A DNA stretch of 61,944 nt from Gemmatimonadota bacterium (GTDB taxonomy: Bacteria > Gemmatimonadota > Gemmatimonadetes > Gemmatimonadales > Gemmatimonadaceae). The number at the start of each line of letters is the position of its first letter. Positions within the stretch are counted from its first letter, which is position 1. The notes under the pieces are model-generated. The model ran no database searches and had not been told where the DNA came from. It was given only the letters and a program-made list of their open reading frames with translations. The stretch is taken from positions 1 to 61,944 of the forward strand of contig JANYKA010000041.1 in the NCBI GenBank assembly GCA_025358315.1, given 5' to 3'. Made by a program: the position numbers and the translations under genes. Below are positions 1 to 61,944 of the stretch, piece by piece.

Positions 1-57
1 TGACGCCGCGAACCGAAGCGAGACACTCGGGGCCGGCCGCGCGCACCGAAGTAACGC

Positions 58-939
58 TTACAACTCCCGAGCAATCCGTGCGCAACACAAAAGCGCTTCG
101 ATCATAGACCCAGGATCCGCGATGCCTTTCCCCGCAATGTCGATCGCCGTGCCGTGATCCGGACTCGTCCGCGGAAAGGGCAACCCAAGGGTGACATTCA
201 CCGCGTGCCCGAAACTCGCCACCTTGATTGCTGTCATCCCCACGTCGTGATACGGCGCAATCACTGCGTCGAACTCACCGCGCATGGCCCTCACGAATAC
301 CGTGTCCGCCGGAAATGGGCCGGCGATTCCTGCGGCACGTGCGGCCGGACGCAGGACGCGATCGTCTTCATCGCCGAACCGTCCGCCGTCACCGGCGTGC
401 GGGTTCAGTGCGCACAGCGCCAACCGCGGTTCAGCAATGCCGAACCAGGCACGCAACCCGTCGCGCGTGATATGAGCCGCGGAGATGATCGCGTCGGCCG
501 TCACCGCGGTTGGCACATCGCGCAACGCGATATGCGTTGTCGCGAGCACCACGCGTAGTTTGTCAGAGGCGAGCATCATCGCCGTCTTCGCACCGGTAAG
601 TGCAGCCAACATTTCCGTGTGCCCCGGAAAATCGAAACCACCGGCGCGCAACGCATGTTTGTCGATCGGCGCGGTCACGATTCCCTGCACCGCGCCATCG
701 CGCGCCAATTCCACCGCGCGCTCAATTGCCTGGCCCGAGAGAAGGCCGGCATCGGGTTCCGGCAAGCCCACGTGCCACTCACCGATTACTTCATTCGCGT
801 GCTGTTCAACGCCGGACGGACCAACCACTACTACATCGCACTCCGCTCGTACGCGCTCGTTCGCGAGCGCCTTTCGCACGATCTCGGGGCCGATGCCGCG
901 CGGATCACCGAGCGTCACGGCGAGCCGCACGCGCATCAC
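58..939 (-). CDS. pdxA: 4-hydroxythreonine-4-phosphate dehydrogenase (PdxA)
   Basis: 293-aa ORF with PdxA-family motifs (TLGDPRGIGPEI near the N-terminus, GHTEMLA, LNPHAGDGG, SPDHGTA). The start (GTG 939 or ATG 936) overlaps the stop of the upstream PPIase gene. Confidence 0.9.
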   Translation of the reverse strand: MMRVRLAVTLGDPRGIGPEIVRKALANERVRAECDVVVVGPSGVEQHANEVIGEWHVGLPEPDAGLLSGQAIERAVELARDGAVQGIVTAPIDKHALRAGGFDFPGHTEMLAALTGAKTAMMLASDKLRVVLATTHIALRDVPTAVTADAIISAAHITRDGLRAWFGIAEPRLALCALNPHAGDGGRFGDEDDRVLRPAARAAGIAGPFPADTVFVRAMRGEFDAVIAPYHDVGMTAIKVASFGHAVNVTLGLPFPRTSPDHGTAIDIAGKGIADPGSMIEALLCCARIAREL

Positions 940-2294
940 TGCATTCGCACGGAGACGTACTGTTCCTTCTTGAGCTGATCGAGCATCCGGCGCACCTGTT
1001 TGGTCTGGGCCAGCGACGACCGGATCAGTTCCCGCATGTCGTTCACCGTGTAATCACCCCCATCCACACGTGCAGTGACCTGAAACACGACGATCTTTGG
1101 CTTACCGGATTCCGGATTCGGAATATCGAATGGCTTGGTGAACTCGCCGGTCTTCAATCCTTCAACGGCCTTCTGGTAGTCGGGCGGCAACTTATCCAGT
1201 GGATACGCATCCGGAAAACTCCGGATTTCAGCCGGATCGTGATAGCGGGCTACCAACGTATCATATGAGGTGCCGGCTTTCCAAAGCATGAGCACCGTGT
1301 CCGCCCGCAACCGGGCGAGCTTCAGATCATTCGAATCGAGCGCCGGTCTGATCAGGATGTGACGCGCCTTCACTTCGGCGGGCTGTACCCGGTCCACCTT
1401 GATGATGTGAAAACCATATGAGGTTTGCACAATCCCGCTCACAATCCCGGGCGGAAGCCGGAACATCTCGGCGTCAAACTCCGGCAACATTGCCCCGCGG
1501 CGATTCCAGCCCAGATCTCCGCCGAGTTCTTTCGAGCCAAGGTCCATCGACTCGCGTTTGGCGATCTGCGCAAAGTCAGCACCCTTTTTTATGGCTTCCT
1601 CACGAACGGCCAGAATCTTGTCCAACGCCGCCTTGAGTTCCGTGGCATTCGGTATCGGCGGCACGACGATCTGGCGGAACGAAATTGTCGTCGGACGTTT
1701 TCTCGTTTCCTTTATTTTTTTGAATTCCGTGGTGATTTCTTCGTCCGTCACACTGGCCGGCGCCGACAACCGTCCGTGGGCGCGCAATGAATCTGTGGCC
1801 TTCTGCTGCAACTGCTCGCGCTTGGCCTGTTCATTGAAAAAGCGGCGCAACTCGATGTCGTTTCCGAATCCGTCGCGCTTGAGTGCATCGCGGTATTCCG
1901 TTTCCGTTTTGAACTGCGCACGGACTTTCTTCATCTGGTCATCTACCTGACGCGACACGTCAGCATCACCGACTTCGATTTTGTACTGCTTGGCAACCGC
2001 GATCAACAGTTCTTCGTCAATAAGCTTCCCCAACTGGTCCCGGGCCTGCGCCATCTGACCCGCCGAATCAGTCGCCAACTCCAAACCATTGGCCCGCTGG
2101 GCATTGATCACGTCGAGCACTTCGCTCCACAGAATCGGATGGTTGCCAACGATTGCCACGATCCGATCGATGGGCATTGGCGTCAACGCCGACGTCGCCG
2201 CGGGCGCTGGACGAGCCGCCGGCGGCGTGACCTGTGCCGCGAGTGTTCCCGCGACACAGCAAGTGATCAAAGCCAACGAGAGAGTGCGATACAT
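936..2294 (-). CDS. SurA-like periplasmic chaperone / parvulin-type peptidyl-prolyl isomerase
   Basis: 452-aa ORF with an N-terminal signal peptide (MYRTLSLALITCCVAGTLAAQ). Parvulin motifs GGDLGW...LPEFD and SYGFHIIKV are present. The classical surA-pdxA gene order is retained. Confidence 0.8.
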   Translation of the reverse strand: MYRTLSLALITCCVAGTLAAQVTPPAARPAPAATSALTPMPIDRIVAIVGNHPILWSEVLDVINAQRANGLELATDSAGQMAQARDQLGKLIDEELLIAVAKQYKIEVGDADVSRQVDDQMKKVRAQFKTETEYRDALKRDGFGNDIELRRFFNEQAKREQLQQKATDSLRAHGRLSAPASVTDEEITTEFKKIKETRKRPTTISFRQIVVPPIPNATELKAALDKILAVREEAIKKGADFAQIAKRESMDLGSKELGGDLGWNRRGAMLPEFDAEMFRLPPGIVSGIVQTSYGFHIIKVDRVQPAEVKARHILIRPALDSNDLKLARLRADTVLMLWKAGTSYDTLVARYHDPAEIRSFPDAYPLDKLPPDYQKAVEGLKTGEFTKPFDIPNPESGKPKIVVFQVTARVDGGDYTVNDMRELIRSSLAQTKQVRRMLDQLKKEQYVSVRMQ

Positions 2295-2303
2295 TGAAAA
2301 ATC

Positions 2304-3815
2304 CTACGGCTTTTTTGCCGCTGGCTTGGCCGGATCTGCCTTGGGTGTTCCCTTGGTATCCGGCTTCGGGGCTGGTGTGGCAGTGGCGGTCGCTGGGTCA
2401 CCCGGCAACGGCACGACGGACGCTGGCTGAGTCGCCTTCTTCACAGAATCTGCTTTCGCCACAAGTTTATCGGCTTCGGCGACAGCGCGATCAATACCGG
2501 CACTCACGACGCGCGCTTCGAAATGCTTGCGCAAGGCAATCGCCACGGGCTCGGCGATGTCAATAAACTGCGCCTGATTTTTGAGCAGCGCATCCATATA
2601 CGCTTCTACCCGGCTCGCGGCGAGCTTCTCGCGTTCCGGCTGCGTCTTGGCGCTATCGGCCAGATTTGCCGGCGAAAGTCTGAGACCAGTCATCGACGCC
2701 ATCACCGCACCATGGAACGCATTGCGAATGCCAGCGATATCTGCCGAATCGATTTTGACCTTGGCGCTGTCTGCCGCGCGAATGATCAGTTCGTTCCGCA
2801 CAACGTTATGCACGAACACGGGAATGACCGAATCGGGCGCCGACGCGATCTGGCGACGAATGTCCGCGCGTGGCGGGAACGCCGCGATCCACTGGGCCAG
2901 CTGACCGGCGGTGAAATCACCGCTCCGCGCCGTCGCGACCACCGTGCGATCGTTGCGATAGCTGTCGACGTCTTCGGCAACCGACTTCACCAACTTCGCG
3001 ATACCCGGCTTCACTTCCAGCTTGGCACCCTTTTCCATGGCGCCAAAATACGTGCTTTCTGCCGCCTGATTCTTAGTCTTTGAAAATGTGGCCGAGACCT
3101 TGGCCTTCGCCTCAGTCCACGTCTCGCGCTTGATGATGTGATAGCCGAAATCAGATTCAATAACGCCGGACACTTCACCGGGCTTCAGCGCGAGCACGCC
3201 TTTTTCAAACGCCGGAACCATCGCGCCCTTCGGAAACACGCCCAAGTCGCCGCCCTGCGCAGCCGATCCGTCCTTGCTGTATTTCTTGGCCATTTCTTCG
3301 AAGTTCGCGGCCGTTACCTGCTTCAGCACGCGCTGCGCTTCGCGTTTCGCGGAATCGCGCTGAGCCGGCTTGTCCGTCTTCGCATTCGACAAAAACAGGA
3401 TGTGGCGGGCGGCCAACAGTTCGCCATCGTTGTATCGCTTTTCATACGCGCTGGTATCGACCGCCGGGAAGGTCTTTGCAACCGCCTCCATGAACTTCGC
3501 GGATTTGATCTGCCCGATCTGCGCCCACATCGCGGCATCAGCAAGCTTCGGATCGCCGAGGGTGTCACCCTTTGCGCCGGCTTGCCCGAGTAACTGGTAA
3601 TTGACCCAAAGATTGGCAATCGCCATCGCAATATCCTTGCGCGGCTTTACCCCTGAACTCGCGACCAGCTGGGCGAGCCGGGTGCTCGACAGTTCCTGTG
3701 AGCCGGCACGCGCGGCGATGTCTACATGTGCAGTCAGGGCATCTTTCAGACCGGCGCAAGCCGTGAGGCTGACCGAAGCAAGGAACGCGGCGGCGACGAA
3801 TCGATTACGAAGCAT
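2304..3815 (-). CDS. PpiC/parvulin-type peptidyl-prolyl isomerase, probable lipoprotein
   Basis: 503-aa ORF with a lipobox-like N-terminus (FLASVSLTAC). Parvulin motifs GGDLGVFPKGAMVPAFE and DFGYHIIKRE are present, followed by an Ala/Pro/Lys-rich C-terminal tail. Confidence 0.8.
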   Translation of the reverse strand: MLRNRFVAAAFLASVSLTACAGLKDALTAHVDIAARAGSQELSSTRLAQLVASSGVKPRKDIAMAIANLWVNYQLLGQAGAKGDTLGDPKLADAAMWAQIGQIKSAKFMEAVAKTFPAVDTSAYEKRYNDGELLAARHILFLSNAKTDKPAQRDSAKREAQRVLKQVTAANFEEMAKKYSKDGSAAQGGDLGVFPKGAMVPAFEKGVLALKPGEVSGVIESDFGYHIIKRETWTEAKAKVSATFSKTKNQAAESTYFGAMEKGAKLEVKPGIAKLVKSVAEDVDSYRNDRTVVATARSGDFTAGQLAQWIAAFPPRADIRRQIASAPDSVIPVFVHNVVRNELIIRAADSAKVKIDSADIAGIRNAFHGAVMASMTGLRLSPANLADSAKTQPEREKLAASRVEAYMDALLKNQAQFIDIAEPVAIALRKHFEARVVSAGIDRAVAEADKLVAKADSVKKATQPASVVPLPGDPATATATPAPKPDTKGTPKADPAKPAAKKP

Positions 3816-3856
3816 GGGAAGGTATGGAGACGGGAAAGGGGGACCTGCAGTTATTG

Positions 3857-6800
3857 TTACCGCGGTTCGGACACAATTGTTCGAAGCGCCCGCACCAAGC
3901 CTGCCAGTAGCGGGGATCCGCCGACTCGCGTCAGTTTCAGCGATAACGGCTGTACGCGTCGCACATCAACCTGAAACTGAACATCCCGAAAGGCGGCCGA
4001 TAAGGGCTTCATCCGAGGCAACGCGTCCTCGCGAAAGGTAATACGGGCCTCCTCTCCACGCACTAGGATTCCCTCGACGCCCAGAAGTCCGCCCACACAG
4101 CGAAGGGTGGAGACATCAAAGAAGGTCTCGGCGGCGGCCGGAAGTGGTCCAAAACGGTCCCGCACCTCGGCCCGCACGTCCGCGATCGCGCCGGGATCGG
4201 TGATCGCGGCCAACCTCCGATACACGTCCAATTTTGCGTCCTGGCCCGGCATAAAGTCGTCCGGAAGGAACGCGGGAACGTCGACGACAACATCGGCCGG
4301 CGGAGGCGGCGGCGCGTTATCGCCACGAAGCACCCGCTTCACTGTTTCGTCGAGCATTCGTAAATACAAATCGAATCCCACGGCCTGCACAAAGCCGGAC
4401 TGCTCGGGCCCGAGCAAATTTCCGGCGCCGCGCAGTTCCATGTCTTTCAGTGCCACCCGGTAACCGGCACCGAGCTCCGTGTGATGCTCGAGCACCTTGA
4501 GGCGGCGTTCCGCATCGTCGTCCACCGTGTCCGGCACCATCAGGTAGCAGTAGGCCCGTCGGTGCGAACGCCCGACGCGGCCACGCAGTTGATACAGCTG
4601 CGCCAACCCCAAGTGGTCGGCCCGATTCACGAACATCGTGTTGGCGTTTGGCACATCGAGACCGCTCTCGACAATTAGCGTGGAGACAAGCACATCCACT
4701 TCGCCGCTCACAAACCGCGCCATCACCGCTTCGAGTTGACGTTCTTTCATTTGTCCGTGACCGACGGCCACACGCGCGCGCGGCACGAGACGCTGAATGT
4801 GATCAGCGATCGCCTGAATGGTTTCAATGCGGTTGTGCACAAAGAACACCTGCCCGCCGCGGTCAAGCTCACGGGCAATCCCCTCTTCGATGAGTCCGTC
4901 GTCCCACGGCTCGACAAAAGTGAGCACCGGCGACCGGTCGCGGGGCGGCGTTTGCATCAAAGTCATGTCGCGGAGGCCGGCCAGCGAGAGATGCAGTGTA
5001 CGCGGAATCGGCGTGGCAGTCAGCGTGAGGACATCGGTCTCCAGCTTGAGCTGCTTGAGCCGCTCTTTGTGTTTCACGCCGAACCGGTGTTCTTCGTCCA
5101 CGATGATCAGACCGAGCTGGCCGAACTCGACATCTTTTGAGAGTAGCCGGTGCGTCCCGATGACGATGTCAACTTTCTTTTCCTTGAGCGCCTTCAGTGT
5201 TTCCTTTTGCGCGGCCGGCCCTTGAAAGCGGCTCATGACTTCGACGCGAACCGGAAAATCAGCGAAGCGTTCTCCAAACGTGCGGGCGTGCTGCTCGGCC
5301 AGCACCGTCGTTGGAACAAGCACGGCCACCTGCCGGCCGCTTTGCACCGCCTTGAACGCTGCACGCACTGCTATTTCCGTTTTCCCATAGCCGACATCGC
5401 CGACGAGCAAGCGATCCATCGGTCGTGGGCTCTCGAGATCGCGCTTGACGTCTTCCGTGGCCTTGCGCTGATCCGGTGTGTCTTCGAACAGAAAACTCGA
5501 TTCCAGTTGACGCTGCCATGCCGTGTCCGGCAAATGCGGCGGTCGCGCGGCGACTTTCCGGCGTGCATACAGATCGAGCAACTCAACGGTCATTTCCTGA
5601 ATCGCACCGCGGGTCTTGTCGCGTTGCGCCTTCCATCGGCCGCCGCCGAGTTTATGCAACCGTGGCGGCGGCGCGTCTTCGTTCACATCGCCGGTAGCGC
5701 GGAATCGCTCGACCTGATCGATGCGATAGAGCGGCACGTTGAGCCGGTCGCCGCCTTCGTACTCAATGATCACTACTTCGATCGTCGTCTCACCGGCGAA
5801 AATCGTGCTCATGCCGCGATAAATGCCGACGCCGTGTTCCAGATGGACGACGAAATCACCGGGGGTGAGCGCGCCGACATTGTCCAGCGCTACGCCGGTG
5901 ACGTACCGGCGCGCCCGGCGAATACGGCGTTCACGACGAAAAATCTCATGGTCGGTGAGTACGCGCAGCCCTTCAAAATCGTCATTCGCCGGAATTACAA
6001 AACCGCCTCCCAGCACGCCAATCGCCAGTGCCGCTGGCGACGGTTCGTGACGCCCCGCCGCCAGCAATTCATCAAGGCGTTCCGCTTGCCCGCTGTTATC
6101 GCAGAGGATGATCGTCGGCATGCCGCCACGCACGAGCGCCGCGAGTTTGTTGATGTCGCGGTCGATGGACTCAGGCCGGCGAAGCGGAAAGACGATCGCC
6201 GCCGAATCTTCGGTTCTATCGTGCAGTTCGAGCGTTGGAAATTTTTGTAGTGCGTGAAGCGCGCTGTCCGGCGCATCGTACAGTTCATCGCGACTCGCCA
6301 CCTCTTCGCCGCGACGACGCGCCAGGTCGAGATGATGGGCAGCTTCGTCCCATGTGCGCCGCATTTCGGGCTCGAGATGCACGGCCCGTGGAATGACCAC
6401 CAGCGTGGCGGGTGGCCAGAGCGCCGGGAGCGAGACCCGTTCGTATCGTGCGTCGGCCGTGGTGCTGCCGGTCACGTCTACCGGCAACACGAGCGCGACT
6501 TCCGCCATTTTCGTGGTTCGCTGTGTGACGAGATCGAAATGGCGTAACTCGGCAATCTCGTCGCCCCAGAATTCAACGCGTACCGGTTCGGTCATTCCGA
6601 AACTGTAGACGTCGACGATTCCGCCGCGTATCGCAAATTGGGCGACGTCTTCGACCATCTCCACTTTTTCGAATCCGACGGACTGCAAGTGTTCCATAAG
6701 TGCGTCGAGACGCCACGTGTCGCCACGTTTCAACTCAAGACGCGCATCGGCGAGCGCCTGTGGCAACCGCGTCCGTTCGAGCACGGCGCGCGCGGTGGTG

Positions 6801-7159
6801 AGCAGGATTCGCACTTCACCGCGGGTCATGCGTTCGAGGGTTTCCACCCGTTCGCCGGCCACTTCGGCGTGCGGCTCCACTTCGCCGAAACCTTCACGCG
6901 GCGGATACAACGCGACTGCGCCCTCACCCATCACTGACTGAAGGTCGGCGAGTAACCGCTCGGCTTCCGGAAGTTGATCGGCGACAATGGCGATCATCCG
7001 GTTCGGCTGCTGCTCGGCGAGTGCGGCCATCAGCACGGCGTCCGAAGAACCGACAAGGCCACTGGCCCGCTGAATACCGCGCGTAGCTGGGAGCGAGTTC
7101 AGCAGCTGCGTAAAGGCTGGAAGCGCGGTGAGGCGCTCCACGAGCGAAGGGAGCGGCAT
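3857..7159 (-). CDS. mfd: transcription-repair coupling factor Mfd
   Basis: 1100-aa ORF with superfamily-2 helicase motifs (GDVGYGKTE, DEEHRFGV, TATPIPRTL, QLRGRVGR). Size and domain order are typical of Mfd. Confidence 0.95.
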   Translation of the reverse strand: MPLPSLVERLTALPAFTQLLNSLPATRGIQRASGLVGSSDAVLMAALAEQQPNRMIAIVADQLPEAERLLADLQSVMGEGAVALYPPREGFGEVEPHAEVAGERVETLERMTRGEVRILLTTARAVLERTRLPQALADARLELKRGDTWRLDALMEHLQSVGFEKVEMVEDVAQFAIRGGIVDVYSFGMTEPVRVEFWGDEIAELRHFDLVTQRTTKMAEVALVLPVDVTGSTTADARYERVSLPALWPPATLVVIPRAVHLEPEMRRTWDEAAHHLDLARRRGEEVASRDELYDAPDSALHALQKFPTLELHDRTEDSAAIVFPLRRPESIDRDINKLAALVRGGMPTIILCDNSGQAERLDELLAAGRHEPSPAALAIGVLGGGFVIPANDDFEGLRVLTDHEIFRRERRIRRARRYVTGVALDNVGALTPGDFVVHLEHGVGIYRGMSTIFAGETTIEVVIIEYEGGDRLNVPLYRIDQVERFRATGDVNEDAPPPRLHKLGGGRWKAQRDKTRGAIQEMTVELLDLYARRKVAARPPHLPDTAWQRQLESSFLFEDTPDQRKATEDVKRDLESPRPMDRLLVGDVGYGKTEIAVRAAFKAVQSGRQVAVLVPTTVLAEQHARTFGERFADFPVRVEVMSRFQGPAAQKETLKALKEKKVDIVIGTHRLLSKDVEFGQLGLIIVDEEHRFGVKHKERLKQLKLETDVLTLTATPIPRTLHLSLAGLRDMTLMQTPPRDRSPVLTFVEPWDDGLIEEGIARELDRGGQVFFVHNRIETIQAIADHIQRLVPRARVAVGHGQMKERQLEAVMARFVSGEVDVLVSTLIVESGLDVPNANTMFVNRADHLGLAQLYQLRGRVGRSHRRAYCYLMVPDTVDDDAERRLKVLEHHTELGAGYRVALKDMELRGAGNLLGPEQSGFVQAVGFDLYLRMLDETVKRVLRGDNAPPPPPADVVVDVPAFLPDDFMPGQDAKLDVYRRLAAITDPGAIADVRAEVRDRFGPLPAAAETFFDVSTLRCVGGLLGVEGILVRGEEARITFREDALPRMKPLSAAFRDVQFQVDVRRVQPLSLKLTRVGGSPLLAGLVRALRTIVSEPR

Positions 7160-7161
7160 CG

Positions 7162-8982
7162 TCAGGTAGCCTTGGGACGTGTGGCGCGTGTGGCAACCGC
7201 TTCAGCGATCAAAAGCAGGACACCGAGCGCAAGAAAAAATCCGTCGAGCGTGCGACGGCCGGAGACATCGAACGCGGTTGCCGTCCACCGCGCGGCGTTA
7301 TCGGTCACCGATAATTCGCCGCCCGCGAAACGCGTACGCAGTTCAGATGCTGGGAGCCGTTCCAAATCACTTTCGGCGACTTCGGGATTGATCACCAACG
7401 CGCCAGCCCGCGACGCACCGCGTAGCCAGAAATACACGCCGGTCCGTGGCGGTGCTTCAATGCGCCCTGCGGTGACGGGACGTCGCACACCGTCGGGACC
7501 TTCTAGTTCGCGTGCCCAACTTGGCCGAACGACCATCGTACCGGGCCCCGCTTCGGTAACGGCACCTGCCTCGCCCGACAATCGATCGGCGATGAGGCCG
7601 CCGAGCCAGGGCACCCAACTCGCCCGCACTGGTAGGTCGGTCGCATCGGCAACCAGCGGCGAGGCAATCAGAACATAGCCGTCACCGGCCACCGCCCAAG
7701 CATCTCCGCCGACGCGGGCAAGCGTGTCGATCGCGCTGCCTTCCGGAATGGCAGCGGTGGGACGCGATTCAAGCACATACCATTGTGTGGCCGTGACATT
7801 TGTCAGTCCCGCGCCGCGCACCAACGCTGGCCCGGTGCGGCCCGCACCGAAACGCCACGGAATCCCCGCGCGTTCGAGCATCCGGTTTGCCGTCGCCAAT
7901 TGCACGGGATTCGTCGGCGCGAAGATCACGCCAGGAATGCGCGCCGCCTCGGCGCCGGTGATTGTGATGCTGACCCCCTTAGTCACGCGCCCCTGTTGCG
8001 TGAGCGCATCAACCGCTGTTCGCGCGAACGGGCCCGCCGACTGGTCTGCCATTACACTCGGAGCGGGCCCGACATGCACGGCGAAAAATCGTACATCGTC
8101 GCCCCGCATTTCATCAGGTTCGAGTTCGACGGCGCCGGCGATCCATCCGCGCTCGGCGGGTTCGAGCCGCACCACGATATCGTTGCCGGGCGATGCGGTG
8201 CCCCTCGCGGCCGCGCGCGCGCCGAGCATGACCCGATACGTGACCGAATCGGTGGCGGTCGTGGCGGCGCGAACCGCACCTCGTGGTGTCCAATGCGGTG
8301 GCTCCGCAACCGCACGAATCACGGCACGGTTGCGGGGGGCGGCCAGCGTCGGCGCAAAAATGGTGGCCGCTACTCCATCGAGCGTGACCGAGCCGGTCCA
8401 ACTCGTAGCTTGTGCGTCTGTCACGATCGCCACCTGACGTGCGGGAATCCCCGAACCTTTCACCAACTGTGTGGCCCGCGCGATCGCCGCATGTAAATCA
8501 CCGGCACCTGACAGCGCTTCGGCACGGGCGATCGCCTCACGGATGGCGCTTGCACTCCCGCTGATAACATGGGCATCAGCCGTTACGAGCCACACATGAT
8601 CGGCGCTGGTGGCGCGGTCGACCGCTGAGCGCGCGGCATCTTTGAGGCGCGCCAACACCGGCGAGCCGTTCACCACAGCGGAGGTGCTCAACGAATTATC
8701 GAGCACGATTGCCATAGCGGTCGGGGCGTGACCGGTGCCAACAAGCCGGCCGATCGGCCGCGCCGCCGCGACGGCCAGCGCCAGCACAGCCATGACGCGC
8801 AACACCATGAGCAACAGGTTGCGGATTTTTAGCTGCTGGGAGTGCTCCTTTTCTGCGCGGAGCAAATATCGCACGGCGGGAAAATCGACCTTTTCCCCCT
8901 GACGGCGGCGCAACAAATGCAGCACCAACGGCACTGCCGTAGCAGCGGCAAGCAATAATGCAAATGGGGCGAGAAAGTTCAT
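7162..8982 (-). CDS. BatA-like protein: N-terminal double-TM aerotolerance-type domain plus a VWA-like domain
   Basis: I trimmed the ORF-track call (to 9090) to the ATG at 8982, giving [27 protein letters not shown], the typical BatA N-terminal domain. That ATG forms an ATGA overlap with the DUF58 stop. A MIDAS-like DNSLS motif and a C-terminal TM helix are present. Confidence 0.7.
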   Translation of the reverse strand: MNFLAPFALLLAAATAVPLVLHLLRRRQGEKVDFPAVRYLLRAEKEHSQQLKIRNLLLMVLRVMAVLALAVAAARPIGRLVGTGHAPTAMAIVLDNSLSTSAVVNGSPVLARLKDAARSAVDRATSADHVWLVTADAHVISGSASAIREAIARAEALSGAGDLHAAIARATQLVKGSGIPARQVAIVTDAQATSWTGSVTLDGVAATIFAPTLAAPRNRAVIRAVAEPPHWTPRGAVRAATTATDSVTYRVMLGARAAARGTASPGNDIVVRLEPAERGWIAGAVELEPDEMRGDDVRFFAVHVGPAPSVMADQSAGPFARTAVDALTQQGRVTKGVSITITGAEAARIPGVIFAPTNPVQLATANRMLERAGIPWRFGAGRTGPALVRGAGLTNVTATQWYVLESRPTAAIPEGSAIDTLARVGGDAWAVAGDGYVLIASPLVADATDLPVRASWVPWLGGLIADRLSGEAGAVTEAGPGTMVVRPSWARELEGPDGVRRPVTAGRIEAPPRTGVYFWLRGASRAGALVINPEVAESDLERLPASELRTRFAGGELSVTDNAARWTATAFDVSGRRTLDGFFLALGVLLLIAEAVATRATRPKAT

Positions 8983-9926
8983 GGGAGATGCTGCCGGGCC
9001 GCAAACACCTGGCGGAGTGCAACACCGAACGGTTGATCCGTAAACACGGGCTGATACGCCGCCCCGGAACTGGTGAGCCGTTGCCGCCATTCATCAATCA
9101 CGGCGTCCACCGTTTCGCGATACGCGTCACGCACTTCGCTGATCGTCGCGTTAACGGAGAGCGCACTCTCGGTGTCTACAAGCTCGGCGTCGGTTTTCTC
9201 AATAGCTAAATCGCGTTCTGCCGGGTCGAGAATGTGGATGATGGACACATCGTGTCCCACCGCCCGCAGAATCGAGACGGCACGTTCCATTTCACTTTCA
9301 TCAACCAGCAAATCAGAAATCACGACGACCATGCCCGGCCGAGTGACCATGCGTGCCGCCTGCATCAGCGCGCCGGGCGCGTCGGAGCCTTGCCCAGAAC
9401 CGGGATCACTCAACGCGCCGACGATACGGCGCCAATGCACGGATCGTGCCTTGGGCGGAATTACGGTTCGCACTTGATCGTCGAACCGAATGAGCCCGAC
9501 GGCATCGCGCTGACGGAGCAATAACCACGACACGGCGGCCGCCACACGCTCGGCGTAGGCAAGTTTCGTGATGCGTGCCGGGTCACCGGACCACGCCATT
9601 GACCGGCTCACGTCCAGCACCACCGTGGCACGGAGGTTGGTCTCTTCTTCGAATTGTTTGATCAACCACTTATCGGCGCGCGCCACAACGCGCCAGTCGA
9701 GATATCGGAGGTCGTCACCCGGCTGATAGGAACGGTGCTCGGCGAATTCCACCGAGAAGCCTTTGCGAGGTGAACGGTGCAGGCCGGTCATAAATCCGTC
9801 CACTACCCAACGCGCAACGACCTCGATGCGGCCTAATGCCGACAGCGAGCTGGGGTCTACGAGATCGGCGCGAATGCGGGTATCGTCCATCGGGCTGATA
9901 TGAAGGTAGCGTGTAGTTGAATGCAC
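8979..9926 (-). CDS. DUF58 domain protein (MoxR-associated VWA-like family)
   Basis: 315-aa ORF with the characteristic [35 protein letters not shown] block of DUF58 proteins. It lies directly upstream of the BatA-like gene. Confidence 0.8.
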
Positions 9927-10154
9927 CCCAAGGCAACGCTTGGCAATTGTCGCGCCAGCGGTGTTAGCGCACGATTGACGGCGCTTTTACGTTCCCCGAG
10001 TGAATATTCCGCTTTGGACCGCAACGTGGCGATCAAGGTATTCGGCACCAGCCCGACGGCACCGCTTGATCCGGCACGATTTACCCGTGAAATCAAAATC
10101 GCAGCAGGATTGACACACCCCGGAATCGTGCCTGTATTCGACAGCGGACCCTGA
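9921..10154 (+). pseudogene. remnant of a Ser/Thr protein kinase N-lobe
   Basis: The 77-aa ORF reads DRNVAIKVF...[25 protein letters not shown]. This matches Hanks kinase subdomains II-IV (VAIK lysine, catalytic-spine Glu, HPxIVxxxDxG). It ends in a stop with no catalytic loop or C-lobe anywhere downstream. Confidence 0.6.
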
Positions 10155-10271
10155 ATTTCCCCTGAGTCCCAAGCGCGTACCATCGGCAAGGGAATCCCGG
10201 AATCCCTGATCCACCATCCGCGCCGTTATGTTTAGAAGCTGGTTCAGCTCACCCTATTTCCGGCTTCATCA

Positions 10272-12068
10272 TTGCAGCTCGACCGTATCCGCAACTTTTG
10301 TATTGTCGCACACATTGATCACGGCAAGTCCACGCTCGCGGACCGCCTGATTGAAGCCACGGGCATGCTCCAAAAGCGCGAAATGAAAGCCCAAGTGCTG
10401 GATACACTGGATCTCGAGCGCGAGCGCGGCATTACCATCAAATTGAATGCCGTTCGCATGAGCTACGACGCCAAGGACGGCGTTACGTACGAACTCAATC
10501 TCATTGATACACCGGGGCATGTGGACTTCACGTATGAAGTCTCGCGCTCTCTCGCCGCTTGCGAAGGCGCGATTCTCGTCGTCGATGCATCGCAGGGCAT
10601 TCAGGCTCAGACGTTGTCCAATCTCTTTTTGGCAATGGAAGCGGGCCTCGAAATTATTCCCATACTTAACAAGATCGATCTCCCTGGCGCCGAGCCGGAG
10701 AAACGCCGCGACGAAGTCGTCGGGCTGCTGGGTTGCAAGCCCGAAGACATTCTCTTCGTGAGCGCGAAAGAAGGCGTCGGCGTGCCCGAGCTCCTCGAAG
10801 AAATCGTCAAGAAAGTACCGCCGCCGAGTGGCAATCCGGCTGCACCGCTCCGGGCGCTCGTGTACGACTCGTATTACGACAAGTATCGTGGCGCCGTTCC
10901 GAGCATTCGCGTCGTGGACGGCACGATCAAGAAAGGCACGCGCATCACGTTCGGCACGAACGACGGGATCTATGAAGTGGCCGAGGTGGGCTACAATCAG
11001 CTGAGGCAGGTGCCGACTGACCAGCTCACCGCCGGCGAAGTAGGCTACGTCGTTGCAAGCGTTCGGTCGGTGAAAGAAACCCGCGCCGGTGACACGGTGT
11101 TCGACGCCGACAATCGTGCCGGCCAAGCGCTGCCGGGCTACCAAGCAGTGAAATCATTTGTCTTCGCCGGTGTCTATCCCACCGACACGCAGCAATACGA
11201 AGATCTTCGGGATGCACTCGAGCGGCTGCAATTGAACGACGCCTCATTGCAGTACGAGCCGGAAACGTCCACGGCACTGGGGTTCGGCTTTCGGTGTGGA
11301 TTCCTTGGTTTGCTGCACATGGAAATTGTGCAGGAGCGATTGGAGCGTGAATTCGATCTTGACTTGGTCACCACGGTCCCGAGCGTGGAGTACCACGTCT
11401 TCAAAACCGACGGCACCGAAATGCTCGTGGAAAATCCGGCACTCATGCCGCCGGCCTCGGTGATTGATTACATCGAAGAACCGTATGTGAAGGCGCGCAT
11501 CATGGTTCCCGCGGATTACATCGGACCGATCATGACCCTCGGCACCGATCGTCGGGGCGAATACAAGGGCATGCATTACATCGACACGGCGCGCGTGGAG
11601 ATCGACTGGGAGTTTCCGCTTGGTGAAATCATTCTCGATTTCTTCGATAAGTTGAAATCCATTTCGCGCGGCTACGCCTCACTCGACTATGAGATGTTGG
11701 GGTACCGGCGGAGCGATCTTGTGCGGCTCGACATGCTCATCAATGGCGACCCAATCGATGCCTTCTCGGTGATTATTCACGAGGCGAAGGCCTACGATTG
11801 GGGACGTAAAATTGCCGACAAACTCAAAGAATTAATTCCACGGCAGTTATTCGAAGTCGCAATTCAGGCCGCGATCGGATTGAAGGTGATCGCCCGCACG
11901 ACCGTGAAACCGCTGCGGAAAGACGTCCTGGCGAAGTGCTACGGCGGCGATATCTCGCGGAAGCGAAAGTTGCTGGAAAAGCAGAAAGAAGGAAAAAAGC
12001 GGATGAAGCAGGTTGGCTCGGTGGAGATTCCTCAAGAAGCATTCCTGGCGGTGTTGCAAGTCGAGTAG
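10272..12068 (+). CDS. lepA: translation elongation factor 4 (LepA)
   Basis: 598-aa ORF with a TTG start. GTPase motifs are [27 protein letters not shown] and NKIDL. The LepA C-terminal domain ends ...[13 protein letters not shown]. Confidence 0.95.
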
Positions 12069-12072
12069 ACCC

Positions 12073-13104
12073 ATGACTTCTCTCGTCATACAGACAAGCT
12101 TTTTGGGCGACCTGGTGCTGACCACGCCGCTGCTCGCGGAGTTGGCGCTGCGCGGGCCTGTGGACGTCGTGGTGACTCCCGCGTCGGCACCTCTCTTGGC
12201 GAATCATCCGGCAGTGCGCGACGTGATTGTGTTTGACAAGCGCGGCGCCGACCGCGGATTGCTTGGGCTATGGCGATTCGCGCGCTCACTTCGCTCTCGC
12301 GAAAACGGCGAACCACGCACGATTACTGCGGCGTATCTGGCACAGGGTTCCGTCCGCAGCGCCGTGGTCGCACTAATCGCTGGAATTCGTGAACGGATTG
12401 GCTTTGACAGCTCGGCGGGGCGTCTGCTTTACTCACGCCGCGTTCACTATCGGGCTGACCAACACCACGCAGAACGGCTGTGGCGGCTCGCGGCTGGTGA
12501 TGCACCCAATCCGCTACCGGAAACGATTCGTCCACGCCTGTATCCCGGCGCGACCGAGCGCGCCGAGGTCGATACCCTGTTGCGGAACGTTCCGCGCGAC
12601 GGCGCTCCGATGCTGGCACTAGCACCGGGCAGCATATGGGGCACGAAACGCTGGCCCCACTTTGCGCCATTTGCGGCGCACATCGCGCCACTGTTCCGAA
12701 TTGTCGTCGTGGGTGGAAAGGATGACACCACACTTGCTACTGAAATCATTCGCGCGGCGGGCACCGAACGGGTAATCGATGCTACTGGACGTCTGTCGCT
12801 GCTTGCCAGCGCCGAGCTCATCGCGCGGTGTGCGGCCATCGTGACCAACGACTCGGCGCCTCAACATTTGGCGAGCGCCGTGGGGACACCAACGCTGACG
12901 ATTTACGGACCAACCGTGCCGGAATTCGGATTCGGACCGCTGGCGCCGCGCCACGCCACCATCGGTAATAGCAATCTTTCCTGCCGTCCGTGCCATCCGC
13001 ACGGTCCGCAGGTGTGCCCGTTGGCGCATTGGAAGTGCATGCGCGAGTTGGAAACCGGCCATATTGAAGCGGCACTGCACGAACTACTCCGCCTCCAAAA
13101 GTGA
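12073..13104 (+). CDS. glycosyltransferase family 9 (ADP-heptose:LPS heptosyltransferase-like)
   Basis: I trimmed the start to the ATG at 12073, 5 nt after the lepA stop. The N-terminus LVIQTSFLGDLVLTTPLL and the motif NDSAPQHLASAVGTPTLTIYG are typical of GT9. Confidence 0.8.
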   Translation: MTSLVIQTSFLGDLVLTTPLLAELALRGPVDVVVTPASAPLLANHPAVRDVIVFDKRGADRGLLGLWRFARSLRSRENGEPRTITAAYLAQGSVRSAVVALIAGIRERIGFDSSAGRLLYSRRVHYRADQHHAERLWRLAAGDAPNPLPETIRPRLYPGATERAEVDTLLRNVPRDGAPMLALAPGSIWGTKRWPHFAPFAAHIAPLFRIVVVGGKDDTTLATEIIRAAGTERVIDATGRLSLLASAELIARCAAIVTNDSAPQHLASAVGTPTLTIYGPTVPEFGFGPLAPRHATIGNSNLSCRPCHPHGPQVCPLAHWKCMRELETGHIEAALHELLRLQK

Positions 13105-13105
13105 A

Positions 13106-14098
13106 ATGACGCAGCCATCGAAAAAATACGTCGTCGGAGTAGATGTCGGCGGCACCAAACTCGCTGTTGGCGCGATGCCGTCTGATGGAAGCCGCGAAAT
13201 TGCCGTTCGGTCGGAGCTTACACTTGCCGCCGAGGGAGCCGACGCGGTCGTGGCACGCATTGGGCGGATTATCAATGAAGTCATTGCGGCGACAATGGCG
13301 GAAACAGGAGCCAGCCGCGACGCATTTCTCGGCGTTGGCATTGGATCACCAGGCCCACTCGATCGCGTGAAAGGACTAGTGATCACCACCCCAAATCTTG
13401 GCTGGACGAATTTTCCGTTGCGCGATCGCGTATCGGCTGAGGTGGGCCTGCCGGCGACGCTCGACAACGATGCGAACTGCGCCACCCTCGGCGAGTGGTG
13501 GGTTGGTGCCGCGAAAGGTGCACGTCACGTCGTTGGCATGACGATCGGCACCGGAATTGGCGGCGGGCTCATTCTCAATGGCGAGCTCTATCACGGCGCC
13601 AGCGATGTCGCGGGCGAGATCGGTCATACGACGATCGATTCCACGGGGCGCCGCTGCAAATGCGGCAACTATGGCTGTCTCGAGGCGTACGCATCGGGCC
13701 CCGCGACGGCAGAACGCGCGCGTGAAGCGCTTGCCGGCGGCGAGCCGTCGAGCCTTCTCGCGCTTTGCGGCGGTGATCCATCGAATATCACGGCGCAAAT
13801 GGTGTACGAAGCATCGAAAGCTGGTGATGCACTCGCGTATCAAGTGGTGCAGGAGACGGCTCGGTTCATCGGAACGGCAATCGCCAATCTCCTGAACATT
13901 TTCAATCCCGAGGTGGTGGTGCTGGCCGGAGGCGTTGTGCAGGCCGGGGATCAGCTCTTTGCGCCAGTGCGAGCCGAGGTGCGGCGCCGCGCGTTCAAAC
14001 CGGCGGTGGATGCGTGCCGAATCGTACCTGGGGCACTTGGCGGCTCTGCTGGCGTGGTTGGCGCAGTCGCGACCTTTCTCGCTCAGCATCCGGCATAA
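13106..14098 (+). CDS. ROK family sugar kinase (glucokinase-like)
   Basis: I trimmed the start to the ATG at 13106, 1 nt after the GT9 stop. The ATP-binding motif GVDVGGTKL and the ROK zinc motif CKCGNYGCLEAYAS are present. Confidence 0.85.
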   Translation: MTQPSKKYVVGVDVGGTKLAVGAMPSDGSREIAVRSELTLAAEGADAVVARIGRIINEVIAATMAETGASRDAFLGVGIGSPGPLDRVKGLVITTPNLGWTNFPLRDRVSAEVGLPATLDNDANCATLGEWWVGAAKGARHVVGMTIGTGIGGGLILNGELYHGASDVAGEIGHTTIDSTGRRCKCGNYGCLEAYASGPATAERAREALAGGEPSSLLALCGGDPSNITAQMVYEASKAGDALAYQVVQETARFIGTAIANLLNIFNPEVVVLAGGVVQAGDQLFAPVRAEVRRRAFKPAVDACRIVPGALGGSAGVVGAVATFLAQHPA

Positions 14099-14101
14099 GC
14101 C

Positions 14102-15109
14102 GTGGCCCGGCGAAAGCGGCTCGGCGTTATTGGCACATTTGTCTGGGACGTGATCCATGGGCGCGACACGCGCCGTGCGCCTATCGAGGAGTGGGGCGGC
14201 ATCACGTATTCGTTGAGCGCTTTCGACGCCGCCTTGCCCGCCGACTGGGAGCTGGTGCCTTTGGTGAAGGTCGGCGACGACCTTGCCGCGAGGGCGCGTG
14301 AGTTTCTGCGGGGCCTCCGACGGCTAGCACCCGACGCCGAGCCGATTGCCGTTCCCTTCCCGAACAACCGGGTTGAAATCTTTTATCACGACGCCGAGCG
14401 GCGGAGCGAAATTTTACGTGGCGGCGTTCCCAACTGGACCTGGCTCGGATTAAAGCCGCTCTTGGCCGACCTCGATGCGTTGTACGTCAACCTGCTGAGC
14501 GGATTCGAAATTGATCTCGAGACGGCTCAGCTGATTCGGCAACATTTCAAAGGGCCGATCTACTGCGACCTCCATTCGCTGGTGCTGGCGATCCAGCCGA
14601 GCGGATTGCGTACGTACCAACCGCTTCCCAACGCCGCCGCATGGTGCCGCTGTTTCGATTTTGTCCAAGTCAACGAAGACGAAATGTCAATGATGGCGGC
14701 GGACCCGATGTCGCTCGCGGCGACTGCACTGGCCAACGGCGTACAGTGCCTGACGGTCACGCTCGGCGCACGCGGCGTGGTGTATTTCGCCGCGCCGACG
14801 TTTGAACGGCTCGCTGACGTCCCTAAACGCGGTGTTTCTGCAGCAGCTCCTGATACAAAATTGGTAAGTCCGCAAGGGGGCCCAGTGCGCACCGCGTTAG
14901 TGCCGCCGCGCATTGCGCAAGTACCCGATGGCGGCGATCCCACTGGCTGTGGCGATGTATGGGGCGCAACTTATTTCTCTCGGCTCGTTGCAGGTGATAT
15001 TATGACTGAAGCGATTCGTGTCGCAGTTGAAGCGGCGGCGCGAAATGTCGAGCACCGGGGTGCTACCGGACTCGCTCACTATCTCCGGGGAGAACTGAGT
15101 CGCACGTGA
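14102..15109 (+). CDS. PfkB-family carbohydrate kinase
   Basis: 335-aa ORF with a GTG start 3 nt after the ROK stop. It carries the PfkB C-terminal signature DPTGCGDVWGATY (DxxGxGD). The substrate is unknown. Confidence 0.7.
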   Translation: MARRKRLGVIGTFVWDVIHGRDTRRAPIEEWGGITYSLSAFDAALPADWELVPLVKVGDDLAARAREFLRGLRRLAPDAEPIAVPFPNNRVEIFYHDAERRSEILRGGVPNWTWLGLKPLLADLDALYVNLLSGFEIDLETAQLIRQHFKGPIYCDLHSLVLAIQPSGLRTYQPLPNAAAWCRCFDFVQVNEDEMSMMAADPMSLAATALANGVQCLTVTLGARGVVYFAAPTFERLADVPKRGVSAAAPDTKLVSPQGGPVRTALVPPRIAQVPDGGDPTGCGDVWGATYFSRLVAGDIMTEAIRVAVEAAARNVEHRGATGLAHYLRGELSRT

Positions 15110-15999
15110 CTGCTGTCATTACCGTTCCTGCGTCGCTGGATGATCAATCGTTCGAGCAAGTGCTCGAACAGTTGACGCCGCACGCCCCGGAAACCAAGGT
15201 GATTATTGACGCGCGTCATTGCGCGTTCGCGTCGCCATTCGGACTGACGGCGCTCCTCACACTGGCCCAAACCCGGGTCGAAAAGGCGACGTTCCTGCCA
15301 CCGGAAGACGCCGATAAGGTGACGTACTGGGCGCGGGCCGGATTTTTCAAATACGCGCAGGAGTTATACGACGTTCAGGGTAACATCCCGCGTCCACGGT
15401 CGTCCGGAGAGAGTGACGTATTGCTCGAGGTGACGCCGGTGACAAAGAGCGAAGACGTGCACGACGTGGTCGAGCGCATCCAGACCCGCGCCGCCCAAAT
15501 ACTGACCAACAAACTCCATCTTGAGTCGCGGGCGACGATGGGGTTCACAATGGCGCTTTCCGAATCGTGTCAGAACATTGTCGAGCATGCGGGGCGAGGC
15601 GGTTGGGTGATGGTACAGGTGTACCAATACCGCAAACGCCTTGGCGGACGCTTTGTCGCGGTAATCGCCGTGTGCGACGCCGGCGTCGGCTTTCGGCATT
15701 CATTGGAGAGCGGGTCGCGGCGACCAGTGAGCGACCGATGGGACGACGGCATGGCGCTGGAAACCGCCGTGCTCAATGGAGTTAGCCGATTCAGCGAGAC
15801 GGGACGCGGACAAGGGCTCAAAGGCATCCGCGGCTACGTCCACCGCCGCGATGGTAAGTTCTCGGTTCGCAGCGGAACGTCGCGCATCGCTATTCTTCCG
15901 GGGTGGGATGATGATGTTCCGCGTCGCGACAATCTTTCGCCGTTTCCCGGCGCGCAGTTGCAAATCACAATTCCAGAAAAAGTGAGTGCCCAGCCATGA
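15106..15999 (+). CDS. GHKL-type ATPase (SpoIIAB/RsbW-like) with a STAS-like N-terminal region
   Basis: 297-aa ORF whose start forms a GTGA overlap with the PfkB stop. The N-terminal segment VIIDARHCAFASPFGLTALLTLAQ resembles a STAS domain. The C-terminal half carries an N-box (ESCQNIVEHAG), a G1 box (CDAGVGF) and a G2 box (GRGQGLKGI). Confidence 0.6.
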   Translation: MTAVITVPASLDDQSFEQVLEQLTPHAPETKVIIDARHCAFASPFGLTALLTLAQTRVEKATFLPPEDADKVTYWARAGFFKYAQELYDVQGNIPRPRSSGESDVLLEVTPVTKSEDVHDVVERIQTRAAQILTNKLHLESRATMGFTMALSESCQNIVEHAGRGGWVMVQVYQYRKRLGGRFVAVIAVCDAGVGFRHSLESGSRRPVSDRWDDGMALETAVLNGVSRFSETGRGQGLKGIRGYVHRRDGKFSVRSGTSRIAILPGWDDDVPRRDNLSPFPGAQLQITIPEKVSAQP

Positions 16000-16544
16000 C
16001 CCGGATTGACGTCGGCTCAGTGTTGCGGCATTCGGCTAACCTTCCGTACACGGATCTTGTCACGAGAACTACCGGCGCGGCAGTGCGGCGGTGTATCGAG
16101 ACCGAGCTCCAGTCGCTGCAGTCCGGCGATGTCGCGATGCTCGATTTCTCGCACATCGGGATGATGGACTACTCCTGCGCCGACGAAGTCGTCGCGAAGT
16201 TGCTCATTGCCCATGCCGACCACGACGCACCGATGGGATTTTTCGTATTCCACGGTATCACGGACGCCCATCTTGAGGCAATCGAAGAAGTGCTTGACCA
16301 TCACGGCCTCGCGCTGGTCGTGCATTTCGCCGACGGCGGAGCGCGACTGGTGGGCACGGTGAGTGACGCCGAGCGGAGTGCGTGGAATCATGTCTATCTT
16401 CGCGGCCCGTCCGCGGCAGAAGAGCTGGCAACGGCAGTTGGTGGCGAGAACGTGGATATGGCACCGGTACTCGATTCACTTTTGCGGCGCCGGCTGCTCC
16501 GGCTGGAAGGTGCCGCCTACGTTCCCGTCGGCCCATTGCAGTAG
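15996..16544 (+). CDS. STAS-like (DUF4325-type) domain protein with a probable C-terminal winged helix
   Basis: 182-aa ORF with an ATGA overlap with the upstream gene. The N-terminal LVTRTTGAAVRRCIE...VAMLDFSHIGMMDYSCADEVVAKLL matches the DUF4325/STAS-like pattern as I remember it. The C-terminal ...SAAEELATAVGGENVDMAPVLDSLLRRRLLRLEG looks like a wHTH. Confidence 0.55.
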   Translation: MTRIDVGSVLRHSANLPYTDLVTRTTGAAVRRCIETELQSLQSGDVAMLDFSHIGMMDYSCADEVVAKLLIAHADHDAPMGFFVFHGITDAHLEAIEEVLDHHGLALVVHFADGGARLVGTVSDAERSAWNHVYLRGPSAAEELATAVGGENVDMAPVLDSLLRRRLLRLEGAAYVPVGPLQ

Positions 16545-16843
16545 TGGCGTACAATCCGCCGCTGCAGGTCGTGGGATTTATCGCCACGCGCTCCGCAGAT
16601 ACCGAGCGCGGCCCGCTGATCCGGATTCGTAGCGACGAGGCGCGACTGCGCGGTGTGACCAATCAGGAACTGGTCTGGGTGTATGGACCGCGCCGGCACG
16701 ACCTCGCGCCGATCGAAATCGATGATTCTATTCCGCGGGGCGGCGTCGTCGTTCGCGACCTCGCCGGACTCGCCCCGACGGAAATTGTCCGCCTCGTGAA
16801 AGTCGACACCGACCGCCCCATGCTCCCGTCTTCGATCGTCTAA
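16544..16843 (+). CDS. small stand-alone double-psi beta-barrel protein (molybdopterin-dinucleotide-binding / ADC-like fold)
   Basis: I trimmed the ORF 16382-16843 to the GTG at 16544, which overlaps the upstream TAG by 1 nt, giving a 99-aa product. The pattern LIRIRSDEARLRGVTNQELVWVYGPRRHDLAPIEIDDSIPRGGVVV resembles the C-terminal barrel of MopB enzymes. Confidence 0.5.
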   Translation: MAYNPPLQVVGFIATRSADTERGPLIRIRSDEARLRGVTNQELVWVYGPRRHDLAPIEIDDSIPRGGVVVRDLAGLAPTEIVRLVKVDTDRPMLPSSIV

Positions 16844-16856
16844 GAGGTCTTTTCCC

Positions 16857-18014
16857 ATGAGCAAGAAAAAAGTCGCGCACGGCTTCGCCACGATTGCAAT
16901 TCACGGTGGCGCCGATCCGCACCATCCTGGCGACCCGGTCGCGCCGCCGCTGTTCCAGTCGGTGAACTACATCCAGGAAGTTGGCACGGCCGCCGGCCTC
17001 ATGTACTCGCGTTATGGCAATACCCCGAACGCCGAGCGGTTGCAGAAACGGCTGGCGATGCTGGAAGGGTCGGAAGCGTCGTTGGTGCTGAGCAGTGGCA
17101 TGGGCGCGACCGCCTGCGCCATGCTCGCCCTGCTTCGCCCGGGCGATCACTTGCTGGCCAGCGCCTATATCTATGGCGGCACGCATCGATTGTTCACGGA
17201 AGAGTTCGTCCGCCACGGCATTGACGTCACGTTGGTGGATCCGCTCGAGCCACGGGCTTGGCGTAAACGACTCCGCAAAGAAACGCGGGCGATTTTTGTC
17301 GAGAGCCCGGTGAATCCCACCTGCCGCGTCCTCGACCTCCGGCCCATTTCGTATTTGACAAAAGAAATCGGACTGGCGCTCGTCGTCGACTCAACCTTCG
17401 CGAGCCCCGTCAACTTTCGCCCGCTTGAACATGGCGCCGACGTGGTCATTCATTCGGCCACCAAGTTCCTCAACGGCCATCACGACGTACTGAGTGGCGT
17501 GGTGTGCGGCACTGAGCAGTACATCCAGGAAGTGCTCAATAAAATGATGGTCTGGGGTCAGGCACCCGATCCGTTCGCCATGTGGCTACTGGAGCGCGGG
17601 CTCAAGACCCTCGACGTTCGCGTGCGCCGCCAGAATGACAACACCACGCGAATCGCGCATTGGTGCGCCGAACGCAAAGAAATCCGAAAAGTTCACTTCC
17701 CCGGCCTCACAGAGCATCCCGATCACGAAATCGCCCGCGCCATGCTCGACGGATTCGGCAGTATGATGGCGATCGAGCTCGTCGGCGGCGGCAAGGTGAC
17801 GGACAAGTTTTTGCGCAAACTGAAGCTCATTCAGCATGCGGCCAGCCTTGGTGGAGTCGATTCATTGGTGTGCGAGCCGCGGTATACGTCGCACGCGGCC
17901 ATGACCAGCGACGAGCGCGCCCGCATAGGGATTCCCGACGGGTTCCTGCGGCTCAGCATTGGCATTGAAGACGCCGACGACATCATCGCCGACATCGAAC
18001 AGGCACTCAAGTAA
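16857..18014 (+). CDS. Cys/Met-metabolism PLP-dependent enzyme (cystathionine gamma-synthase/lyase family)
   Basis: 385-aa ORF with the PLP-lysine motif SATKFLNGHHDVLSG and the C-terminal motif RLSIGIED, both typical of this family. Confidence 0.9.
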   Translation: MSKKKVAHGFATIAIHGGADPHHPGDPVAPPLFQSVNYIQEVGTAAGLMYSRYGNTPNAERLQKRLAMLEGSEASLVLSSGMGATACAMLALLRPGDHLLASAYIYGGTHRLFTEEFVRHGIDVTLVDPLEPRAWRKRLRKETRAIFVESPVNPTCRVLDLRPISYLTKEIGLALVVDSTFASPVNFRPLEHGADVVIHSATKFLNGHHDVLSGVVCGTEQYIQEVLNKMMVWGQAPDPFAMWLLERGLKTLDVRVRRQNDNTTRIAHWCAERKEIRKVHFPGLTEHPDHEIARAMLDGFGSMMAIELVGGGKVTDKFLRKLKLIQHAASLGGVDSLVCEPRYTSHAAMTSDERARIGIPDGFLRLSIGIEDADDIIADIEQALK

Positions 18015-18017
18015 CGG

Positions 18018-18710
18018 ATGATTCGATTTACCCACGTCACCAAAGTCTTTCCACGCACGGGCACGGCGCTCAGTGACGTGTCGTTGCACGTCAGCAAGGG
18101 CGAGTTTGTGTTTCTCACCGGCCCCAGCGGCGCTGGCAAGAGCACCATTCTCAAATTGATTTTTCTCGAAGAACGGCCGACCAACGGAGAAGTAAAAGTC
18201 GGCAACATCAGCTCGGCGACGGCGCGCGGGCGCGACGTTCCGCGCCTGCGCCGGAAACTCGGCGTGGTGTTTCAGGATTTTCGCCTGCTCGAAGACCGAA
18301 CCGTCGAAGCCAATGTCGCCTTCGCGCTCGAAGTCACCGGCGCGCCTCAGTCCGTGATCGGTCCCAAAGTGAGCCGCCTCCTGACGCAGGTTGGACTCGG
18401 CGCAAAAGCCACGGCGCTCCCCCGCGAACTCTCTGGCGGTGAACAGCAGCGGGTGGCCATCGCCCGGGCGCTGGCCAACGATCCGCAGGTGCTCATTGCC
18501 GACGAGCCCACCGGCAATCTCGACGACCGGGCCACTCGCGGAGTGCTACAACTGTTGCGCGACATCAACAGCGCCGGCACTGCCATCATGATGGCAACCC
18601 ACGACCTCGAACTGACAAAGCGCGAAGGGTTCCGGGTGCTGGAAGTCAATCGCGGCCTGCTCGTCTTTGACTCGGCAGATCCGAACGGATCGGCCAAGGC
18701 GGGCACATGA
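18018..18710 (+). CDS. ftsE: cell-division ABC transporter ATP-binding protein FtsE
   Basis: 230-aa ORF with Walker A (GPSGAGKST), signature (LSGGEQQRVAIARAL) and Walker B (LIADEPTGNLD). It is followed by ftsX. Confidence 0.9.
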   Translation: MIRFTHVTKVFPRTGTALSDVSLHVSKGEFVFLTGPSGAGKSTILKLIFLEERPTNGEVKVGNISSATARGRDVPRLRRKLGVVFQDFRLLEDRTVEANVAFALEVTGAPQSVIGPKVSRLLTQVGLGAKATALPRELSGGEQQRVAIARALANDPQVLIADEPTGNLDDRATRGVLQLLRDINSAGTAIMMATHDLELTKREGFRVLEVNRGLLVFDSADPNGSAKAGT

Positions 18711-19555
18711 GACTCGCCTGGCGTGAAGCCCTGCTCGCCTTTCGGCGTGCGCCCGTTTTGAGCGCACTCAGCGTGACCACCATCGCCTTCTCGCTGTTCG
18801 CGTTCGGGTTGTTCGGGCTGGTGGCGCTGAACATCCGACATGCGCTCGTTCAGGTCGAGGAGCGGGTCGAGGTGCGCGCATTCATTGTCGATGGCACGCC
18901 TGCCGAGGTCACGAGCACGGCGCTGGGTGATATTGCGGCGTTCCCCGAGGTGTTGTCGGCGAAAATGGTCTCGCCGGAACAAGCATTGGAGCGCGCCCGC
19001 AAGGAACTCGGTGAATTCAGTGACGTGTTTGATCCCGGCATTCTCCCGGCGTCGATCGATGTGCGCTTGAAAGAAGGGCATCGCGATCCGACCACCGTGA
19101 AGGCGGTCGCCGAACGCATTCGCACCTATGATTTTATTGACGACGTCCGGTTCGGCGAAGAATGGGTGGAAAAGTTGTACCGCATTCGCACCCTCGCCAC
19201 ACTCGTGGGCATTGTCCTTGGGCTGACGTTCGCGTTGGTCGCCGTCATCATTATTGGATCGACGATTCGCATGGCCGTGCTGGCGCGGGCCCGCGAGATA
19301 TCAGTGATGCGACTCGTTGGGGCCACCGACGGATTCATTCGCAGCCCGTTCCTGATTGAAGGTGCGCTCAAAGGGCTGCTGGGCGGCCTCTTGGCACTCG
19401 CCCTCTCGGCAGCGGCGAATGCAGTAATCAGCAAGTTTGTTTTTCGCGCCGATTTCTTCGACGCAAAATTCGCCGTAGCGGGCGTGCTGGCCGGCGCGCT
19501 GATCGGGCTGCTCGGCAGCGCCGTGTCAGTAGGCCGGCATTTGCGCGACGTGTGA
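18707..19555 (+). CDS. ftsX: cell-division permease-like protein FtsX
   Basis: 282-aa ORF with an ATGA overlap with ftsE. The topology is one N-terminal TM helix, a large periplasmic loop and three C-terminal TM helices. Confidence 0.85.
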   Translation: MRLAWREALLAFRRAPVLSALSVTTIAFSLFAFGLFGLVALNIRHALVQVEERVEVRAFIVDGTPAEVTSTALGDIAAFPEVLSAKMVSPEQALERARKELGEFSDVFDPGILPASIDVRLKEGHRDPTTVKAVAERIRTYDFIDDVRFGEEWVEKLYRIRTLATLVGIVLGLTFALVAVIIIGSTIRMAVLARAREISVMRLVGATDGFIRSPFLIEGALKGLLGGLLALALSAAANAVISKFVFRADFFDAKFAVAGVLAGALIGLLGSAVSVGRHLRDV

Positions 19556-20787
19556 TGCGCGGTAGACTGGCACGTACCCGGGTCGTGTTGACAGCAGTGC
19601 TCGTCACGCTGGCAGGCGCTACCGCGGCTGCCCAAGCGACGCCTCCCACCTCACCGCCGCAGCAGAACTCCACGGAGCGGCTGCAGAGGCAGCGCGAGGA
19701 ACTCGACCGCATCCGCCGCGAGCGCTCCGATCTTGAAAAACGGATGCGCGACTTGCGCACCTCGGTGCATGACCTCTCCGAAGAGCGGACCAACATCGAA
19801 CGTCAGGCGGAAGCCACATCCCGGGCGGTGCGGACGCTCGACCAGCAGCTGCAATCGCTTGGCGAAGAAGAGAACAATGCCACCGCCGACCTGATTCGCG
19901 CCCAGGATGAACTCGCCGGCAAGCGCGCCACCTTGCAGCATCGCGTGCGCGAAATCTACAAACGCGGCGCGATGTATTCGTTCGAAGCGATGCTCTCAGC
20001 GCAGTCGTTCGGTGAGCTGGTCGCACGCTACAAGTATTTGCACCTCGTCGCCCAGCGTGATCAGGCGTTGGTGCAACGGGTCGAGACGCTTCGTTCCGTG
20101 ATCGACCGGCAGCGGCAGACGCTGGTGCTGCTCCACGATAATGTCGAGACCTCGCGCCAGGAGAAGTCGGACGAAGAAAGGCGACTGCGTGGTCTGGAGG
20201 GAGAGCGCTCACGTAGCCTGCAACAGGCGCAGTCGAGACAAAAACAGGCGGCGGCGCGGTATGCGCAGATCCTCAGGGACGAGCAGAGACTGACGGGCGC
20301 AATTGCCAATCTCGAGTCAGAACGGAAACGGGCCGAGGGTCGTTCCGGGACGTCTATTCCCACCACGAGTACGCTCAAAACGAGCGACTTCGGCAAACTC
20401 GATTGGCCGGTTGAGGGCGATATCATTTACCGATTCGGGCGATTTGTCGGAAAGGGCGGTACTACGCTACGGTGGAATGGCGTCGGAATTTCGGCGCCGG
20501 AGGGTACGCCGGTAAAGGCGGTGACGGCGGGTACGGTTGCCGAAGTGTTTCAGAGCCTCAGTACATTCGGGCCAACTATTGTGCTCCACAATGGCGGCGG
20601 CGCGTACACGGTCTACAGTTCGCTTGGGAAAATCAGTGTGACCAAGGGCGCGAAAATTGCAAAAGGCCAGATGATCGGTACGGTTGGGAAGACAGATCCC
20701 GAGCTGGGGCCGCATTTGCACTTTGAGATCCGGCCCACGGGACAGCAGGCGGTTGACCCGCTTGAATGGTTGCGGTCGCGCCGATGA
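19552..20787 (+). CDS. EnvC-like murein hydrolase activator (coiled coil plus M23/LytM domain)
   Basis: 411-aa ORF overlapping the ftsX stop. It has a signal peptide, a long Q/E/R-rich coiled coil and a C-terminal M23 domain (GPHLHFEIR). The ftsEX-envC gene order is retained. Confidence 0.85.
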   Translation: MMRGRLARTRVVLTAVLVTLAGATAAAQATPPTSPPQQNSTERLQRQREELDRIRRERSDLEKRMRDLRTSVHDLSEERTNIERQAEATSRAVRTLDQQLQSLGEEENNATADLIRAQDELAGKRATLQHRVREIYKRGAMYSFEAMLSAQSFGELVARYKYLHLVAQRDQALVQRVETLRSVIDRQRQTLVLLHDNVETSRQEKSDEERRLRGLEGERSRSLQQAQSRQKQAAARYAQILRDEQRLTGAIANLESERKRAEGRSGTSIPTTSTLKTSDFGKLDWPVEGDIIYRFGRFVGKGGTTLRWNGVGISAPEGTPVKAVTAGTVAEVFQSLSTFGPTIVLHNGGGAYTVYSSLGKISVTKGAKIAKGQMIGTVGKTDPELGPHLHFEIRPTGQQAVDPLEWLRSRR

Positions 20788-21647
20788 TCGCGGCGAAAAA
20801 ATCCGCGCCGCTCGGAGCGCACATTTCCACTGCTGGTGGCGTACCGCTCGCGCCGCCGCGCGCCGACGATATCGGCGCGTCGGCCATGCAAATTTTCACC
20901 AAGCAACCCAATCGCTGGGCCGAGCGCGATGTTGAAGCGGAGGAGGCCAAGAAGTTCACGGCTGCTCTGAAAGCGAGTGGTGTGCAGTTCACTAACGCGC
21001 ACGACAGCTACCTGATTAATCTGGCCTCGCCCGATCCGGTGCTACGGGCGAAGTCCATTGACGCGTTCGCCGGCGAACTGCGACGCTGCCACGCGCTTGG
21101 TCTCGATGCCTGCGTGTCGCATCCGGGTAATTTTATGGACGATCGGGTGAGCGGCATTGCTCGCAACGCTGACGGCATCGTACAAGCGCTGGAACAAGAA
21201 AAAGGCGCGACACGTCTCTTGATGGAGCTCACGGCGGGCCAAGGCACAGTGATTGGGTCTACGTTCGAAGAGATGGCCGCACTGCTCAAACTGGTTCCGG
21301 CAAAACTGCGCAAGCGGGTTGGTGTCTGTCTCGACACCGCACACGTATTTGCCGCAGGGTACGATCTGATCAACGATTACGACGGCGTATGGAAGCGGTT
21401 TGACGACGCCCTTGGACTGGAGCGCCTTGGGCTGATTCACCTGAACGACTCCAAGGCACCGCTCGGGTCCAAAAAAGACCGTCACGAATTGATCGGTGAA
21501 GGGATGATCGGCAGCGAGCCGTTCCGCCGGATCATGACAGATCCGCAATTGGCCGGAGTGCCCAAGTTGCTGGAGACGCCCAAGGGCGACGACATGGTGA
21601 CGAACGACCGCCGGATGCTCAAGCTTCTGACGGCGTTCGCGGGCTGA
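20784..21647 (+). CDS. nfo: deoxyribonuclease IV (endonuclease IV, Nfo)
   Basis: I trimmed the start to the ATG at 20784, which forms an ATGA overlap with the upstream stop. Motifs HDSYLINLAS, CLDTAHVFAAGYD and HLNDSK are present. Confidence 0.9.
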   Translation: MIAAKKSAPLGAHISTAGGVPLAPPRADDIGASAMQIFTKQPNRWAERDVEAEEAKKFTAALKASGVQFTNAHDSYLINLASPDPVLRAKSIDAFAGELRRCHALGLDACVSHPGNFMDDRVSGIARNADGIVQALEQEKGATRLLMELTAGQGTVIGSTFEEMAALLKLVPAKLRKRVGVCLDTAHVFAAGYDLINDYDGVWKRFDDALGLERLGLIHLNDSKAPLGSKKDRHELIGEGMIGSEPFRRIMTDPQLAGVPKLLETPKGDDMVTNDRRMLKLLTAFAG

Positions 21648-21678
21648 CAGCTGGCTCCGTTGCAGTTCCCCCAGCTGT
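21647..21678 (+). terminator. possible hairpin terminator after nfo
   Basis: ACAGCTGG (21647-21654) pairs with CCAGCTGT (21671-21678) across a 16-nt loop. It is followed only by TTTG, so the U-tract is weak. Confidence 0.3.
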
Positions 21679-21681
21679 TTG

Positions 21682-21735
21682 ATCCGTGTTTATCCGAGTG
21701 AAATCCGTGCAAATCCGTGGCCCAGCCGTTTTTTC
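21682..21735 (+). repeat. phased ATCCGTG heptamer element, copy A (half element)
   Basis: Four ATCCGTG-like heptamers start at 21682, 21692, 21703 and 21713, spaced 10-11 nt apart, and end in GGCCCAGCCGTTTTTT. The core 21702-21732 is 30/31 identical to 51291-51321. Confidence 0.8.
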
Positions 21736-21784
21736 TCTACTCTCCACGCTAGCGAATTCCCATTGGGGTGCGTATTGTAACCAG

Positions 21785-22141
21785 ATGCCCGCGATTCACT
21801 TCCGCTCCCGCCACACCCGCGCCCTGATCCGGCGCTTGGCCCTCTGTGTGCTGTTCGCACTTCAGGGTTCAGTGGCATTGTCGCCCCTGCTCGAGTCGCG
21901 CGACACGCGCGCACCGGCGGCACACATGGAACGGACCGGTGAGCGGCATCTGAACGTGCATAACGAATCGACGTGCATGCTCTGTGCGGCCCGGGCGTTG
22001 CACGCCGCGCCGTCGTTGCCGACGGCACCTGTGATGCTCGGTACCCGACTGAACCTGCATCCGTCACAGTCGCCGAGTGCCGTTCCGACGTTCGACGATT
22101 TCGGCTCACACCACTCCCGAGCACCGCCCCGGTTGAGCTGA
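21785..22141 (+). CDS. small membrane-anchored Cys/His-motif protein upstream of czcCBA (hypothetical)
   Basis: I trimmed the start to the ATG at 21785, giving a 118-aa product. It has one hydrophobic helix (LIRRLALCVLFALQGSVAL) and an HNESTCMLC motif. It is co-directional with and immediately upstream of the efflux operon. Confidence 0.45.
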   Translation: MPAIHFRSRHTRALIRRLALCVLFALQGSVALSPLLESRDTRAPAAHMERTGERHLNVHNESTCMLCAARALHAAPSLPTAPVMLGTRLNLHPSQSPSAVPTFDDFGSHHSRAPPRLS

Positions 22142-22229
22142 ACCAACAGCTGCCCCAACGTTCGGGGCTGACTGGTGAGTGAGGCCGTTCCGGCCCCGCC
22201 CGAATTTCGTTCAGATGACAAGGGTCAGC

Positions 22230-23522
22230 ATGAAACAGTTCACACTATTGTGTGCATTGGCGTGTGCCGCCAATGCCGCAACTGCACAGAATCGCACACC
22301 GTCCACGGTCGCAGCCGACACGTTGCGATTGTCACGGCGTCAAGCCATTGCCACAGCGCTCCTCGCCAATCCGCAGCTCGACATCGCCCGTGAGCAAACG
22401 GCGCAAGTGCGCGCCCAACGTGTCGAGAACAACGGGATCATCAATCCGGCGCTCTCCTACTCATATGACGGCCAGTCCGGCTTTCTCCAACTCGGGACGG
22501 CCGCGGCGCACAATTTGAACGTCGGCTTGGGCATTCCCTTCCCTGACAAGTTCCGACTGCGAAATACCATCGGCGTCGCGAACATTCGGACGTCCGAGGC
22601 GCAATTCCGGCTCGCGCAACTATTCATCGCCGCGCAGGCTGGACGCACATACGACTCGGTGCTCGTCACCCACTTGCATCGTCGCGACCTGACCGAATCG
22701 CGCACCCTTTCCCTGAATTTTCTCAAGAAAACTCAGGCGCGTTTTGACGCCGGCACCGTGGCCCGACTTGACGTGATCCGGGCGCAAGTTGACGTCGCCC
22801 AATCGGACAATGACCTCATCGCAAATACCCGCGACGTGGCGAACGCAAGCGCCGCACTGAATCGCGTGATCGGGCGGCCTCTGGGGGCGCCGATCGAACT
22901 GCTCGATTCCCTTGTGGCTCCAACAGGAGTCCCGGACCTCGAGGCACTCGAGGCGCGTGCGCTCTCCATGCGCCCGGAAATCACGGCGATCGAAGCGCAG
23001 CAACGGGCAGCGCGGGCCAACAGCCAACTCACGAAAGAACAAGCATTCCTCCCGGATATCACGCTGGGCGCGACCAGAGATTACGCGTCGGATGTCGGCG
23101 CGCTCTATACCGCGGGCCTCGCGATGCCACTGCCAATTTTCTTTTGGCAGCATACGAAAGGTGATTTTGCCGAAACCAAGCACCGCGAACTCGAGCTTGC
23201 CGCGACGTTGCGTGACGTGCGGGCCGCCGTCGGCCAAGATGTCCGCGCCGCCTTCGCCGCCGCCGACGCGGCCGTGCGCCAAGCAACGTTCATTCGCGAC
23301 CAACTCCTGCCATCAGCGCGCGAAGCCTACCGCGTCGCCACGGTGAGCTACGGACTCGGTGGCCTTTCGGCACTCGACGTCCTTGACGCCCGTCGCGTAT
23401 TGCTTGACGCCGAGCGGCAATATGCCAACGCACTCGCCGCCGCCAACTCTGCACTGTCCGACCTCGAGCGCGCCGCCGGCGCACCGCTCAATACGATCGC
23501 CTCTGGAGCACACCGTGAGTAA
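22230..23522 (+). CDS. TolC-family outer membrane efflux protein (CzcC-like)
   Basis: I trimmed the start to the ATG at 22230, giving the signal peptide MKQFTLLCALACAANAATAQ. The body shows the duplicated OEP repeat pattern and sits first in an OMF-MFP-RND operon. Confidence 0.85.
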   Translation: MKQFTLLCALACAANAATAQNRTPSTVAADTLRLSRRQAIATALLANPQLDIAREQTAQVRAQRVENNGIINPALSYSYDGQSGFLQLGTAAAHNLNVGLGIPFPDKFRLRNTIGVANIRTSEAQFRLAQLFIAAQAGRTYDSVLVTHLHRRDLTESRTLSLNFLKKTQARFDAGTVARLDVIRAQVDVAQSDNDLIANTRDVANASAALNRVIGRPLGAPIELLDSLVAPTGVPDLEALEARALSMRPEITAIEAQQRAARANSQLTKEQAFLPDITLGATRDYASDVGALYTAGLAMPLPIFFWQHTKGDFAETKHRELELAATLRDVRAAVGQDVRAAFAAADAAVRQATFIRDQLLPSAREAYRVATVSYGLGGLSALDVLDARRVLLDAERQYANALAAANSALSDLERAAGAPLNTIASGAHRE

Positions 23523-24690
23523 GCGCCAATCCATTTATTCATTGACGATGGCCGCCAACGTCGCGGGACTCGTCTCGCTCGCACTTTTCAGCGCGGCGTG
23601 TGACTCCAAAGCCGCCGACGCCGGGGCAAACGCCGCCGCCGAGAAATCCAAACCGTCAGCGTTTACCGTGACAGACGCGCAACGGGCGCGGCTGCAGATT
23701 GTCACGGTGACAGCCGTCGGGTTCCGGCCGAATGTCGAAGTCACCGGCACGGTCGCGTTCGACGGCAATCATTCGACGCAAATCCTGTCACCAATTTCCG
23801 GGCCGGTAATTCGGCTGCTCGTTCAGCAAGGCGCGCTGGTGGCGGCCGGTCAGGCGCTGGCGACTGTTTCATCGCCTGATTTTGCCGCCGCTGTCGCCGG
23901 CTACCGCAAGGCGATTGAGGCAGCGCGAAATACACAGCGCATTCTGAAACTCAACGAGCAACTGTTCCAGAACGACGCTCTCGCCCGCAGTGCGCTGGAT
24001 CAGTCGCGCACCGACGCCGCCGCCGCTGCCGCCGACATGGACGCATCAATACAGGTGCTTAAAGCGCTCGGCGTGGATGACAACACCGTCGCCGCGATCC
24101 GAGACGGCAAGCACACTGGGCCCGTGGAGAGCGCAATTCGTGCCCCAATCGCCGGGACAGTGGTGGAAAAGCTGGTCAACCCGGGACAGTTGCTTACCGC
24201 CGGTGCGACGCCGGCATTTACCGTTGCCAATCTCAATACGATGTGGGTACTCGCCAACGTGTACGAGCGCGATCTCGCTCTGGTGCACCGGGGAGAAGCC
24301 GTCGAAATACTGACCGAGGCCTCACTGAAACCAATCAGCGGCTCGGTGGATTACGTCGCGGCGATCGTCGACCCGGGGACAAAAGCGACCACCGTCCGCA
24401 TCATCGCCAACAACGCGGAAAGGCTTTTAAGACGTGACATGTTTGTGCGGTTACGAGTGCGCTCGAGCGTCGAGCGACGGGGCCTGCTTGTCCCGGTTGC
24501 GGCAGTGTTACGCGACAACGACAATCTGCCATTTGTTTTTGTGACAAATTCGGACGGCGCGTTTCTGCGTCGCCGGATATCGCTCGGATACCGGGTGGAT
24601 GATCGCTACGAAATCACCGAAGGTCTTGCCGCCGGGGAAAAGGTCGTCGCCGACGGCGCGCTCTTCATTCAGTTTGCGGAGAGCCAGTGA
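23515..24690 (+). CDS. efflux RND periplasmic adaptor (membrane fusion protein, CzcB-like)
   Basis: The GTG at 23515 overlaps the OMF stop, and an alternative ATG lies at 23548. A lipobox-like LALFSAAC is present. Motifs typical of the HlyD/MFP barrel-sandwich are present (SPISGPV..., IRAPIAGTVVEK). Confidence 0.85.
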   Translation: MSKRQSIYSLTMAANVAGLVSLALFSAACDSKAADAGANAAAEKSKPSAFTVTDAQRARLQIVTVTAVGFRPNVEVTGTVAFDGNHSTQILSPISGPVIRLLVQQGALVAAGQALATVSSPDFAAAVAGYRKAIEAARNTQRILKLNEQLFQNDALARSALDQSRTDAAAAAADMDASIQVLKALGVDDNTVAAIRDGKHTGPVESAIRAPIAGTVVEKLVNPGQLLTAGATPAFTVANLNTMWVLANVYERDLALVHRGEAVEILTEASLKPISGSVDYVAAIVDPGTKATTVRIIANNAERLLRRDMFVRLRVRSSVERRGLLVPVAAVLRDNDNLPFVFVTNSDGAFLRRRISLGYRVDDRYEITEGLAAGEKVVADGALFIQFAESQ

Positions 24691-27600
24691 GCACCGCGCA
24701 GCAACCAGAAACGCCGAGTCACGTTGACGCTGCGCGGCCCTCGTTCGCCAACCGGATTGTCCGCTCGGCACTGGACCAATGGTTTTTGGTCGCCCTGTTC
24801 GGCTTGATCCTGATTGGCGTGGGCATCTGGTCGTTCCAGCACCTGCCGGTCGATGCCTATCCTGACCTGTCGCCACCAATGGTGGAGATTTCGACGCCAT
24901 GGCCCGGCCACGCCGCCGAAGAAATCGAGCGGCTGGTTACGGTACCGCTCGAGACGGAAATGAACGGCGTCGAACGGGTGAAAGTCGTGCGGTCCATTTC
25001 CCTCTACGGACTTTCCGATATTCGTATGACGTTCGTGGACGGGACCGACCCGTACTTTGCGCGCCAGCGGGTTCTCGAGCATTTGCCCAATGCCACGTTG
25101 CCTGCCGGCGTCACCGCCGGCATCGCCGCATTGTTTGCGCCATCCGGTCTGGTCTACCGCTATACCATCGACAGTCCGGACCGCTCCACGATGGAGCTGA
25201 AAGTCATCAACGACTGGATCCTCACCAAGGCGTACAAAGGCGTGCCAGGGGTCGCGGACATGGCGAACCTCGGCGGCAAAACCATGCAGTACCAAGTGCT
25301 GGTCGATCCCACCAAGCTGGCCGGTGCCGGACTTTCCATCTCGGATGTCACCGCCGCCCTCGGGGCGAATAACAGCAATGCCGGCGGCGGATTCTATTCG
25401 GAAGGCGGCCAGTTCTACTACGTAAGGGGACTGGCCCTCCTGAGTACGAACACCGACATCGCCAACGTGGTCGTCACGACGAAGAACGGGATTCCGGTGC
25501 TGGTGAAAGATATCGGGACCGTCGAAATCGGTTTTGCTCCGCGACTTGGCCAGTTCGGATTCAACGATCGTGACGACGCCGTCGAAGGTATCGTGCTGAT
25601 GCGCAAAGGCGAACAGGCGCAAACGGTGCTCAAGCGGGTCGCGGCCAAGACGAAGGAACTCAACGACCACATTCTGCCAAAGGACGTGAAGATTCACCCG
25701 TTCTACGACCGGACGGATCTCATCCATAACACGACAAGCGTGGTTGAAGACAATCTGCTCCGCGGAATCGTGCTGGTGATCATCGTGCTGGTGTTTTTCC
25801 TTTTCGACGTGCGTTCGGGGTTGATCGTCGCCACGACAATTCCGCTCGCCCTTTTGTTCGCGTTTATCTGTCTGGATCTCCGGCATATCCCGGCAAATCT
25901 GCTCTCGATAGGAGCGATTGACTTTGGCATTCTCGTCGATGGCGCCGTGGTCATGGTCGAGAACATTTATCGACAACTTGCTCTTCGTCACGGAACGAAA
26001 TATTCAGTACGCGATGTGATCGTCGAGGCCGCCGCGGAAGTCGATCGGCCGGTCGTCTACGCCGTCGCCGTGATCGTGGCGGGGTTCCTGCCGATTTACG
26101 TGCTCACCGGCCCGTCCGGCCGCCTGTTTACGCCGATGGCCGATACGATGATCTACGCCCTGATCGGGGCGCTGATTCTCACGCTGACGTTGATTCCCGT
26201 ATTGTGCTTATGGTTCCTGCGCCATGGAGTTCGTGAGCGGCATAACGCTGCCTTCGCGTGGATGAAAGACCGCTATGCGCGGATGCTCGACTGGAGCTTG
26301 GCGCACAAAGGTTCGGTGATTGGCGGAAGCGTAGGGCTATTCATTGTCTCGATTGCCCTCACCTTTGTGGTCGGCGCCGAATTTATGCCGACGCTGGACG
26401 AGGGCGCTCTGTGGGTGCGGGCAACGTTGCCGTACACCATCTCGCTCGAGGAATCTTCGGCCATCGTGCCGAAGATTCGTGCCATCCTGAAGTCGTTCCC
26501 GGAAGTCACCGACGTCGCATCTGAGCACGGCCGCGATGACGGTGGCGTTGACCCAACCGGATTTTTCAACGCCGAATTTTTCGTTGGTCTCAAGCCGTAC
26601 GGTGAGTGGTCGAAAGACTACCCCACCAAAAAGGCCCTGATCAACGCTATCGACAAAAAGCTGTCGTCCTTTCCCGGTATCATCATCAACTTCTCCCAGC
26701 CGGCGAACGACGCCGTACAGGAAGCGGAAACCGGCCTCAAGAGTTCGCTCGATGTGAAACTTTTCGGTTCGGACCTCAATGTGCTCCAGGCCAAAGGGCT
26801 CGAGATCAAACACCTGATCGAAAAAGTTCGCGGCATTGCTCACGTCACGCTCGTCCAGGAACTGGGCCAGCCCTCGCTCACGCTGACCGTGGACCGGGCG
26901 AAACTGGCGCGCTATGGACTCAGCGCCGCGACGGTAAACGGAATCATCGAATCGGCGGTCGGGGGTGTAGCCGCCACGCAGGTCATTCAGGGCGAACAGA
27001 CGTTCGACCTCGTCGTGCGACTGCAACCGAAATTCCGTGGGACGCCAGAGGCCATCGGCAATGTGCTCGTCGCCACGCCATCGGGAAGTCAGATCCCGCT
27101 GCGCGAGGTGGCGAACATCCAGGAAACCAACGGCGCGTCGTTCATTTATCGACAGGACAATGCGCGCTATATCGGCATCCAGTACTCCGTCGAAGGGCGG
27201 GACCTCGCGAGTGCCGTCCAAGACGCGCAGGCCCAGGTGGCAAAGGTCATCAAATTGCCCACGGGATACCACGCGGCTTGGGGCGGCGAGTTCGAGGAGT
27301 ACAACCAGAGCCGCGCGCAGTTGCAGATTGTACTGCCGATTACGATCGCGCTCATCTTTATGTTGCTGTTCTTTCTTTATCACAACTTCAAGTTCCCGCT
27401 GATCACAATCATTGGTGTGGTATTGTCCGCTCCGGTTGGCGGACTGCTCGCGCTCGTGCTGACAGGCACGCCGTTCTCCGTGTCATCGGGCATCGGCTTT
27501 CTGGCGCTGTTTGGCGTGTCGGTGCAGACGGCCGTTGTCTACATCTCGTATGCGAACGAACTGCGGCTCAACGGCCAGAGAATCATCGAGGCGACGCGCG

Positions 27601-27821
27601 AGGCAGCACTGCTCCGGCTGCGGCCCATCATGATGACAGCGCTCGTCGCGGCCTTCGGCCTACTGCCGGCGGCGCTGGCGAGCGGCGTCGGCGCGGATTC
27701 GCAGCGGCCATTCGCTCTGGTGATAGTTGGCGGACTGTTTTCCAGACTGCTGATCAGCGTGTTCCTGATGCCGGTACTGTATCAGGTTGCCGCGCGGCCG
27801 GGAGACCACCTCGAGGTCTGA
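24687..27821 (+). CDS. czcA: heavy-metal efflux RND pump, CzcA/CusA family
   Basis: 1044-aa ORF with a GTGA overlap with the MFP gene. The N-terminus VDAYPDLSPPMVEISTPWPGHAAEEIERLVTVPLE and the TM4 motif AIDFGILVDGAVVMVEN are the HME (divalent-cation type) signature. Confidence 0.9.
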   Translation: MSTAQQPETPSHVDAARPSFANRIVRSALDQWFLVALFGLILIGVGIWSFQHLPVDAYPDLSPPMVEISTPWPGHAAEEIERLVTVPLETEMNGVERVKVVRSISLYGLSDIRMTFVDGTDPYFARQRVLEHLPNATLPAGVTAGIAALFAPSGLVYRYTIDSPDRSTMELKVINDWILTKAYKGVPGVADMANLGGKTMQYQVLVDPTKLAGAGLSISDVTAALGANNSNAGGGFYSEGGQFYYVRGLALLSTNTDIANVVVTTKNGIPVLVKDIGTVEIGFAPRLGQFGFNDRDDAVEGIVLMRKGEQAQTVLKRVAAKTKELNDHILPKDVKIHPFYDRTDLIHNTTSVVEDNLLRGIVLVIIVLVFFLFDVRSGLIVATTIPLALLFAFICLDLRHIPANLLSIGAIDFGILVDGAVVMVENIYRQLALRHGTKYSVRDVIVEAAAEVDRPVVYAVAVIVAGFLPIYVLTGPSGRLFTPMADTMIYALIGALILTLTLIPVLCLWFLRHGVRERHNAAFAWMKDRYARMLDWSLAHKGSVIGGSVGLFIVSIALTFVVGAEFMPTLDEGALWVRATLPYTISLEESSAIVPKIRAILKSFPEVTDVASEHGRDDGGVDPTGFFNAEFFVGLKPYGEWSKDYPTKKALINAIDKKLSSFPGIIINFSQPANDAVQEAETGLKSSLDVKLFGSDLNVLQAKGLEIKHLIEKVRGIAHVTLVQELGQPSLTLTVDRAKLARYGLSAATVNGIIESAVGGVAATQVIQGEQTFDLVVRLQPKFRGTPEAIGNVLVATPSGSQIPLREVANIQETNGASFIYRQDNARYIGIQYSVEGRDLASAVQDAQAQVAKVIKLPTGYHAAWGGEFEEYNQSRAQLQIVLPITIALIFMLLFFLYHNFKFPLITIIGVVLSAPVGGLLALVLTGTPFSVSSGIGFLALFGVSVQTAVVYISYANELRLNGQRIIEATREAALLRLRPIMMTALVAAFGLLPAALASGVGADSQRPFALVIVGGLFSRLLISVFLMPVLYQVAARPGDHLEV

Positions 27822-27931
27822 ACCGACCCGCGGACGTACCCACTTGAGCAGGGGCATTTGGGAACCGGTAGTAGCACAATTTGTCCGAAAGTCTGACCCC
27901 TGCCTGCTCAGCCAGTTAACTTGCACGTCTC

Positions 27932-30217
27932 ATGAAACGGCAAGACGCGCTCGACTATCACTCCCAAGGCCGCCCCGGCAAGATCGCGGTGGTGGCCACC
28001 AAGCCGCTGACCAATCAGCGCGACCTCGGGCTCGCATATTCCCCAGGCGTCGCCGAGCCCTGCTTGGAGATCAAGAATACCCCCGAAGACGCGTACAAAT
28101 ACACATCCAAAGGCAACCTTGTTGCCGTTGTCACGAACGGCACGGCCGTCCTCGGACTGGGGAATATTGGTGCCCTCGCCGGCAAGCCGGTGATGGAAGG
28201 CAAAGGCAATCTCTTTAAGCAGTTTGCTGATATCGACGTGTTCGATCTCGAAGTCGGCTCCGAGAACCCGGACGACATGATCCGGTTCTGCCAGCTCCTG
28301 GAGCCCACAGTTGGCGGCATCAATCTCGAAGATATCCGCTCGCCCGACTGTTTCTATATCGAAGAAACGCTGCGGAAGACCATGAAGATTCCCGTCTTCC
28401 ACGACGACCAGCACGGGACAGCCATCATTTCCGGTGCGGCGCTGTTGAATGCCGTGGAAATAGTCGACAAGCAGCTCAGTGAAGTGAAAGTCGTGTTTTC
28501 CGGGGCCGGCGCTGCCGCCATCAGCACGGCGGAACACTATGTGCGGCTCGGCGTATTGCGCGAGAACATCATTATGTGCGATCGCGTGGGAGTGATCTTC
28601 GTGGGCCGCGATCCTGGTCATATGGACCCATACAAAGCGCGGTTCGCCACAACAGGTGCCGCGCGCACATTGAAAGAAGCGCTGGTGGGCGCCGACGTGT
28701 TTGTTGGCCTCTCCGCCGCGGGCGCCGTCACCGGAGAGATGGTCGCCGGGATGGCGGCGCGCCCGATTATTTTCGCGCTCGCCAATCCGGTTCCGGAGAT
28801 CCACCCGCAAGAAGTCCGCGCCGTGCGCGACGATGCGATTATCGCCACGGGTCGCAGCGACTACGCGAACCAGATCAATAATGTGCTCTGCTTTCCGTTC
28901 ATCTTCCGCGGCGCGCTCGACGTTCGCGCCACGGAAATCAATGAAGAAATGAAAATGGCGGCGACGCGCGCCCTCGCCGCGCTTGCGAAAGAAGACGTAC
29001 CCGAGAACGTCACTCAGCTCTACGGCTTGACGTCAGTGAAGTTTGGGCCGGAATATCTCATTCCCTTCCCGTTCGACCCGCGCGTCCTGCTCTGGGTGGC
29101 ACCCGCCGTGGCCTGGGCTGCGGTCGCCAGCGGCGTGGCCGGCAACTTCGTCGATCTCGAGACCTATCGCGACCAGCTCGAAGGGCGACTCGGCCGGGCC
29201 CGTGGCATCATGCGCGGGATCATTAATCGCGCCCATCACGATCCCAAGCGGATCGTATTTCCCGAAGGCGAAGAACTTAAAATTATTCGGGCAGCACAAA
29301 TCCTCGTTGACGAAGGGATTGCCCATCCGATTCTCCTCGGACGCGCCGAGCGCATTCGTGACGCGGCCGACCAAAACGGCATTTCGCTCGACGGCATTCG
29401 CATTGAAGATCCGGGCACCAGTAAATCGCGCGAGAAATACGCGACACACCTCTTTCAGCAGCGCCAACGCAAGGGATTGTCACTCGCCGAATCGCATCAG
29501 CGGCTATACAAAGGGATCTATTTTGGTTCGGTGATGGTCGCCGTTGGCGATGCCGACGCAATGGTCGGCGGGCTCGGCAAGCATTACCCCGAGACGATTC
29601 GGCCGGCGCTCGAAGTGGTCGGCGCCCACCCGGACATCGGGCTGGTGAGCGGACTGTATATGCTCGTGTTTCCGCAGCACGTGGTGTTTTTCGGCGATAC
29701 GACGGTAAATATCGACCCGACGGCACAGCAACTTGCGACAATTGCGTTGTCTTCGGCGCAAATCGTCCGCACATTTGGTGTATCGCCGCGTGTGGCGATG
29801 CTATCGTTCTCGAATTTTGGATCGGTCGACCACCCGGACACCAGGAAAGTCGCCGAAGCGGTCCGACTCGTACGAGCCCAAGAACCGACGTTGATTGTCG
29901 ATGGTGAAATGCAAGCCGATACCGCGTTTGACGAAGAAGTGCTCGCCAGCCGCTATCCGTTCAGCGCACTCAAAGAAACGGCCAACCTGCTGATTTTTCC
30001 AAATCTGAGCGCCGGAAACATCGCTTACAAACTGTTGACCAAGTTGGGCGGGGCGACGGCCATCGGCCCCATTCTCGTCGGCATGAAGCATCCCGTACAC
30101 GTGCTCGAACAGGGCGCCGACGTGCAGGAAATCATCAACATGGCCGCCGTGGCCGTGATCGACGCACAAGAACGCTCTCGGGCGCAAATTCAAATTCCTC
30201 TACCGCATAGTGTATAA
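27932..30217 (+). CDS. maeB: NADP-dependent malic enzyme (malic enzyme plus PTA-like C-terminal domain)
   Basis: 761-aa ORF with motifs [26 protein letters not shown] and [10 protein letters not shown]. The ~330-aa C-terminal domain is phosphotransacetylase-like. Confidence 0.93.
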
Positions 30218-31833
30218 TGGACTCGAAGAAGACTGCCGTGCCGACGCGCAAAAGCGCACACGGGCTCGCCGACCAAGGGCTCGCGCCGAAAGGCGATACC
30301 CATTGGAACTTCGTCGCCGCCGAACTGGCCCTCGCCGCCGCCCGAAAAGGTGAAGGCGAATTCGCCGAGATGGGACCGTTCGTTGCCGTCACGACACCGC
30401 ACACCGGGCGATCACCGAAGGACAAGTTTGTCGTGCGGGATTCGACATCGGAGAACGATGTTGACTGGGGTGACGTGAACCAGCCCATGACCGAGGCGCA
30501 GTTCGATGTCGCGCTCGCCGACGTTCGTACGTACCTCAACGGCCAGGGCGAACTGTTCGTGCAGGACTTGTACTGCGGTGCCGACCCGGAATACCGGCTG
30601 TCATGCCGTTACGTCACGCCGAACGCCTGGCACGCGAACTTTGTGCGCAACATGTTCATTCGCCCGGAGATCGCCGAGCTCGCGGCGTTCGCACCGAACT
30701 TTACGATTTTACATGCGCCGGAATTCCAGGGCGATCCGTCTAGGCACGGCACGCGCACATCAACTTTTATCATCCTGAATCTCAGCAAGCGGATAATCCT
30801 CATTGGCGGCACGCGCTACGCCGGCGAACTCAAGAAGTCGATGTTCACGGTAATGAACTACCTGCTCCCAAAGCAGGGCGTGCTGTCTATGCATTGCTCG
30901 GCCAACATTGGTCCGGCTGGCGACACGGCCCTCTTTTTCGGCCTCTCCGGCACCGGCAAGACCACGCTCTCGGCCGACCCCGAGCGCAGCCTCATTGGCG
31001 ACGACGAGCATGGCTGGAGTCACAACGGAACGTTCAATTTCGAGGGCGGCTGTTACGCAAAAGTAATTCACCTCTCGCCGGAACTCGAACCGGATATTTA
31101 TGCGACCACGCAAATGTTCGGAACGATTCTCGAGAACGTAGAACTCGATCCGCTCACGAAAAAAGTGCTGTTCGACAGCCAAAAGATCACCGAGAACACG
31201 CGGGCCAGCTATCCGCTCAGTTATATCCGCAATCACGTGCCAAGTGGGCGCGGCGGGCATCCCAAGAATGTCATCTTCCTCACGGCCGATGCATTCGGCG
31301 TGTTGCCGCCAATCGCCAAGCTCAGCCGTGAACAGGCGATGTACTATTTCCTCTCCGGTTACACGGCGAAGGTCGCGGGCACGGAACGTGGCGTGACCGA
31401 ACCTCAGGCGACATTCAGCGCGTGCTTTGGCGCCGTATTTCTGGTGTGGCATCCGACCAAATACGCGCAAATGCTCGGCGAACTGCTCGACGAGCACAAG
31501 GCGAACGTTTGGCTGATCAATACGGGTTGGACAGGTGGGGCGTATGGCGTCGGCACGCGCATGAAGCTCGCCCACACGCGGGCGATGGTACGCGCGGTGC
31601 TCGCCGGGAAACTGACAACGTCACCGCTGAAAGTGGATCCGGTGTTCGGACTCGCCGTTCCACAGGGGATCGACGAGGTGCCAGCCGAAGTGCTCGATGC
31701 CCGCGAATCGTGGAAGGACGTGGCGGCATACGATGCACAAGCGAAAAAACTGAGCGGGATGTTCCGGGAGAACATCAAGAAGTTCGGCGCGCAAGTCGGC
31801 GACGCGATTCTGGCGGCGGGGCCGAAAGGCTAG
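30217..31833 (+). CDS. pckA: phosphoenolpyruvate carboxykinase (ATP)
   Basis: 538-aa ORF with the kinase-1a motif GLSGTGKTTLS, plus IGDDEHGW and GGTRYAGE(L)KK. Its ATG shares one base with the maeB TAA (TAATG). Confidence 0.95.
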   Translation: MDSKKTAVPTRKSAHGLADQGLAPKGDTHWNFVAAELALAAARKGEGEFAEMGPFVAVTTPHTGRSPKDKFVVRDSTSENDVDWGDVNQPMTEAQFDVALADVRTYLNGQGELFVQDLYCGADPEYRLSCRYVTPNAWHANFVRNMFIRPEIAELAAFAPNFTILHAPEFQGDPSRHGTRTSTFIILNLSKRIILIGGTRYAGELKKSMFTVMNYLLPKQGVLSMHCSANIGPAGDTALFFGLSGTGKTTLSADPERSLIGDDEHGWSHNGTFNFEGGCYAKVIHLSPELEPDIYATTQMFGTILENVELDPLTKKVLFDSQKITENTRASYPLSYIRNHVPSGRGGHPKNVIFLTADAFGVLPPIAKLSREQAMYYFLSGYTAKVAGTERGVTEPQATFSACFGAVFLVWHPTKYAQMLGELLDEHKANVWLINTGWTGGAYGVGTRMKLAHTRAMVRAVLAGKLTTSPLKVDPVFGLAVPQGIDEVPAEVLDARESWKDVAAYDAQAKKLSGMFRENIKKFGAQVGDAILAAGPKG

Positions 31834-31840
31834 CAGCGAT

Positions 31841-33073
31841 TTGACTTTTATCCGCGATCCGCTCTGGAACAATATTCGCATCGACCCCGTGGCCGAGCGC
31901 TTGCTGGACACGGCGGTCGTCCAGCGGTTGCGGTATGTGCGGCAACTGGGGCTGGCGCACTTGGTCTATCCGGGTGCGACGCACTCGCGGTTCGAGCACG
32001 CGCTCGGTGCGTATCATCTTGCCGGACGCACATTGAACAGTCTGCGCGATGCCGGTGCACTCACCGGTGTAGCGGCCGACGAGCCGGCGATTATTGCCGG
32101 GGCTGCGCTGTTGCACGACGTGGGACACTACCCGTTCTCACACGCACTCGAAGAGATCGGCGTGCCGCACCACGAAGCGCTGTCACGACCACTGGTTACA
32201 ACTGGCGAAGTGGCGTCCATATTGAGCGACGCCATCGGCGCTGATGCGCCGGAGCGCATTTACGCGCTCATCTGCGGCACCAGTGAAAGCCCACTGCAGG
32301 GACTGATTTCCGGCTCACTCGATCTCGATAAAATGGATTACTTAAAGCGCGACGCGTTGATGTGCGGCGTGCCGTATGGCGAGATCGACGAAGACCGATT
32401 GTTGCACGCGCTCGTCCTCGTGCATGATCCAATCTTCAACCGCCAGCGGATCGGCGTGCAGGCCAAAGGGCTTTCGGCGCTTGAATCGCTCCTGTTCGCG
32501 AAATATCAGATGTACCGCAATGTCTATTGGCACCATGCCGTGCGCAGCGCGACGGCGATGTACAAACGGCTGGTAGAAAGCGCGCTGGCGTCAGGCGCGG
32601 TGACTGTCGGCGCACTCGGCGGCTACGACGACGAAGGTTTGTTGCACGCGCTTGATGCGGGGGCGACCACGGAATCGCGTGCGTTGCTCGACGCGCTGCG
32701 CCGCCGGCGGCTATTCAAGCGGGCGTTTGAAGCACCGGCGGCAACACTGCCGATGGAACAGTTGGAGTGGATTGCCGATGACCGCGACCGGACCCGTGCG
32801 GCGGAGTTGGCGATGGGGGCGCGACTGGGATTGGCGCCTGGCGAACTGTTGCTCGATTTCCCGGCAAAGACGCAGATGCTTGGGCTCGACATCCCGGTGC
32901 TCGGCGGGGATGGAACGGTCAGCCGGCTTACGAAGGAAGGGATGCAAGGGGCGATGAATTTATCGCGGATGGCGGATTCGTTGTATCGGTCGGCTCGGTA
33001 CTTGCGCGTGTTTACGGCGCGGAGGGTTTCGGCGGGAGTGGGAGTGGTAGAGGAATTGCTGCGGGCGCAGTGA
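31841..33073 (+). CDS. HD-domain phosphohydrolase (dGTPase/SAMHD1-like family)
   Basis: 410-aa ORF with a TTG start. HD motifs are SRFEHALGAYHLA and LLHDVGHYPFSHALE, followed by LDLDKMDYLKRD. Confidence 0.8.
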   Translation: MTFIRDPLWNNIRIDPVAERLLDTAVVQRLRYVRQLGLAHLVYPGATHSRFEHALGAYHLAGRTLNSLRDAGALTGVAADEPAIIAGAALLHDVGHYPFSHALEEIGVPHHEALSRPLVTTGEVASILSDAIGADAPERIYALICGTSESPLQGLISGSLDLDKMDYLKRDALMCGVPYGEIDEDRLLHALVLVHDPIFNRQRIGVQAKGLSALESLLFAKYQMYRNVYWHHAVRSATAMYKRLVESALASGAVTVGALGGYDDEGLLHALDAGATTESRALLDALRRRRLFKRAFEAPAATLPMEQLEWIADDRDRTRAAELAMGARLGLAPGELLLDFPAKTQMLGLDIPVLGGDGTVSRLTKEGMQGAMNLSRMADSLYRSARYLRVFTARRVSAGVGVVEELLRAQ

Positions 33074-33152
33074 CGGGGTGGGACAGCCCGTTTCCAACGG
33101 GGCGGGCAGCGTACAGCAACGCGTTTCCTACGGAGCGGACGGCGGGCAGCGT

Positions 33153-33338
33153 TTACTGCGGCTGTTTTTCGCGGCCTCTTGCTTCGGCGAGTGTTCTTCC
33201 GATGCCGCGATAGAATGCCGCGTCGGTGGCTTTACCCTCTGCCTCTAAGCTGATCGCGCAACGCTCGAGTGCGTAGAGAATGTTGCCAAGGTAGAGTGCG
33301 GAGATGGACTCGACCGACTCGGGCTCGGACTCAGGCAC
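33153..33338 (-). CDS. hypothetical small protein (about 61 aa), possible fourth gene of the FHA/PP2C operon
   Basis: The ORF 33153-33422 overlaps the PP2C 3' end. The only start compatible with PP2C is the GTG at 33338, which overlaps the PP2C stop. There is no recognisable motif, and third-position GC is lower than in neighbouring genes. Confidence 0.25.
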   Translation of the reverse strand: MPESEPESVESISALYLGNILYALERCAISLEAEGKATDAAFYRGIGRTLAEARGREKQPQ

Positions 33339-34089
33339 CGGCGGCGGCCACATCCACGGTCCCGACCTGCACGACGATCGCCGTGATGTTGTCGAGACCG
33401 CCACGGCCGTTCGCTTCGGCAATCAATGCGTCGACAATCCGGCCAGGGCCCGAGCGCGCCATCAGCAGTTGCTGCAGACGGCGGTCATCCACCATGCCCG
33501 TGAGACCGTCGCTAGCGACAAGGAACACGTCGCCGGGGAACATGTCGCCACGGTACAAATCGACATCCACCGATTCGCTCGCGCCAACGCAGCGCGTGAT
33601 CACATTGCTGTATGGATGGTACCGGGCTTGCTCGGGCGTCAGCAGTCCGGCATCGACCTGCTCCTGCACGTACGAGTGATCTTTGGTGATTTGCCTGAGC
33701 GCGCCGTCGCGGAGCAGATAGATGCGCGAATCGCCAATCTGTCCAATCAGATACTGATTATCCGACATTGTCAGAACGCTCGCCGTTGTGCCCATGCCTT
33801 GTTTGTCCACTTCGGCCAGCATTCGATCGTAAATCGCGCGGTTCGCATCTTTCAACGCCTGCGACATCCGGTCGTCAGCCGCGGCATCGAGCACGCTGTT
33901 GAGTGGCAGCAAGTTGCGGGCGACGATCTGCACCGCCATCTCGCTTGCAACTTCACCGGCCGCATGACCGCCCATGCCGTCGGCGACGACGAACACGCCG
34001 CGCCGTTCGTCTGCTTCCGCGAAAAAGTTATCTTCGTTCCCCGAGCGGATCATTCCGACATCGGAGCGCGCGCCGACCGCGAGCTGCAT
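33331..34089 (-). CDS. PP2C-family Ser/Thr protein phosphatase
   Basis: 252-aa ORF with PPM motifs RSGNEDNFF, VVADGMGGHAAGE, LVASDGL and GGLDNITAIVV. Confidence 0.92.
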   Translation of the reverse strand: MQLAVGARSDVGMIRSGNEDNFFAEADERRGVFVVADGMGGHAAGEVASEMAVQIVARNLLPLNSVLDAAADDRMSQALKDANRAIYDRMLAEVDKQGMGTTASVLTMSDNQYLIGQIGDSRIYLLRDGALRQITKDHSYVQEQVDAGLLTPEQARYHPYSNVITRCVGASESVDVDLYRGDMFPGDVFLVASDGLTGMVDDRRLQQLLMARSGPGRIVDALIAEANGRGGLDNITAIVVQVGTVDVAAAGA

Positions 34090-34092
34090 GGA

Positions 34093-35568
34093 TTAGCCTC
34101 GCACGGAGAACATGATGACTGCAATAGTGCCGGCGCCGATCGCCGCGAGCGCAAACAGGAACGCCATTATGGCCGCACATCCTTTCTTTTTCTCCGCAGG
34201 CACCGCGGCTAGATCCTGCTTCGCGGCCGCCGTGCTGGCGCGCGGCGCGGTGGCCGCTTTTCTCGCTGCATCAATACTGAACGCGGCGATTGCCCGTGTG
34301 CCGCCGCCCGTGTCTTCGAGCGAGGCAGCGGCCGGACGAAAAATCAACTTGATGCCACCGAACCGCACATCGGGGGCACCGGTGAGTTGCTGTTCACCCT
34401 GCACGCGGCGACCACCGACATATGTGCCATTCGTCGAGCCTTGGTCTACCACCCACCAGGCACCGTCGCGTTTGAGGATCTTTGCATGTGATCCGGACAG
34501 GCTCTCGTCACTGATGACGATATCGTTGTGCGCACCGCGGCCGATGTTGGTGAGTACCGAGAAAATTTCGAACTTTCTCCCCTTCATTGGCCCTTCGTTG
34601 ATCACTTCGAGCGTAGCAATCGGCGGTGTTGCTGGCGCAGACGGAGTCGGTTGGGCGCTCGCCATTGGCTGGGCAGGCGACTGAGCGGCTACCGGACGCA
34701 CGGCAGGCGCCTTTGCGACTGGAGCGGCGACGGGCGGAGCTGACGGCACCGACGCAGCGACGATCGCGTCTTCGAGTTCGATGACTTCCATACCGAGCGA
34801 AAAGCGCACCGGAAGCACAGTGTCCGCGACGGGCGTTGGCGCGACCGGCGCCGGCGGGGGCACGCTCGTCGCGGGAGCACTGGCGACGGGAGCACTGGCT
34901 ACAGGAGCAGCTTTCGCAATGTCGGCATAAAACCGGAATTCTTCAGGCCCGATTTTTAATACGTCGCCGCGGCCGAGCACTTGAGACTGCTCAATGCGGA
35001 GGCCATTCACAAATACGCCGTTCGTGCTGAGATCGGTCAACACATACGCACCCTCTGCGGGGGCGATCTGGGCATGTTTCCGGGAGACATCAGTAGAAGC
35101 AATCACGATCTCGTTGCCGATTTCGCGACCGAAAGTGACGCCACTGTTCGGGATCGTGTATTCACGTCCGTCCACGAGCGACACAAGCCGGCCACCAACG
35201 GCCGTCGTTGGCTTCCTCGGCGCGCTTCCCTTGGCCCGAAGCGACTCCGGGATGTCCGCCGCCGAAATAAACTGGGTACTGCCACCCTTCTTGTCGTCGC
35301 CGTAGGGCAGCTCCGACCCGCCGACTTCGATCTTGTCGCCATGCAGGAGTGGATTGGGCTCAGCGCCAAGCAGAACGCCATTCACCATCACTTCAGAACT
35401 GGCGCCGCCGCGGCGAATGACCCCTGATCCATCAGAAGCCATCCTGAGCACGGCATGCGCGGCCGGATCATCGCCCGGGACTCGCACATTCGCGCCGTCG
35501 AAGGCGCCAATGGTCAGGTCCGCGGCCGTCAGCGGGATTTGTTTTCCGTTGAACTGGATGTAGGGCAT
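34093..35568 (-). CDS. triple-FHA-domain protein with a C-terminal membrane anchor
   Basis: I trimmed the start to the ATG at 35568 (MPYIQFNGK). Three FHA-like modules are visible, for example TFGREIGNEIVIASTDVSRKHAQI...STNGVFVNG and NIGRGAHNDIVISDESLSGSHAKI...STNGTYVGG. A Pro/Ala/Val-rich linker and a terminal TM helix (IMAFLFALAAIGAGTIAVIMF) follow. Confidence 0.85.
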   Translation of the reverse strand: MPYIQFNGKQIPLTAADLTIGAFDGANVRVPGDDPAAHAVLRMASDGSGVIRRGGASSEVMVNGVLLGAEPNPLLHGDKIEVGGSELPYGDDKKGGSTQFISAADIPESLRAKGSAPRKPTTAVGGRLVSLVDGREYTIPNSGVTFGREIGNEIVIASTDVSRKHAQIAPAEGAYVLTDLSTNGVFVNGLRIEQSQVLGRGDVLKIGPEEFRFYADIAKAAPVASAPVASAPATSVPPPAPVAPTPVADTVLPVRFSLGMEVIELEDAIVAASVPSAPPVAAPVAKAPAVRPVAAQSPAQPMASAQPTPSAPATPPIATLEVINEGPMKGRKFEIFSVLTNIGRGAHNDIVISDESLSGSHAKILKRDGAWWVVDQGSTNGTYVGGRRVQGEQQLTGAPDVRFGGIKLIFRPAAASLEDTGGGTRAIAAFSIDAARKAATAPRASTAAAKQDLAAVPAEKKKGCAAIMAFLFALAAIGAGTIAVIMFSVRG

Positions 35569-35613
35569 CTGGGGTGGGAAACTACCCCCCGCTCTCGGGG
35601 GTGGCAAGCGTAG

Positions 35614-37431
35614 TCAGGCTGGGGTGATCGCCACCCCAAACTCACCCGCTTGAAGGCGATACAGCCGGGCATAGAGTCCACCGGCCGCCAAGAGCGCCTT
35701 GTGCGTGCCCCGCTCACGGATTTCGCCGTGGTGCATCACCAGAATCTCGTCCGCGGCGACAATCGTGCTCAACCGGTGAGCCACGGCGACCGTCGTCCGG
35801 CCGGCCATCAATTCCGTCAGCGCCAGCTGGATTTCGGCCTCGATTTCGCTGTCCACGGCACTTGTGGCCTCGTCCAGGAGCAGCAATGCGGGGTCGGAAG
35901 CGATCGCCCGGGCGAAGGAGAGCAGTTGCCGCTCGCCGACACTAAGGCTTGCCCCGCGCTCCCCCAGCCGGTGCTGATAGCCGTCCGGAAGTCGTCGTAC
36001 GATCCGGTCGACCCCAACCCGTGCCGCCGCCGTAGCGACCTCGGTGTCAGAGAGCGGGTTGGACAGCCGGATGTTCGTCGCGATATCGCCGGCGAAGAGA
36101 AAAATGTCTTGCTGTACGTATCCAATCTGGGCGCGCAATTCATCGAGTGGCAGACTACGAATGTCGCGGCCGTCAATCAGAATCCGCCCGCGCTGCGGAT
36201 CATAGAACCGGAGTAGCAGACTGATAACGGTGGTCTTGCCGGCGCCAGTATGACCGACGAGCGCCACCGTTTGGCCCGGATGCGCCGTAAAACTCACCCC
36301 TTTGAGCACCCACTGCGGATCCGTCACCTCGCCGCGTCCGTAGCTGAACCAAACGTCTTCGAAGGTCACGGTAACGCCGGCGTGGCCAGCACGAACATAG
36401 GGCGCGGCGGTCATTTCCGGTGCCGCCGGATCGGCCGGTGTGTCGAGTAACGCGAACACCCGCTCCGACGCCGTCATCGCCTGCTGCAGCGTGTTGTACT
36501 TATCGGAAAGGTCTTGCAACGGCTGAAAAAAACGCCGGGCCAACTGCAGAAATGCGGCGACCGTGCCCACGGTGAGCGCATGCGACGCGACGCGCGGCAC
36601 GGCGGCGACAATCAAGCTGGCGAGCGCGATGGTCGTCAGAATCTCGATCGCCGGGAAATACAGCGCATAGACAGTGACGGATTTTAAATGCGCATCGAGG
36701 TGCGACTGATTGAGCTTGGCGAATCGCTGACTCTCGCCCGTCTCCCGTCCAAATAGCTGCACAATCCGCATGCCCGTCAGCCGCTCCTGCAGAAAAGCGT
36801 TGATGCGGGCAATGCGAGTGCGGATGTCACGATAGCTGTCACGGACTTTGAGGCGAAAAACCATCGAAGCGAGAAAAATCAGCGGCACGACGGCGAATGC
36901 CGCCAGCGTGAGCCGCCAGTCGATGGACACCATCAGCACGGAGATCGCGGCAAGCGTGAACAAATCGCCGAATCCGGCGACGACACCGGAGGTGAACAAT
37001 TCGTTGAGCGCTTCGACATCCGACGTCACGCGAGTCACGAGACGGCCAACCGGATTGCGGTCGAAAAACGGCACGGGAAGCCGCTGCAGATGCCCGAAGA
37101 TCTGGCGCCGCAAATCGTGCATCACCCGCTGGCCAAGTAGGCTGGTAAGAAATACTTGCGCATATTCGCCGGCGAATTGAGCAAATAGCAGTGCCACAAA
37201 GAGCAGCGCATCGCGCCGCAGGGCCGCCGCGTCACCGGCCGGAATGGCCACGTCTATGACGTTGCGGGTGAGCAGCGGTTGTACCAGCTGCAGCAAGCCG
37301 TCGACAATGAGCAGCGCCAGCGCTGCGGCGACAATCGTGCCATAGGGACGGACGTAAGCGAGCAACCGGCGCGCCAGACGGTCGTCGAAAGCTTTGCCGA
37401 GGATTTCGTCGTCGATAGGTGGAGCGGGCAT
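35614..37431 (-). CDS. ABC exporter, fused permease/ATPase (MsbA / multidrug type)
   Basis: 605-aa ORF with a six-TM N-terminal half. It carries Walker A (GHTGAGKTT), signature (LSVGERQLLSFARA) and Walker B (LLLDEATSAVD). Confidence 0.9.
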   Translation of the reverse strand: MPAPPIDDEILGKAFDDRLARRLLAYVRPYGTIVAAALALLIVDGLLQLVQPLLTRNVIDVAIPAGDAAALRRDALLFVALLFAQFAGEYAQVFLTSLLGQRVMHDLRRQIFGHLQRLPVPFFDRNPVGRLVTRVTSDVEALNELFTSGVVAGFGDLFTLAAISVLMVSIDWRLTLAAFAVVPLIFLASMVFRLKVRDSYRDIRTRIARINAFLQERLTGMRIVQLFGRETGESQRFAKLNQSHLDAHLKSVTVYALYFPAIEILTTIALASLIVAAVPRVASHALTVGTVAAFLQLARRFFQPLQDLSDKYNTLQQAMTASERVFALLDTPADPAAPEMTAAPYVRAGHAGVTVTFEDVWFSYGRGEVTDPQWVLKGVSFTAHPGQTVALVGHTGAGKTTVISLLLRFYDPQRGRILIDGRDIRSLPLDELRAQIGYVQQDIFLFAGDIATNIRLSNPLSDTEVATAAARVGVDRIVRRLPDGYQHRLGERGASLSVGERQLLSFARAIASDPALLLLDEATSAVDSEIEAEIQLALTELMAGRTTVAVAHRLSTIVAADEILVMHHGEIRERGTHKALLAAGGLYARLYRLQAGEFGVAITPA

Positions 37432-37442
37432 TGACTAAAAGT

Positions 37443-37706
37443 TAGTGCGAGTGCTGAGTGGGAGTATGAGTGCTGAGTGCGAGACTGGTGGGAGAGAGGA
37501 GTGGGAGAGGAGTGCGAGAAGAAGAGTGGGAGGGCACTGCTGTTTCTCCACCCCTCTCCCACTCAGTTTCTCCCACCTCTCTCCCACCCAGTTTCTCCCA
37601 CGCATCTCCCACGCATCTCCCACCCAGTTTCTCCCACGCATCTCCCACGCCTCTCTCCCACCAGTCTCGCACTCAGCACTCATACTCCCACTCAGCACTC
37701 GCACTA
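37443..37706. repeat. large inverted repeat (57-bp perfect arms) with an internal phased TCTCCCAC array
   Basis: 37443-37499 is the exact reverse complement of 37650-37706. Nine TCTCCCAC copies lie on the plus strand between 37555 and 37661, spaced 11-14 nt apart. GTGGGAGA copies lie on the left side. Confidence 0.95.
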
Positions 37707-37716
37707 GTTTTGAGTA

Positions 37717-40590
37717 GTGAAGGATCGCATAATCATCCGCGGCGCCCGCCAACACAATCTCAAGAACATCGACGTTGATATCCCGCGCCGGGCGATCACT
37801 GTTGTGACCGGTCCGTCGGGCTCCGGAAAATCATCGTTAGCATTCGATACGATCTACGCCGAAGGGCAGCGCCGCTACGTCGAATCGCTCTCGGCGTATG
37901 CGCGCCAGTTTCTCGAGCGGATGAAAAAACCCGACGTCGATTTTATCGACGGACTGTCGCCAGCCGTTGCGATCGAGCAGAAGAATCCGACGCGTACATC
38001 GCGTTCCACGGTCGGGACCGCCACCGAGATCTACGACTATCTCCGCCTGCTCTGGGCCCGCGTCGGACACACCATCTGCCCAGTCTGCGGACGCGAACTC
38101 AAGCCCGATACAGCGCAATCGGCCGCCGACGTAGTGCTGGCGCTGCCAGCTGGCACGCGCGTGATGATTGCCTTCCCTCTCCGGCTTTCGTCGAAAGTCA
38201 CGCACAAGCAGGCGGTAGAGAATCTGAAGGCAAAAGCGTTCGTCCGCGTCGTCGCCGATGGCGTAACGCTGCATTTGGATGAGCTCCCACCAAAAACAAA
38301 TCTCGCCAAGGCCAAAGAACTGTTGGTCGTGATCGATCGCCTGTCGGCCGCAGCAGAAAATCAGGCCAGGATCACCGATGCATTCGAGATTGCCTTCACG
38401 GAAGGCGACGGTGATGCGATCGCGCTGCTCGCCGACAGTTCGACGCGCCACAATTTCACGACGCGATTCCAGTGCCCGAACGACGGGCATCAGGCCCCGG
38501 CGCCGTCACCACAACTGTTCAGTTTCAATAGTCCGACCGGCGCCTGCCCCACCTGCAATGGCTTCGGCGCCACATTGGAGTACGATGTCGCACTGATGGT
38601 GCCCTACCCCGACCGTACGCTGAAAGACGGCGCCATCGAAGTCTGGAATGCTCCGCGCTACGACAACAAACGCCGCGCCCTCGCCGAATTCGCAAAGAAA
38701 GAGGGCATCCCTACCGACATCGCATGGCACCGTCTATCGGCGGAGCAGCACAACAAACTGCTCCACGGGAAATCGAAAGAAACGAAAGGGAAAAAAGAAT
38801 TCGTTGGCGCCTTCGATCATCTCAAAGCGCTCGAGCCGAAAAAATACAAGCAGTACATTCGCATTTACCTGCGGCAATTCCAGACAGCCCAGAGCTGCCC
38901 CACCTGCCACGGCGCCAAGCTCCAGGCCGACGCGCTCAATGTGAAGATCGGCGGCAAGACCATCGCCGATGTCGCGGCGATGCCGATCGACCTGCTCAGC
39001 GGATGGGCCGACTCACTTACCCTGTCGCCATCCGAAACACAGATCGCCGCGCACATTCTGCGCGAGGCGCGCAATCGCATCCGTTTTCTGTGCGACGTCG
39101 GGCTCACCTATCTCACACTCGATCGCGCTACCCGCACGCTCTCCGGCGGCGAAGCACAACGCATTGGTCTCTCCAATTCACTCGGGTCACAACTCGTCGA
39201 TACGACCTACGTCCTCGACGAGCCTAGCATCGGACTTCATCCCCGCGACGTCGACCGGCTGCTTGGACTTCTCGAGCGTCTGCGAGACGGCGGCAACACG
39301 GTGATTGTCGTGGAGCATGATCTCGAAGCGATACGGCACGCCGACTGGATGATCGAACTCGGGCCTGGCAGCGGCGAGAACGGCGGCGAAGTCGTGTTCT
39401 CCGGCCCCATCGCCAGAGCAGCCGAGAGCCCGCTCACGGGACAGTATCTGACCGGCGCACGGACAATTCCGCTGCCGGAAGCGCGGCGGGCCGTCGGCCC
39501 CCGCTGGCTGACACTGACCGGCGCGCGCGAGCACAATCTGCGTGGCGTAGACATCAAGATTCCGCTCGGCGCACTGACGGTCGTGACCGGAGTCAGCGGG
39601 AGCGGGAAAAGTACGCTGGTACACGATGTGCTCTATCGCGCCCTCGAACAGCGCATCACTGGCGAGCATTCAGCCAAGCAACATCTCGGAGAAAAAGTTG
39701 GGGCGTTCGCCGGGATCACCGGATACGAGTCACTCGAGAACGCGGTGCTCATTGACCAGGAGCCAATCGGCCGGTCGCCGCGCTCCAATCCCGTGACATA
39801 CATCAAAGCGTTCGATGAAATCCGCCGGATATTCGCCGACGTGCCACTTTCACGTGAACGGAAATACACGGCCAGCACATTCAGCTTCAATGTTCCGGGT
39901 GGCCGTTGCGAAAAATGTGAGGGCGCGGGCTATATCGAAATTGAAATGCTGTTCATGGCCGATGTGTACGTGCCATGCGAAGAGTGCCAGGGCGCACGCT
40001 ATAAACCCGCCGTGACCGAGGTGAAATATTTCGGCAAGAGCATTGTCGACGTGCTTGAACTCACTGTCGACCAGGCGATCCGGTTCTTCCCGCACGAAGA
40101 AAAACTTGGCCAGGCGCTCTGGCAGGTACAGCAGGTTGGTCTCGGCTATCTCCGGCTCGGCCAACCCGCGACCACCCTTTCGGGCGGCGAAGCGCAACGG
40201 CTCAAAATTGCCCGTGAACTTGCGCTTTCGGCGAAAAAGAGTGGGCGCAAATTGTACGTACTGGACGAACCGACAACCGGTTTGCATCTCGAAGACATTC
40301 GCAAGCTCGCGACCGTGTTGGACCGGCTCGTTGACGCCGGCCATACCGTGATATTGATCGAACACAATCTCGATGTGATCAAACTTGCCGACTGGGTGAT
40401 CGATCTCGGGCCGGACGGCGGGAGTGCGGGCGGCCGCCTAGTGGCGATCGGGCGGCCCGAAGAAGTCGCGGCGGTCGCAGACTCGCACACCGGCCGCTGG
40501 CTCGCACCGTTGCTCGGGACGGGTGGCATAACCGAGAAGAAACCAAAGACGTCAGACCCCCGACGCGCCCGTACGCGTCTTCTGAAGTAA
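37717..40590 (+). CDS. uvrA: excinuclease ABC subunit A (UvrA)
   Basis: 957-aa ORF with a GTG start. It has two ABC ATPase modules ([33 protein letters not shown] twice) and zinc modules (CPVCG, CPTCNG, CEKCEG...CEEC). Confidence 0.95.
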
Positions 40591-40624
40591 CTCCGACGCG
40601 CGCGTACGCGTCTTCCGAAGTAAC
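40560..40624 (+). repeat. 33-nt-period tandem duplication spanning the uvrA stop codon
   Basis: CCGACGCGCCCGTACGCGTCTTCTGAAGTAAC (40560-40591) is repeated as CCGACGCGCGCGTACGCGTCTTCCGAAGTAAC (40593-40624). Each unit contains a GACGCG...CGCGTC hairpin and a TAA. Confidence 0.85.
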
Positions 40625-40647
40625 AGCTCCCCTTACGGACTAACACC

Positions 40648-41502
40648 ATGTCAAAAATTGCATTTCTCGGGACCGGCCTGCTCGGCGCCGCCTTTGCCGA
40701 AGCCGCCGCCAAACGCGGCGACACGGTTACCGCATGGAACCGCTCACCGGACAAAGCACGCGCGCTTGAAACATTTGGCGTGGTCGCCGCAGCGTCACCT
40801 GCCGACGCCGTCCGCGGCGCCACTCGCGTGCACATCGTGCTGAAGGACGATGCCGTTGTCGAAGAGGTGTTGGCAGCAGCGCGCGCCGGACTGTCGCCCG
40901 ACGCCATCGTCATTGATCACACCACGACGCTTCCAACGCTCACTGCCGATCGCGCCAAACGTCTGAACGCCGCCGGCGTGAAGTACCTGCACTGCCCCGT
41001 CTTTATGGGCCCGCCGGCAGCCCGGAATGCGCAGGGCACGATGATGGTCGCTGGACCAAAAGCACTTTATGAGAGCGTGAAGGCCGATCTCGCAAAAATG
41101 ACCGGCCGAGTCGAATATTTCGGCGAGCGCGCCGACATCGCTGCCGTGAATAAATTGTTCGGCAACGCCATGATCATCGGCGTCGCCGCCGTGATGGCCG
41201 ATGTTTTCACGATCGCGCAAGCGAGCAACGTGAGTGCCGATGATGCCATCCGAACGCTTGGCTTTTTCGATTTGAATTCTCTCGTGTCGGGTCGCGGCGC
41301 CGCCATGGCCAAGGGCAACTTCACGGCCAGTTTTGAGCTGACGATGGCCCGCAAAGATGTCCGGCTGATGCTCGAGACCGCGGGAAGCAGGCCAATGTCG
41401 GCTTTGCCGGCCGTTGCGGCGCGGATGGATCAGCTGATTGCCGCTGGACATGGCGCCGATGACGCCAGCGTGCTCGGTATTGATGCTGTGCAACGGACAT
41501 AA
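40648..41502 (+). CDS. NAD(P)-dependent oxidoreductase (3-hydroxyisobutyrate / 6-phosphogluconate dehydrogenase-like)
   Basis: 284-aa ORF with an N-terminal Rossmann motif IAFLGTGLLGAAFAEAAAKRG. Overall length and helix-rich C-terminus fit the beta-hydroxyacid dehydrogenase family. Confidence 0.75.
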   Translation: MSKIAFLGTGLLGAAFAEAAAKRGDTVTAWNRSPDKARALETFGVVAAASPADAVRGATRVHIVLKDDAVVEEVLAAARAGLSPDAIVIDHTTTLPTLTADRAKRLNAAGVKYLHCPVFMGPPAARNAQGTMMVAGPKALYESVKADLAKMTGRVEYFGERADIAAVNKLFGNAMIIGVAAVMADVFTIAQASNVSADDAIRTLGFFDLNSLVSGRGAAMAKGNFTASFELTMARKDVRLMLETAGSRPMSALPAVAARMDQLIAAGHGADDASVLGIDAVQRT

Positions 41503-41555
41503 GACAGACCCAAGCGTTGACCTGCCCTCTCACACCGTCTAGTTTTCGGGTTCCT

Positions 41556-41627
41556 TCCCGAGTAGCTCAGGGGTAGAGCAGGCGACTGTTAATCGCCGGG
41601 TCGGGGGTTCAAATCCCTCCTCGGGAG
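41556..41627 (+). tRNA. tRNA-Asn (anticodon GTT)
   Basis: A cloverleaf folds by hand with acceptor TCCCGAG/CTCGGGA, D-arm GCTC-AGGGGTA-GAGC and anticodon arm GGCGA-CTGTTAA-TCGCC. The T-arm is GGGGG-TTCAAAT-CCCTC and the discriminator is G. CCA is not encoded. Confidence 0.9.
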
Positions 41628-41633
41628 CTGTGT

Positions 41634-41677
41634 AAGCGGGACGCGGGCCGACAGGCCTGCGTCCCGCTTTTCTTTTT
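41634..41677 (+). terminator. rho-independent terminator after tRNA-Asn
   Basis: An 11-bp GC-rich stem AAGCGGGACGC (41634-41644) pairs with GCGTCCCGCTT (41659-41669) and is followed by TTCTTTTTG. Confidence 0.85.
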
Positions 41678-41709
41678 GCCCTTGCCCGACCGCGCGCGCA
41701 GTGGCCAGA

Positions 41710-42288
41710 CTAGCCGTCGTGAAAGAACGACTCGACCTCGGCGACCGACTTCACGCCCCACAAAATCTTCCCGTCCTGGCGAATCACCCGCGGCACTCCG
41801 CCGAGCCGTTCGGTGGCCCAGTCGAGATCCCAGTCATTCGCCATATCTTCTGCGTCCGGATGATCGAGCTCGACAAATCGCGGCACCGCGCACTGGTCGG
41901 CCACATGCTGTAACTGCGCCATATCCGAGAGGTCAACACCGTCCCGCCAGTACGCGCGATAGAGCGCATCGCGGAATGCCGCGGCCCGCACCGGGTGCTG
42001 ACGCATCACGCTGATCACCGCAATAATAGCCCGCGAAGTGTTCGGTTTTCCCTTTGGCAACCTGATGATCAGCCCAGGCACGCGACGGCCCAGATCGGTG
42101 AGTTCATCATCGAGCACATTGATGGCGCGGCGGTCGAGTGCGCGCATCGGCATCGGCAGGCCAGGTGACTGCTGCACGCCTTTCCACGTGACCGCGCCAC
42201 TGCGTCCGAGCGCGACCAGCTGCTCGCTAAGTGCATAGCACTCGGCGGATGTGAAGTCGGAATACAGCGTATAGGCAGGCATGGGCAA
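41710..42288 (-). CDS. DsbA-family thioredoxin-fold protein with a degenerate active site
   Basis: 192-aa ORF. The N-terminal YSDFTSAECYAL aligns with the FSDFxCPWCY motif of DsbA/FrnE-like proteins, but only the second Cys is retained. Confidence 0.65.
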   Translation of the reverse strand: MPMPAYTLYSDFTSAECYALSEQLVALGRSGAVTWKGVQQSPGLPMPMRALDRRAINVLDDELTDLGRRVPGLIIRLPKGKPNTSRAIIAVISVMRQHPVRAAAFRDALYRAYWRDGVDLSDMAQLQHVADQCAVPRFVELDHPDAEDMANDWDLDWATERLGGVPRVIRQDGKILWGVKSVAEVESFFHDG

Positions 42289-42392
42289 TCCTCTCTTTCC
42301 CTAGTCTATCAGCTTCACCCGGTACTCCACCACCCGGCCCTCGCGCGCCGCGTCGGATTCCCGAACACGCCTCACCGAGGCATATTTAGGGT

Positions 42393-42878
42393 ATGTCCGC
42401 TCCGCTTGTTGGCGTCATCATGGGAAGTAAGAGCGATTACGACACGCTCGCCCCGGCCTGCGAACTGCTCACCCATCTCGGTGTGCCGTTCGAGACAAAA
42501 ATCGTCAGCGCCCATCGCACGCCCGACGCGATGTTCGAGTACGCAGAGCATGCCGAGAAGCGCGGACTGCTCTGCATTATCGCGGCAGCCGGTGGCGCGG
42601 CGCACTTGCCAGGTATGGTCGCCAGCAAGACGCTGGTCCCGGTGCTCGGTGTGCCAGTACCGGCAACCGCGCTTAACGGTCTCGACGCGCTGTTGAGCAT
42701 CGTACAAATGCCGGCCGGCGTTCCCGTTGGCACACTGGCGATCGGCAAACCGGGCGCAACGAACGCGGCAATCCTTGCCGCCGAGATTGTTGGAGCGCAC
42801 CATCCTGACGTACGCGAAAAACTTCGTGCGTGGCGCGACAGCCGGGCGAAAGACGTGCTCGCCCAGACGCTGCCGTGA
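42393..42878 (+). CDS. purE: N5-carboxyaminoimidazole ribonucleotide mutase (PurE)
   Basis: 161-aa ORF with motifs VGVIMGSKSDYDT, SAHRTPD, AAGGAAHLPGM and VPVGTLAIG. Confidence 0.95.
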   Translation: MSAPLVGVIMGSKSDYDTLAPACELLTHLGVPFETKIVSAHRTPDAMFEYAEHAEKRGLLCIIAAAGGAAHLPGMVASKTLVPVLGVPVPATALNGLDALLSIVQMPAGVPVGTLAIGKPGATNAAILAAEIVGAHHPDVREKLRAWRDSRAKDVLAQTLP

Positions 42879-44044
42879 CCGCGGGGTCGCGCCATCACAA
42901 AGCGATTCTTCCCGGCGCGACGATCGGATTTCTCGGCGGTGGACAGCTCGGCCGGATGACGGCGATGGCCGCCCGGTCGATGGGCTACGACGTGCAACTG
43001 CTGGACCCCGACGCTGACTGCAGCGCCAAGCCAATGGCCAGTCGATGCATCACGGCTCCGTGGAACGATGCGGCCGCCGCCGCCGAGCTCGCCCGCGGAT
43101 GTGACGTGGTGACACTCGAAATCGAACAGATTCCGATGGTAACTCTCGAAGCGGTCGCTGAGCACGCGCCGCTACATCCGCGCGCTACCGCAGTCTTCAC
43201 GATTCAAGACCGCGCCCGTCAACGCGAGTGGCTCGCGGCGCAGGATTTTCCGCAGGGAGAATTCAGGATTGCGAACACCGAGCAGGAATGCGTTGCTGCC
43301 ATCGCGGCACTCGGCGCTTCGATCGTGAAATCCTCACACGGCGGATATGACGGCCGTGGACAAATGCGCGTACCGCGTGGCGGCGACGGGATGGCCGCGT
43401 GGCAAGCGGTTGGCGCGGCACGATCGGTGGTCGAGCAGTTCCTGCCAATTCGCGAGGAGCTGAGCGTGCTTGTGGCGCGCGCAGAGAGTGGGGCGATCGC
43501 CGTGTACCCGCCATCACGCAATCATCACACCGATGGCGTGCTCACGTGGGCCGTTGTGCCCGGCGGCTTTCCCAAAGCGCTCGAACATCGCGCCACGGAA
43601 CTTGCGTCGGCAATTGCCGAGCGGCTTGGCATTGTCGGACTGCTGGCGGTGGAACTGTTTCATCTGGAAGGTGGCGAATTATTCGTAAACGAACTCGCCC
43701 CACGACCGCACAATACGTACCACCACAGCGAGCGCTCCTGCGTAACCAGTCAATTCGAGCAGTTGGTTCGCGCCATCTGTGGGCTGCCACTCGGCGATAC
43801 CGATGTGATCAGCCCCGGGGCGATCCATAATCTGCTCGGCGATCTCTGGATCGACGGCCGCGCACCCAATTTCGTGCCCGCACTCGCCGTACCCGGCGTG
43901 CGACTGCATCTATACGGTAAGCGCGAGGCACGGCCGGGCCGGAAGATGGGCCATCTTTCCGCCGTCGCGGCAACGCATCAAGAGGCTCTCGCGCGCGTGT
44001 GCGAGGCGTACGAACTTCTGAGCAATACTCCGGACCGCCAATGA
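42875..44044 (+). CDS. purK: N5-carboxyaminoimidazole ribonucleotide synthase (PurK)
   Basis: I trimmed the start to the GTG at 42875, which forms a GTGA overlap with the purE stop. The ORF has the motif GFLGGGQLGRM and an ATP-grasp body ending in KMGHL. Confidence 0.9.
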   Translation: MTAGSRHHKAILPGATIGFLGGGQLGRMTAMAARSMGYDVQLLDPDADCSAKPMASRCITAPWNDAAAAAELARGCDVVTLEIEQIPMVTLEAVAEHAPLHPRATAVFTIQDRARQREWLAAQDFPQGEFRIANTEQECVAAIAALGASIVKSSHGGYDGRGQMRVPRGGDGMAAWQAVGAARSVVEQFLPIREELSVLVARAESGAIAVYPPSRNHHTDGVLTWAVVPGGFPKALEHRATELASAIAERLGIVGLLAVELFHLEGGELFVNELAPRPHNTYHHSERSCVTSQFEQLVRAICGLPLGDTDVISPGAIHNLLGDLWIDGRAPNFVPALAVPGVRLHLYGKREARPGRKMGHLSAVAATHQEALARVCEAYELLSNTPDRQ

Positions 44045-44496
44045 CACTCCCTGCCGATTCCCCCGCTCCGACCTTTCACGAGATGAACAGCGCCGAGTGT
44101 GATGCGCTGCTGACGCGCAATCACGTCGGCCGCATTGCGTTTAGCTATCGCGATCACGTGGACATTGAGCCGATTCACTATGTATATGCGGACGGCTGGA
44201 TTTATGGTCGCACGACATATGGGACAAAGCTTCGCACGCTGGCGCACAATCGTTGGCTGGCATTTGAAACCGATGAAATATCGGCGCTATTTGATTGGAA
44301 ATCCGTGGTGGTCAAAGGTGCGTTGTACGTGCTTGAGCCGGGCGGTGCGCGGGGGGAGAATTATCTCAAGGCGCTCGAACTGATCCGGTCGCTTTCGCCG
44401 AATGCATTGACGCAGAGTGATCCGGCGCCAGAGCGCACGGTGCTGTTTCGCATCCATGCGGACCAAATTACGGGCCGGTCGTCGCGGACGGACTAG
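44041..44496 (+). CDS. pyridoxamine 5'-phosphate oxidase-like flavin-binding split-barrel protein
   Basis: I trimmed the start to the ATG at 44041, which forms an ATGA overlap with the purK stop. ECDALLTRNHVGRIAFSYRDHVDIEPIHYVYADGWIYGRT resembles the Pyridox_ox_2-type family. Confidence 0.65.
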   Translation: MTLPADSPAPTFHEMNSAECDALLTRNHVGRIAFSYRDHVDIEPIHYVYADGWIYGRTTYGTKLRTLAHNRWLAFETDEISALFDWKSVVVKGALYVLEPGGARGENYLKALELIRSLSPNALTQSDPAPERTVLFRIHADQITGRSSRTD

Positions 44497-44520
44497 CCAC
44501 TCCGCCTGCTTGCCGAGTCC

Positions 44521-44940
44521 GCGCGCGGTCGGGCCCGAGGGGTTTGCTTCTGTGCGCGCGGTCGGGCCCGAGGGGTTTGCTTCTGTGCGCGCGGTCGGGC
44601 CCGAGGGTCTCCCTTCGGCTCGCGTCGCCTTACACGCTGCGAGCCTCGCGCTGCGCGCGAGTCTCTTGCTACGGCGAGGGCTCGCCTGCGCGAGACCCTC
44701 GGGCCCGCCCGCCGAGCTTCATGTGACGCCGGCGGGCAAACCGTGCATCGCGCACGGGCCAGTCCAGGTCGGGCGTGCGCATTCGCTCCACAGGGCCCCG
44801 TGGCTGCCGTGTGCCATGGGCCGAGTAGGCCGATGGCATACGGATGCCACTTGCAGGCCCGAAGGAGTGAATGCGCTTGCCGGACCATGCGCTCGATCAT
44901 GCGCTCGATCATGCGCCCGACCGCGCGCCCAACCGCGCGC
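44521..44940. repeat. repeat-dense, hairpin-rich non-coding island
   Basis: A 33-nt unit GCGCGCGGTCGGGCCCGAGGGGTTTGCTTCTGT occurs 2.7 times in tandem (44521-44608). A 16-bp stem pairs 44596-44611 with 44692-44707. A 12-nt unit CATGCGCTCGAT occurs about 3 times (44886-44921). GCCCGACCGCGCGC (44915-44928) is the reverse complement of the start of each 33-nt unit. Confidence 0.9.
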
Positions 44941-45008
44941 ACCGAAAGTCAGCGTAGATTGCACGCGACAGACGGGAACTCACCGCGCCTCTCGCGGCTA
45001 GTTCCTTC

Positions 45009-45623
45009 GTGACCCTCGCCGTGCGAAATCCAATGCCAGCACCCAAGCAATCCGCCGCCGAATTCGAAGCCGAGACGGTGCGATTTTTGCCGGATGTCAT
45101 GCGGTTTGCGCGGTCGCTCACGCGAAACGTGGACGATGCGGACGATCTCGTGCAGGATACCTATCTGCGCGCCTATCGGGCCCGTGACACGTTTCAGTCC
45201 GGCACGAGCACCCGACAGTGGTTGTTCACGATTTGCCGCAATTCCTTTTTACGGACGCGCGATCGGAGCAAATGGGTGACGACCGTCGAAGGCGACGCGA
45301 CGCTGGAAGTGCTGGCGAGTGTGGGGTTGCACACGGATGCGGAAAGTGGCGGCTATGCCGATATTTTCGACCGTGTCGATTTTGGCCCCGCGCTTGAAAA
45401 AGCGATGGCGAAATTGTCCGAGCCTTTTCGCGTCGTGTTTGCATTGGTGGACCTTGGCGATCAGTCGTATGCCGAGGTCGCCGAGTCGTTGAATATTCCT
45501 GTGGGCACTGTGCGGTCGCGGCTCTTTCGTGCGCGGCGGGAGCTGCAATCATCCCTGATCGATTTTGCGCGCGACGCCGGGATTGCCCCTCGAGCGCCTT
45601 CACACAAGGAGAGTACATCATGA
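45009..45623 (+). CDS. ECF-type RNA polymerase sigma-70 family factor
   Basis: 204-aa ORF from the GTG at 45009, with a more likely ATG at 45036. Region 2 reads DDLVQDTYLRAYRARDTF and region 4 reads SYAEVAESLNIPVGTVRSRLFRARREL. Confidence 0.9.
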   Translation: MTLAVRNPMPAPKQSAAEFEAETVRFLPDVMRFARSLTRNVDDADDLVQDTYLRAYRARDTFQSGTSTRQWLFTICRNSFLRTRDRSKWVTTVEGDATLEVLASVGLHTDAESGGYADIFDRVDFGPALEKAMAKLSEPFRVVFALVDLGDQSYAEVAESLNIPVGTVRSRLFRARRELQSSLIDFARDAGIAPRAPSHKESTS

Positions 45624-45862
45624 CGACGACGCCGTCGCTCGACTGCCTGTCGGTAGTCAAAGAACTGTGGGACTATTTGGATGGCGAACTGGATACGGCG
45701 CGATGGGAAGCCGTACGCCAGCATTTGAGTGCGTGTACGGGCTGCGCATCGCACGTGCAGTTTTGCCGGACGTTCGTGGATCGTGTGGCGACGGTGCCGA
45801 TGGATGAGCTGGCGGTGGCGGTGTTGCGTGAACGGGTGCTTAGTGCAATGCACGCTGGTTGA
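45620..45862 (+). CDS. zinc-binding anti-sigma factor (ZAS family), short cytoplasmic form
   Basis: 80-aa ORF with an ATGA overlap with the sigma gene. It carries the H-x3-C-x2-C motif (HLSACTGC). Confidence 0.8.
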   Translation: MTTTPSLDCLSVVKELWDYLDGELDTARWEAVRQHLSACTGCASHVQFCRTFVDRVATVPMDELAVAVLRERVLSAMHAG

Positions 45863-46197
45863 TGTTGGGATCACGCTGACTATCAAAACGACTCGTGGAA
45901 ACGCCGGAGAACGCCCGTTCTCCATACGGGAGCGGGGGTCGAATCTGACGTCGCCGAGAACTTTCCGATTCGCCTGATAAGGGCTATGTTTGACGCGGTT
46001 GAATTTAGGGTGGGCCGGGCCGGTCTATACGGGGTCAGTATGCGTCTCGAACAGCGTCGATGGGCAGGGCGGACGGGTGGACAGTCTCGTGTGCTTCCGA
46101 CGGGATCGCGCCATTTTTGCCGTCGGCGAATTGCGAACTGCACAAATACCGTAACCATCATCACCGTCGCCGAGCGCTGACCCGGTGCACAAACAGC

Positions 46198-47826
46198 TTG
46201 CGCGCCCATTGCGCCGGTTCTAAGGTCTCGCGCGAACTCGAGGATCGCTTTCTCAAGTTGCGCGAGGCCCTCGGCCAACGCGACGAAATCAACCAGACGC
46301 TCTCGCTGCTCACGGCGACGCTCGATTCGACCGCCGACGGCATTCTTGTGACCGACTCGCATGGAACCATTGTTCGGTTCAACAGCACGTTCGCGGAACT
46401 TTAACGTCTGCCCGAGACCATACTGGCCAGCCGCGACGACGATGCCGCACTCGAATACGTCCGCCTGCAGCTCAACGCGCCCGAGGAGTTCGTTCGCAAG
46501 GTCCGTGAGGTGTACAGCCAGCCCGACGTAGAAAGTTTCGACACCCTGCAGTTCAAGGACGGCCGCACCTTCGAGCGTTACTCGCTGCCGCAGCGCATTG
46601 GCGACACAACGGTAGGGCGCGTGTGGAGCGTCCGTGATGTCACCGAGCGCCGCCATATGGAGGCGCAGCTTCGTCAGTCGTAAAAAAATGGAAGCGGTCG
46701 GGCAGCTGGCCGGCGGCGTGGCACACGACTTCAACAACTTGCTCATTGTAATCCAGGTGCATGCGCAACTGCTGGTGGACGACGCCGGCGTTGACGGACC
46801 GTTGCGCCGGGATATAGACGAAATCCTGAGCGCCACGCGTCGCGCGGCTGACCTTACGCGCCAGCTGCTCGCCTTCAGCCGCAAGCAGGTGCTGCGGTCA
46901 GTGGTGTTCGACTTGAACTCGGTGATCACGGGCATGGAGCCGATGATTCGCCGGCTGATCGACGAAAGCATCGAAATCGGCACCGTGTGTTCCACCGAGC
47001 CCGTCATCGTGTCGGCCGATCAGGGACAAATGGAGTTGGTGCTGATGAATCTTGTGATCAACGCGCGAGACGCGATGCCCGACGGGGGCCGGCTGGTGAT
47101 AGAGACGGCGCACATCACGATCGCCGACAAGGCCGGTCGCTCCGCGACCATCAGGACCGCACCGGGCGACTACGCGCAGTTGTCGGTGACCGACACGGGC
47201 GTCGGTATTCCGCGCGACCAGATCGCTCGTGTGTTCGAACCGTTCTTCACTACGAAAGAAATCGGCAAGGGGACGGGTCTCGGCCTTTCGACACTCTACG
47301 GCATCGTGAAACAATCGGGCGGCTACGTGTGGGTGGAGAGTGAGGTCGGCACAGGCACAACCTTCACCATTCACCTGCCGCGCGCTGCGCCGGAGACCCG
47401 CGTGCCGGAACAACCGGCGTCGCCAAGCGTTCGCCCTCGCGGATGTGAAACCATTCTCGTGGCCGAGGATGAGGGAGCCGTGGCATCGCTCATCGAGCGC
47501 ATTCTTCAGAAGCAGGGATACACAGTGTTCATTGCTCGCAACGGAAAGGAGGCACTGTCGCTCGCCCAGCGGGTCCCCGGTCGCATTGACATGCCCTCAC
47601 CGACGTCATCATGCCCGAAGTGAGCGGCCGCGAACTGGCCGAACTACTGCGGGTGGAGCGACCGGACATACGGGTGCTGTTCATCTCGGGCTACACCGGC
47701 CCGGCAATCAGCAGTGACGGCGATTTTATGGCCGACTCGGGTTTTCTTCAGAAGCCGTTCACCAGTTCCGAACTTGCCCAGGTCGTGCGTGCGCAGCTCG
47801 ACACCAGAGACGGCTCACCAACTTAA
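46198..47826 (+). pseudogene. PAS / HisKA / HATPase / receiver hybrid histidine kinase, disrupted at three sites
   Basis: The homology runs across three ORF-track pieces (46060-46404, 46634-47623, 47611-47826). There is an in-frame TAA at 46402. A TAA plus +1 frame change sits at the T-A7 run 46681-46688. A further frame change lies near 47594-47597, inside the receiver motif ...IDM|LTDVIMPEVSGREL. Motifs MEAVGQLAGGVAHDFNNLL (H-box), DTGVGI and GTGLGLS are intact. Confidence 0.8.
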
Positions 47827-48545
47827 AGTCCGCCATACCACTCGTACCCCCGATCACTCCAATACCCGCCGTTCCGCTCTGGCATAAACGTGATCGTGGT
47901 CAGGTACTTCGTATTCTTATAGCCAAGTTTCACTGGCGAATGCACGCGAGCTGGCGCGCCGTACGCCGGCGTTAACACCTTCCCATCCTTCGCATATACA
48001 ATGAGAGTCTGCGGATGCATCGCGCTCTCCACGTCCCAGCTTTCGTGGTAGTCGTCGTCAAACGATCCAAAGTCCACATACCCGGCCTTCGGATCTGCAT
48101 CCGCCAGCTTCGCCAGGTCGCGCATCGTCACACCTGAAAACTCGGCGACGGCGGTCCACCCCTCAACGCAGTAGTGATTCACCCGTTGCGTGTGGCGATC
48201 GAGTTTCATGAGATCATCCAGTGTCAGCGATAGCGGTTTGCGCACCATCCCGCCGACTTCGAGCCGCCACGCGGCCATGCCCGCCGCGTCCAGCATCGGC
48301 ACCGACTCAGAAACGAAATAGCTTGGAAAATCATCGCCGGATGCCGTGGCGTTTGTCTTGGCGTGATCCATTGACGTATGCCGGAATATCCCGCGCTCCA
48401 GTACTTCATTCTTCCGCTCGGCGTACTTGAGCAAACGGTCCGCTTTGTCCGGGCCCTGTGAATCGCAGGCACCAAACAGCAACGCGGCGACCGACACCGT
48501 GCCGGTGCGCAGAAAATCGCGACGATGAACGTAAGAAGAACTCAT
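47823..48545 (-). CDS. molybdopterin-dependent oxidoreductase (sulfite-oxidase fold), Tat-exported
   Basis: 240-aa ORF with a twin-arginine signal (HRRDFLRTGTVSVAALLFGAC). The motif HYCVEGWTAVAEFSGVTMRDL is typical of the Oxidored_molyb domain. Confidence 0.8.
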   Translation of the reverse strand: MSSSYVHRRDFLRTGTVSVAALLFGACDSQGPDKADRLLKYAERKNEVLERGIFRHTSMDHAKTNATASGDDFPSYFVSESVPMLDAAGMAAWRLEVGGMVRKPLSLTLDDLMKLDRHTQRVNHYCVEGWTAVAEFSGVTMRDLAKLADADPKAGYVDFGSFDDDYHESWDVESAMHPQTLIVYAKDGKVLTPAYGAPARVHSPVKLGYKNTKYLTTITFMPERNGGYWSDRGYEWYGGL

Positions 48546-49468
48546 AGAGGCTCCGTCGGGGGTGTCGGCGCGTCAATACTCGCAGCGACCATCGCGGGTG
48601 CGGACGCATCAACTGGAGCAACGACCACCGCGGCAACGTCGGCAACGTCGGCAACGTCGGCAACGTCGGCTACGTCGGCTACGTCGGCTACGTCGGCTAC
48701 GTCGGCTACGTCGGCTACGTCGGCTACGTCGGCCACCGCCGTTAGCGGTGGCGTCGCACGCTTCGGCCACAGATTAATAAACGGCCGCGCGTTCCGCTCT
48801 TCCGGCGAAAACCGTTCGCTATATCCGCCGGTCGTCATCGAACGAATCGAATACGGATCCACGGCGAACACCATAAACACGTGCCCGACCGACAGCGCGA
48901 CGAGCAATGACATCCCAAGAAAATGCTCATATCGCGCAAACTGATACCCGCCTAGCAGGTTGGTGAGCGGCGACAACGTGACCGGTTTCCAGATGGCGAT
49001 TCCGCTGATCACGATCAGTGCGGCAACCCACGGCAACGCGAAATAGGTGGCCTTTTGCAGCGCATTGTGCTTACCCTGTCGCGGATGATCCCTGCGGACA
49101 AACATGTAGTACTTGACCATCTCAATTGTGTCGCGAACATCACCGTGACGCGGCACCAGGTCGCGCCATTCGCCGTGCAAGTACACGAAGCCGAGATAGA
49201 TCAGTCCGTTGATCACCAGCACCCACATCATGGCGAAATGCCAGTGGCGCGCTCCGCCCAGCCAGCCGCCAAAGGTGAGCACAGCGGGAATCGCCTTTCC
49301 TTCAAATGGATAGCAGCAGAACGTGTTGCCCGGCCGCGCAAAGGCGGGGTGCGCATTGAATATGCGCAGGCCGCTCCCGACCATCACCGTCACCGCGACG
49401 GCGTTCACCCAGTGTGTTAGGCGGACAATCCAATGATGTCGTGGCATTTTTGATTTATCCATTGTCAC
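48542..49468 (-). CDS. cytochrome b-type membrane subunit (PhsC / Ni-Fe hydrogenase cyt b-like) with a repeat-containing C-terminal tail
   Basis: 308-aa ORF. The N-terminal HHWIVRLTHWVNAVAVTVMVGSGLRIF and the conserved His residues in TM helices fit the cyt b561-type family. It forms an ATGA overlap with the downstream Moco subunit. Confidence 0.75.
   Translation of the reverse strand: MTMDKSKMPRHHWIVRLTHWVNAVAVTVMVGSGLRIFNAHPAFARPGNTFCCYPFEGKAIPAVLTFGGWLGGARHWHFAMMWVLVINGLIYLGFVYLHGEWRDLVPRHGDVRDTIEMVKYYMFVRRDHPRQGKHNALQKATYFALPWVAALIVISGIAIWKPVTLSPLTNLLGGYQFARYEHFLGMSLLVALSVGHVFMVFAVDPYSIRSMTTGGYSERFSPEERNARPFINLWPKRATPPLTAVADVADVADVADVADVADVADVADVADVADVADVAAVVVAPVDASAPAMVAASIDAPTPPTEPL
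48632..48730 (-). repeat. in-frame 9-nt tandem repeat (about 11 copies) encoding (DVA)n
   Basis: On the plus strand GGCAACGTC occurs 4 times (48632-48667) and GGCTACGTC 7 times (48668-48730). The two variants are synonymous (GTT versus GTA Val) and give ...VADVADVADV... in the cyt b tail. Confidence 0.95.
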
Positions 49469-49512
49469 TCCGATTGGTTCCCCGCCCCGCTAGAAGCTAT
49501 CTTCCCCGCGGT

Positions 49513-50574
49513 ATGACGCTACTCCCGTTGATCGGTCATCAGAGTCTCCGCGAGCGCCTCAGCGAGCAACTGTCGCGCGGCGCGCTGCCGGCCAGCCTGC
49601 TCTTTCAGGGGCCGCCCGGCGTAGGCAAGCAGCGCCTTGCACTGTGGCTCGCTCAGCGACTGCTCTGCTCGGGCACCGCCCCGCCCTGCGGCGAATGCCA
49701 ACACTGCCGCTACGTACTCCAAGGGGCGCATCCCGACCTACAGTGGTTTTTCCCGCTGCCGCGCATCAAGGCATCGACTGATATCGCGCTCGAGGACGTG
49801 CGCAATGAATACGCCGAAGCAGTAAAAGAGCGGGTCGCCGCGCACGGTCTCTATCCCCGCGCCGACGGGTCACAGGGAATTTTTGTGTACGTCACGCGCG
49901 CGTTAGTGCAAGAAGCGGTGCGGTCGGCGGCGATGGCCAAGCATAAGGTGATTATTGTCGGCGACGCCGAGCGAATGGTTCCGCAGATTGGAAACCCAGA
50001 AGCGGCGAACGCATTTTTGAAATTGCTCGAAGAACCGCCGGCAAATACCACGATCATCCTCACCACCAGCGAGCCAGGCGCACTGCTCCCCACCATCCGG
50101 TCGCGGGTGGTATCGGTTCGGGTTGCACCGTTGTCCGATATCGACGTCCGAGCGTTTCTTGCCCAGCCCCAGGCCGCCGATGCCGCCGGGAATGGTTCGG
50201 TGGATGATTTGGTCCGTGCGGCAAATGGAGCTCCTGGTTCACTGATCGGCGGCGGCGATCGAGGGGCAGCGGTCGATCGGGCCCGCAAACTTCTTGATGC
50301 CGCAGGCGGTGGCCGCGACCGCGTGTTGCGTGCCGCATTCGTACAGGGAAGTTCGAAGGCGCGCGGCGCGTTCTCCGATGTGCTCGACGCCCTGACCGTC
50401 CTCCTGCACGACCGGGCACGCGAGGCGCTCAGCGTCGGCGACGGTGACCGGGCCGCGGCCAGCGTCAAAGCCGTGCGCATCGTCGAAGATGCCAAACGCT
50501 CGGCGGAAGGCAATGTGAATCCGCAGCTTGTCACGGCGCATCTATTGCGCGAACTCGAGGAGATAGGCGTATGA
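49513..50574 (+). CDS. holB: DNA polymerase III subunit delta' (HolB)
   Basis: I trimmed the start to the ATG at 49513 ([11 protein letters not shown]). It has AAA+ clamp-loader motifs [13 protein letters not shown], a zinc module CGECQHC and a SRV(V) sensor region. Confidence 0.8.
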
Positions 50575-51128
50575 CGCCGGCCAAGAAGCGCACCGCGGCG
50601 CCCAAGTCCGCGCGAGCGGCGCCCAAGTCCGCACGAGCGGCGTCCCCGAAACTTTCGCACGTGACAAGCAGCGGCCGCGCGTCCATGGTAAATGTCGGTA
50701 CGAAAACGGTGACCGAACGCCTCGCCCGCACCGAAGGCCGCATCACGATGAGCGCCGCAGCGTTCAAAGCGATTCGCGGCAACGCGATTAAGAAAGGCGA
50801 CGTGCTCGCCGTCGCCCGTATAGCGGGCATTCAGGCGGCAAAGCGCACCGCCGATTTAATCCCGCTCTGCCATCCGTTAGCGCTCACCGATATTCAGATC
50901 GAGCTTACACTCGACGCGAAACTCCCCGGCGTCCGCGCCGAGTGCACGGTAAGAACGGTAGGTCAAACCGGTGTCGAGATGGAAGCACTGACCGCGGTGA
51001 GCATCGCCCTGCTCACGATTTACGACATGGCGAAAGCGATCGATAAATCGATGACTATCTCGGGGATTTGCCTGCTGGAAAAACGGGGCGGAAAGAGCGG
51101 CGTTTTCACGGCCGGTCGAGGTCGCTGA
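50571..51128 (+). CDS. moaC: cyclic pyranopterin monophosphate synthase MoaC, with a basic N-terminal extension
   Basis: 185-aa ORF with an ATGA overlap with holB. Motifs [21 protein letters not shown] and [23 protein letters not shown] are present. The first ~25 aa contain a duplicated AAPKSAR unit. Confidence 0.9.
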
Positions 51129-51158
51129 GCCCTTCCTCGGATTTTCTGGAATTGAAAG

Positions 51159-51321
51159 AAAAACGGCTTTGCCACGAATTTTGCGGATTTGACAAGCGAT
51201 TTTCACGGATAAAGCAACGGACAAGAGGGGAACATAATCGGGATCGTTTTTGCCGTTCCTTAAGAAAAAATCCGTTTCAATCCCTTGTTCAATCCGTGTA
51301 AATCCGTGGCCCAGCCGTTTT
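51159..51321. repeat. foldback (MITE-like) element built from ATCCGTG-type heptamers, copy B
   Basis: The left arm 51159-51210 and the right arm 51270-51321 are imperfect reverse complements, roughly 75-80% by hand alignment. Both arms end in AAAACGGC...GCCGTTTT. The region is AT-rich relative to its flanks and lies between the convergent moaC and mltD-like genes. Confidence 0.75.
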
Positions 51322-51368
51322 AATTTTTAAGAATCCGCGGTTCCACATAAGGGCTCGAGCCGAAACGC

Positions 51369-52892
51369 CTATTTGCGGGAGGTGCCTTTCTTCGGTGCAA
51401 CTTTTTTCGTTCCATGCTTTTTCGCGACGTGCTTTTTCGTGACGTGTTTTTTCCCGACCTTCGCCCGCCGCGGATATTTCTCGATCGACGGGTTCGGTAC
51501 CTCAAGTGCCGCCGACACCGTCGCCCTCGTTGGCACAAAAATTCGTTGCCCCGCGACAAGATTCCCGTTCTTCAGGCGTGAGACCTTCGGGTTATACCAC
51601 GCCAACTGTGTCGTCGATATGCCGTGCTTGCGCGCGATTGACGACATCGACTCTCCCTTCTTCGATTCGACTCGCATACCACCGGCGCGCTCATCCGGCT
51701 CCAGAGCCGAGAATTTCTCGGCGAACTTGGCCGCTGTTCCTGCGGTCACCCGCACCCACATCGAATCGCCGGGCGGTGTCATCCCGCGCAGCAGACGCGT
51801 ATTGAACTCCTTCATCGCGGCGAGCGAGTTGCCCGTCGCGTTGCCAACAGCGGCCAACGGAGCCGCACCCGGCACCCACACCGAGTCGTATACGAATGGC
51901 GCTAGCGAATCGACGTGCACATTGTACCGCGCCGGTTCTTTGCCGACCAGCGCCGCGGCGATCAGTTTGGGCACATAGTCGCGTGTCTCTTGCCGCAAAT
52001 ATTTAGTATCGGCGAGCGTGAAATAACGGTCGTCACCCAACACGCCGTTCAAGTCGCCGGCATATCGTGCCAATCCGCGTGAGACGCGTCCATCGCCAGC
52101 GTCGTAGGCCGCGGCGGCGAGATACACCGACCCGCCGAACTGGTTGCGCAGCCCCTTGAGCAGCCGGACGGCGCCCTCAGTGGATCGCACCGGATCGCGC
52201 CGATCGTCAACCCACCAATCCACACGCAACCCAACCCCTCGCGCCGTGCCTGCCATAAACTGCCACATCCCCACCGCCGCCGCCTTCGAGTAGGCGTGCG
52301 GGTTGTACCAACTCTCAATAAGCGCCAGATACGTCATGTCTTCCGGCAACCCGCCGTCGCGCAATCGCTGACTGATCAGTGCACCGTATCGCGTCTGTCG
52401 TTGCAGACTTCTCTCGAACTCCCCGCGCGCGCGCCCAGAAAAAATTTGCACAAAGTACGCTACGCGGGATCGCGTCTCATACGACTTCACATCGATATCC
52501 CACACTGCTCCACCTGCGGCGACCGCAACCATAGTGTCGGCTACCAATGGTTTGCCGGAACCGAACACTCGCGATGCTTCCTTGGCGATGTCCGTCGGCG
52601 ATGGCAACAGCGGTACACTGTCGCTCCGAACGACCCTCGCTGTGGAGTCGCGGGACAGTGCATGCGCCAAAGCAATGGAGTCCGCCGGAGCGCTAATCGT
52701 TACCGCAGTCGGCAGAGCGGCCCTCGGCGTTGTTGCGGCGGCTGTCGCGGCCACTGGTGCGGCGGTTGGTGCCATAACCAGCCCCGCCGGTGCAGTCACC
52801 ACCGGCACCGGCTTCGCATTGCGGCCCGGCCACATCGGCACGCACGACGCGACCAGTGCCGCCGCGATCGCCGCGCTCCCTGGCCGCACCAT
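51369..52892 (-). CDS. membrane-bound lytic murein transglycosylase (MltD-like: SLT domain plus LysM)
   Basis: I trimmed the start to the ATG at 52892, giving a lipoprotein-like signal MVRPGSAAIAAALVASC and avoiding overlap with the divergent gene. The SLT motif is LIESWYNPHAYSKAAAVGMWQF. The LysM segment is MSSIARKHGISTTQLAWYNP...GQRIFVP, followed by a Lys-rich tail. Confidence 0.85.
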   Translation of the reverse strand: MVRPGSAAIAAALVASCVPMWPGRNAKPVPVVTAPAGLVMAPTAAPVAATAAATTPRAALPTAVTISAPADSIALAHALSRDSTARVVRSDSVPLLPSPTDIAKEASRVFGSGKPLVADTMVAVAAGGAVWDIDVKSYETRSRVAYFVQIFSGRARGEFERSLQRQTRYGALISQRLRDGGLPEDMTYLALIESWYNPHAYSKAAAVGMWQFMAGTARGVGLRVDWWVDDRRDPVRSTEGAVRLLKGLRNQFGGSVYLAAAAYDAGDGRVSRGLARYAGDLNGVLGDDRYFTLADTKYLRQETRDYVPKLIAAALVGKEPARYNVHVDSLAPFVYDSVWVPGAAPLAAVGNATGNSLAAMKEFNTRLLRGMTPPGDSMWVRVTAGTAAKFAEKFSALEPDERAGGMRVESKKGESMSSIARKHGISTTQLAWYNPKVSRLKNGNLVAGQRIFVPTRATVSAALEVPNPSIEKYPRRAKVGKKHVTKKHVAKKHGTKKVAPKKGTSRK

Positions 52893-52946
52893 CCTCACCC
52901 AACTAAGCCGTAGTCGCACTTTGCCCTCCTCCCCTATATTCAAGCC

Positions 52947-53900
52947 ATGCGCGCTCTCCTGCCAGCCCTTGCTTTGGCCTGTCTCTCGGCCTGCACCAAA
53001 CCACCGGTGGATATTTCGCCAAGCCCAACCGGCGCGTCGGCCCGGTCGCTGTCCCTGCTCCGCAACCAGCTCACGGCGCGAATCGCTGCTGAAGCCGGCG
53101 CTGACGTTGCCGTATGGTATCAAGATCTCGCCGGGCCCGACACGCTCGACATCGCCGCCCGCACTTCATTTCACGCTGCCAGCACCATGAAAGTGCCGGT
53201 GATGATCGAGCTGTTCCGCCGCGTTGACGCACGCGCGCTCACCCTCGACCGTACGATCAGACTCGAAAACTCATTCGCTTCAATCGTCGATGGGTCGCCA
53301 TTTAAATTGACGCCCACCGATGACTCCGACGCTCAGTTGTACACACGCGTCGGCCAAGACGTGCCATTGCGCCTGCTGAACGACCGGATGATCACCCGCT
53401 CCAGCAACCTCGCCGCGAATGCCCTCATCGAGTTTCTCGACGCCAAAAAAATCAACGCCACCGCGCACGCGCTCGGCGCCGACCACATGCGCGTGCTGCG
53501 CGGCGTCGAAGACACCAAGGCGTTTGAACGCGGTATGAACAACACGACCACGGCTCGCGACCTTGGCGCATTAATGGCAGCGATCGAGCGTGGCAACGCC
53601 GCGTCGCCTCGCAGTACCCAACTGATGAAAGAGGTCTTGCTTCGTCAGGAGTTCAATACCGAAATCCCGGCCGGACTGCCCGCTGGCACGCCCGTGGCGC
53701 ACAAAACGGGTTCGATCACCGCCACGTTGCACGACGCCGCCGTGGTGTATCCGAAATCACACCCACCATATGTGCTGGTGATTCTGACGCGCAACATCGC
53801 CCGGGAACAAGTCGCTCAGGTACTGATGGCAGATTTGAGCCGGATGGTCTACGCGTTCGCCGTGCGTGATAGCCGCCCGACGGCCAAGGCCTCGCGGTAA
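52947..53900 (+). CDS. class A beta-lactamase-family serine hydrolase, probable lipoprotein
   Basis: 317-aa ORF with a lipobox (LALACLSAC). It carries S-x-x-K (ASTMK), an S-x-N-like motif (RSSNLA), an E-x3-N candidate (ERGMN) and KTG (HKTGS). Confidence 0.75.
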   Translation: MRALLPALALACLSACTKPPVDISPSPTGASARSLSLLRNQLTARIAAEAGADVAVWYQDLAGPDTLDIAARTSFHAASTMKVPVMIELFRRVDARALTLDRTIRLENSFASIVDGSPFKLTPTDDSDAQLYTRVGQDVPLRLLNDRMITRSSNLAANALIEFLDAKKINATAHALGADHMRVLRGVEDTKAFERGMNNTTTARDLGALMAAIERGNAASPRSTQLMKEVLLRQEFNTEIPAGLPAGTPVAHKTGSITATLHDAAVVYPKSHPPYVLVILTRNIAREQVAQVLMADLSRMVYAFAVRDSRPTAKASR

Positions 53901-55012
53901 TCGAGCACGAGCCGGTCGAAGATCGAATCCCAGGTGCGGGTCATCGCCACAGCGAGTCCGGCCTTGGCAATCCGCTGACGCAGCGCAGTATCGGTAAGAA
54001 GTCTTGCGACACACGCCGCCAGCGCCGCCGGATCGTGGGCCGGAAACTGCAGTGCCGTTTCGGTGGTGGCGAGTTCCGTCGTCGCGCCCCAATCGGGAGC
54101 GACGAGCGCAAGACCGCTGGCCATCGCCTCCAGCACCACATTGCCGAATGTCTCCGTGATGGACGGAAAAACAAAAACATCCGCCGACGCATAAAACTCG
54201 GAGAGCGCCCGTCCCGAAAGTTTTCCCATGAATACCGTACCGGCTGGCGCCGTGGCGCGACAACGTACTTCAGCGGGCCCGTCGCCGGCCAGGGCAAACA
54301 CGATTTTTCCAGGGTGCTTCTCCATCGCGATGCGCATACCAGCAAGCGCCACGTCGATCCCTTTCTCGGGCGCTAACCGGCCGACATACGCCACGAGCAG
54401 CGTGTCGTCTGTTGCGCCGAGCTGTGCGCGCAACGACCGTGACCGGAATGTCGGGCTGAACTTTCCCTGATCCACACCGCGCGACCAGACTCGCGTGTCG
54501 CGGAATCCGTGTCGCTCCAGCTCCGCCCGCACAATCTCGGACGGTGCGAACGTGCGCAACCCGGCGTTGTGGAACCATCGCAGAAATGGCCAGCCGACCG
54601 CGTCAAGAAAACTCAGCTTGTAGTGCCGCAGGTACGCCGTGAAATGCGTGTGATAACTCGTGACGAACGGCACCCGCTTTTCCCGCGCCGCAATGAGCCC
54701 ACCCAAACCAACGCCGAACTCCGTCGCCGAATGAATCAGCGTTGGCTTCCATCGTTCCACCACATCGAGCGCGCGATTGCGGTGCGGCGCGGCCATCTGT
54801 AGCTGTGGGTAGGCCCAGAACGGCACACTGGGCCATCGTTCAACGCGTCCATCCGGCGTGGCCTCAGGGTCGGCGACGGTGATGACTCGCGCCTCGCCGC
54901 CGCGCGCTTCGATCGCACCCACCAATCGCTCGAGCGTTCGCGACACGCCGTTCACCTGCGGCGGATAGGTGTCGGTGAAAATCGCCAGCCGTATTCCTTC
55001 CGCGCCCTGCAC
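53849..55012 (-). CDS. glycosyltransferase family 4 (GT-B fold)
   Basis: 387-aa ORF with a GTG start. The N-terminal FTDTYPPQVNGVSR and the C-terminal E-x7-E region FPSITETFGNVVLEAMASG are present. Confidence 0.85.
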   Translation of the reverse strand: MQGAEGIRLAIFTDTYPPQVNGVSRTLERLVGAIEARGGEARVITVADPEATPDGRVERWPSVPFWAYPQLQMAAPHRNRALDVVERWKPTLIHSATEFGVGLGGLIAAREKRVPFVTSYHTHFTAYLRHYKLSFLDAVGWPFLRWFHNAGLRTFAPSEIVRAELERHGFRDTRVWSRGVDQGKFSPTFRSRSLRAQLGATDDTLLVAYVGRLAPEKGIDVALAGMRIAMEKHPGKIVFALAGDGPAEVRCRATAPAGTVFMGKLSGRALSEFYASADVFVFPSITETFGNVVLEAMASGLALVAPDWGATTELATTETALQFPAHDPAALAACVARLLTDTALRQRIAKAGLAVAMTRTWDSIFDRLVLDYREALAVGRLSRTANA

Positions 55013-55572
55013 TACCAGAGGGCGCGTACCGCGATGCCGGTGGTAATCGCAATCAGCTGGCCCACCAGCACATCACCAGGATAATGCGCTCCAAGCCGCA
55101 CGCGTGAAAAGCCGACCAGCGCCGCCAGCGCGAGCATGGGAATGCCCAGCGAATGGAAGTTGGCCGCGTGAATGAATGCGACACTCATGACTGAAGCGGC
55201 GTGACCGCTCGGGAATGAGAAACGGTCCGGCAACTCGACATGTGATTTGAGCAGTATTCGCTCAGCCGGACGCACGCGGATCACATTGCGCTTGATCACT
55301 TGTACGATCAGGTGAGATATCGCCAGCGCCCACGCCGCCTGCACGGCGACAATTTTTGCATGTCCTTCCGCCAGAACCAGCGGCACCAACGCAAAGGCGA
55401 TGCTCGCGCCCAATCCGCCAACGTGCGTCAGCATGGTCCAGAAAATCAACGTCGTCCTGGACGCGGATTCCCGGATCACCCAGCGCATGTACAGCGCTCT
55501 ATCCCGGTCGTCGAGACGGTGGATGAAGGTACTGCGAAACATGCGTTTTAACTTAGCGTTAGTTGGGGGCAA
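55012..55572 (-). CDS. PAP2-family phosphatase (lipid / undecaprenyl-diphosphate phosphatase-like)
   Basis: 186-aa ORF with the acid-phosphatase motifs KRNVIRVRP, PSGH and SRVRLGAHYPGDV. It is multi-TM, and its stop overlaps the GT4 start by 1 nt. Confidence 0.85.
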   Translation of the reverse strand: MPPTNAKLKRMFRSTFIHRLDDRDRALYMRWVIRESASRTTLIFWTMLTHVGGLGASIAFALVPLVLAEGHAKIVAVQAAWALAISHLIVQVIKRNVIRVRPAERILLKSHVELPDRFSFPSGHAASVMSVAFIHAANFHSLGIPMLALAALVGFSRVRLGAHYPGDVLVGQLIAITTGIAVRALW

Positions 55573-55652
55573 ATGGGGCCGCCGCTTGCGAATTGGCTCA
55601 AAAAGACCGACCGTTGGCCGGACAGCATTCGCCCACCCCGTTCAAGGACGAT

Positions 55653-56402
55653 ATGACCGAGCCCAGCGCTTCCCCCGCGCCAGCCACGCCAGACAAAGCC
55701 GGACTGTTCGAAGATTTTATCGATATTTTTGGGTCGCCGGCGAAGGTATTCGCCCGCCGTGCGCAAGCGAATCCGATGATTTCTTTTCTGATCGTGAGCA
55801 TTGTTCTGATCGCACTATTCTTCGCGAGCAAAAACGCGATGGCTCCAATTTTTGATGCGCAGTACCAGAAGGGTATCGCGGCGGCCATGAAGTCCAATCC
55901 CAGTCTGACGGCCGATCAGATGGCCAAAGGCCGCGGCTTCGCCGATATCGCCATCATTGTAACGGTTTCGATTGTTATCCCCATTTCCCTATTACTCATC
56001 GCCCTCGTCGGGTTCGTATGCGCACGAGTATTCGGCGGAACCATTACATATGCCACCGCACTGATGGTCGCGTCGTATGCCTATGTGCCACGCATTGTCG
56101 GTTCGATTGGCGTGATGATCCAAACGCTCGTTTTGGACACCACTAAGCTCACGTCAATGCATCAGCTCGAGCTTGGGCCCGGACGGTTCTTCGATCCAGT
56201 CACCACATCCCCGCTCCTGCTGGGTCTGCTCAGCCGATTCGACATCATCACCTTATGGGTCACCGTCCTACTGGCGATTGGCTTGGTGACGGTCGGCAAA
56301 GTTCCGAGAGCCAAAGTTGCCATAGTCGCCATCGCGTTCTGGCTGATCGGCGCTATCCCGGTATTGTTTGGCGCGTGGAGAGAAGCGTCCGCCGCGGGCT
56401 AA
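55653..56402 (+). CDS. Yip1-domain-like integral membrane protein
   Basis: I trimmed the start to the ATG at 55653. It has five predicted TM helices after a ~35-aa cytoplasmic head containing LFEDFIDIFGSPAKVF. The family assignment is from memory only. Confidence 0.5.
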   Translation: MTEPSASPAPATPDKAGLFEDFIDIFGSPAKVFARRAQANPMISFLIVSIVLIALFFASKNAMAPIFDAQYQKGIAAAMKSNPSLTADQMAKGRGFADIAIIVTVSIVIPISLLLIALVGFVCARVFGGTITYATALMVASYAYVPRIVGSIGVMIQTLVLDTTKLTSMHQLELGPGRFFDPVTTSPLLLGLLSRFDIITLWVTVLLAIGLVTVGKVPRAKVAIVAIAFWLIGAIPVLFGAWREASAAG

Positions 56403-56405
56403 CCG

Positions 56406-57761
56406 CTATAACAGTTTCGGTAAGTCCATCGTATATGCCTCGTCCCGGCCGGCGCGCTCGTGCGTGAGCGCGCCGCCGTGCGACGTGGCGATCCAACGGA
56501 CAATCGCCAGACCAAGGCCCTGCCCCTCTCCGGTATACGGCGCATCAGCCCCGGACCGCGCGGCGTTGCGAACAACGATCTGCGCACGCTCGCCAACTAT
56601 CCGAACCGACGTTACCACCGGCGCCGATTCGTCACCGTGACGACACGCATTCTCCAGTAGCTCCAACATTGCTTCGCGCAACAAGTGTGAATTGCCGCGC
56701 ACCGTCACATGGGCAATATCGCCAAGAACGAGCGTCCTTCCGAGAGAGTCGGCGCGTCGGCGCATGAGGTCCGTGGTTTCGAAGACGAGCCCGTCAAGTT
56801 CCACATTCTCATCGAGGTGCACCGGCTCGCCCGCCTGCGACTCGGCGAGCAAAAACAGCTCGTCCACACGTCGTTGCATTTGTTCCGCCGCAACGCGGAC
56901 TCGGCCGAGCGCTCCAGCGAGTTCTTCCGGAGTGCGAGGTGCGGCCAGCGCGTGCGCCGCCTCGCCCAGCACCAGTGTCAGTGGCGTCCGAATCTGGTGA
57001 GCTGCTTCGCGGACAAATCCCCGATTGCGCCGTTCGGCCGCATCGAGCCGATCGAGCAGCAAATTAAATTCCGCCGCAACCACGCCAGTCTCATCGCGGG
57101 GCTCGGCGACGGGCAATCGCTGCGTGAGGTCTCCGGGTGTGATGTCCGCGATCGACGCACCGAGGGCGCGCATCGGACGCAACGCCCGATGCGACAGGGC
57201 ATAACCGGCCGCGAGACTCACAAGCAGGATCAACGGCGCGGCAAGCCCGAGCGCCCCTCCCAGCACCTTCGTATCAGCCTCGATTCCTTCAATGGAGCCG
57301 AATGCGATAACGTGAAACCGCCACGTCCGCCCACTCGGACTTTTAACTACTGTGTGTTCGGCGAACGCCCGCAAATCATCGTGATGATCGGTGATATCGA
57401 ACCACGATGATGACGCCGAATGTGGCCAGGCCGACAGCACGCGCGGCAACTCGCCCTGATCCGCTCGCGCCGCGACGACGGCACCGGAATCGTTCGCAAT
57501 AATGAATTGATCGTCGTTCTGTGGCCACGCATTTAAAACAGCGTGAGCGGCGATGCCCAGTGACGAATCCGGCGCCGCACCAAGTTCGCGGGCCAAGCCG
57601 TTCTGGACGCCGACGAGTGTCTGAGCCAATCGGGTATCGAGCCGGCGGTTCGATTCATGCCAGAGGTAACCGAGCGCCGCTGCAGTGAGAATGCCCAGTG
57701 CAATCAGAAACGCGATGGCAAAGCCGGCCGCGAGACGAAGACGGAGCCGATTAAAGGACAT
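56406..57761 (-). CDS. two-component sensor histidine kinase
   Basis: 451-aa ORF with two TM helices flanking a periplasmic domain and a HAMP domain. It has an H-box (EAAHQIRTPLT), an N-box (LLENACRHG) and a G2 box (GQGLGLAIV). Confidence 0.9.
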   Translation of the reverse strand: MSFNRLRLRLAAGFAIAFLIALGILTAAALGYLWHESNRRLDTRLAQTLVGVQNGLARELGAAPDSSLGIAAHAVLNAWPQNDDQFIIANDSGAVVAARADQGELPRVLSAWPHSASSSWFDITDHHDDLRAFAEHTVVKSPSGRTWRFHVIAFGSIEGIEADTKVLGGALGLAAPLILLVSLAAGYALSHRALRPMRALGASIADITPGDLTQRLPVAEPRDETGVVAAEFNLLLDRLDAAERRNRGFVREAAHQIRTPLTLVLGEAAHALAAPRTPEELAGALGRVRVAAEQMQRRVDELFLLAESQAGEPVHLDENVELDGLVFETTDLMRRRADSLGRTLVLGDIAHVTVRGNSHLLREAMLELLENACRHGDESAPVVTSVRIVGERAQIVVRNAARSGADAPYTGEGQGLGLAIVRWIATSHGGALTHERAGRDEAYTMDLPKLL

Positions 57762-58443
57762 CGGCCGGCACCGCGCGGTCGGTCAATGCATAGCCCACAC
57801 CGCGAATCGTGTGGAGCAGTGGCACGGCACCGACAATATCAATTTTTCGACGCACGCGCCCCACGAGTACATCCACCGCATTTGCCACGGGCTCGAAGTT
57901 GTCGTCCCAGACGTGCTCGAGAATATCCGACCGGCTCAGCGCCCGCCGCGGATTGCGCAATAAATACTCCAACAGCGCGAATTCGCGTGCCGTCAGTTCA
58001 ATTTCTTCCTTTCCACGCATTGCCCGTCGCGTCCCCGGATCGAGCGTGAGATCGACGAGCCGCAGTACCGGTTCTAGTGACTGCACCGGTCGGCGCGCCA
58101 ATGCCCGTAGTCGCGCCAGCAACTCTTCGACAGCAAACGGTTTGGCGAGATAATCATCGGCACCGGCATCAAGGCCCTTCACGCGATCGTTCACCGCGTT
58201 GCGCGCCGTGAGGAGCAAGATCGGTGTGCGATCGTTGCGGGCGCGCAACCGTTTGCACAGTTCGAACCCACCGATGCCAGGTAGCCCGACATCCACTACC
58301 GCTAAATCATATTCGTTGCGGGCCATCGCTTCGAGCGCGCGCTTGCCGTCCGGCGCCGCATCCGCCGCCCATGCCGCCTCGTGCAACACCCGCAATAAAA
58401 ACTCGCGGACGTCCGGCTCGTCTTCGACAACCAATACTCGCAT
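57751..58443 (-). CDS. OmpR-family response regulator
   Basis: 230-aa ORF with a receiver domain (VLVVEDEP, DLAVVDVGLPG, KP) and a winged-helix output domain (LTAREFALLEYL, TIRGVGYAL). It overlaps the HK gene by 11 nt. Confidence 0.93.
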   Translation of the reverse strand: MRVLVVEDEPDVREFLLRVLHEAAWAADAAPDGKRALEAMARNEYDLAVVDVGLPGIGGFELCKRLRARNDRTPILLLTARNAVNDRVKGLDAGADDYLAKPFAVEELLARLRALARRPVQSLEPVLRLVDLTLDPGTRRAMRGKEEIELTAREFALLEYLLRNPRRALSRSDILEHVWDDNFEPVANAVDVLVGRVRRKIDIVGAVPLLHTIRGVGYALTDRAVPADVL

Positions 58444-58522
58444 ACCTGAATCAACCGCCCCGATTGGCGCTCAGCAACCTATAAAATACGCCACCCGCTG
58501 CCGGCCCCGTACGTTCTAGCGA

Positions 58523-58564
58523 CCCGCTGCCCGCTGCCCGCTGCCCGCTGCCCGCTGCACGCTG
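58523..58564. repeat. heptanucleotide tract (CCCGCTG)x5 plus one variant
   Basis: Five perfect CCCGCTG units run from 58523 to 58557, followed by CACGCTG. The tract lies 80-120 nt upstream of the response-regulator start and is flanked by direct repeats ATACGCCACCCGC...CCCCGTACG (58486-58516 and 58570-58594). Confidence 0.9.
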
Positions 58565-58619
58565 CCGTTATACGCCACCCGCCCCGTACGCTTCAACAAC
58601 CTCTCGATCCTACCAAGAA

Positions 58620-61600
58620 TCAAGATTGCGCGTTTGACAGTCGATACCCTCGACCCCTGATCGCCACCAGTAGTACCGGCACCACGAACAACGTCACCGG
58701 CGTCGACAACGCCAACCCGCCGATCACCGCCAGCGCGAGCGGTTTCTGCAACTCACTCCCCGCGCCAATGCCCAGCGCCAACGGAAGCAATCCAAACAGC
58801 GTGCACAACGTCGTCATCAGAATCGGCCGCAACCGCACGCGCGCCGCCTCGCAGATGCCCGTCTCCAGATCCACACCATCTGATTCCATGCGATGCTTCG
58901 TGAAATCCAAAAGAATAATCCCGTTTTTCACAATAAGACCAACCAATAGAATCAACCCCATAAAGCTCGAAACATTCAACGCCGTGCCGGTGATCAACAA
59001 CAGCGCCAGCGCACCCACAAACGAGAGTGGTGCGGCGAGCAGTACCACCAAGGGCTCCACAAACGACCGGAACTGTACCACCATCACGGCCATCACACTG
59101 AGCGCTGCCAGAGCCAGCACCACCAGCAAAGCGCGAAATGCTGCCTGCTGGCTCGCGTATCGTCCGCCGAGCTCCACGCGGATTCCCGGCGGCGCCGGAT
59201 TGGCGTCAAGCAACGCCTTCACATCCGCCATGACCACGCTCAATGCCCGCTCGCCCACACCGGATGTGATCGTGATCATCTGCTGCTGATTTTCACGGAG
59301 GTATGCGCTTCGCACGTCGGCGGTTGTGAAATCCGCCAGTGATGCCAAGGGTGCCGCCTGATGCGTCGCCGGCGCGAACACCGGCAACGCGCCGAGCCGT
59401 CGGGCAGTGAACCGCACCGAGTCGGGGGCACGCACCCGCACGCCAATCGAACGGTCGTCGAGCCGCACGTCACCGGCCCGCACACCCAGTAGCGCACCGC
59501 TGACCGCTGAGCTCACCTGCTGAGCCGACAGTCCCAATCGCCCGGCTTCGTCGCCCCGGATCTTCATCGACATTTCGGCGTTCGGTTCCGCGATGCCGCC
59601 AAAGAAATCATCGAGTCCTTCGATCTTCTGGACCTTGGGTGACAAGACACTGGCATACGTCTCGAGCGCCTTCAAGTCGGAGCCGAACAATTTGATTTCC
59701 ATCGGCCGGCTCGATCCGCTCAGGTCGTCCAGCACATCCGAAAGAATCTGGATGAACTCCACGCGAAAGCGCGGTACTGCCGACGCCACTTTGCCACGCA
59801 CTTCATCGATCACCTTGGTAATGTCGCGGTGGCGCTGACTGGTCGGCAACAGGCGCACCGCGATGTCGCCACGATTCTGCTCGGTGGCAAACAATCCGAG
59901 TTCCGCGCCCGTCCGTCTCGAGATGCCCGTGATCTCCGGCGTCTCGACCAGAATCTTCTCGACGGTGTGCAGTTGGCGATCCGTCTCGGCGAGCGCCGTG
60001 CCGCCCGGACTCCAATAGTCGAGAATGAACGCGCCCTCATCCATTTCCGGCAGAAAACCGGTGCCCACCAATGCGTACGCTCCAATGCCGGCCGCCACCA
60101 GCACCACGGCCGCTACAACCATCCATCGCCCGTGATGCAGCACGCTCGTGAGTGCACGGACATATGAGTTCGACAGAGAGTCGAGCGCTGTACCAATTCG
60201 GACAAACAAGCCGGACGTCGGGCGACTGTCATGCTCGGCGTCCTTCGCGGTCAAAAACTGTTCACTGAATAGTGGAATTATCGTGACGGCAAGCACGAGC
60301 GACACCAGCACGCTGATTGTGAGCGTGAGCGAGAGCGCCGCAAAGAACTGCCCCGCCACTCCTTCAAGCATTCCGAGCGGCAGGAACACCACCACGGTCG
60401 TGAGCGTCGACGTGGTTACCGGCCAGATCAGTTCTTGCAGTGCGTCGCGAATGGCTGCCGTGCGATCGCCGGTGAGGCGCAGGTGACGCACAATATTCTC
60501 AGTGATCACCACCGCATCGTCGATCACCAACCCAATCGCAATCGCCATCGCACCGAGCGTCATCAGGTTGAACGTTTGCCCAAACAACCGCATCATGAAC
60601 ACGGTGATCGCAAGCGTCAGCGGGATTGCCGTGGCGCTGATCGCCGTGATGCGGGCGTGCCGCAAAAAGAGCAACAAAATAATTACAGCAAGTAGCGCAC
60701 CAATGAGCATCGAGTCGCGCACGGACGATACGGCATCGCGCACCAGCGCCGCCTGATCGTACACGGGCTTGAGATGCACGCCGGGCGGCAGCGCCTTCGC
60801 CATATCCCTGACCGCACCCGCCACGCTGTCGGCAATGGCGACGGTGTTCCCGCCGATTTGCCGCGTGATATTCAGCAGCGCCGCCGGGCGACCATCACCG
60901 GCGACAATCCGAACATGGTCTTCCGTTCCGGGCAGTACTGTCGCGATGTCGCGAACCCGGAGGGCCCCTTTCACAACGACGTTGCCAATATCCTCTGCCG
61001 AGTGTGCTTCTTGTGCCGACACGACGAGATACTGTTTGTAGTCCTGCGCCACGCGACCCACGGCGTCCACGGCGATCCCCTGCCGAATCGCCGCTGCCAG
61101 ATCTTCATACGTGAGACCGGCCGCGGCGAGCCGCGACGGCTCGGCGATCACTTCGATCTCGCGGACATCAGTGCCCTGGACCTCCACCCGCCCCACACCG
61201 GGCACGCGCGATAACACCGGCTTGATCTGATAACGTGCGATATCGAACAGCGTTGCCGGATCGCCACCTTCAAGGTTGTACGACAGCACCGGAAACAGCG
61301 CCGGCGTGAGCCGCTCAATTTGGATGTCGATGCCAGGCGGAAGGTCGCCACGGATCTCTTCGACGCGCGTTCGCACCAACTGCAGCACGTACGGCATGTC
61401 GGTGCCTTCGGCGAAACTCACCGAGACCTCGCTGCCGCCGCGGATCGAGCGCGATTTCACGCGCTCCACGCCCGGGACGATACTCACCGCCTCTTCCAAC
61501 GGCCTCGTGATGGCGAAGATCACCTGCCGTGCACCGAGTGACGATCCTTCCGCGACAATCGTGATGCGCGGGAACGTCAGCTCCGGATAGATCGCCGACG

Positions 61601-61718
61601 GCAGCTGCAGCGCCGCCCAGACGCCCGCGGCGCTGAGCAGCGCAACGGCGAGGTATATGAAGCGGCGCTGCGACGCGAGCACGTCGAACAGCGACCAGGC
61701 CTGCGCACTGTCGCTCAC
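58620..61718 (-). CDS. RND efflux permease, HAE1 (AcrB-like) type
   Basis: 1032-aa ORF with 12-TM RND architecture. The TM4 motif is AIGLVIDDAVVITENI (the DD type, contrasting with the DFG...DGA type of the czcA-like gene). Confidence 0.9.
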   Translation of the reverse strand: MSDSAQAWSLFDVLASQRRFIYLAVALLSAAGVWAALQLPSAIYPELTFPRITIVAEGSSLGARQVIFAITRPLEEAVSIVPGVERVKSRSIRGGSEVSVSFAEGTDMPYVLQLVRTRVEEIRGDLPPGIDIQIERLTPALFPVLSYNLEGGDPATLFDIARYQIKPVLSRVPGVGRVEVQGTDVREIEVIAEPSRLAAAGLTYEDLAAAIRQGIAVDAVGRVAQDYKQYLVVSAQEAHSAEDIGNVVVKGALRVRDIATVLPGTEDHVRIVAGDGRPAALLNITRQIGGNTVAIADSVAGAVRDMAKALPPGVHLKPVYDQAALVRDAVSSVRDSMLIGALLAVIILLLFLRHARITAISATAIPLTLAITVFMMRLFGQTFNLMTLGAMAIAIGLVIDDAVVITENIVRHLRLTGDRTAAIRDALQELIWPVTTSTLTTVVVFLPLGMLEGVAGQFFAALSLTLTISVLVSLVLAVTIIPLFSEQFLTAKDAEHDSRPTSGLFVRIGTALDSLSNSYVRALTSVLHHGRWMVVAAVVLVAAGIGAYALVGTGFLPEMDEGAFILDYWSPGGTALAETDRQLHTVEKILVETPEITGISRRTGAELGLFATEQNRGDIAVRLLPTSQRHRDITKVIDEVRGKVASAVPRFRVEFIQILSDVLDDLSGSSRPMEIKLFGSDLKALETYASVLSPKVQKIEGLDDFFGGIAEPNAEMSMKIRGDEAGRLGLSAQQVSSAVSGALLGVRAGDVRLDDRSIGVRVRAPDSVRFTARRLGALPVFAPATHQAAPLASLADFTTADVRSAYLRENQQQMITITSGVGERALSVVMADVKALLDANPAPPGIRVELGGRYASQQAAFRALLVVLALAALSVMAVMVVQFRSFVEPLVVLLAAPLSFVGALALLLITGTALNVSSFMGLILLVGLIVKNGIILLDFTKHRMESDGVDLETGICEAARVRLRPILMTTLCTLFGLLPLALGIGAGSELQKPLALAVIGGLALSTPVTLFVVPVLLVAIRGRGYRLSNAQS

Positions 61719-61944
61719 GGCTTTCCGCCCGTCACGACTTTCGTGCTGTCATCCACCCCGTACGCGCCCTTGGTCACGATGCGCTCCCCCGCCTTGAGCC
61801 CATCGGCGATCCATACGCCCTTGTCCGACCGCGCGCCCACCTTCACCTCGCGCGCATGCGCGATGCTCCCGTCGTCGACGACGAACAGCTTGAATCCCTC
61901 ACCGGTCGGCACGAGCGCGTCGTTCGGCACCATCACGGCGTTCG
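61715..61944 (-). CDS. RND periplasmic adaptor (MFP), C-terminal fragment truncated by the window edge
   Basis: The ORF is open to the window end. The C-terminal pattern ...VPTGEGFKLFVVDDGSIAHAREVKVGARSDKGVWIADGLKAGERIVTKGAYGV is typical of MFP beta-barrel/MP domains. Its stop overlaps the RND start. Confidence 0.8.
   Translation of the reverse strand, partial: NAVMVPNDALVPTGEGFKLFVVDDGSIAHAREVKVGARSDKGVWIADGLKAGERIVTKGAYGVDDSTKVVTGGKP

Follow-up and report, generated by a model that had tools for sequence, protein, structure and literature searches.

A predicted kinase-substrate pair homologous to CapK and CapS in a housekeeping operon of Gemmatimonadota

Two adjacent genes in the 61,944-nucleotide stretch of Gemmatimonadota DNA analysed here (the window) encode proteins which, judged by profile comparison, are distant relatives of CapK and CapS, and in Gemmatimonadota this pair is a vertically inherited part of a phylum-wide housekeeping operon. 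CapK and CapS, a kinase and target whose pairing has been shown experimentally, form a DNA-damage switch that controls bacterial immune genes (Chambers, Rani, Min, Villa and Corbett, EMBO J 2026, PMC13373217). A sequence-only reading of the window had held that the gene combination has no described function. This is no longer the case: CapK/CapS, published in 2026 together with its relative VapK/VapS/VapC (PMC13373217), has this architecture, and the window proteins are homologous to it. The kinase-substrate architecture was thus already known, and what is new here is a CapK/CapS-like pair domesticated in a Gemmatimonadota housekeeping operon; the published CapKS datasets contain no Gemmatimonadota (PMC13373217). 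We consider it probable that the two genes form a CapK/CapS-type kinase-substrate switch with an output at the protein level, for which a PfkB-like kinase is the candidate partner. This reading is built on homology and synteny, on the domain layout and on the conservation of catalytic and acceptor residues, from which we infer the phosphorylation, the activating signal and the output. The genes and codons concerned are the following:

13106..14098, + strand: ROK-family sugar kinase gene (Pfam ROK, E 3e-71; TIGR00744)
14102..15109, + strand: PfkB-like (ribokinase-family) kinase gene (Pfam PfkB, E 6.8e-8)
15106..15999, + strand: gene 1, predicted CapK/VapK-family kinase, 297 aa, GTG start (family profiles, AlphaFold2, Foldseek)
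15226..15228, + strand: Phe41 codon of gene 1 (pairs with VapK Phe54)
15574..15576, + strand: Asn157 codon of gene 1, N-box Mg-ATP ligand (equivalent to CapK Asn218)
15996..16544, + strand: gene 2, predicted CapS-family protein, 182 aa, ATG start (hhalign, PDB profile matches)
16173..16175, + strand: Ser60 codon of gene 2, predicted phospho-acceptor (aligned to CapS Ser54)
16544..16843, + strand: gene 3, putative MopB C-terminal-like barrel, 99 aa, GTG start (Pfam PF01568, profiles)

The three open reading frames and the overlaps reported for them earlier are real, at the positions listed: the PfkB-like gene runs into gene 1 at GTGA (4-nt overlap), gene 1 into gene 2 at ATGA (-4 nt) and gene 2 into gene 3 at TAGTG (1-nt overlap, -1 nt), and the next gene follows gene 3 after +13 nt. 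The start codons of genes 1 and 2 are supported, since homologues begin at the identical residues, MTAVITVP and MAYNPPLQ, respectively. Stoichiometric co-expression, which had been read from the overlaps, goes beyond them, as such overlaps are usual throughout the operon. Across the 11 genes lepA to nfo (10272-21647), none of the 10 junctions exceeds 13 nt and at least five are overlaps, the M23/nfo junction being a sixth whichever candidate nfo start is taken. The start/stop overlap is general in this operon and no special property of the trio. Downstream of gene 2 lie gene 3, a cystathionine gamma-synthase-family (Cys/Met PLP) enzyme, ftsE, ftsX and an M23 peptidase gene (envC), and an endonuclease-IV-like gene is the last of the operon, along the whole of which base composition is even.

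In gene 1 a STAS-like N-terminus (about residues 1-98) is joined by a linker to a GHKL ATP-binding domain at the C-terminus. Its Pfam matches, HATPase_c_2 (E 3.7e-4) and STAS_2 (E 8.9e-3), are below the curated cut-offs, as are those of the other window proteins (DUF4325 and Molydop_binding). The gene 1 profile matches the SpoIIAA-like STAS protein 4hyl over residues 4-97 (E 2e-6) and histidine-kinase ATP-binding domains over residues 148-258 (E 4e-4) in the PDB. The AlphaFold2 model has a pLDDT of 92 and a pTM of 0.91, and Foldseek matched it to the GHKL folds of LvrB, the anti-sigma-F kinase UsfX, CheA P4 and RsbW, which confirms the GHKL fold at the level of the predicted model. The earlier assignment of gene 1 as a STAS-GHKL fusion is upheld by these profiles, the model and the Foldseek matches. 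The N-box (E153, N157), the G1 box (D191-x-G-x-G) and the G2 box (G-R-G-Q-G-L) are kept in relatives down to 29% identity. When compared with hhalign, the gene 1 family (A2) matched CapK at 98.5% (E 1.8e-15) and VapK at 96.8% (E 2.4e-10). In the N-box, SESCQN157IVEH of gene 1 aligns with SELIGN218VRDH of CapK, and N157 is nearly invariant over 39 relatives.

Gene 2 has a STAS/DUF4325-like domain (about residues 1-120) followed by a winged helix (about residues 121-182), as had been proposed from the sequence and as is now borne out by the CapS profile match and the AlphaFold2 model. Pfam gives DUF4325 for the window protein with a sub-cut-off E of 0.064 and detects this domain in 10 of the 38 family members. 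The gene 2 family (A4) aligned with CapS at a modest 87.8% (hhalign, E 3.3e-6) over 151 collinear columns, i.e. the full length, and the best PDB profile matches are the CapS structures 9z72 and 9z71, of the three that were published (9Z71-9Z73, PMC13373217). Profile comparison with VapS was weak (41%). AlphaFold2 modelled the winged helix with a pLDDT of 81-92 and the STAS part with low confidence (pLDDT 52-69).

In CapS the phospho-acceptor is Ser54, an absolutely conserved residue at the start of STAS helix alpha-2; its phosphorylation is activated by ssDNA and the CapS dimer dissociates (PMC13373217). Ser60 of gene 2 aligns with CapS Ser54, lies at the N-terminus of a predicted helix (59-75) and is invariant in all 38 sequences, which come from several phyla, within an invariant D-Y-S-C-A-D-E motif. 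The likeness of the two systems thus comprises adjacent genes in the same order, a STAS and GHKL kinase followed by a STAS and winged-helix substrate, profile-profile homology across nearly the full length of both proteins, and retention of both the kinase Asn (N157 = N218) and the substrate Ser (S60 = S54). The earlier comparison with partner-switching modules, in which a Ser kinase is paired with a STAS protein as its substrate, was sound.

Unlike CapK, gene 1 has no N-terminal HTH (297 compared to 368 aa): it begins at the STAS strand, with residue 3 aligned to CapK residue 61. Deletion of the HTH had no effect in CapK, which contacts ssDNA by aromatic stacking of W68 and by a basic patch of K237 and K239 (PMC13373217). 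The Trp68 position corresponds to Ser10 of gene 1, in a variable, non-aromatic column, and ssDNA sensing by gene 1 may therefore be lost. The R176-K177-R178 patch of gene 1 aligns with K237/K239, and its conservation is only partial. VapK also is a STAS-GHKL protein without HTH, and its Phe54 is the proposed ssDNA-stacking residue (PMC13373217). Gene 1 shares with VapK the local motif H-C-x-F-x-x-P, H38-C39-A40-F41 being aligned by hhalign to H51-C52-R53-F54, and 33 of the 39 family members have an aromatic residue at the Phe41 position.

Conservation of the locus was followed in 67 Gemmatimonadota loci. Gene 2 directly follows gene 1 in 66 of them (with an overlap of 4 or 1 nt in 54), and a PfkB-like kinase gene directly precedes gene 1 in 65 (with the 4-nt overlap in 56). 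The ROK gene was found in 56 loci, and where it is missing the sequence mostly stops short of its place. The block of ROK, PfkB, gene 1 and gene 2 is common to lineages ranging from Gemmatimonadaceae to Longimicrobiales, in which different genes lie downstream. Nitrospirota, Desulfobacterota and Brocadiaceae loci likewise encode homologues of genes 1 and 2 in close proximity. Recurrence in so many loci shows that the arrangement is not accidental. In Nitrospirota the gene upstream of the gene 1 homologue varies. The PfkB-like kinase is the only partner that is both conserved throughout Gemmatimonadota and translationally coupled to the pair; this link consists of synteny and overlap. Pfam detects only the C-terminal ATP motif, DPTGCGD, of the PfkB-like protein, and its PDB matches are weak.

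Among the relatives, locus L090 contains a gene 1 homologue (P0457, 289 aa) of the same sequence family, with 30% identity and a phmmer match along the full length (E 1e-25), likewise without an N-terminal HTH. The gene after it, which carries the motif DFSCSDE, scores 99.1% (E 3.8e-19) against the gene 2 profile. The pair is flanked on one side by a type I restriction system (HsdRMS) and on the other by a Bub operon (Multi_ubiq, ThiF, BubE), which is the same order of restriction system, pair and Bub operon as published for CapKS. Other neighbours were observed elsewhere: RmuC follows gene 2 in five Nitrospirota-type loci, PriA is encoded two genes 3' of a gene 1 homologue that has no adjoining gene 2 homologue (L088), and an AHJR-like nuclease fragment and a KAP NTPase come after a distant relative in L005.

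In the published system CapKS sits upstream of immune operons (Bub, CBASS, Thoeris and others), and promoter-bearing intergenic regions with palindromic CapS sites are found between capK and capS and after capS (PMC13373217). Transferred to the window, gene 2 would be a dimeric DNA-binding repressor, acting at a promoter that may be intragenic, precede the operon or lie elsewhere in the genome, and released by phosphorylation of Ser60 after DNA damage. It would then tune this operon (sugar kinases, ftsEX-envC, nfo) or a distant regulon. We regard both the mechanism and its targets, as set out in this repressor model, as rather unlikely, even though the architecture matches that of CapK/CapS, the winged-helix fold of gene 2 is predicted with good scores (pLDDT 81-92), and genes for DNA repair or recombination (endonuclease-IV-like, RmuC, PriA) occur in the wider neighbourhoods. 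Unlike in CapKS, genes 1 and 2 overlap, and with -4 and -1 nt at the junctions there is no room for promoters between genes 1, 2 and 3. Promoter scans gave promoter-like sites at chance level, and no conserved palindrome was found, the sole strong one nearby (15144-15175) being unconserved in relatives. No immune operon lies 3' of the pair, where the next genes are those of the cystathionine gamma-synthase-family enzyme and ftsEX-envC. Unlike CapKS as a mobile regulator, the pair is inherited vertically in a core operon and coupled to the PfkB-like kinase.

The winged helix itself also bears on the repressor model. Outside Gemmatimonadota the winged helix of gene 2 orthologues is still basic and retains the CapS-like N-x-S-x-T-R, which favours the repressor model. 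In the window protein V-D154-M-A-P-V stands in place of the N-T-S-G-T-R motif (Q-N145-A-S-T-R in CapS), so that an Asp occupies the position of CapS Asn145, the residue whose replacement in N145A weakens DNA binding (PMC13373217). The recognition-helix residues in Gemmatimonadota are unconserved, and acidic or hydrophobic. The winged helix of the window protein has a net charge of -2, and most of those in Gemmatimonadota fall between -5 and +1 (two outliers have +5 and +10), compared to +3 to +9 in other phyla and +4 in CapS. It also lacks about 9 residues in the wing. In one clade only 31 residues of the winged helix are left, and some lineages are without two-thirds of it. An L..L..RR.L pattern is conserved and the fold is predicted with high confidence. 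From its sequence, the winged helix of gene 2 is degenerate, its recognition helix acidic and its DNA-reading motif lost; the acidic character is in itself no proof of lost DNA binding.

An output at the protein level, i.e. a partner bound or released by gene 2, is preferred to repression of an adjacent promoter because of the housekeeping setting, the coupling to PfkB, the lack of flanking promoters and the loss of the DNA-reading motif. The output of VapKSC is likewise a protein-protein release and not DNA binding, and this is the mode we favour for genes 1 and 2. In the proposed mechanism gene 1 would bind ATP via its Bergerat fold (N157, D191-x-G-x-G, G-R-G-Q-G-L), and the activated kinase would phosphorylate Ser60 of gene 2 at the start of STAS helix alpha-2, the equivalent of CapS Ser54 and SpoIIAA Ser58. 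Phosphorylation would alter what gene 2 binds, either itself as a dimer or a partner. The activating ligand, by analogy with CapK and VapK, is probably ssDNA or another polyanion, and would be accommodated in a groove between the STAS and GHKL domains of gene 1, the site of Phe41 and of a basic Y-R-K-R patch.

The pair could alternatively be a classical anti-sigma switch, in which gene 1 sequesters a sigma factor encoded elsewhere and gene 2 is the STAS antagonist. SpoIIAB/SpoIIAA and RsbW/RsbV also pair a GHKL Ser kinase with a STAS protein phosphorylated on a conserved Ser; the folds match, and UsfX, RsbW, SpoIIAB and SpoIIAA-like STAS proteins are among the Foldseek and profile matches. Sequence similarity to these pairs is, however, far weaker than that to CapK/CapS: E is 1.8e-15 for CapK (hhalign) and 0.06-0.2 for SpoIIAB/RsbW (PDB profile). 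Both gene 1 and gene 2 have extra domains, a STAS domain on the kinase and a winged helix on the substrate, that classical pairs do not have. No sigma factor or PP2C phosphatase gene was found among the window neighbours, as had been noted before, or beside the pair in the annotated related loci. We therefore consider an anti-sigma switch very unlikely. That no reset phosphatase gene was seen within the window counts against the preferred CapK/CapS-type switch.

Gene 3 does not belong to the conserved core. Its Pfam match to Molydop_binding PF01568 (E 1.3e-4) is below the Pfam cut-off, and many of its homologues carry PF01568. Its profile matches the C-terminal domains of TMAO (TorA) and DMSO (DorA) reductases over about 50 residues (E 4e-4 to 2e-3), which agrees with the resemblance to a MopB C-terminal barrel that had been suggested earlier and points to similarity with domain IV of these enzymes. 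Unlike the MopB oxidoreductases it is a stand-alone protein of 99 aa without catalytic domains, and the window contains no MopB gene. It is present in 35 of the 67 Gemmatimonadota loci, all of them Gemmatimonadaceae-like, and absent from every other lineage and phylum examined. The three genes had been presented as a unit; only genes 1 and 2 recur together across phyla, and the conserved coupled partner is the PfkB-like kinase upstream. Gene 3 is a later, Gemmatimonadaceae-specific insertion, and may be an accessory ligand-binding or adaptor protein.

The distribution of gene 3 also weighs on the possibility that the trio is a toxin-antitoxin or defence system like VapKSC, with gene 3 as an effector restrained by gene 2, which we consider highly improbable. 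The three successive coupled genes, the kinase without HTH as in VapK, and the AHJR-like nuclease fragment and KAP NTPase next to the L005 relative would fit such a system. The toxin VapC is a PIN-domain protein, and VapS has only a short C-terminal helix after its STAS domain (PMC13373217). Gene 2 in contrast ends in a complete winged-helix fold, and gene 3, which resembles a cofactor-binding barrel rather than a PIN or other toxin, has no relation to VapC. Gene 3 has no PADLOC match; about half of the Gemmatimonadota loci lack it, as do all other phyla. The locus is outside any defence neighbourhood and is part of a syntenic core genome of uniform composition.

That the genes are merely packed in a long operon without interacting is the least probable reading. 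In its favour, the tight packing (10 of 10 junctions no longer than 13 nt, with overlaps at five or more) is not specific to these genes. Genes 1 and 2, however, stay together in all but one of the 67 Gemmatimonadota loci and also in other phyla, although their neighbours change, and for their homologues the kinase-substrate relation was shown by experiment. Such conservation argues against mere packing for these two genes, while for gene 3 it is possible.

The preferred kinase-substrate switch with protein-level output can be extended to a more specific model, in which the CapK/CapS-derived pair has been rewired in Gemmatimonadota from transcriptional control of a mobile immune operon into a core post-translational switch, with gene 2, its winged helix having ceased to read DNA, binding or releasing the co-translated PfkB-like sugar kinase, or perhaps the MopB-like barrel in Gemmatimonadaceae, and with gene 1 sensing ssDNA or another polyanion. 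We put this extension forward as a speculative proposal, and consider it unlikely. If it were true, genome or replication stress would be linked to envelope-sugar metabolism and to the ftsEX-envC division genes in these bacteria.

Gene 1 and gene 2 form a divergent member of the CapK/CapS-VapK/VapS kind of kinase-substrate pair, encoded within a tightly packed gene cluster:

14102 to 15109, plus strand, PfkB-like kinase gene
15106 to 15999, plus strand, gene 1, 297 aa, GTG start
15996 to 16544, plus strand, gene 2, 182 aa
16544 to 16843, plus strand, gene 3, 99 aa, GTG start

The three reading frames and the overlaps at their junctions (PfkB-like gene/gene 1, GTGA; gene 1/gene 2, ATGA; gene 2/gene 3, TAGTG) are exactly as the sequence-only reading gave them, and the start residues of the open reading frames in this region are the same in homologues. 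The start/stop overlaps are not special to these three genes, given the packing of the 11-gene run from lepA to an endonuclease-IV-like gene (10272-21647), in which gaps do not exceed 13 nt and neighbouring genes overlap at five or more of the ten junctions; M23/nfo is a sixth overlapping junction, whichever candidate nfo start is used. The packing suggests one long operon, with the order lepA, GT9 heptosyltransferase, ROK, PfkB-like, gene 1, gene 2, gene 3, cystathionine gamma-synthase-family enzyme, ftsE, ftsX, M23/EnvC-like peptidase and endonuclease-IV-like (AP_endonuc_2). This order is kept in Gemmatimonadaceae loci of our genome scan, e.g. L001 and L077. The GC content is 0.56-0.65 along the operon and the composition is uniform; nothing in the composition of the window points to recent transfer, and the window contains neither a MopB gene nor paralogues of genes 1-3. 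The sole Rfam or ARAGORN match in the 62 kb is a tRNA-Asn (GTT) at 41556-41628.

Pfam matches on the window proteins were all under the curated cut-offs, and from these alone the domain calls made earlier would be plausible but unproven. NCBIfam gave nothing useful for genes 1-3, and a PDB search with the single gene 1 sequence returned only noise. The calls were confirmed by family-level evidence. With a profile built from 39 relatives of gene 1 (identity down to 29 %), residues 4-97 match a SpoIIAA-like STAS protein (E 2e-6) and residues 148-258 match histidine-kinase ATP-binding domains (E 4e-4). The AlphaFold2 model of gene 1 (pLDDT 92, pTM 0.91) matches GHKL proteins in Foldseek, including the anti-sigma kinases UsfX and RsbW. 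The Bergerat fold is intact, with the conserved N-box (E153, N157), D191-x-G-x-G and G-R-G-Q-G-L. The sole PADLOC match was between the GHKL region of gene 1 (window 15430-15906, residues 109-267) and positions 103-251 of the 1750-position 'DrmA' model (E 6e-9). Membership of DISARM was rejected and the match read as generic GHKL similarity; it suggests that some DISARM DrmA-like proteins have a related N-terminal GHKL module.

Gene 2 has two invariant motifs, L-V-T-R-x-T-G...R and D-x-S-C-A-D-E, and DUF4325, STAS_2 and winged-helix families were matched in subsets of its relatives. In the gene 2 model the C-terminal winged helix is well predicted and the STAS half is of low confidence, owing to the shallow alignment used; Foldseek returned winged-helix matches only, with no CapS entries, from a structure library extending to April 2026. 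The best PDB profile matches were 9z72 and 9z71, entries of 184-185 aa, which were traced by full-text search to Chambers et al. (EMBO J 2026, PMC13373217). That study introduced CapK/CapS as a pair controlling anti-phage and stress operons that are carried on mobile islands. CapK is an HTH-STAS-GHKL protein and CapS a STAS-wHTH protein, and their genes precede immune operons such as Bub, CBASS and Thoeris. CapS, as a dimer, represses both its own promoter and the downstream one; ssDNA activates CapK, CapS is phosphorylated at Ser54, the dimer dissociates and transcription is de-repressed. The CapS N145A mutant binds DNA more weakly. In the VapKSC trio the HTH-less kinase VapK frees a PIN toxin of its STAS antitoxin VapS (Chambers et al. 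2026).

Using the CapK, CapS, VapK and VapS sequences from the source data of that paper (PMC13373217), the gene 1 family matched CapK (98.5 %, E 1.8e-15, 250 columns) and VapK (96.8 %, E 2.4e-10), and the gene 2 family matched CapS over 151 collinear columns (87.8 %, E 3.3e-6). N157 of gene 1 aligned with CapK N218, and D58-Y59-S60 of gene 2 with CapS D52-S53-S54; the acceptor serine predicted for gene 2 is invariant. The ssDNA-sensing residues of CapK and VapK appear only partly traceable in the gene 1 alignment: F41 aligns with VapK F54 in a column that is aromatic in 33 of the 39 relatives, and the basic Y-R-K-R patch with CapK K237/K239, while the position of CapK W68 is a variable serine. 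A bridging case was found in locus L090, whose gene 1 homologue, P0457, shares 30 % identity with the window protein (phmmer E 1e-25) and is followed by a 186-aa protein matching the gene 2 profile (99.1 %, E 3.8e-19; motif DFSCSDE). The pair is flanked by HsdR-HsdM-HsdS and a Bub operon (Multi_ubiq, ThiF, BubE), which is exactly the published CapKS context. This case removes most of the doubt about the link to CapK/CapS. No Gemmatimonadota were present in the datasets of Chambers et al. (2026). The sequence-only reading was right in its observations and its domain logic, but its statement that no function has been described for the combination no longer holds for the gene 1/gene 2 pair, and its trio does not hold as an evolutionary unit.

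Relatives of each of the three genes number hundreds to thousands, and the best 120 per gene appear to be from Gemmatimonadota, that name being on all source-named matches but one. An exhaustive gene 1 search gave 1103 clusters at 50 % identity, with full-length relatives down to ~29 % identity. A locus scan with one genome per species and a narrower gene 1 alignment as query returned 80 loci, most of them from Gemmatimonadota and the rest from Nitrospirota, Desulfobacteraceae, Brocadiaceae, Planctomycetia and one deltaproteobacterium. Gene 1 and gene 2 co-occur obligately in the phylum: in 66 of 67 Gemmatimonadota loci gene 2 comes directly after gene 1, and the two overlap by 4 nt in 41 loci and by 1 nt in 13. 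Upstream of gene 1 lies a PfkB-like kinase in 65 of the 67 loci (overlapping it by 4 nt in 56), itself preceded by a ROK kinase. The ROK - PfkB - gene 1 - gene 2 block spans Gemmatimonadaceae to Longimicrobiales (gene 1 identity 42-78 %), and the downstream genes change. With gene 3 present in only 35 of the 67 loci, what is conserved as a translationally coupled unit is the series PfkB-like kinase - gene 1 - gene 2.

Gene 3 is a lineage-specific insertion. In all but one of its 35 loci gene 1 is at least 57 % identical to that of the window (the exception, L078, has 53 %), and among the scanned loci gene 3 was not found outside Gemmatimonadota. In 17 of the 20 loci that lack gene 3 and have a Cys/Met PLP gene, the PLP gene starts within ~35 nt of the gene 2 stop, which leaves no space for a diverged gene 3. 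PF01568 was found on most gene 3 relatives, and the gene 3 profile hits TMAO and DMSO reductases in their C-terminal domains (E 4e-4 to 2e-3). In L048 (2393-3847) the gene 2 frame stays open for 485 aa and extends into the gene of the Cys/Met PLP enzyme, through a real fusion or an assembly frameshift.

The pair is not an ordinary CapKS member, as four canonical features are lacking at the window locus. Unlike CapK, gene 1 has no N-terminal HTH, which is also absent from VapK and P0457. There are no intergenic regions here, whereas CapKS has two promoters with palindromic operators; promoter and terminator scans gave chance level only, and the locus showed neither a conserved palindrome nor a promoter signal. 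An inverted repeat within gene 1 codons 13-23 (15144-15175; 15+15 nt, 13/15 complementary, 2-nt spacer) was rejected as an operator, as it is not conserved (at most 11/15 matching in relatives, mostly 4-9) and is accounted for by the codons of F-E-Q-V-L-E-Q. The cargo consists of housekeeping rather than immune genes.

In contrast to CapS, finally, gene 2 has not kept the DNA-reading helix. The motif N-x-S-x-T-[R/K] is common to CapS (Q-N145-A-S-T-R), Nitrospirota-type loci (N-T-S-G-T-R) and the more distant L005 and L035 (N-S/T-A-S-T-K/R), and is weaker in L090 (N-V-S-M-K only). The window gene 2 has V-D154-M-A-P-V at this place and a winged-helix net charge of -2. This charge is +4 in CapS, +3 to +9 outside Gemmatimonadota and mostly -5 to +1 within the phylum (two outliers, +5 and +10), where the winged helix has no conserved polar pattern and a wing ~9 residues shorter. 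Judged from these alignments, the fold is predicted to be kept and the DNA-reading surface lost. In one Gemmatimonadales clade (L031, L052, L062, L065, L070, L075, L079 and L084) the STAS domain is kept and the winged helix cut to ~31 residues, giving gene 2 homologues of 141-148 aa, a VapS-like architecture arisen within a CapS-like lineage.

We propose that gene 1 would phosphorylate Ser60 of gene 2 upon binding of a ligand between its STAS and GHKL domains, with ssDNA as the default candidate, and that phosphorylation would move gene 2 between bound states. In the main rival reading gene 2 continues to bind DNA at some site, as its predicted fold would allow; we consider this possible but doubtful. 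With its recognition motif lost and no promoter adjoining it, the Gemmatimonadota gene 2 more probably has an output at the protein level, as VapS does. For such a protein-level output the co-translated PfkB-like kinase is the favoured partner, because it is the sole one conserved across the phylum, and this is the weakest step of the explanation. A classical anti-sigma role, as the matches to anti-sigma kinases might suggest, a toxin-antitoxin role for the patchily distributed gene 3, and pure coincidence, for a pair so regularly adjacent, are unlikely.

Outside Gemmatimonadota genes 1 and 2 usually share a neighbourhood, lying 1-5 kb apart with variable genes between them; no PfkB-like gene was found adjoining gene 1 there, and the upstream genes vary. 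The intervening genes include D12-class and N6/N4 DNA methyltransferases (L018 3400-8400, L019 6900-11880 and L021 6850-11500; Nitrospirota, Desulfobacteraceae and Brocadiaceae), and the gap looks like a hotspot where restriction-modification cargo is inserted. In five of these loci RmuC comes directly after gene 2 or one gene further on. In Nitrospiraceae the order is gene 2, His_Phos_1 (histidine-phosphatase superfamily), RmuC (L009 9022-10856, L011 3316-5200 and L020 8626-10423), and the His_Phos_1 protein is a candidate reset phosphatase, an activity left unidentified for CapKS by Chambers et al. (2026). L009 also has ~1 kb without an ORF of at least 90 aa (7445-8442), bounded by gene 2 (8442-8999) and a 152-aa Cys-rich ORF that lies downstream of gene 1; this stretch could hold an RNA, or the promoter and operator of gene 2. 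In L005 (2107-4357) the genes after a distant pair (39 % and 34 % identity) encode an AHJR-like nuclease fragment and a KAP-family NTPase, cargo that looks defence-type and is absent from the published list of CapKS-associated systems. A further non-immune setting of the kinase is L088 (4228-10493), where a 36 %-identical gene 1 homologue follows a NarL-type two-component pair and precedes two uncharacterised genes and priA; the gene after it is not gene 2-like, and no gene 2 homologue is adjacent.

The chemistry would not surprise a specialist; the variant is a phylum-wide domesticated copy that is tied to a sugar kinase and seems to have given up repression in cis. The CapK/CapS-type module is also a vertically inherited, single-locus part of a housekeeping operon across the sampled Gemmatimonadota, with a looser form in Nitrospirota and neighbouring lineages. 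The canonical L090 pair, the predicted DNA-binding type beside variable islands in Nitrospirota and the tightly coupled type with a degenerate winged helix in Gemmatimonadota make up a natural series, usable for asking how a DNA-damage-sensing switch gets repurposed. A testable annotation becomes available for thousands of soil-metagenome entries named 'ATP-binding protein' or 'hypothetical protein', and experiments are feasible, as the locus is present in cultured Gemmatimonas strains (L038). The domesticated Gemmatimonadota copy is a useful, testable extension of the months-old CapK/CapS discovery.

Follow-up and report, generated by a model that had tools for sequence, protein, structure and literature searches.

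The divergent exporter/uvrA spacer of an uncultured Gemmatimonadota bacterium: probably a resident copy of a lineage-specific dispersed foldback family

Introduction

The REP, BIME and REPIN sequences of Proteobacteria are mobilised by RAYT, an IS200/IS605-like TnpA; Correia, ERIC and REP elements act as transcribed hairpins on the ends and the stability of messages, and Correia elements carry a TA target-site duplication. In Bacteroides, promoters at many loci are flipped by Mpi. Arrays of the heptamer TAACTGA have been documented next to start codons of Beggiatoaceae (PMC4679880) and heptamer repeats at recF/recO of Nostoc (bioRxiv 10.1101/2022.06.06.494920), and a post-transcriptional role has been proposed for such tandem arrays. 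The literature searched contained neither an interspersed repeat family of Gemmatimonadota nor any work on Gemmatimonadota MITEs; literature searches with the sequence motifs gave unrelated primer matches only.

The present analysis concerns the divergent spacer between an ABC exporter gene and uvrA (285 bp, positions 37432-37716) in the DNA of an uncultured Gemmatimonadota bacterium; the whole stretch that was analysed, 61,944 nucleotides in length, is termed the window in the following. The spacer is taken up by one foldback element, which probably represents one resident copy of an undescribed, lineage-specific dispersed foldback family of REP/BIME/REPIN-like or MITE-like kind.

Results

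Anatomy of the element in the window

The locus comprises the following features (window coordinates, strand, description, basis).

35614-37431, minus strand: ABC exporter gene with ABC_membrane and ABC_tran domains (ORF list, Pfam)
37434-37715, no strand: whole foldback element, an extended imperfect palindrome (inverted-repeat search; folds with z of about -15)
37443-37499, plus strand: left perfect arm, 57 nt (exact reverse complement of 37650-37706)
37488-37532, plus strand: left purine-rich unit array (GTGGGAGA at 37488 and 37501, GTGCGAGA at 37512, GTGGGAG at 37526)
37533-37554, no strand: asymmetric apex GGCACTGCTGTTTCTCCACCCC, including the CTGTTTCTC motif (read from the sequence)
37555-37661, plus strand: right pyrimidine-rich array of nine TCTCCCAC units with 11/13-14-nt spacing (motif positions, TRF)
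37650-37706, plus strand: right perfect arm, 57 nt, with the family core at 37654-37700 (exact complement check, core comparison)
37717-40590, plus strand: uvrA (ORF list; Pfam UvrA_inter, UvrA_DNA-bind, ABC_tran)

The exporter gene is the first of an exporter-FHA-PP2C operon (orthologues P0002-P0011 at 94-96% amino-acid identity). A look-up of the UvrA protein of the window gave no exact entry. Its ATG (37431, minus strand) is positioned 2 nt off one end of the palindrome and the GTG start of uvrA (37717) 1 nt past the other; the original prediction, according to which the palindrome fills the spacer, was thus borne out, the inverted repeat ending at most 1-2 nt from both start codons. The 57-nt perfect inverted repeat was likewise exact, pairing continues past one mismatch (37501-37508 with 37641-37648), and the wider inverted repeat consists of 99-nt arms (37434-37532 and 37617-37715) that are 89% complementary. 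Within the left arm, the 47-nt family core (37449-37495, GAGTGCTGAGTGGGAGTATGAGTGCTGAGTGCGAGACTGGTGGGAGA) contains two GAGTGCTGAGTG 12-mers spaced 19 nt. The repeat units described in the prediction were all found in place: two exact purine-rich GTGGGAGA copies on the left, nine exact TCTCCCAC copies on the plus strand (37555, 37569, 37580, 37594, 37605, 37616, 37630, 37641 and 37654) and an exact 28-nt duplicate (37587-37614 and 37623-37650); the right array additionally revealed higher-order repeats of 25 and 36 nt (TRF periods 11, 25 and 36). The CTGTTTCTC motif, present in either orientation at the apex of other copies too, marks the orientation of the interior. With regard to the spacing of the units, the distances of 11 or 13-14 nt held, but not their interpretation as about one helical turn: over 12 family copies, spacings were mostly 11 nt (58 cases) and 13 nt (42 cases) and alternated to form a 24-nt super-unit, so that successive sites do not lie on one face of the helix.

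The structure of the element is far beyond chance. All 11 TCTCCCAC/GTGGGAGA sites of the 62-kb window are located inside the spacer (1.36 expected; 0 of 100 shuffles), as are all four GAGTGCTGAGTG sites (0.26 expected), and the next-best inverted repeats of the window are imperfect and 20-34 nt long. The calculated fold energies amount to -180 (plus strand) and -193 kcal/mol (minus strand) for RNA and -102 kcal/mol for DNA (z of about -15).

The perfection of the 57-bp arms and a related MAG contig that breaks within the element could point to an assembly or sequencing artefact, a possibility allowed for in the original prediction, or to a unique and recent local inverted duplication. We give this reading next to no credence, as it is already contradicted by at least eight independent short-read assemblies from different samples (L108, L109, L110, L113-L116 and L241) that join both arms to the same unique flanks; furthermore, the element is common to lineages of 87-90% identity and the same arms are present at other loci. 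The contig in question (L001, 99% identical) agrees with the left arm at every base until it ends at window position 37495. Most contigs of the exporter/uvrA locus comprise only 2-4 kb, and among the contigs read, four end inside the element (L001, L118 and L242; L013 at another locus); repeats of this type break short-read MAG assemblies, and one contig may be chimeric through the element.

A dispersed family in one lineage

A blastn comparison of the window with loci fetched by a motif scan gave full-length matches of 250-280 bp (70-78% identity) on six contigs of the Gemmatimonadetes MAG JANYBD01; in this fragmentary MAG the element is present at a minimum of seven loci, including a position upstream of rpsL. 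The window contains a single copy, and its own clade at least two loci if the junction in contig L117 is genuine, where one element connects the flank of the exporter with that of rpsL and each arm has the variants typical of its locus, possibly as a result of exchange between copies. Arm-core matches of 47/47 to 44/47 positions comprised 12 full copies as well as solo or truncated arms. One solo arm (L005:4030-4127) was considered as a trace of an autonomous element and rejected, its neighbour being merely a HIT-family gene.

All full copies (66-441 bp) are inverted pairs and are crossed by spurious, repeat-derived ORFs only; since the interior flips and varies in length, the element is regarded as non-coding. 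Every copy is layered alike: a conserved outer arm of about 47-60 nt, composed of heptamer-like GAGTG(C/G)(T/G) units and containing the GAGTGCTGAGTG site twice, is followed by GTGGGAGA units in variable number, with TCTCCCAC units as their mirror image, and by a central asymmetric apex, and long versions possess a third, oppositely polarised layer (CTCGCAC units) around a non-conserved core. A conserved core of the long versions was rejected, as those of L110 and L005 are unrelated and the approximately 50 nt shared by L110 and L241 fit orthology only.

The copies occupy short intergenic stretches flanked by unrelated housekeeping genes (carB, hexapeptide transferase, relA/spoT, M19 peptidase, GNAT, M28 peptidase, GPAT and rpsL; genes called by longest-ORF selection and Pfam), usually 2-12 nt past a stop codon and 0-22 nt ahead of the next start codon or promoter; outside the window, a stop codon is found within 2-12 nt at 6 of 8 loci. 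Members of the family came to light only in a small number of NCBI/ENA assemblies, all from one lineage. Its arm pattern GAGTGYTGAGTGGGAGTANGAGTG gave 0 matches in JGI metagenome contigs, and no family match was obtained in the plasmids, phages and viral contigs searched. A scan of JGI metagenomes for GTGGGAG in three phased units returned 120 loci, none with the family arm; these were rejected as members and represent unrelated repeats of 12-nt period. Polarised inverted arrays of GAGTGCT, the heptamer motif of the arms, also exist in several further phyla; in cyanobacteria, Planctomycetaceae, Acidobacteriota and Chloroflexia, intergenic GAGTGCT arrays abut stop and start codons.

Orthologous copies and conservation of the arms

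The same element occupies the exporter/uvrA spacer of at least five related Gemmatimonadota lineages of 87-99% nucleotide identity (L108, L109, L110, L113-L116, L241 and L242, in each case between the same two genes); in L111/L112, a lineage of 79% amino-acid identity, the element is absent and the exporter and uvrA genes are neither adjacent nor collinear. By this comparison, the exporter/uvrA copy predates the split of lineages that are now 87-90% identical.

Between species, the arms differ at 2 to 4 of 94 positions (96-98% identity), whereas the flanks are 86-90% identical overall and 65-74% identical at third codon positions (26-35% differ); the arms have thus evolved at about one tenth of the rate of synonymous sites. 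The perfect arms had been taken to imply recent origin or active maintenance: this difference argues for maintenance, and recent origin does not agree with an element shared across lineages of 87-90% identity. The exporter-side arm of L242 is remodelled and degenerate, and the constraint on the arms is hence not absolute. A decaying selfish insertion would not be expected to conserve its arms at a fixed orthologous site, and a host-level function may be the real reason for this conservation.

Over the 24 arms of 12 copies, 36 of the 47 core positions are invariant, and 31 of the 38 variant cells fall on core positions 6, 19, 30 and 39, two of which are tri-allelic. Covariation between the arms is weak (92.5% of the cells paired versus 90.8% in shuffles; equalled by 7 of 500 shuffles) and lends no support to selection on pairing itself; 38 of the 53 arm pairs never vary, and the variable pairs are mismatched in 30-40% of the copies. 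What is conserved in the arms, as judged from these alignments, is their sequence and not their pairing.

Promoters, terminators and transcripts

A scan for sigma-70-like promoters gave no candidate in the element versions of the window, L108, L110 or L241 in either orientation, and the same scan detected the rpsL promoter of the lineage (TTGACC-17-TATAAT); outside the arms, none was found within 37200-37900. The presence of both the exporter and the uvrA promoter inside the repeat, as originally predicted, is plausible. Shine-Dalgarno-like motifs were present at 8 of 42 crude gene starts of the window; arm ends can presumably abut start codons because translation starts in this genome rarely use such a site. 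Intrinsic terminators were detected in none of the element versions examined; in the window, only TTTT follows each arm.

These results bear on the originally proposed dsRNA/RNase III reading and on the alternative of a selected cis-acting RNA element, in which a transcribed duplex of at least 47 bp, cut by RNase III or blocking exonucleases, would fix the 3' terminus of the upstream message, govern its stability and define the 5' terminus of the downstream message and, at uvrA and the exporter, process long leaders starting beyond the arms. We consider such an RNA element unlikely, though by no means negligible: most copies lie 2-12 nt past a stop codon in co-directional gene pairs and are thus very probably transcribed, the predicted duplex is extremely stable on both strands, the arms are conserved past neutral expectation, and Correia, ERIC and REP elements play a role of this kind. 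However, it is the sequence of the arms rather than their pairing that varies so little, and the sense-strand mismatches in copies of known transcript direction (about 5 wobble, 9 disruptive) exhibit no G-U bias. In the window, moreover, both genes diverge from the element, so that no ordinary transcript would contain both arms unless the promoters lay beyond them, where the scan of 37200-37900 gave none. Rfam 15 revealed no match at the gathering threshold for the window and 10 related loci; at a permissive E-value, only generic miRNA-precursor-like hairpins matched, far under threshold.

Inversions, deletions and the invertible-switch and operator readings

The interior of the element is hypervariable, with unit numbers changing between relatives. 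In a comparison between assemblies, not of reads or within one population, L108:3771-3985 (215 nt) and the reverse-complemented corresponding interval of L109 share 100% identity, with flanks of 99.0-99.5% identity, and at a second locus the interiors of L239 and L117 share 97% identity as reverse complements and 69% in direct orientation. The mismatch at core position 39 travels with the interior whereas the outermost arm differences stay put, which places the inversion breakpoints inside the arms. In L113-L116, a deletion allele is reduced to a 66-nt mini-hairpin with loss of the whole TCTCCCAC array; nested long alleles are present in L110, L241, L005 and L118. None of these inversions, deletions and nested variants had been anticipated by the original prediction.

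Both orientations of the interior are thus found at both loci with several relatives, at one of them between 99% identical flanks, and the breakpoints inside the arms, the occurrence of the same inverted arms at many loci beside gene starts and their position-by-position conservation, as for a protein-binding site, would fit a multi-locus invertible switch, the arms being the sites of a dedicated recombinase that flips the interior and alters expression of the flanking genes. This reading is nevertheless quite improbable: a sigma-70-like promoter is lacking in either orientation although the scan recognises that of rpsL, the near-palindromic interior changes little upon flipping, the gene-proximal 57 nt are identical in both states, and no recombinase gene is located within approximately 15 kb in the window, although a master recombinase might be encoded at a distance. 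The inversions require no more than homologous recombination or template switching between inverted repeats of 38-57 bp, and the deletion allele of L113-L116 demonstrates that the interior is dispensable.

The same variability is at odds with a symmetric operator array, the third proposal for this spacer, in which an SOS- or stress-type regulator would bind the TCTCCCAC/GTGGGAGA units and control uvrA and/or the exporter-FHA-PP2C operon. The confinement of 11 copies of one 8-mer to a divergent promoter region, at roughly helical spacing, had suggested such a site; yet the same arrays accompany unrelated genes (rpsL, carB/hexapeptide transferase, relA/spoT, the M19 peptidase/GNAT pair), the P0007 lineage (L113-L116) has lost all units and kept both genes, unit number and even strand of the array differ between near-identical strains, and the 11/13-nt alternation does not follow the helix. 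A locus-specific operator is already contradicted by these findings and must be regarded as very improbable.

Search for signs of mobility

The proposal of a foldback or MITE-type insertion stood in part: the element is part of a dispersed, multi-copy family of foldbacks that are small (66-441 bp), non-coding and bounded by terminal inverted repeats (57-nt perfect arms in the window), but target-site duplication, empty site and transposase were not found, and the copy is syntenic in relatives. No direct repeat is common to the flanks of 12 copies (the outermost 6-15 nt of the copies are degenerate, and the TA at some ends is itself palindromic and hence ambiguous); all collinear relatives compared are filled; neither a transposase nor a recombinase is encoded within approximately 15 kb of the element in the window, and no transposase beside any fetched copy. 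The extragenic, post-stop inverted hairpin pairs of REP/BIME-REPIN sequences were recovered, but not their 20-40-nt palindromic unit with GT(A/G)G head, the arm not being self-complementary. As in invertons, both orientations occur (L108/L109, L239/L117), but no promoter was found inside the segment.

Discussion

According to the favoured reading, that of a resident copy of a dispersed foldback family, the arms would be kept through recognition by a sequence-specific trans-acting protein (a transposase/RAYT-like enzyme, a recombinase or a host factor), with gene conversion between copies probably adding to their upkeep. The interior would evolve by replication slippage of the 11/13-nt units; recombination of one arm with the other, or template switching between them, would produce the inversions and deletions. 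The exporter/uvrA copy would be a passenger that is tolerated at this locus, not a regulator devoted to uvrA, and both promoters would probably overlap the outer arm ends or the flanks.

A more far-reaching proposal, unlikely but with a small chance of being right, regards the arms as sites that a dedicated trans-acting protein would bind and the family as host-integrated, either as a multi-locus recombinase flip system or as a domesticated REPIN-like replicator. In the latter form it would shape both message termini, 3' as well as 5', in an organism that makes hardly any use of Shine-Dalgarno sites; a host-integrated family would represent the local, elaborated form of the cross-phylum polarised heptamer-array hairpins that stand right after stop codons with the purine-rich arm first.

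The family is a usable model of palindrome upkeep and of the destabilising effect of palindromes on bacterial intergenic DNA, with arms near-constant across species and interior arrays that slip, delete and invert, and the 47-nt arm is a ready bait for the cognate protein, if one exists. For annotation, the region upstream of uvrA in this lineage is best treated as a generic repeat and not as an SOS operator.

Comparison with known systems

The element resembles REP/BIME/REPIN sequences in being short, non-coding, extragenic and multi-copy (here at least seven loci in one fragmentary MAG), in its typical position just past stop codons, in the arrangement as inverted pairs that form long hairpins and mosaics with variable numbers of sub-units, in the lack of a target-site duplication and in the conservation of the family sequence within a lineage. 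In contrast, a REP unit is a 20-40-nt palindrome with a GTAG head, whereas the unit of the Gemmatimonadota element is a direct heptamer-like run of 47-60 nt and its interior a tandem array that expands and flips. Bacterial MITEs such as Correia/NEMIS of Neisseria and Nezha of cyanobacteria are likewise small and non-coding with long terminal inverted repeats, dispersed intergenically beside gene starts, and can be co-transcribed as hairpins. The present family differs from them in the absence of a target-site duplication (TA in Correia), of a detected cognate IS and of any presence/absence polymorphism seen among collinear relatives; its arms are much longer and internally repetitive, and the orthologous copy is conserved instead of decaying.

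Pneumococcal BOX (boxA-boxB(n)-boxC) is also modular, dispersed and intergenic, its end modules being conserved and its internal units variable in number, but its ends do not form a long perfect inverted repeat, its units measure 45 nt (versus 11/13 nt) and its host phylum is unrelated. The FB transposons of Drosophila share inverted arms of short tandem repeats, the number of which varies between copies and arms, as well as a conserved outer end and a proneness to rearrangement and inversion; they are eukaryotic, of kilobase scale and in some copies contain coding inserts, and are a structural analogue with no homology implied. Invertons (the Mpi-dependent promoters of Bacteroides, fimS) correspond to the element in the inverted-repeat-bounded segment present in both orientations and in the one inverted repeat common to several loci beside gene starts; unlike them, the element has no detectable promoter inside, no nearby recombinase gene, a quasi-palindromic interior and arms that exceed typical inverton repeats two- to fivefold in length. 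Finally, the heptamer tandem arrays next to start codons (cyanobacterial STRR-type, Beggiatoaceae, Nostoc) are comparable in that the arms of the element are based on a heptamer too, of GAGTGCT type; those are simple arrays of one unit, whereas here the heptamers make up a fixed 47-nt composite within a layered palindrome.

The foldback element in the exporter/uvrA spacer

The ABC exporter gene (with FHA and PP2C genes behind it) and uvrA flank a spacer of 285 nt, which reaches from the exporter ATG (37431, minus strand) to the uvrA GTG (37717) and contains the following features:

37434-37532 / 37617-37715: imperfect palindrome, 99 nt, 89% complementary
37443-37499 / 37650-37706: perfect arms, exact reverse complements
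37449-37495 / 37654-37700: arm cores, the 47-nt family sequence

Given the extent of the imperfect palindrome, the element fills the spacer. Re-inspection of the sequence agreed with the original prediction: the perfect arms are exact, pairing resumes for 8 bp beyond a single mismatch, all nine TCTCCCAC units are in their predicted places and both copies of the duplicated 28-nt block are exact; two GTGGGAGA units are present on the left side. The folding of both strands, likewise proposed there, was calculated and is predicted to be extreme for either strand as RNA or DNA (z about -15). All copies of the TCTCCCAC and GTGGGAGA motifs in the 62-kb window are confined to this spacer, and a search of the 62 kb revealed no comparable inverted repeat elsewhere. 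The roughly 30 kb around the element encode ordinary housekeeping functions; no transposase or recombinase was found therein.

The window contains other repeats as well. A 33-nt unit is tandemly duplicated over the uvrA stop codon (40560-40624), each unit with a small GACGCG...CGCGTC hairpin. At 44521-44607 there is a perfect 33-nt x2.6 tandem repeat, and 80 nt downstream a 21-nt inverted copy (44692-44712) pairs with the last unit of the repeat. The repeat lies in or beside an ORF for which Pfam gave no match, immediately upstream of the gene for an ECF sigma factor (45009-45623). A cytochrome b561-like ORF (48542-49468, minus strand) contains, close to its C-terminus, a 9-nt x11 tandem repeat (48631-48733) coding for (DVA)n.

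A dispersed repeat family

The scan for two GAGTGCTGAGTG sites 5-8 nt apart, in one representative genome per species, yielded 106 loci. Full-length blastn matches of the window's element to these (250-280 bp, 70-78% identity) were confined to six contigs of one Gemmatimonadetes MAG, JANYBD01; the element is thus a member of a family and not a singleton. The JANYBD01 copies have a common plan: an outer arm (GAGTGCTGAGTGGGAGTANGAGTGCTGAGTGCGAGACTNGTGGGAGA) is followed by GTGGGAG units that vary in number and alternate between 11- and 13-nt spacing, then by an asymmetric GAGAAAC / GTTTCTC motif at the apex and by the mirror image as CTCCCAC units, with the second arm last. Long versions (loci L110, L241, L005 and L118) contain a third layer, opposite in polarity, GTTTCTCTCTCGCAC(TCGCTCGCAC)n ... 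GAGTGCGAGAGAGAAAC, around a core that is not conserved from locus to locus; a solo arm is present at L005:4030-4127. Members of the family turned up in no more than a handful of NCBI/ENA assemblies; there was no match among plasmids, phages, viral contigs or JGI metagenome contigs, nor did the literature search retrieve any paper in which these sequences are mentioned. Another small dispersed repeat, made up of three or four (A/G)ATCCGTG units spaced about 11 nt apart and then GCCCAGCCGTTTT, occurs in the window (21681-21736 and 51270-51321) and at L038:3803-3859, and is shared with the JANYBD01 MAG.

The identity of the element as a dispersed, non-coding foldback repeat family seems secure; its spread and the reason for arm retention are what we infer. 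The foldback (MITE-type) insertion of the original prediction is partly supported, as regards the dispersed foldback family; at the copies examined no target-site duplications and no autonomous partner were found, which keeps the element outside the MITE definition.

Placement of the copies

According to Pfam, the neighbours of the copies are unrelated housekeeping genes:

L018: upstream carB, stop codon within outer arm; downstream hexapeptide transferase ATG, 3 nt
L027: upstream M19 dipeptidase, stop abutting arm; downstream GNAT ATG, 0 nt
L038: upstream relA/spoT stop, about 10 nt; downstream small membrane protein start, 12 nt
L013: upstream M28 peptidase stop, 5 nt
L009, L239: upstream GPAT-type acyltransferase stop, 2-12 nt; downstream rpsL promoter, adjacent
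L005: downstream large glycosyltransferase start, 22 nt
L117: rpsL promoter adjoining; exporter start on the opposite flank

The rpsL promoter (TTGACC-17-TATAAT) was picked up by the consensus scan outside the element; inside the element it detected no such promoter or intrinsic terminator in any version scanned (window, L108, L110 and L241). Of 42 crude gene starts in the window, only 8 are preceded within 20 nt by a Shine-Dalgarno-like motif, suggesting that initiation in this organism is largely SD-independent; the rarity of such motifs probably explains how the arms can abut start codons harmlessly. In a 77%-identity lineage the GPAT gene lacks the element behind it and has instead a 430-nt spacer (L240:4447-4874) filled with repeats of the CGCGGGTCTCGG type; a classical rpoC terminator is present in this lineage.

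Age and conservation of the arms

Exact-protein look-ups of exporter homologues, those named being from Gemmatimonadaceae/Gemmatimonadota MAGs, recovered the exporter-element-uvrA arrangement in independent assemblies:

L001: 99% identical to the window; contig end within left arm
L118: 90% identical; contig end within element, short of the uvrA side
L108, L109, L110, L113-L116: 87-88% identical
L241, L242: exporters 94-95% identical in amino acids

In the 79%-amino-acid lineage (L111/L112) the element is absent and other genes lie between exporter and uvrA. As the arrangement is common to the listed lineages, the element is older than the split of several species-level lineages. Across lineages, identity amounts to 86-90% over the initial 900 nt of each flanking gene and to 65-74% at third codon positions, versus 2/94 (L110) to 4/94 (L108, L109) differences from the window in the two arm cores; of the alternatives originally put forward, recent origin or active maintenance, this favors maintenance. 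Among 24 arms of 12 copies, 36 of 47 core positions are invariant, and 31 of 38 variant cells fall on four positions; three states occur at two of these. The pattern indicates position-specific constraint, not mere youth. Recognition of the arms by a protein would fit this conservation and the two 12-mer sites present in each arm; exchange between copies may contribute to their homogenisation. In the L242 lineage the exporter-side arm is remodelled.

Pairing as such is only weakly favored (92.5% of cells paired versus 90.8% in shuffles, equalled by 7 of 500 shuffles), and variable pairs are mismatched in a third of copies. For copies that lie inside co-directional gene pairs an RNA role is likely; the mismatch pattern gives it no support, and it is hard to apply at the divergent exporter/uvrA locus.

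Dynamics of the interior

L108 and L109 come from two MAGs and are 99.0-99.5% identical in their flanks; between these assemblies the 215-nt element reaches 100% identity only when one copy is reverse-complemented. The arm mismatch at core position 39 moves with the interior and the outermost arm differences stay, which places the exchange within the perfect part of the arms, roughly 38 nt. The interiors of L239 and L117 at the rpsL locus, again compared between assemblies, show 97% identity in reverse complement against 69% in direct orientation. In the deletion allele of L113-L116 only GAGTGCTGAGTGGGAGTATGAGTGTT-GAGTGC-AACACTCATACTCCCACTCAGCACTC is left, a 66-nt hairpin within an 89-nt spacer, where C>T in one arm has its counterpart, G>A, in the other. 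The window interior has higher-order periods of 25 and 36 nt that, together with the exact 28-nt duplicate, indicate recent slippage.

An inverton, with arms bounding an invertible interior, would account for the flips and for the arms shared between loci; yet it fails the promoter test, and the near symmetry and dispensability of the interior weaken this reading further. An operator array serving uvrA and/or the exporter, as originally considered, is contradicted by the family distribution, the deletion allele and the 11/13-nt spacing.

In L117 (GCA_043740755.1, contig JAYUBS010000717.1, 1-445) a single element links the exporter flank with that of rpsL, each arm carrying variants typical of its respective locus; the junction reflects either ectopic recombination between copies, i.e. 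a chromosomal rearrangement, or a chimeric contig. At L239:4331-4545 (the GPAT/rpsL locus of one lineage) the palindrome continues into the flanks for 12 nt past the family arm (GGGGGGACTGAAA ... TTTCAGTCCCCC), and at the exporter locus an ACTNAAAG motif also occurs outside the arms; the sequences suggest that the arms lengthen when flanking sequence is copied across the palindrome.

Comparison with known repeats

The arms are built of the GAGTGCT heptamer, intergenic arrays of which (L002-L107) are widespread in several phyla and occur in Planctomycetaceae (OY970189.1), Thermoanaerobaculia, Blastocatellia, Vicinamibacterales and Chloroflexia, and also in many cyanobacteria including Nostocales and Desertifilum. 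Where the two orientations lie no more than 800 nt apart, the purine-rich array leads at 26 loci; a single locus shows the opposite order, and it has the usual order too. By crude ORF calls, most solo arrays lie right behind a stop codon in the purine-rich sense (31 versus 8), a sense that contains TGA in every frame. Published examples of heptamer arrays beside start codons, of unknown function, come from Beggiatoaceae and cyanobacteria (PMC4679880) and from Nostoc recF/recO (bioRxiv 10.1101/2022.06.06.494920). Simple heptamer arrays occur in the present genome too, as (CCCGCTG)x6 lies at 58523-58566 in a 176-nt gap between two minus-strand genes. In behaviour the element resembles REP/BIME repeats; it is not a member of these, its arm being different from a REP-type palindrome.
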